From: Vermamoeba vermiformis
Taxonomy: Eukaryota
Direction: 5' to 3'
Length of the DNA stretch: 64,000 bases
NCBI GenBank assembly: GCA_045837725.1
Contig: JBEWZL010000003.1
Coordinates: 62,001 to 126,000 of the forward strand
Shown here: positions 1 to 64,000 of the stretch, piece by piece
How positions within the stretch are numbered: the stretch's first letter is position 1
Layout: every line of letters begins with the position of its first letter
Position numbers and translations under genes: made by a program
The notes under the pieces: model-generated
The model's input: the letters and a program-made list of their open reading frames with translations, nothing else
The model's database searches: none
What the model was told of the DNA's origin: nothing

Positions 1-1067
1 TTCGCCGATTTTAGATCTCGGTGCATTAACTGATTATCGTGTAAAAAGTCTAAAGCGAAGAGGATCTGTTGACAGATGTACGCAATTTGATCTTCTTCAA
101 ACTTATGGACGGCGACGGCCTATAATGGCAAATCGATTAATACAATTGAATACACCGCAACGACTGTTTATCGCATACTTGTGTTAGCGTGCCTCCCTGC
201 ATATATTCTGTCATGAGCCATATTTCATCGCCAACCAAGTACGACCTTAGATACTTGATGATATTGGGATGCTTTGCATATTGTAAGAACCGCATTTCCT
301 AGCGACGAGAAATCAAGCGATTAGTTTCAAGAACACTTTGACACGTATCAAGCGCCATTATCGAACGTACTTGGAAGTTTTTGCGTTGTTGCTTGCTCGT
401 TACGTGAGGTATTCTTTTGACGGCTATCTTTCCTTTATCCTTGACAGACTTGACCATGAATACTCGGCCAAACCCTCTATCGATGGAAGATTGTTAGGCG
501 GAAATAAACGCGAAATTTCAGAAAAGTAATCCTTGGCGGATTTGAACTCCGACGAGGCGCAATCTTGTTGAAAAGTTTGAATACTAAATGAAACTTACCC
601 TTTACCGATCTGTATAACGAATTTGTAGTTCCTCTTTTTAAAATCCTTTGCTAGTAGTTCCTCTGAAATGCAAGATTTAGTTTCAGATTCACGATCAGAC
701 GGCAAATTTTGCGGAATCATACCTGCTTCTGCTTCCAATGAATTTACTGAAACTATGCTGTCCGATACTTTTGAAGGTCCATTATTGTATCGCCGCTGCT
801 GGGGCTTATGTCGATTTTTGTATTGCTCAGTTGTGTAAAAATTGTGCTTCGTTTTAAAGTGTAGAATGTTGATTACGTATGAGAAGAATTTATCTGCATC
901 CGTCTCTGATATTTCTGATTTAATTACTTTCCTCCTTAGATCTTCGGGCAACTCCTATTAAAAAAAACAGATTTTGACATATTAGCAATTTTAAAAAATA
1001 TCGCAGCATTCTTTAGACTTACATCGAATGAATCTACTATATACGTCTTGCGCTGATAATCCACCAT
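1..1067 (-). CDS. STE20/PAK-like Ser/Thr protein kinase, multi-exon, 3' end runs off the window
   Basis: Spliced translation: IGKG|GFGRVF (Gly loop), [41 protein letters not shown]. Probable ATG at 1067. Confidence 0.88.
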
Positions 1068-1506
1068 TATTAGTTATATTTACAGGATGAATTCTTTTGT
1101 TTTGAGATGCGCGTCGAGCGTAGTGACTATTTACAAATATGAAAAGCGCACGTTGTTATTTATGATTGGCCCTACTGAGCACGGTCTATAAAATCTTTTT
1201 GATTTTTGCGCTTGACGTGTTCGATCTTCTGTTGTTTTGTTTCCGTCTTCAAAAAAACTAAAAAAAATTGCAACGAAACAAAAAAAGCCTTGGGAACCGG
1301 AAGAATTAATCCTTAATCGTAAACCACTCCGCCAGGGCCATGACACCGAGAAAGCAGTCGGATTTTAGCTCCGCCGCGAAAATTTGTTTGGGGCCTTGCT
1401 GAAACATGACCTTATTTGGGAGATTTTCTTGAGATTGTCGGGATCCGCTATCGACCTGGTTGACCGGCGATGGGCTCTTGACATCTTGAGAGCGGAAGGA
1501 CAAACG

Positions 1507-2130
1507 TTATATGTATGGTTCCGCTTTAATCTTTGCCCTTGGCGCTGGGTTCACGAAGGGACCATCCAAGGTTCGAACAATTTGAAAGGCGTACAAAATT
1601 CCTCTTTTAGAGCAACGGAATATGAATTTCAGGTATAAAATGGACCGAACCGACAAAGGTAAGCGATAGTCACTAGCTACGAGATCGCGCATCTAAAATT
1701 GAAATTGAATCTGATCGCTTACCGCTACGACGCCTCCAGCTTCTTCTGATCGTTTGGCCATTACTACTTCTCCAGCGTCTACGTTCACAACGGGCTTTTC
1801 TTTTGCGGGCACTACCTTGGTAATCTCAACACTAAATAGAGGTGCGGATTAACCACTGATATTAAGTAATGTATAAAACTAAATAAGGATTATCGAAAAT
1901 GGAGTATACATAATAGTTCCTCCTTACGGAGGCATATTAAATACGAGACCAATCCGTAGATACTATTTTTTGGGGCTGCAAGATCAAGCAAAAAATTGAA
2001 TTTACCTGTCGCTATTATTAAGCTTTCTTTTCTTCGCTGGAGGCTCAGCTTCTAAGTCTTCAGTGCTTGGTTCTCTAGCGTGCTTCTTGGCCCTTCTTTC
2101 AGGTGCTTTTGGGCCTTCCAGTTTTTCCTG
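1507..2130 (-). CDS. Hypothetical protein with NLS-like PPAKKRKL, 5' end not resolved
   Basis: Three phase-compatible exons (about 2127-2007, 1831-1723, 1692-1507) with GT-AG boundaries; no family recognised. Confidence 0.4.
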
Positions 2131-3391
2131 CAAGAAATTGAAAAATATTAATTATTATTCGAAAAATACTCTGAAATAATGAAATAAATATATGTGATAT
2201 CGCCTATCGATATTATTAATCAATAGGTGACGAAAATAATATTTAATAATGTGAGGTTATAGTGACATCCAAAATCCGGATTTAATCGCCGCTGTAAATG
2301 CTTTAATAATCATGTTATGCTTCTGGTACCTCAATTCTCTTTTTTCTAGTGTTAATTGACATAACACTGCTCTTATAATTGAAAATTGAGTGCGTTTGGG
2401 CCTCACTTTTTTGAGCTTTTGATAAACAAAAATTGTCTGCCTGTAGCAAGAAATAATACCAAACGTGCTTTGAATTTTCAATGTGTCTCGTGTTAAGAAA
2501 CATGACCATTAATATTGTGTTTCAGAGGTTGTTTTTTATCCTCGATTTATTAGCTGTCTTCGACACATCGGCTCCCAGATGTCTTACTCGCTTAATGGTC
2601 TTCATCGTGTAAATCTAACGTAGGTACCAGTATAGCATAACATGATTTTTTTGATGCATTTAGGGCGATTGAAATTACACGGCGCGTTAATTGAATTGAG
2701 CGTTACTTACGATCTGATATTACCAACAAAAACTACCGAAATGGTATGACCTCCGGCTATTGTTAACAATCTGGCTGTATTGAGAAATGGCACAGTTGCG
2801 AAACTGCATTTTTTCTCCGCCACAGTTGGTCAAGCCTTTTTTAGAAAATTCACTTCTGCGATCCAATAAAAATGATGTCAATCGCCATTCGATCAAGATA
2901 ATTTTCGCGGGAGGAATTTAAGCCCCTAGCACAATGCTAATCACATATCCGCTGGTTCCAACCCTAAACATTCGCCGGAAACGGTTTCCGACTGGCGATT
3001 ATTCACACAAATTGTTCTTTATGACATTTATTGAGTGGCATCGAGTTCACAGTATTATACGAAGCTATATGCTAGGTGGAAAATCACCGCGACTCCGTTT
3101 CTAATCTCCAGATTGCGATTAAGATTTCGGGCTGACGACAAAAAAACAAAACAATCGCAAAGATTTCCGCCCTATTTAGATACAACTATGAACCGCTCTT
3201 TTCAAATGTTATACGCGCTTTACGAGCTAATTAGGCTAAATTCATGCTGGGCCAGGACTATAAATAGTTCGAAATCGGTTCACAAATCGTGATTGCAACT
3301 TTAGAGCTATACAACAGAGCCATTGGTAATTTAACAAATTGATTTATAAAACAGTGATCGCGGTGTCATGATGGGACACAACCGCACTATA

Positions 3392-5737
3392 TTATCTTCT
3401 TCGTCTTTCTCTGGATCTAGAACGCGATCTCGATCTGGATCTCGAGCGACGAGAGTGTCGTCTTTCTCTCGAGCGGGACCTAGATTTCGAACGTGATCTT
3501 CTTCTGTCTCTATCACGGTCGCGAGTGCTTTCACGAGGTCGGATATCTGAGCCCAATTCACCCTTCGATTCGAATTGCACGGCTGATCGTCTGGGATCGC
3601 GTCCACGATAATCATCTTCTTTCTGTGAACCACCGCCACTTGCGTGCATGACACCAAGTTGTTGTCGTTGAGGTACTTTCTTTTGTCCAGTCTTCGCTTC
3701 GTGCAAGAAATCATCCAATCCAAACACATCCTCTTCTTGCACTTTTTCGAACTCAACAGGTCCGGTGCGTTGTGATTTTTCACCGGGTGCTTTTTCTGCG
3801 CCTTCGAAGCCTCGGTCAGGTTGGAATTTGCTTGTGCGCAACGACTCCTGCAACTCTTTCTCGCCGTACTGTTCTTCGTCGTTCTTCGCTGGAGCCTTGT
3901 ACAGCGCTGCTTCACGGTCACCGCCGCGCATGGGCTTGTCGTACACGGTGTAGGCCTCGTCATCGCCAAAGCCGCTGTCCATGCCTGCTGACTGATTGAA
4001 CAAGCGCGAGTCGAATAACGTCTCTTGAGGGCGAGAGACAGCTTGACCAAGTGCCATCTTTTCACTGACATCACGTTCAGCGTCGCGTTGTGTCTTCGCT
4101 TTCTTGCTGCCTCTGTTCTCCATGCGCATCTCGCGTTCGCGTTCACGACGACGTTCTTCCATGATCTTCTCACGTTCTCGTCGGCCTTCGCGGTCGTCAT
4201 CCTCCTCAGCGGCCTCTTGCTCAATCTCCATACGCTCCAATCGAGCTTGTTGGGCGGCAAGTCGCAAGGCTTCCTTTTGGTTCTCGCGATCCATAATTCC
4301 TTTTTGTTTTTCTAACGCGGCTCTCTTTGCGACTTCATCTCGTGCATTTCGTTCGGCAATGTACATGGCTTGCGAGAACTTGGCAAAGTTGTCGTTCAAA
4401 ACGGGCTCAATGAGGCCTCTGCCGTCAGTAGCAAGACGCTTATCCAACGGAATTGTGAAACCTTTTTGATTCTTCCAGTTGGAGATTGCAGGCGGGATCT
4501 TCCATGCGTCGCGTTCTTCTTTGGTCAATTTCTTTGACGGCGAGTGCATAATGGGGACTGGGGCATCTGGAGGACCACGAGGAACTTTTTTGTTCTTGAA
4601 TTTTGGTGGTTCTAAAGGATCTTTCGGCATCTACGCGCAGAAAAATAAATCATTAGAAACTTTGCATGATTATAGCAAACTGCACTAAGATATGAAAGAT
4701 CCATATATAATTTACGTCTTGTTTAAAATTTAAGTTGTCCTAAAGATTTGACAGCGCAAGGAGTGTTCCGAGCGAAAGCTTTAAAAAGTTATCGGATAAA
4801 TAATTACTGAAATTGAAATTGAAATGATATTATAGACACTACAACTTACCTCAACCATACGGATAATACGAGTATCTGCTCCGGAGTTGTGAGCTGGATT
4901 GTGATTGGCGGGCGTGTAGCGGATGTACTTAGTCGTTCCTTCTCGCTCTACGTTGTCGGCATTGGCAGGTTGAGTAGCTCTGATCTTAGTATTTAACTTC
5001 TTTTCTAACGCAGCGCGAGTCTTGTCGGTGGCTTCTTTTTCCATTTCCGCATCAGGCTTCGACAGCGCATCTTCGTCAAATTGCTTCTCCATCATATCGC
5101 TATGCTTAGAGTATATAATTTGGTCAGAGCGACCTCGCTTGATGATGGCATCCCATTCAACTTTGCCTTCTTTGGATAAATTGACAGATACGATCTCGCT
5201 GCCAACTGAAGAGCCATCTGCGTTCTTTTTGCCCATATTAAGTGGGTACTGTGCAATATGAATCTCAGGGAAGGCACCGCCATCACCAAAGTCTTCAGGT
5301 GTACGAGGGACCCAGCCTTGGCGTTGACCGTATGCTGGGATTCGCTTGTTTTGTTCCTCGATCTTCTTTGCATTGGGATATAATGGTGCTTCATTCACAG
5401 GAGAGATGTCCATAGGTTGCTGCTTAGGAGCGGGAAGCAGACTATAATATAACAAGCAATTAGCCATCGAGTTTGTCAGATCCAAAGAAAAATTTACAAA
5501 TAGAAGAACTGCACCAAAAATTCGTATTTAATTCGGACTAAATATTATTACTAGCGTAAGAACGGAATATGCTAAGAGTTGTGGCGAATAATCAATAACA
5601 CCATAATAATTGAAAAAATGATTATCGGTTTTTACAAATCTACCACAAATATCGAGTCAAGTAAAAATTCTTCATAATAAATGCGCATTATATTATTCAA
5701 AAAATATATACCTTCTTAATGCAGCTACTTCAGTCAT
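3392..5737 (-). CDS. SNW1: SNW/SKIP (Prp45) spliceosomal protein with RS-rich tail
   Basis: DFGDGGAFPEIH, DPLEPPKF, IPPAISNWKNQKGFTIPLDKRL motifs; 3 exons (5737-5712, 5441-4850, 4630-3392). Confidence 0.97.
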
Positions 5738-6098
5738 TGTGTATAAAATCTAGATGACAAACGATTGCTTCGTGTAAATATGCTTAGTCGATCAATATGA
5801 GCACTATGATCGGCAATAAAATATACAAAAATAATAAGGATTCGTGTTCTAATGGTCCAAGTGAACAGAATAAAGAATTTTAGCAGCCAACAACTTTTTC
5901 TGAGCTTTCGCGTTGAGAAGTTATCCGAGACTAGTTGGACGGGTCACCGTCTTTTATCAACGAACATATTTCATTATATATGCAGCTCGAACAGCGTCCG
6001 GAGTTTTTAGGGAATTAGTTATCAAATAAATCGTGAGCTTCGAATTTTGCTTTTTATCCGTTCTTGTGAATGATACAACAGGCTCATTAATTGTAAAT

Positions 6099-8050
6099 AT
6101 GCTAGTATCGCGACTTCTCGAAGCTGAATTGGCCAAACGAGTATGGCGAGTTCCTCGTGGCTTGCTGAATGATCTGCCATCCGGGATCGTTCCTTTTTCT
6201 AACAACCAAAAGACCGTCGTTGGCAATTTATTAGTAGATAGATCATTGGCGTCGCCTATACAGGTAACGCTGCTATTGATTTAAAGTTAAAACGAAGTTA
6301 ACACGTTGATCTCGAAGGTTATCAATTACGAACAAATGGACATCGATAAAAATTATATTCAAAATTGCATTAATGACGCATTCAAGCATAGAATTGAATT
6401 AAATAGAAAAAATATGGTAAGTGAAGTCACTAAATATTATTTTAATTAATTTCACTTTATTAGCTGGATCTATCTGCAAACTCGGCTTTTAGATTATTTA
6501 ACGAGATTGGTGATGGTATACCCGGCATAGCGATTGATATTTACGGTATGACAAGCGAGGTTAAATATTTCAAGGGTGATCCGATCTGACATTCTGTTCG
6601 TACAGGCAAATACGCCATGCTTCATGTTTATTCTAAATACTGGAAGAGACATCTTAATTTTATCGCACATTATTTGACGAAGAATGATTATAGATCCGTT
6701 GAAGGAGTAAGATCCGTTTTATCGTTTCTTGTGATTTGATTATAATAATTACGATTATTTTTAGGTGTATTTAGTCGATCATATTAGACAAGAGCTTAGC
6801 GCTGACGATGGATTGTCACCGAAAGCAGATCCAACGAAACCACCTGAAGATCCAAACGTATTTGAAAGCAAGCCACAACCATCGCTTAAAGAGCGCGTAG
6901 ACTCTTATATAGATAAGAAAAACCAAGCTAGAAAAACTTTCAAGAATTACGAGAAAAATGAAATGGGCGAGCGAGGCGTGTGCATCGCTGGAAACAAGGC
7001 ACCCAACCACCACACGATCGTCATCGAGAACGGAATTTCGTATCACGTGACGTTGTCACAGGGGTCTTCATGCGGATCTATATTTAGATCAGCGTGATAA
7101 TCGACGTAAGCTGTTGGAATTATTGATGCAAAGTCCCGCTGACAAACGATCGCTGTTGAACACTTTCTGCTTCACGTGCTCGTTCAGCTTGTTGCCCGCG
7201 TCACAAGGAATCTCGACTGCAAATATTGATTTATCGAAGAGCAGTATTGATTGGGGTAAAGACGTAAGTCAATTACAGCGATTGGTGTTCAGATCCGCAT
7301 CTACTAACTCAACTTTATTTTCGATTGTAGAACTTTATGGAAAATGGATTCGATCTTAACAGACACGAGTTTTATGCCAAAGACGTGTTCTTAGGCTTGC
7401 CTAAAATGGGTCTCATTAGACGACAGTTTCAAGCGGTGCTGCTAGATCCACCAACATTAGCTCGCGTTAGAAGACGAGACGGTAAGCATTATAAGCAAAT
7501 AATTATTCTCAATACCGATATGAATGCTATTTTATCATTGGCATTGGTTACCAACAGTATTCATAAGAGGGATTGGATCTAACGTTAATTTTGGTTAGGT
7601 TCCAAGTTTACCTTTAGCGCCAAAGACAATTATGATGATTTAATTAAAGTTTCAGCACCGCTAGTTCAACCAGGAGGATATTTAGTAGCATTTATTAACA
7701 ACCCTATCGTGGTGGATCAAATGAAGTGGAGGAAAGAAGTCATGAAGGCGCTCGATTCATTAGTGCCATTAAAACAGAAAGAAATGGAGGAGGATAAATT
7801 TTTGGAGACTAGGAAGAAGCTGCGTAAGCGAAATATGAGAAAGAAGGAACGACAACGGATGTTGCAGAAAATGGATTTTACGGTGCCCTTGAGCGAGGCT
7901 CAAAAGAAATGGGAGTTCGATGTAGTCGACGAGTGGGTCTCTGGACCTGATTTTAGAATTAAGCAAGGCGATGAAGGAGCTAAGCGAATTTATGGCATCG
8001 TTATGAAACGAACTTGGAGTGGTGACCCACCAAAAGAAAACAAAAAATAA
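6099..8050 (+). CDS. RlmI/RlmK-like class I SAM-dependent RNA methyltransferase (apparent 1-nt frameshift near 7077)
   Basis: FRLFNEIGDGIPGIAIDIYG, ENGISYHV...G-LYLDQRDNRR, LLNTFCFTCSFS, IDLSKSSIDW, LLDPPTL motifs; start codon uncertain. Confidence 0.8.
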
Positions 8051-8396
8051 ATAATCCACGTAAGCTAAAAACCATGAAGCCGTGTTACTTGCCTTGATAT
8101 TTAATCCATTATCTAGACTTTAATCAGGGGATGGATACATCCGATCCTGCTTGTTTTCCGAAGGACCTTGTTTAGTCCCAGGAGTCTCTTTCCGTCGTAT
8201 CCACGGTGCTGGTAAGTCCTATAAAGTGCTGGTAATTCTATTGCCTTGTGAGTAACGCATCCGTCTCCTCGGACCAAGATCCGCGATACTGTTGAATTTT
8301 TCTCCTGGCATTACATTTTCCTCGAGTACTAAGGTTTTATGAGCATATCCAGACAGTTTTGTGCTTCTACATGCTCATTGAAAATAGTTTTAATTG

Positions 8397-8448
8397 TTGT
8401 TCTGACGGGATTCGAACCCGCGCCTTGGTCTTGGCGCACAACGGAACA
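8397..8448 (-). pseudogene. Truncated tRNA-like element (T-arm/B-box and acceptor stem intact, anticodon arm missing)
   Basis: Minus strand TGTTCCG-TTGTGCGCCAAGACCAAGGC-GCGGGTTCGAATCCCGT-CAGAACA-A: canonical T loop, 6 of 7 acceptor pairs, only 52 nt, T4 run shortly downstream. Confidence 0.5.
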
Positions 8449-8769
8449 GGGCGAAAATAAGGAGAAAGAGGCCGCTTCAAGGCCAGAGTGGATCTGCTAG
8501 TACGCAAAGCAGTTTAATTATGATAATACATCGATTTACGATTGTTTACGGCTGAATCTAGCTGCTGCTCACTACTCTTCTCAACTTTTTCGCAAGAAAC
8601 CCTGGTCAGAGAAAATCGCACGAAAAAACGGCCATAAAAACGAAAGTTTGGCTTGTTTTTTTTCAGTTTATTTTGCGCATTTCAACAATACGCAACACCA
8701 GCTTACTGCAGTAATTCTTACTGTTCTACCCCACTCTTTCATATTTAAACTTTTCAAACTACATCTACA

Positions 8770-9446
8770 ATGGCAGCTTTAGAAGTCGACGGTATCTACG
8801 TTGAAGCAGCTAACGACATCCGAAAGGGCGGCTACATGGTCATGAACAATGGCAAATCTCCCTGCAAGGTGATTGAGATCTCAAAATCCAAGCCTGGTAA
8901 GTTTTACCCCTTTTTGGCTTAGTTCTTGCAATTAGCTGAAGCTCGTGGTCAAACTAGTAACTAACCTTGCAATGTTTCATAGGCAAGCACGGCTCCGCCA
9001 AGATCCGCTTCATGGGCCTCGACATTTTCACTGATAGAAAGTACGACGCTCTTGCCGGATCCCACGACAAGGTTGACGTCCCTGAAGTCTTCAAGAAGGA
9101 CCTTATGGTAAGCATAGCCAAGCTAAGTTAAAGCGAGCTCGTTCTAACACCATCCGCATAGGTTGTTGACTACGCTGAGGGTCAAGAAGACATGACCGTG
9201 AAGGACATCAACGGTTCGTCCTACAAGATACCTGTGCCAACGGGTGACTGCGCAGAGACCATCGCATCACTATGGTACGACCGAGGTAAGTTTGTGATTC
9301 GAATTTCAGAAATAAAATTGATAAAATTGTCTAATAAATTTGATAAAACAGAGAGCGACGACACTTCGGTCTTCGTCACAGTGCAAGCTGCAATGGGCAA
9401 GATCGTCGTCCTCGGAGCCAAGGAGCGTGAAATTAAGCAGGCCTAA
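8770..9446 (+). CDS. EIF5A: Translation factor eIF5A (divergent)
   Basis: 4 exons; DIRKGGYMV...PCKVIEISKSKP|GKHGSAK (hypusine loop), GLDIFT, VTVQAAMG. Confidence 0.92.
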
Positions 9447-9666
9447 GTGGCAGGCCTGCTTAAGAAGAGATGTTTTATGATGAAAGTGGATCTACATCCG
9501 CTTCTGACATCGTCTCTTCACTAGTGAATACTAAGACCTAAAGAATTAAAGAAGGCTTATCTTCGCAAATAAGTATTCACGAAAATTGTTTCACGCACAA
9601 AAAAATAAATTACCATTGGTAGTTTAGAAAAAAAACTTGTATTTTGACTAGATCCTCTCGCTTTTT

Positions 9667-12365
9667 TTATTTAGGCACTTGAATCAATTGAATCTTAACA
9701 CGTTTTGTCTTGCTCGAGAAGTCTTCGTTCAACTTGAACACGTTAGTTGGCGCTATGGGACTTGTGCTGGGTTCGCGCAACAAAAGTTTGACAGGTCCGT
9801 CTGTCAAAGTGTAAAGTGTTTGCATTAACAATCGGCCAGGCAAGTTAGTTTGCAATTGAAGTTCTTGGCCCGTGAGTTGATCTTTGTCTTCGAAGCAGCA
9901 CAACACGATCATCACTGAGGTCGGCACGATCAAATTATACTTTTTGTTCTTCGACTCGTACGTCATTTCACATTCGCCCTACGCTACGTTAGTTTATCGC
10001 TCAAATTAATGTTTTGTTGCAAGTTTTCGTACCAAGTGAGGCAAAACCATCAACTTTTTGTTGGCAGTTTCATCGCCCTGGAACTGTTCTTTGAACTGAC
10101 TCAGCGTTGAAGCGACTTCAGGCGGCAAAACAAACTCGGGCAGCATTGAAGTAACGGCGCTATCAACGTCCATTTTATCACCGTGCTCGTGCTTGTGGTG
10201 GTGTTCGTGACCACTTTGCTGCTCTTGTGCGTGGCTGTGAGTGTGGCCTTGTTGGGCTTGGTCGTGTGAATGAGAGTGACCTTGCATAGCCATCAACGAG
10301 GACATTAAATATTCCGCTGGGAGTTTGTTCGATGAAGCAATCTTGAGGTTCAAAGTCGTCTTGCTGTCTTCATCTTTCTTAATGTCTTTAACAACGTTCA
10401 GGTCCTTAATCATTTCTTCCATTTGTTGCGCGAGTGCGTTGAACCTTGCCACGCGCAGCTTGAAAATTAAATTCATCTCGAAGTCGAGATTAGGAGTCGT
10501 GCTCAGCAGTCTATTGGCCAATAGCTGCGTCATGTACTTGACAAAAGTTTGGTTCTAATTATAACGATATTATTAGTACTATAGACCTCCTATAATATAG
10601 CACATATGATTATATTATAGTGTACTTACATTCTCTTGGGAGGTGGCACAAAGTGACTTGAGAACACGAACAAGTTTGTCGAGTTTTTCATTCGCTTCTT
10701 GTTCAGCCTCGCTGTTTTGATAGTTCTGGGACTGACTCATGATCTTGTGGACATGTCGCGTCAAGTACATTGTGAACAGCTTGGCACCTTGAACACGTGA
10801 CAAGTAAATTTGACCCTACCCGAGCATCAGTGTCAGTAGAAATTTCGACGAAAAGTCATCACACGCATCGGTGAAAAAACTTTACCTGATTAAGCGCGTT
10901 ATCGAGTCCTTCTTTAGTACCAAATATGGTAACTGTTGTTCTTTGCATGTGCGACAAAAAGTCGAATAAAGTTTGCAGCACATCAGCGCCAATTTTGTCC
11001 TGAACGAGAGTGTCAAGCTAAAGTGACACGTGTCATTCTGAAGCTCTTACCAACTCTTTACCAGTTACATTTTCCAACGGCGCAACAATTTTTTCGAGCT
11101 TTGATTTGACGTACGCGTAAAAAGTCGAGCGGAATAACTTCAACACGCGAGGATGATGTTTCAACGCAGAATAGAAAATTCCGAGTTCTGTGAATATACT
11201 AATCAGTATCATTACTATATTATATTTAGCGACTTATATATACTAACCGTTCCATTTCTCTTGCAGCATTTGTTGTGCAATGTGATTGACAATTTCATCT
11301 TCAAAATCTTCGACGGTCAGATCCACGAGACTAGGGACAAGTGCTCTATAAACAACGCATTAGCACCGCTTCTAATATTTCCTTTTTAGGAAATTTCATT
11401 CGGTCGAACTAAACCTTGCCGAGGTAGATCTGTACGTACCCATATTTCAGTCCAACAATTTCAGGGGTCAATACACGAGTGCGCAAAAGGTGCTTCTGTT
11501 CAGGTGTCAAATCGTCGCTGGGAATCATCGAACTGAAACCAATCGCGTCCATTTCAAAACTGTTCAATTGGACCATAAAATCCATGCTCGGATCTATCGA
11601 CTTGCGCATTGCTTTGACGTGTTGATATGCTTCTTTTAATGTGCAACTATTGTTGTAATGTTAGTAGCCGACACTTATATAATAAAAAACGATAGTATAT
11701 ATTAATACGTATATTAGTCACTGAAATTTAACGTCATAAAGTAGCGCATCCACTACGAAATTTTGGATTTCAGTTTAAATCATGAATTCAACACTTAAAA
11801 AGCGATCAATATAGTGATAATATAATATATTGAGATAATAATAATTTTCTAGATTGTAAAGACCTACCCACTACGATACATAATATAAGCAATAATTATT
11901 GCTGCGGCGCGTGAATTGCCTGATTTATCGTGCACTAATACGCCTTGATTTCTATTAAGTGCTTCATCTGTTACATTGAAATTACAATTAATACATAATG
12001 AAGCATGACGTGGATCTGACATCAAAATATCGAAAAAAATTCTAAAATAAATTCTATGGACGATTTAGACGAAAATGTTCATAAAATAAGCGATAGATAA
12101 TATTTTAAAATTTACCCATGAACATAAAAGACGGTTCTAAGTACTGAAGCAGATCTTGTTCCAGATTTCCATCGTAGAGTTCAACAGTGAGATATTTGTA
12201 GTTTTCATGCTCCTCTTGAAAGTGATTTTTGCATTGAGGATAGCCTGCATTGAGAATATAACGAACATTAAGTTCTACGAGCAGATCTCGTGAGCACGAA
12301 TTCCATTCAGTTCCAATCCACAAATTTTTAATAATTTGGGTAGGAGGGCGTTTAAGAGCTTCCAT
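9667..12365 (-). CDS. Dual-specificity pseudophosphatase fused to a cullin C-terminal half
   Basis: Phase-compatible exons: PTQIIKNLWIG...VLVHDKSGNSRAAAIIIAYIM...AYQHVKAMRKSIDPSMDFMVQL (DSP fold), then cullin motifs FVKYMTQLLANRLL, QMEEMIKDL, LPPEV...HL|GECEM, VLCCFEDKDQLTGQEL, FKLNEDFSSKTKRVKI. Confidence 0.82.
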
Positions 12366-12525
12366 TTATATATTAAAATATTGTTGTGCTCGATTTGCAA
12401 AGGACAAGAAAAAGCCCACACCAGAAAATCAGGAATTTAATCGCTAAATAACGATGCGCTAACAGAACTAAATATTTATATCGTGTATTATATTGTTACA
12501 TGTACAATAGGTAGCTTGGATTCAA

Positions 12526-38707: not shown

Positions 38708-40410
38708 TCAAACTTGCGTGAGCGGAATTTCATCGTCTATTTGTTCGTCGTCGCTAAGCTGATCTAACGGCATATCAAATCGTGTAAAGCAACAATCGCC
38801 TTCAGATTTCCATTTTTGGCAAGTCCAAAACATTTCACCGGATTTGGTAAAATGTTTCAAGGCAGGCTTCAAACAATAGCAAAGAATTTGATTCTGTTCT
38901 TTGCTGAATTCTCTGCGCAATTCTCGCAATTTCCTCACGTATCGATCTTGTTTGTTGATAGCAGTAGTTGAGTTGAATGGTCCACTGGTACTTTGCAACA
39001 TTTTTTCCAAATCCAACGGCGAGATATTTTGCATGGCTTGTGATGGCGCGACTGTTGACGGCGCTCTTTCTTCCGCACTAACAAAATTGCATGTTAGTAA
39101 CAAATAATCAACGATTTTTGATGTTAACATTAAGCATCAGAAAAGCACGGAGATATTGATATAATATTTGATAGTATAATGTTAAATAAGAGTTCAATAT
39201 TCAATTTGCACGTGCTCGCAAAAGTAAAAGATAGATCCGAGTGAAGCGTTTCGACCCTGATCCGCAAGATCTTGGCATTGTACGTACGATTTTATGGCAT
39301 CAGAGCCACCATTCGGAGCATTTTGCACGACAGCATTCGTGAGCATGTAATCGCGCTTCAACAACTTGGCTAAATGTTGCGGTGTGGTCGTGACACGTGT
39401 CTTGCTGAACTTGCCGTACACGTGCTCGATCAGTCGCGAAAGACTTCCTACAATGAAAATTTCCAAATTTAGTAAGTCTTATCAAGTTTGATAACGACAC
39501 CAAGCCAAGTGTCAAGATGTCAAAAGAAAAGTTCCCACGAGAAAGCCTCGGGATGGTCTTGTTGTTTCTATATATGGTAATACCGTACCCTCGCTAGCCA
39601 AGTGGATGTCTTTCTTGCAAATATTGCAACGCACAGTCTTTGGATTGACAATCTCAAAGTCTCCTTCGCGAGGGAATCGCTCCATCAATTTTGGATTGTT
39701 TTTGATTCGTTCTTCGACTGTCTTGGAGTTAATTTCTCGTGGAGGACTAACCAATTTTGGTTTTTTATTCGCAGAGGCCTAACAAAAAATTAAAATATTG
39801 CTTACTCTGGAGAAGGTTGCTTCCTTCGGATCGGAAAAAATATTCAATAATAGACGGCATTGAATAGAGTCAATATAATAGGTTATATGGTGCAATATGA
39901 GTATTATTTACGTACCACCTGCTTTTGGAGCTCTAATTGGGCGGCTAAGAGCAGGCCTAGATCGAGCGACATGGCCAAGGCCGTAGTTTGATTCAACAAG
40001 GGAACCAATAAGACATTAATATTGTGGTCGTTAAGAATTCGAATGTTCTTCTCGATGAGCTCGTCAGTGCAATTAGGAACCGAGTCTTTGACGCTATAAA
40101 ACAAGCCACGGAGATCTGACGAATAAATGAGACATGAATGGAATTTTAATTCACTAAATACCTAATGGCTCATTAGCTTCATCTGCTGTTCGTTTTTTGC
40201 CAGTAAGACTTTTTTCTTCTTCGACTGCTGTGGTAATTTGCTGAAGATTTTGGTTAATAAAACCTGATCTCAATTAAACGGAGCAAAATAATTCTGAATA
40301 TGGCATGATATCGTGCTAAAATTAATTTATAATTACCTGAATAAATTCTGGGCTTAAACCCGATGTCACAAGCTCAATCCGATTTTTGGATTCGTCTTGA
40401 ACTTCTCCAT
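38708..40410 (-). CDS. Hypothetical protein with SAM-like N-terminal region, zinc-finger-like middle and C-terminal GRF-type zinc finger
   Basis: VRCNICKKDIHL...LIEH; LCYCLKPA...SGEMFWTCQK...CCFTRF; GT-AG junctions. Confidence 0.5.
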
Positions 40411-40629
40411 TACCTACGTGGGTTGCAAAAATATTACTGACCGAGTCAGTCTGCGGCCCAGTGCCTGAGTTTGCGCCACTTGTGGACATTTGTCGGAGTT
40501 ATGGATGACAAAAAAATAAATAAGACAACGACAAATGTCGAATCCGCACCAAAACGAGGCGCTACGAACAGTGCAAGTCATCGTGGCAAAGAACATTATC
40601 GGTAGGTAATAAATATGATATTTACACTA

Positions 40630-43600
40630 TTACTCGGTCTTTTCTATAATTTTGATAATTCCGGTTGATCCATCCACAAACACCTCAGTACCCGTTTTGA
40701 TCGTCTTCGTAACATTATTAACACCAAGCACTGCTGGTAATCCAAATTCCCGTGCAGTGATTGCAGCATGAGATAATAAGCCACCATGTTCCGTAACAAC
40801 CGCTACAAAAGCAAGCATTAATTTTTGATCGCGGATCTACGTGCATTATTTAACGTACCGACAACGTGCATAAATAGAGGTGTCCAATACGGATCAGTAG
40901 TAGATGCGATGAGCACCGTGCCTGGCTCAATGTGCGCTACTTCGGTCGGCGAATCCAGAACTAAAGCTTTGCCAGTAACTTGGCCTGGGCTAGCTGCTGT
41001 GCCTTTCATACTCTAATAATATTGTCAGTATACAAATATGGCATTGATTGCCTTTTAAGGAGAAGCTGTTACTTACATCTGCATCGTTTGTATTCGTGAA
41101 CAAGGGCTCGTCTCCTAAGAACGCACAAGGTGGTGATAAATCCCGATTTTTCATCCATTTAGTTCTATTTGCTGCCACGTGCTCTTGAATTATCTTGGCG
41201 TCCCACTTGCCTTCGAGAATTGTCTCGAGATCTTCGATGGACAAATGGAAAAGATCCTCGATATCCACAAGCCCCTTATCCTCTAAATATAATTGGCAGT
41301 ATGAGTAAATATAATTATATCGTATTATTGTTCATATTTATACCTAGTAACTTGGATCCGATGGTCAACAAGATCCGTCGTTGGACGGCGATAAAATGCA
41401 CTACTACTGCTTTACAGTTTTCTCGTAAACGAGACATGGCTTGAAATCTGCATAATAGACGGCGTTAGCTGTACATATACGATACTACCAAGCCCTTACT
41501 TTCCCACGGCCCACGAGTACAATGGACGCAAGAAGATGTTTTGTGCAGCTACAACTTTTTTCTCAGAATTGCGTCGCTGCTCCAACAAATCGATTTTGCT
41601 CACCCGTGTCGATGAGGTAGCATTAACGCTAATCTGTAAGAACTTTAAGATGTCATTTGGCATGTCACTCCATCGTGGCTGTGCAACTTCGAGTTCAATT
41701 TTGGATCGGTAACCGTACTTGACGATAAATTCTTGCAATTCTTTGATTATCGGAGATCTTTCCGATAACAGTGCATGCAACTCTTTCCAATCTAACTTAT
41801 CTGCCTCCTATCAATTTTATCAATTATCTATAGTCAAGATCAGATCAGACTTACTTGTTTGAAGTACTCTTTTGCCTCTTGGTTTTCCTTAATCAATGCA
41901 GCTATTTCGAATAATTTTTCGTCTTGTTCGACGGTCACTACGTCCCCGAGACCAGTCAACAATGATGCAAATAACTGCGTGCCATTCTCTTTCTTTTCAA
42001 TGCCTTGCCAAACTACCTCCTTAAAAATCGACAAATAGATTTGCAAGTCCATGTAGATCTTTCCGAAATCAACAAACTCTTCCTAAAAAGGAAATCAATC
42101 ACAATCATACAAAATAAATTGTTGTTCAATCGTACCTGCACTTGATTGAATATTTCAAATAATTTCTTTTCATCATATTCGTGCAGGTCTTTGGCTCTCA
42201 TTTGCAAACAAAATTCGTTGTACTGTCGCCAATTCTTTTCAGCCTTTTCAATGAACTCTTTGCTCTTGAACAAATGACCCAAAATATTCGACAACCCTAA
42301 TAATACAATTAGGCACCTTTTCAAGTATAATCATAGGGTTCGTACCTTTGATTTTGTTCGATTTTTCATGTGGTAAGTTTGCAGCTAAAATCTCCGGCGA
42401 GATATCTTCAAATTCTTTCGTAATTGTTTTCAAGTCAGCGCCAAACTCTTTTACCATCAATTTATACGTCGTTGTAACATTTTGAAAGACTCGACCCCAT
42501 TTCAATTCGTAGAATGGTTGTTCCTGTATAATATTCGATTGATTAGTATTTCCTTTTTAGGAAAGTCATTGTGCGTACCTTAGAATATTTGATGCCTTTT
42601 TGTTTGTACCGTTTTTTTAGTGCCTTATTAATGATCGTATTAAATGCAGACCAAGTCATCATAGTAGCAGCATGGCCCATCACTTCTTTGCTGTTCTTGT
42701 TCGAGTACAGATCCTTTCGGCCATCCGAGTTTTGAGTTGTTGAAACTTCGCCTTTTTTGGTAATAGGCCTTGCTTGGAGTATCCATAATTTTTCACCGTC
42801 CCAAGTCCATTCAACGTCCACTGGGTACTTGAAGTAACTTTCTATTTTTAGCGCTGTTTCTCGCAAGTGTCTGCATAGCTCGGCCGTAACTATTTCGCTC
42901 TTCATTTGCATTTCTTCCTTTTTTGGTATAGTAATTTTCTCCGGAGTAACTTTGCCCGATACAATTTGATCGCAGTAGCCTTCTGCTGCTTCGACGATGA
43001 TCTCATCTGCACTCGTCATAGGATTGACGCTGAATAATACGCCAGAGATCTTACTAGCAATCATTGGTTGGATTAACACCGCCAAATTAGGACTTTCAGG
43101 AAGGTCGTTGACTTTGCGATAATTTATGGCTCGTTCAGTCCTGAAAAAGACCAGATCAGACACGCGTGTTCGAGCGGATCTTGTCCTACCTGGTGGAAGA
43201 CCAGCACTCTTTCAACGCCTTGAATATATCGCCCTTATCGACCATTAATATGCTCTCGTGTATGCCTGCAAAAGACAGCTTGGCAGAGTCCTCAAGCAAG
43301 CCTGAAGATCTGACTGCGTAACGTGTCGATTCTGAGACAGTTTTGGACAGTTCCTGAAAATAAGTATATCAATTAATATACGCACATCACAGTGTGGTAT
43401 TGCTAACCTTGATTCGCTCGGTCAATTCGTGAGTAAGCTGATCGGGCCAGTGAGTGTCAGATTTCACAATATCTTCAGGAGTGCACGTCGCGAAATCAAT
43501 TTTATTAGCACCTAAATATTCCTCGAATGCCCTTGCGAATATTACGAACCCTAATTGCGGTGTCAATAACGTAATTGGGGTTTTGAATCAAAAATTAAAC

Positions 43601-43746
43601 TCTATTTTTACAATCACGATGCATCGTATTTTTTTACCTCCTGGAGCATCAATGTGTTGCTTTAATAATAGACTTAAATTCCAGGCCTTTCCGCCAACGA
43701 TCTTCTCTTCGTTCTCGCTTAAGTCCACGAGCTTCTTGCAGTACAT
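40630..43746 (-). CDS. PEP-utilising-family phosphotransferase with rifampin phosphotransferase/PigC-like domain order
   Basis: N-terminal ATP-grasp (VGGKAWNL, YAVRSSGLLEDS..LSFAG, DVEW..LWILQARPIT), middle KYGYRSKIELEVAQPRW, C-terminal His domain GGLLSHAAITAREFGLPAV. Confidence 0.88.
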
Positions 43747-44050
43747 CGTGCTCAAATGAAATTTAAATAACACTGATCACTCGAAGACTGAATGTTGCGC
43801 TTTCACCCGTTGTGGTATTACCGTCTCGATCTGTTGGTAAAACGTTCCCGCTTAATTTTGAAACAAAATCTACAAACTTAACCACGTTGTGGCTTTCCAA
43901 TAATGCTGATTGCATACTACGATACCTTTTTGTGTCAAAAAAACGGCTACAGAATCACAACGGAAAAGATCGAACTTTTCGCGCGCTCTTCGTTTTCTTT
44001 TTGCTCATTAGAGCCAACGAAGAAACACGCAAGCAACTCTTATCTTCAAC

Positions 44051-46897
44051 ATGGTCAAGTACGTCGTAGTCACTGGAGGTGTCCTGTCGGGCATTGGCAA
44101 GGGAATTATCGCTAGCAGCACTGGTATGCTCTTGAAAGCGTTCGGATTTCGAGTAACTGCAATCAAAATCGATCCTTACATCAATATCGACGCTGGAACT
44201 ATGAGCCCCTTCGAGCACGGCGAGGTCTTCGTATTAGACGATGGTGGTGAAGGTAATTTAAATCCGGAATCTGATTTTTTTGTGTTGCCGAATCCCAAAA
44301 GCTTTTTATTGCTTCTTCGTCCCTTGACGCTTATTAATATCGTTTAAATATAGTCGATTTGGATCTCGGCAATTATGAGCGCTTCGTCGATATTACTGCG
44401 ACAAAAGACAACAACATTACGACCGGCAAGATCTACCACAACGTTATTGAGAAAGTACGTTTCTTCACTATTCCGCGATATAATTATATTAGTCGATATT
44501 ATTGGCATCAAATTTATATTATTTGAAAATCATGGTTGCGTGATCATGAAGTGCAGATCTGAGGTTGGCTGAAAGTCAGTAATTTAACGAGTTTATTTAG
44601 GAACGTCGTGGTGAATACTTGGGCAAAACTGTTCAAGTAAGTATATATGCAAATTATTGACATTACTGTTATTGTTGATGCGTGTCAGATCGCGATCGAA
44701 CAAATCCGTTGGATCATCCGGCACGTTTAGGGTCTCGCAACAATATCAAGAATATTAACATAATATTGATAGGTCGTTCCTCACATTTGCAATGAGATCC
44801 AAGACTGGATTTCAAGAGTTGCAGCGACGCCCACTGATGGCCAAAAGGGCTCGCCTGATATTTGCGTCATTGAACTCGGTGGCACTGTAAGTATATTTAA
44901 ATATCATAGAATATTGTCCCGTGCGATTGTGGATTGTTTAGTGCGTTGTGAACTAACAGATTTGTGCATCAGGTTGGAGACATCGAATCCATGCCTTTCA
45001 TCGAAGCTCTTCGTCAATTCCAGTTCCGCGTTGGTCGTGAGAACTGCTTGTTCATTCACGTCGCTTTAGTGCCTGTTTTGGGCTCAGTTGGCGAACAAAA
45101 GACCAAGCCCGCCCAACACTCCGTACGCGAGTTGCGCGCTTTGGGTTTGAAGTAAGTAACCTTAATATTATCTTATACGACATCAATATAGTTCATAGTT
45201 TAGTAGAATAGTTATTTTAGGCCATAAGAAGGCTTTTACTAATCGATTTTAAATTTAGTCCTGACATGGTTGTTTGCCGATCTGGAGAGCCTTTGAGCGA
45301 CGCTACGAAGCAAAAGATTTCTGATTTTTGCCACGTGCATCCTGATGTAAGTATCTTCCCCTTGAATATTCCGTAACTATTCTGTCGTTCTTCGAGGAAA
45401 TTATTAACAAAGATCCGTTACGTTTTTTAGCACGTTATTGGTGTTCACGATGTGTCGAACATTTACAGAGTTCCGTTGCTTCTTCTTCAACAAAAGCTCT
45501 GCGACAATATCCTCAAGACCTTGAAGTTGACTGCTCCTATGTAAGTTCAATTTTGTTGCTACATCCACCCCGAGCGCATCTGACTTTTGCGAAGGCCTGA
45601 GCCCAACTTGTCTGCTTGGTCTACTATTGCCGATACTGCCGATAGATTGAGCACGTCTGACTCACCTATCCGCATTGCTATTGTCGGCAAATACACTGGT
45701 CTCTCTGACTCGTATTTGTCTGTAGTTAAAGGTACGCATCCGAATTTTTTTATTTATTCAGAAGTTGCTAAAAATGTTCTATAGCTCTTCAACATGCTTC
45801 CTACTATGTCGATAGAAAGTTGGAAATCGACTGGATCGAGGCCTCAAATCTTGAGCCTGCCTACAAAGGTACGCATCTGCTCCGTCAGATCTCGGGCACT
45901 ATTTAAGCGTTAAGCCTCTTTGATGCTAATCTAATATCGTTTATTAGAGGAGGATCCTGCCAAGTACGATGAAGCTTGGAAGACTCTCAAGTCGGTCCAC
46001 GGTATTTTGGTTCCTGGTGGATTTGGCGACAGAGGTGTTGAAGGAAAGATCCTTGCTGCTAACTACGCTCGTGTAAATAAGATTCCTTACTTGGGCATTT
46101 GCTTGGGCATGCAAGTAAGTCATTTAACTATTTTCCTAAATTCGTTGCAGATGCGGCGTCTTTTTTGGATGTGGTCGCTAACGGTTACTTTATTCTTAGA
46201 TTGCTGTTATTGAATATGCTCGTAACAAACTCGGTTGGACCAAGGCTAACTCCGAAGAGTTTGACAAAGAGGCTAAAGTCCCTGTGGTCGTTTACATGCC
46301 TGAAATTTCTCGCGTCTACTTAGGCGGTACGATGCGATTGGGCTCAAGAACGACTATTTTGAAGACTAAGGACTGCTTGGCCGCAAAATTGTACAGGTAT
46401 GGTATTTAACTAAGCATTAATCTTTGGGCTACCAATTTTTTTCGTTGAAGCAAATCCGATCGTTGAACTTTTTACTAACGGTCGATTTTAGTGGAGTCTA
46501 TGAGTTGGATCTCGACGGTATCGATGAGCGTCACCGTCATCGTTATGAAGTTAACCCTAAGTTGGTCGGAGATCTCGAAAAGGCCGGATTGATCTTCGTC
46601 GGTCAAGATGAGACCGGTCAACGTCAAGAAGTGATTGAATTGCCTCGCAGCGAACATCCTTTCTACTTTGGCGTTCAATACCACCCTGAATTCAAGGGCA
46701 GACCTTTGAAGCCTTCTCCTCCTTTTGTTGGCTTGATGTTGGCTGCATCCGGTCAACTCGGAGTGTGGCTCGATAGCATGAGCGGAAAGAACTTCCCTGC
46801 TCCTGAAGTCGTGAATACTCGTTCAACCTTGACTGCTAGTGGTGCTAGTCCTTCTAAGAGCACTGAGCCAAACCGAAACTTGGTTAACAACTGCTAG
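44051..46897 (+). CDS. CTPS: CTP synthase
   Basis: [64 protein letters not shown]. Confidence 0.98.
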
Positions 46898-47157
46898 ATC
46901 TGTCTCACTCGTTACTCCTTTAGCGAAACATTATAAATAAACTTATTGTCATATCTTACGTACTATAGTTCATTTTAGCCGAGACTATAGATCATACGGG
47001 TTTAAGGTAAAAGCTGCGAAGTTCATTTCCACAATCCGTGGATCTGCTTTCATTTGTTTAAGGCATTCATACGCATTTTAAGGCTATCTTAGTATTACAC
47101 TATAATTAATCGCTTTATTTACATTTAAGATTGCTTTGTTCGTTGTTTTTGGGTTCA

Positions 47158-48092
47158 TTATTTACTATCGTCCGGATTGAGCGGAGACCTCGTCGGAAAT
47201 ATTCGCATTTTGAATGGTCTCGTGTAACCGAGCATATCATTCACTTTCTCGCATTGAAATCCTTCGCGCGTAGAATAAAACACCTTGCGTACTTGAAATT
47301 TCTTCAATGACTCCAAACAGTACTCGCAGGGCTTTGAATTAGCGAGTCCACTTTCTGATAGACGTACGAGGTACATATCACTGCCTATAATAAGCAATTT
47401 CGGTTAACACTATTGGCAGCATATAAAGGATCTATTGAGTCTTTCAAAATGAACTCAAGTGATTATTAGGAGAGTAGTATTATTGATTTATCATTTTAAT
47501 TTAATATTGAATCAATATCTTCCAATAAACATAGAAGTAAAGTAGTAATTATTACAAGCCGATAATTGTTGATGGATTGGATCTGATCGGGTTTGAAAAC
47601 CGTTTGATTATGAACTGTTAAATAATATCATGAGCTCGTACCTTTAGTTTCTTTGAGTGTCTTATCGTGCAGTACATCAATCTCAGCGTGCACTGAAGGC
47701 ACGTCTTGGCCGTTAATACAAACGCGATCGTGGTTGTAACCACTGCCTATAATCCGTCCTCCTAGAAATATGTATTAATAAATAAATTGACGTATTAGTG
47801 TACACGATTAAGAAGAATTAGTAGTTCCTGTCGTGCGTGGGCGCGATCTATTTTGAAAAATTGACAGATCTCGGCCCAAAAATTCTTAAAAAAATTGGTA
47901 TGCCTATATTATAATATAAAATTGATATTGGCGATATTTAAAACAATAAAAATAAATATAGCACGAAAACAAAAATAATAAAAATAAAATAGGCCAATTA
48001 CCTTTGACTAATACAGCCCCGTGTCTAAACTCCATTTTACTTTTGGATGCAATTTTAATAGCTGCTCGAATAAATCGCTCTAGCCGTCCCAT
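47158..48092 (-). CDS. Zinc-dependent cytidine/dCMP deaminase-fold protein
   Basis: RHGAVLVK|GGRIIGSGYN, SVHAEIDV, SKPCEYC, KVFYST; 3 exons. Confidence 0.85.
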
Positions 48093-49406
48093 GATTCCAA
48101 AACTAGAGATCTGGATCTTGCCCTATTCTGCACTACGGTGGGCTTGTCTAATTGGGACGTGTTTGAAAAATATATCAGTCGTGTATGTCTCTTGTATGAG
48201 ACTAACACATATAATTGAGCTTCAAAAACGTGAGTTCATTTTGATCTGCCAACAATGACGTTGCGGCATTAAAATGTTTAAACAACTTAATTAAGCGAAT
48301 GGCGAACACTCCTAGTAATACCAAGAATACAACATCGTCCATCGCTGAACGAAACTAGGAATGAGTTCCGAGATTTCTGAACTTCAACGCGCCGATTCGT
48401 TTTTGATTTTGTGCCAGTTTGACCCATGTTAGGCTTTGACTTTATAAAATATCTCGCCTGTTCATTGGTCAGCAGACCTGGTAAAAACTAAAGTCTGAAA
48501 AATTTTGTATCGACTAAAAAACCCGCGCCACACATGAAAAACATAAAAGTAACTTGAAAAATCTGTTAACAGAGGTAATAGACGTAGAATGGTCAGCGCG
48601 CTTCCAAAGCAGATCTTGTTTCTCTGGATTCAGCTTTAATCCACGAATAATAGTACGACCTCAACGAAATAAATTAATTCTTTGTGCTAATTAAAATTAA
48701 TTTTAGTAGCAGAGTGAATTGGAAATTAGTGCGCTGACAACCCAACTTGGTGCTGGCAATAAGAAATTTAGTATCAAAAATTATTTTAGGAAATTAGAAG
48801 CGGATTAAATTCGTATCTTCCCATTAACTGACAAACCAGCAAGGAAAAATGCGGATATTATATTTCCTATACCATCGTTGTCATTGGCAGCTTGCGATCC
48901 GCTTTCAGCAATTAGAGAGAATTGAAAACAGACCTGATATTTATTGTGACGTTTCCTTTGACTTCAAATTGCATATTTTGTGCGATTACACAACCTTCTA
49001 AGCGTTACACAAATATCAGAAAGTAATACACAAAAAATACAACCGAAACACAAGCGGATCAGCAAATCTGAGCAAGTTTCAGGTAAATATCGAAGGCTTT
49101 TCAAAGAGATTCTTGTGTTTGTCAGAATATTGCCGTTTATGCGCTTATAATATGCTTCATGAACATGATATTGCAGGAATATCCGAATATGGGTGGATAA
49201 AAATGACCTTCCAACTCAGAAGTTCGAATCCGCGATAGCTTGTCGACCAAATTTGTATTTTATCGCGCAAATCAGTGTCAATTATATAGAAATTCTACGG
49301 AACTTTTAAATTTTTTCAGGCCTTAAAAAGTGCTTGGTTGTTGAACAAACAGTCAATTCAATTTCAACTTCGAAAGTAATCAAGCACAACAAAACTACAC
49401 TACGAC

Positions 49407-49737
49407 ATGTCTAACGATAAATGGGAAGAGAAAGCTATGAAGTTCGGCGGTGGTGGCATCGACGACGACTTCTACTATCCAAATCTGATCATTAAAAATA
49501 TGAGAGCCACTAAAACACAAGAACAATCGGCTCCAAGACACTTCTGGAACTTCCACAGTGGACGAAAATCAGTAGAGGTCGACCACGATATTATGGGTCG
49601 TACTTCTGGCACTTCGTAAGCATTTCCGAGCGACGACTTTTACTGAATTTTCATTAACTGGATTCTTTTATAGGGAAAAGCCTCAAGAAGCCGCTTTAAA
49701 GGCTACTTTGGATGATACTTGGGCCAAGACTTTGTAA
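49407..49737 (+). CDS. Small hypothetical protein (about 90 aa, 2 exons)
   Basis: ATG after a CA-rich leader like those of highly expressed genes here; phase-compatible intron about 49616-49673. Confidence 0.55.
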
Positions 49738-50181
49738 ACAAGAAACTCGGGTGGAATTTTTCCGCTGAAAATTTTCGCCTGAAGATCCGACGCGTGTCAA
49801 CGAAGCCGATCAGAGCTTTAGTTGACCTTATTGTATAATTTTAGCATTGCTCTTGTAAATATAACCCCTGTTTTTGTAATTTTGATTTTCTGAACAATAA
49901 TAAAGCAACTTTTATCAAACTTGTAATAATCGTCTCTATTATCGAAACATTCCTTTGCAAGCAAGTTTTGATTTGATACCTTAATTAGTAGATATGTTCC
50001 ATTAATGGAATACATATGGCCTATTTTTACGCGCAGCTAGATCTCATTTGGATTCAATCTTGATACGTACGAGATTGTGTTGATCTGCAGACAAGCGACT
50101 TCTATAGATTCCTTTTGATAAATTTTATTTGCAGAGCTATTTACATGTTTGATATTTGTGCGAGAATCTTTTTTGTATTGT

Positions 50182-52627
50182 TTAGAAGTTAGATATGTCT
50201 CGTCCAAATAACATTGTACGGGCCCAATTCAACGGAACCTGTTTGCAAACAATATCATTTAATGATATATTCATAAACGTTATAATAATGAATGAGTACG
50301 TACCATCATCTTGTTTCGCCATGAGCCAAGACGTGTCAAATAAGCGGATCTCCAGCCTAACCAAGCGAGCAAACCAGACATTTGAACTTTATCCATGTCC
50401 TGCTCGGAAAATTAGCAATTTCTCAATATGATGATAAAAATAACGGCACTTACGATTAAAGACTTGTTCGAACCGACGTAAGTAGTGATGCCTAAGTATT
50501 GGAACTTGAACGGATCCACGGGCGCGTTCGGATCTTTAGCCATCGTATTGAACGCTATTAAAACATGTTATTAACGTACATTATATGGTTAAATTATTGC
50601 TAGTGGTACCTTTAGCGAGATATTTTCCTTGTTGTTGCGCTACTTGAGCTGTGGCTGGCAAAGCATTGCCCTCGATCTCGGCGCAGTCACCCGCCGCATA
50701 CACGTCTTTCAGCTCCTATAGTCATAATAGTATATTAGCACTTGAAATGGTATTCATATGGAAGACTTACCTTGACGCGTAGATGATCGTCGACGGTGAA
50801 TCGGCCTTGTTTGGTCTTAGGCCAGTCCAATTTTTTAGCGAGAGCACGTGGTCCAACACCAGTGCTCCATACAATCAGACCGCATGGGATGACCGTACCA
50901 TCGGCCAAATGAACTTCATTCTTGCGCACTTCTTTGACTAACGAGTGTGTGCGAACATCAACACCTGCAACTATTGTGTTAAGTAATTGCTATTATATGA
51001 AAAGTTGGTCAAAGTGGTACCTTGTCGCTTGATCGTGACCATGGCGTGGTCTACTAAAGCTTTATGAAAAGCGCCCAAAATCGTTCGCGATGCCTCTACT
51101 AATGTAAATCTGACTTCATTTACAGGAATTGTCGGGAAATAATGTCTCAAATCTTCCCAGAAGAAATCACTCAATTCACCAGCGAACTAAAAAACACATC
51201 CGTTAGTTCAACACTTGAATTATGAGTATATAGGAAGAAATAATATGAATATGTATATATACGTACTTCTACGCCAGTAGGTCCTCCACCAACAATAACA
51301 AAGTTCAACAATTTGGATCTTTCCTCGTCACTTGTACCAGGAATACTGTCCAAGAATACTTTAGTATTCTACTCGCAAATGCATATTTAATTCACTTACG
51401 ATGCCCTCTCGAAGCATTCAATAATCTTTTGACGAATTCTTCTCGCGTCATCGAGTTCCTGCGAAGACAAAGTGTCAGATCCGACAATCAAAAAATCATC
51501 GCACCAAAGGCGCTTGCAATTACCTTTAAAAAGTATGTGTTTTCACGAACGCCCGGAATATTATAAGTGTTATTATCGGCACCGATCGTTACGACCAATT
51601 TGTCGTATTGTTGTGTAAATATTCGGTGTTCACTTTCTCGTACAGCTCTTTCTTCGCACGTTAATGTCTTCGAATTCGTATCAATATCTATAAATACGTA
51701 TGATTAGATATTTAATACTACTACGAGATGTGCATATCGATATTGTTTGTTGCGTACCTAAGCAAGCTGCTTGAAAGAAATTCCATTCTGGATGCTTTTT
51801 TGACGAGCGCATTGGCTCGACTATGCTTCTGAAATCAAGTGTGCCAACTAAAAATATGATTGTTATTATTAAGATCGAATGATATGCGCTATTCGTGGCC
51901 AGCAATGTATTTGTTTCTCGCGATCCGAAATTTAACAAAATTGGTGTAATCTAGTCTGAAAGTTGACTTACCTGTCGTAGAAGGTAATAGCGGGGTAAAT
52001 AAAAAGTGGTTTCGTGGGCTGATGATTGAAACATCGTATCTCTGTAGAATTGAAACGGATCAGAAAAGTTTTTCACAAATGACATACGCCTTACTTCGGT
52101 ATTTATCTTAATTTTGAAATATTTTGAAAATTAAATAATTATTTTACCTTTTTATCGATGTCTTGGAGCAATTTGTTGGCTGCCCAGCCTGAACCAAGGA
52201 TCACGAGCTTCTCGCCTAGAAATATTTATTAGTGATTATCATCGTGAAATAATTGCTTGTTAATAAATATGCCGCGAGATACCGATGGCGAGGTAATAGC
52301 TAATTAATTGCTAGGCAATTCATAAAATTTGAATTTTTTTCTAGCTGGATAAACAATTGTAGACTCGCTTATTTGAGCCTATTAACTTACGTTTTGCATC
52401 TTCCTTCAATAAATTAACACCAAGAACTGTTCGTTGCTGTTGAAATGTCGGCTTTTGCTTTACTAGCCCTAAAATAAATATTAGAATACTTGTAATTCAG
52501 CTTATCATCGCTAAAATATGTTCATATTAATGTATATAATCAACCCTATTTATTAAAAAAATTCAGCAGTGATCTGGTAAGAAAGACAAGACTTACTTGG
52601 TACTGCGCGGATTGCAACTCGAAACAT
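50182..52627 (-). CDS. Type II (alternative) NADH dehydrogenase, mitochondrial
   Basis: KLVILGSGWAA, SPRNHFLFTPLLPST, VIVGGGPTGVEFAGEL, LPATAQVAQQQG, FGRDISNF*; Arg-containing N-terminal presequence. Confidence 0.95.
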
Positions 52628-53187
52628 ATGCTTTCTGTTACTTTTAAGTTGTTGTTGTGTGGTCGACTACTTGGTGCCTCCGTAATACTAAACCAGATAT
52701 TTTTTTGGCGTTTTAAATCAGCTTTTGGTAAATTTCACGTCGTGAGTTTCACTTGCACCTTGCAACTGGCGAAAAAGTAAACTCAGCCCTTAATTAAAGA
52801 CACAACAGCACGTGACGAGCGGTCATTGATTTAGTCTCCGTTGCCCCGCTTCCGTAGTGTCAAAAGCTGTTCGAGATCTAGCAGCAGATGCGAAGCGAAG
52901 TGGTAGCGGCAAATCTGCAGCTTGCACGTCGAATAATGTCGTATTGGTAATCCCGCAGCATCGTTACTCACTGTCGTGCTATTATTGGTTCATTACGGGA
53001 GAAAAGCACTGATTTTTTTCGGCCTAATTTCGCTTTTTATGATCTGACGTAAGCAACAACCAAAACGAGATTTTCAAATAAAATCATTTTTTATTCAATC
53101 TTACCATGTGAAGGGCGTCATATTAGTCAAGTACAACCGAAATTATATAGCACCATAGCGTTGTAACACAAAAAGTGAAAAGCAATA

Positions 53188-64000: not shown

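What the first reader, a model, noticed from the sequence alone, without database searches (positions are those of the whole stretch)
9667..12365. Pseudophosphatase-cullin fusion: a possible single-chain, neddylation-independent phospho-sensing E3 scaffold
Seen: all exon phases join a DSP domain to a cullin C-terminal half in one ORF. The PTP loop reads VHDKSGNSR (Asp codon at 11927-11929) instead of VHCxxGxSR, so the nucleophile is lost while the phosphate-binding Arg and the upstream Asp (LYDG) remain. The cullin part starts in the last cullin repeat and stops right after FKLNEDFSSKTKRVKI, with only about 220 bp to the eIF5A stop. Known: the cullin N-terminus binds Skp1/BTB/Elongin adaptors, the C-terminal domain binds Rbx1, and the terminal winged helix carries the NEDD8 lysine; Cys-less DSPs such as STYX are inactive binders. 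Inference: the dead phosphatase replaces the whole adaptor/receptor module, giving either a one-piece phospho-substrate ligase or an Rbx1 decoy. I know of no described protein with this architecture.
Basis: partly seen in the sequence, partly recalled or inferred. Interest (0 to 1): 0.85.

Follow-up and report, generated by a model that had tools for sequence, protein, structure and literature searches.

The report
Conserved phosphatase-cullin fusion gene
This is a real, expressed gene that joins a phosphatase-like domain lacking its catalytic cysteine to the back half of a cullin ubiquitin-ligase scaffold with no NEDD8 site, and the same undescribed fusion occurs in distant relatives that mostly keep the cysteine.

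Summary
A nine-exon minus-strand gene (9667-12365, 641 aa, all introns GT..AG) joins an MKP-type dual-specificity phosphatase (DSP) domain to a cullin CR3/4HB/alpha-beta/WH-A region that ends before the WH-B/NEDD8 domain.

It is one gene:
- Spliced contigs and RNA reads cross the 11440|11345 junction.
- A 661-aa ortholog sits on a 2060-nt contig, too short to hold the introns.
- In a distant relative the P-loop-to-cullin stretch is a single genomic exon (L001).

The catalytic Cys position reads Asp (GAT, 11929-11927). A 90%-identical ortholog also has Asp there.

New here: at least 10 further protein clusters share the architecture at about 30% identity to the window protein.
- All 11 aligned members lack WH-B.
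- Three distant members keep HCKSGKSR.
- One genomic variant reads Gly at that position.

So the dead phosphatase is derived in this lineage, not ancestral.

I found no description of the architecture in print. Binding to an Rbx1-type RING protein could not be tested. My best reading is a compact, neddylation-independent RING scaffold that uses the DSP domain as its substrate module. Confidence in that mechanism is about 0.4; confidence in the architecture is about 0.95.

The parts
9667..12365 (-). Whole gene: 9 exons, 641 aa, start ATG at 12365-12363, stop TAA at 9669-9667
   Evidence: Splice model. It is collinear with database ortholog P0153 at 578 of 641 aligned residues.
12116..12365 (-). 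Exon 1 (DSP N-terminal part, aa 1-83)
   Evidence: The intron position is shared with relatives whose exon-1 fragments end FEFIGT.. and with L001.
11868..11967 (-). Exon 2 (P-loop exon)
   Evidence: Pfam DSPc E 3.2e-7.
11440..11646 (-). Exon 3 (DSP C-terminal part plus linker)
   Evidence: Pfam DSPc E 6e-4.
11346..11439 (-). Intron 3: the junction between the DSP half and the cullin half
   Evidence: joint 11346->11443 with the letters CG between. This equals the 11440|11345 splice carrying a synonymous TAT>TAC change. It is seen in X1 contig 4 (370 nt, covering exons 5, 4 and 3), in 4 reads of X12, and in 1 read each of X10 and X11.
11248..11345 (-). Exon 4
   Evidence: The 11187->11248 joint is present in an X1 contig.
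11051..11187 (-). Exon 5
10886..10999 (-). Exon 6
   Evidence: The 10814->10885 joint is seen in X1 and X12.
10630..10815 (-). Exon 7
   Evidence: The 10554->10630 joint is seen in X1.
10033..10554 (-). Exon 8 (end of the cullin 4-helix bundle, His-rich loop, start of the alpha/beta domain)
   Evidence: Pfam Cullin E 2e-6.
9667..9978 (-). Exon 9 (alpha/beta hairpin, WH-A, stop)
   Evidence: Pfam Cullin E 1.8e-16, profile 531-620 of 620. The 9977->10032 joint is seen in all 4 runs.
11927..11929 (-). Asp codon GAT at the position of the catalytic Cys
   Evidence: It aligns with the Cys of DUSP9.
11909..11911 (-). P-loop Arg codon (R103)
12171..12173 (-). Asp65 (LYDG), aligned with the general-acid Asp of MKP-type DUSPs
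10144..10290 (-). His-rich loop inserted in the cullin alpha/beta domain (about aa 453-501)
   Evidence: The loop is His-rich (11-23 His) in 7 of 11 family members. It is disordered in the AF2 model.

Best explanation
Shown:
- One expressed gene encodes an MKP-type DSP domain (aa about 7-150), a short helical linker, and a cullin core made of the last cullin repeat, the four-helix bundle, the alpha/beta domain and WH-A.
- The cullin core ends about 8 residues after the '...KRVKI' strand. It therefore has no adaptor-binding N-terminal repeats and no WH-B/NEDD8 lysine.
- The family is conserved across deeply diverged lineages.
- The window's lineage has replaced the catalytic Cys with Asp. It keeps the P-loop Arg and the general-acid Asp, and the domain remains under purifying selection.

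Inferred:
- The cullin alpha/beta and WH-A core still binds an Rbx1/Hrt1-type RING protein.
- Without WH-B the RING would not be held in the closed state, so the protein would act as a compact scaffold independent of NEDD8, CAND1 and CSN.
- The DSP domain, sitting where cullin repeats 1-2 plus adaptor and receptor normally sit, would supply the substrate.
- In Cys-bearing relatives that domain would bind and dephosphorylate its target. In this lineage it would mainly hold a phospho-protein. By similarity of the catalytic domain, that target may be a MAPK-like activation loop.
For: One gene, not two:
- RNA joints cross every tested intron, including intron 3.
- P0157 is 661 aa (1983 nt) on a 2060-nt contig. 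That contig cannot hold the 773 nt of introns.
- In L001, exon 2 is one open frame from the P-loop to the cullin stop.

Domains:
- P0153 scores Pfam Cullin E 4.9e-34 (aa 195-629, profile 238-620 of 620) and DSPc E 2.1e-25.
- Cullin matches 11 of 11 family members and DSPc matches 7 of 11. The call listed only these two families, so Cullin_Nedd8 matched none.
- PDB phmmer with P0001 found 36 distinct sequences, all cullins. The best is Cul3 at 1.1e-11, and the query ends at about Cul3 residue 678 of 768.
- In Foldseek, all listed top hits are Cul1-5, down to E 5.8e-15.
- The AF2 model of P0171 has pLDDT 86.9 and pTM 0.68.
- The DSP part is nearest DUSP9, DUSP10, DUSP6 and SSH2 (E 1e-23 to 5e-21).

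Selection after loss of the Cys:
- The DSP domain is 140 of 150 identical between the window and P0153.
- The whole protein is 578 of 641 identical.

Partner strand:
- The 'KL.LLPHLG' hairpin region and WH-A are the best-conserved part of the family.
- In the P0153 model the alpha/beta strand segments around aa 430-452 have low confidence. That is what one would expect if a partner strand were missing. This is suggestive only.

Recalled, not seen here:
- Rbx1 completes the cullin alpha/beta sheet (Zheng 2002).
- Removing WH-B mimics neddylation (Duda 2008; Yamoah 2008).
Against: - RING binding was not tested in any way.
- In the window's lineage the first alpha/beta strand is degenerate: LNLKIASSNKLP against LEVALLDASxWP in relatives.
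- An Asp at the base of the P-loop may weaken phosphate binding.
- Relatives keep the Cys, so a pure phospho-reader role is not ancestral.
- No RING-H2 gene lies in the window.
- The organism is not identified.
- Two ordinary cullin-like database hits (P0010, P0014) also lack Cullin_Nedd8. Truncated cullin predictions therefore exist for trivial reasons elsewhere. Here, though, the stop codon is verified in DNA twice and in transcripts.
Confidence: 0.4

Rival explanations
1. RING decoy or CRL modulator. The cullin core binds Rbx1 or other CRL parts without productive substrate presentation, and so damps canonical cullin ligases.
For: - CACUL1, a protein with a partial cullin domain, co-precipitates with Rbx1, Cul3 and Keap1 and attenuates Nrf2 ubiquitination (PMC4523873, passages read).
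- STYX inhibits SCF through FBXW7 (PMC13216928, passage read).
- This protein has no adaptor-binding repeats and no WH-B.
Against: - A decoy would not need a conserved DSP domain, yet it is 140 of 150 identical to the ortholog.
- It would not need a catalytic Cys, yet 3 relatives keep one.
Confidence: 0.2
2. It is primarily a phosphatase, and the cullin-like tail only targets or scaffolds it. The tail would tether the DSP to ubiquitin-system or other partners. In this lineage Asp might sustain weak, oxidation-resistant catalysis.
For: - P0171, P0168 and P0167 carry an intact HCKSGKSR, and P0171 also shows the general-acid Asp.
- JGI names P0171 'predicted protein tyrosine phosphatase'.
- Romsicki et al. 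2003 studied a PTP1B C215D mutant. I saw only the title in a reference list. That the mutant retains low activity is recalled.
Against: - The Cys has been replaced in the window's lineage, and it reads Gly in L001, which otherwise matches P0167 at 589 of 591 residues. Catalysis therefore looks dispensable.
- The cullin part is as conserved as the DSP part.
Confidence: 0.25
3. Artefact: two adjacent genes (a stand-alone DSP, then a cullin fragment), or a decaying pseudogene.
For: - Reading through the exon-3 donor gives a stop after 9 codons.
- Databases hold many fragments such as P0001, P0002 and 81-99-aa pieces.
Against: - Spliced reads and contigs cross the junction.
- There are full-length uninterrupted ORFs, P0153 and P0157.
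- L001 has the junction inside a single exon.
- The window protein is 90% identical to its ortholog and the family is conserved at about 30% identity.
- The fragments are explained as exon-wise ORF calls and retained introns.
Confidence: 0.03

Closest known systems
Canonical cullins (Cul3 and Cul4 nearest; also Cul1, Cul2, Cul5)
   Same: Homologous last cullin repeat, four-helix bundle, alpha/beta domain and WH-A (Pfam E 4.9e-34; PDB Cul3 1.1e-11; Foldseek 5.8e-15).
   Different: - No cullin repeats 1-2: the Pfam profile match starts at position 238 of 620.
- No WH-B or NEDD8 lysine.
- A His-rich loop is inserted in the alpha/beta domain.
- A DSP domain is fused at the N-terminus.
MKP-type dual-specificity phosphatases (DUSP9, DUSP10, DUSP6; PDB 2hxp, 3lj8, 1zzw, 1mkp)
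   Same: The catalytic domain aligns end to end (E 1e-23). The P-loop Arg and general-acid Asp are conserved.
   Different: - Asp replaces the catalytic Cys in this lineage.
- No N-terminal rhodanese/kinase-interaction domain. The DSP starts at about aa 7, and Pfam lists only DSPc and Cullin.
STYX / STYXL1 pseudophosphatases
   Same: A DSP fold with the nucleophile replaced. STYX is linked to SCF through FBXW7 (PMC13216928 passage). The variant L001 even carries a Gly at this position. That STYX itself has Gly there is recalled.
   Different: - Not an ortholog: STYX (2r0b) scores 6e-13 against 1e-23 for DUSP9.
- STYX is a stand-alone protein.
- Here the residue is Asp and the domain is covalently fused to a cullin core.
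CACUL1/CAC1 and the atypical cullin-homology proteins APC2, CUL7, CUL9
   Same: They contain a cullin-domain portion outside the standard Cul1-5 layout. CACUL1 associates with Rbx1 and modulates a CRL (PMC4523873 passages).
   Different: - No sequence relationship to CACUL1 was tested here.
- That APC2, CUL7 and CUL9 keep a C-terminal winged helix and carry other accessory domains is recalled, plus search-listing abstracts.
- None is known to me to carry a phosphatase domain.

Membership tests
Cullin family (Pfam PF00888) | Sequence and fold homology of cullin repeat, 4HB, alpha/beta domain and WH-A | tested here: met
   - Window exons 8 and 9 match.
- P0153 scores E 4.9e-34, and 11 of 11 family members match.
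- Foldseek top hits are all cullins.
Cullin family (Pfam PF00888) | N-terminal cullin repeat 1 that binds Skp1, BTB or Elongin adaptors | tested here: not met
   The Pfam match covers profile positions 238-620 of 620 only. Residues 1-150 are a DSP domain.
Cullin family (Pfam PF00888) | C-terminal WH-B with the NEDD8-acceptor lysine (PF10557) | tested here: not met
   - PF10557 matched 0 of 11 members.
- The stop codon lies 8 codons after KRVKI in the window and at the same place in L001.
- Ordinary cullins in the same search do carry PF10557.
Cullin family (Pfam PF00888) | Binds an Rbx1/Rbx2/APC11-type RING protein through the alpha/beta domain | not testable with these tools
- No genome is held for the window.
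- No RING-H2 ORF lies in the window.
Dual-specificity phosphatase (Pfam PF00782, Cys-based class I PTP) | DSP catalytic-domain homology | tested here: met
   DSPc E 2.1e-25 on P0153 and DUSP9 E 1e-23.
Dual-specificity phosphatase (Pfam PF00782, Cys-based class I PTP) | HCx5R motif with a nucleophilic Cys | tested here: not met
   - The window reads VHDKSGNSR, with GAT at 11929-11927.
- The orthologs P0153 and P0157 read the same.
- The distant members P0171, P0168 and P0167 do have HCKSGKSR.
Dual-specificity phosphatase (Pfam PF00782, Cys-based class I PTP) | P-loop Arg and general-acid Asp | tested here: met
   R103 and D65 align with the DUSP9 counterparts.
MAP kinase phosphatase (MKP) subfamily | N-terminal rhodanese-like domain with a kinase-interaction motif | tested here: not met
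   Pfam lists only DSPc and Cullin, and the DSP domain starts at about aa 7.
Pseudophosphatase (STYX-like, functional class) | Nucleophile replaced while the fold and phosphate-binding residues are kept | tested here: met
Pseudophosphatase (STYX-like, functional class) | No catalysis, but phospho-dependent binding | not testable with these tools
   This needs enzyme and binding assays.

The most novel reading that the evidence does not exclude
This family is a natural single-chain cullin-RING ligase. A phosphatase-fold domain, fused directly to a RING-binding cullin core with no WH-B, selects phosphorylated substrates. It would work with no adaptor, no receptor and no NEDD8/CAND1/CSN cycle. 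The family would be turning repeatedly from enzyme to phospho-reader by losing the Cys. The codons TGT, GGT and GAT are seen in different members, and each differs from the next by one base.
Probability: 0.3. Interest if true: 0.85.

Novelty: new variant of a known kind. Interest (0 to 1): 0.66.

Why it matters
Cullin-RING ligases are thought to need separate adaptor and receptor proteins and activation by NEDD8. This is a conserved, expressed protein that keeps only the RING-side cullin core and has a phospho-protein-binding fold wired directly to it.

If it binds Rbx1, it would be a minimal natural design for phosphorylation-coupled ubiquitination, and a template for compact engineered degraders. 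If it does not, it would define a new non-ligase use of the cullin core.

The family also offers a natural series at one catalytic position (Cys, Gly, Asp) for studying how phosphatases become pseudophosphatases.

Tried and rejected
- No whole genome is held for this window, and the record behind L001 is not held either. I therefore could not search for the organism's Rbx1 or its other cullins.
- The look-up of sequencing runs: no RNA holder was listed on record. The runs I laid were a spliced-contig run (X1, kind guessed) and three raw RNA runs of a 90-95%-alike relative.
- ESM Atlas gave no usable hit for P0171. For the SNW neighbour it gave only a broad 'Eukaryota'. The taxon remains unidentified.
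- Earlier findings of this scan held nothing relevant.
- Rfam and tRNA scans of the window found 0 hits.
- A regex for an uninterrupted RING-H2 in six frames found none.
- Exon 1 alone gave no Pfam hit. It matches only as part of the whole domain.
- The word-based search with exon 9 found 1 protein among 31 candidates. The family was reached only through the full HMMER scan and then the alignment query.
- Literature searches returned nothing on a DSP-cullin architecture. 'DSPC' mostly hit lipid papers.
- Gene neighbours are not conserved. The window has eIF5A and LRR genes. L001 has a CENP-T-like histone fold and an unknown 853-aa ORF.
- I did not run complex prediction, because no legitimate Rbx1 chain was available.

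Full report
**What is in the sequence**

On the minus strand between 12365 and 9667, nine exons join in one frame. The exons are 12365-12116, 11967-11868, 11646-11440, 11345-11248, 11187-11051, 10999-10886, 10815-10630, 10554-10033 and 9978-9667. Together they make 1926 nt, which is 641 aa plus TAA. All eight introns (51-221 nt) are GT..AG. A TAA lies directly upstream of the ATG.

Pfam on single exons of the window itself gives:
- DSPc in exon 2 (E 3.2e-7) and exon 3 (E 6e-4).
- Cullin in exon 8 (E 2e-6, profile 400-459 of 620) and exon 9 (E 1.8e-16, profile 531-620 of 620).

The P-loop reads VHDKSGNSR, with Asp as GAT at 11929-11927. The Arg (11911-11909) and the LYDG Asp (12173-12171) are present. 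The stop is 220 nt from the stop of the convergent eIF5A gene.

The only correction is that the junction is 11440|11345.

**One gene, not two**

- RNA and spliced contigs. Three raw RNA runs of a 90-95%-alike relative and the spliced contigs of run X1 (95-99% alike) were laid on the region.
  - They show minus-strand GT..AG joints for introns 4, 6, 7 and 8.
  - For intron 3 there is a joint 11346->11443 with 'CG' between. That is exactly the 11440|11345 splice with a synonymous TAT>TAC change.
  - It is seen in an X1 contig of 370 nt covering exons 5, 4 and 3, in 4 reads of X12, and in 1 read each of X10 and X11.
- Full-length orthologs. The 90%-identity cluster around the first database hit contains P0153 (645 aa) and P0157 (661 aa).
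  - P0157 lies on a 2060-nt contig, which cannot also hold the 773 nt of introns.
  - Both match my splice model at every junction, at 578 of 641 identical residues.
- A distant relative's genomic locus (L001) has only one intron, at the same place as the window's intron 1. Its second exon is a single open frame running from the P-loop to the cullin stop.

**What the two halves are**

On P0153, Pfam finds DSPc (aa 18-148, E 2.1e-25) and Cullin (aa 195-629, profile 238-620 of 620, E 4.9e-34), and nothing else.

The DSP part is closest to MKP-type catalytic domains: DUSP9 at 1e-23, then DUSP10, DUSP6 and Slingshot-2. STYX scores only 6e-13. The Asp aligns with the catalytic Cys.

The cullin part is closest to Cul3 and Cul4 (1.1e-11). 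It ends where Cul3 residue about 678 of 768 lies, which is before WH-B.

AF2 models gave pLDDT 72.6 for P0153 and 86.9 (pTM 0.68) for P0171. In Foldseek, every listed top hit for the P0153 model is Cul1-5, down to E 5.8e-15.

**A family, and a twist**

A full HMMER scan of 1.84 billion representatives with P0001 gave 455 hits at E <= 0.001.
- Apart from two fragments of close kin of the window gene (P0002, P0012), three hits stood out: P0003, P0004 and P0006. They end at the same point and, where long enough, start inside a DSP domain.
- Of the other six hits I scanned with Pfam, four carry Cullin_Nedd8. Two (P0010, P0014) have Cullin only.

An alignment query then found 9 clusters among 8000 scored candidates.

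In the 11-member alignment:
- All 11 lack WH-B and end 8-20 residues after the K..R.K[VI] strand.
- 7 of 11 match DSPc. The other 4 start too late in the DSP domain to match (P0004, P0166, P0170) or lack it entirely (the fragment P0006). Exon-1 fragments P0172-P0174 end at the conserved intron.
- 7 of 11 carry a His-rich insertion (11-23 His) at the same loop of the alpha/beta domain.

Seven sequences cover the P-loop:
- The three of the window's lineage read Asp.
- P0171, P0168 and P0167 read HCKSGKSR.
- L001 reads Gly (GGT). Otherwise L001 matches P0167 at 589 of 591 residues, and the only other mismatch is the start codon.

Loss of the nucleophile is therefore derived. It may have happened more than once, or the site may be polymorphic. 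GGT differs from the Cys codon TGT by one base, and GAT differs from GGT by one more.

After the loss, the DSP domain stays well conserved between the window and P0153: 140 of 150 identical, against 233 of 258 and 132 of 136 for the two cullin segments.

**How it most likely works**

The architecture is shown. The mechanism is inferred.

The retained part of the cullin is the part that, in canonical cullins, holds the RING protein. That statement is recalled from the Cul1-Rbx1 structure literature. The missing parts are the adaptor arm and the NEDD8-regulated WH-B.

The simplest reading is a compact, NEDD8-independent RING scaffold whose substrate module is the fused DSP domain. That domain would be catalytic in most relatives and a phospho-binder, or a very weak enzyme, in this lineage.

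Rivals are:
- A RING or CRL decoy. The precedent is CACUL1 (passages of PMC4523873).
- A phosphatase that is merely tethered by a cullin-like tail.

None of these could be separated here, because no Rbx1 sequence or genome was available.

**Novelty**

- Searches found no paper describing a DSP-cullin protein.
- A 2026 fungal pseudophosphatome paper mentions cullin only in connection with STYX-FBXW7 (passages).
- One family member is labelled only 'predicted protein tyrosine phosphatase' by JGI.
- The organism is unidentified. It is a eukaryote with short introns and 39% GC.

Noticed in passing
window 10144-10290 (-), and the same loop in P0003, P0004, P0165-P0168: A His-rich insertion (11-23 His in about 85 aa) sits in the cullin alpha/beta domain. 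It is conserved in position in 7 of 11 family members and absent in 4. It is disordered in the AF2 model and may be a metal-binding or metal-sensing loop.
   Followed up: partly
L001 4352-4354: The catalytic codon reads GGT (Gly) here, where the otherwise identical protein P0167 (589 of 591 residues) has Cys. This is either a real allele at the active site or an assembly error.
   Followed up: partly
window 9433-9463: A perfect 12-nt inverted repeat (TTAAGCAGGCCT / AGGCCTGCTTAA, 7 nt apart) spans the eIF5A stop codon. RNA reads of the relative show strand-switch joints nearby (9463/9464->9558) and small indels at 9444-9462.
   Followed up: partly
window 8749-9446 (+): The convergent neighbour is eIF5A (Pfam IF5A-like_N). 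Its three introns are confirmed by RNA joints (8895->8982, 9106->9161, 9283->9350). The two genes' stops are only 220 nt apart, so their 3' UTRs probably overlap or abut.
   Followed up: yes
window 13072-15335 (+): Leucine-rich-repeat ORFs (LRR_14, and a weak F-box-associated LRR match) lie head-to-head upstream of the fusion gene. No F-box was found in the 12770-13105 ORF.
   Followed up: partly
database proteins P0001, P0002 and the 81-99-aa cluster members: Many database entries for this gene are exon-wise or intron-retaining ORF calls. P0001 reads through intron 6, and P0002 runs into intron 8. This hides the fusion from word-based searches.
   Followed up: yes
window 42543-43211 (-), 3392-4630 (-), 18591-19238 (+): Other genes in the window include a PPDK_N dikinase fragment, a SKIP/SNW splicing factor and a C3HC4 RING-finger ORF.
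   Followed up: no
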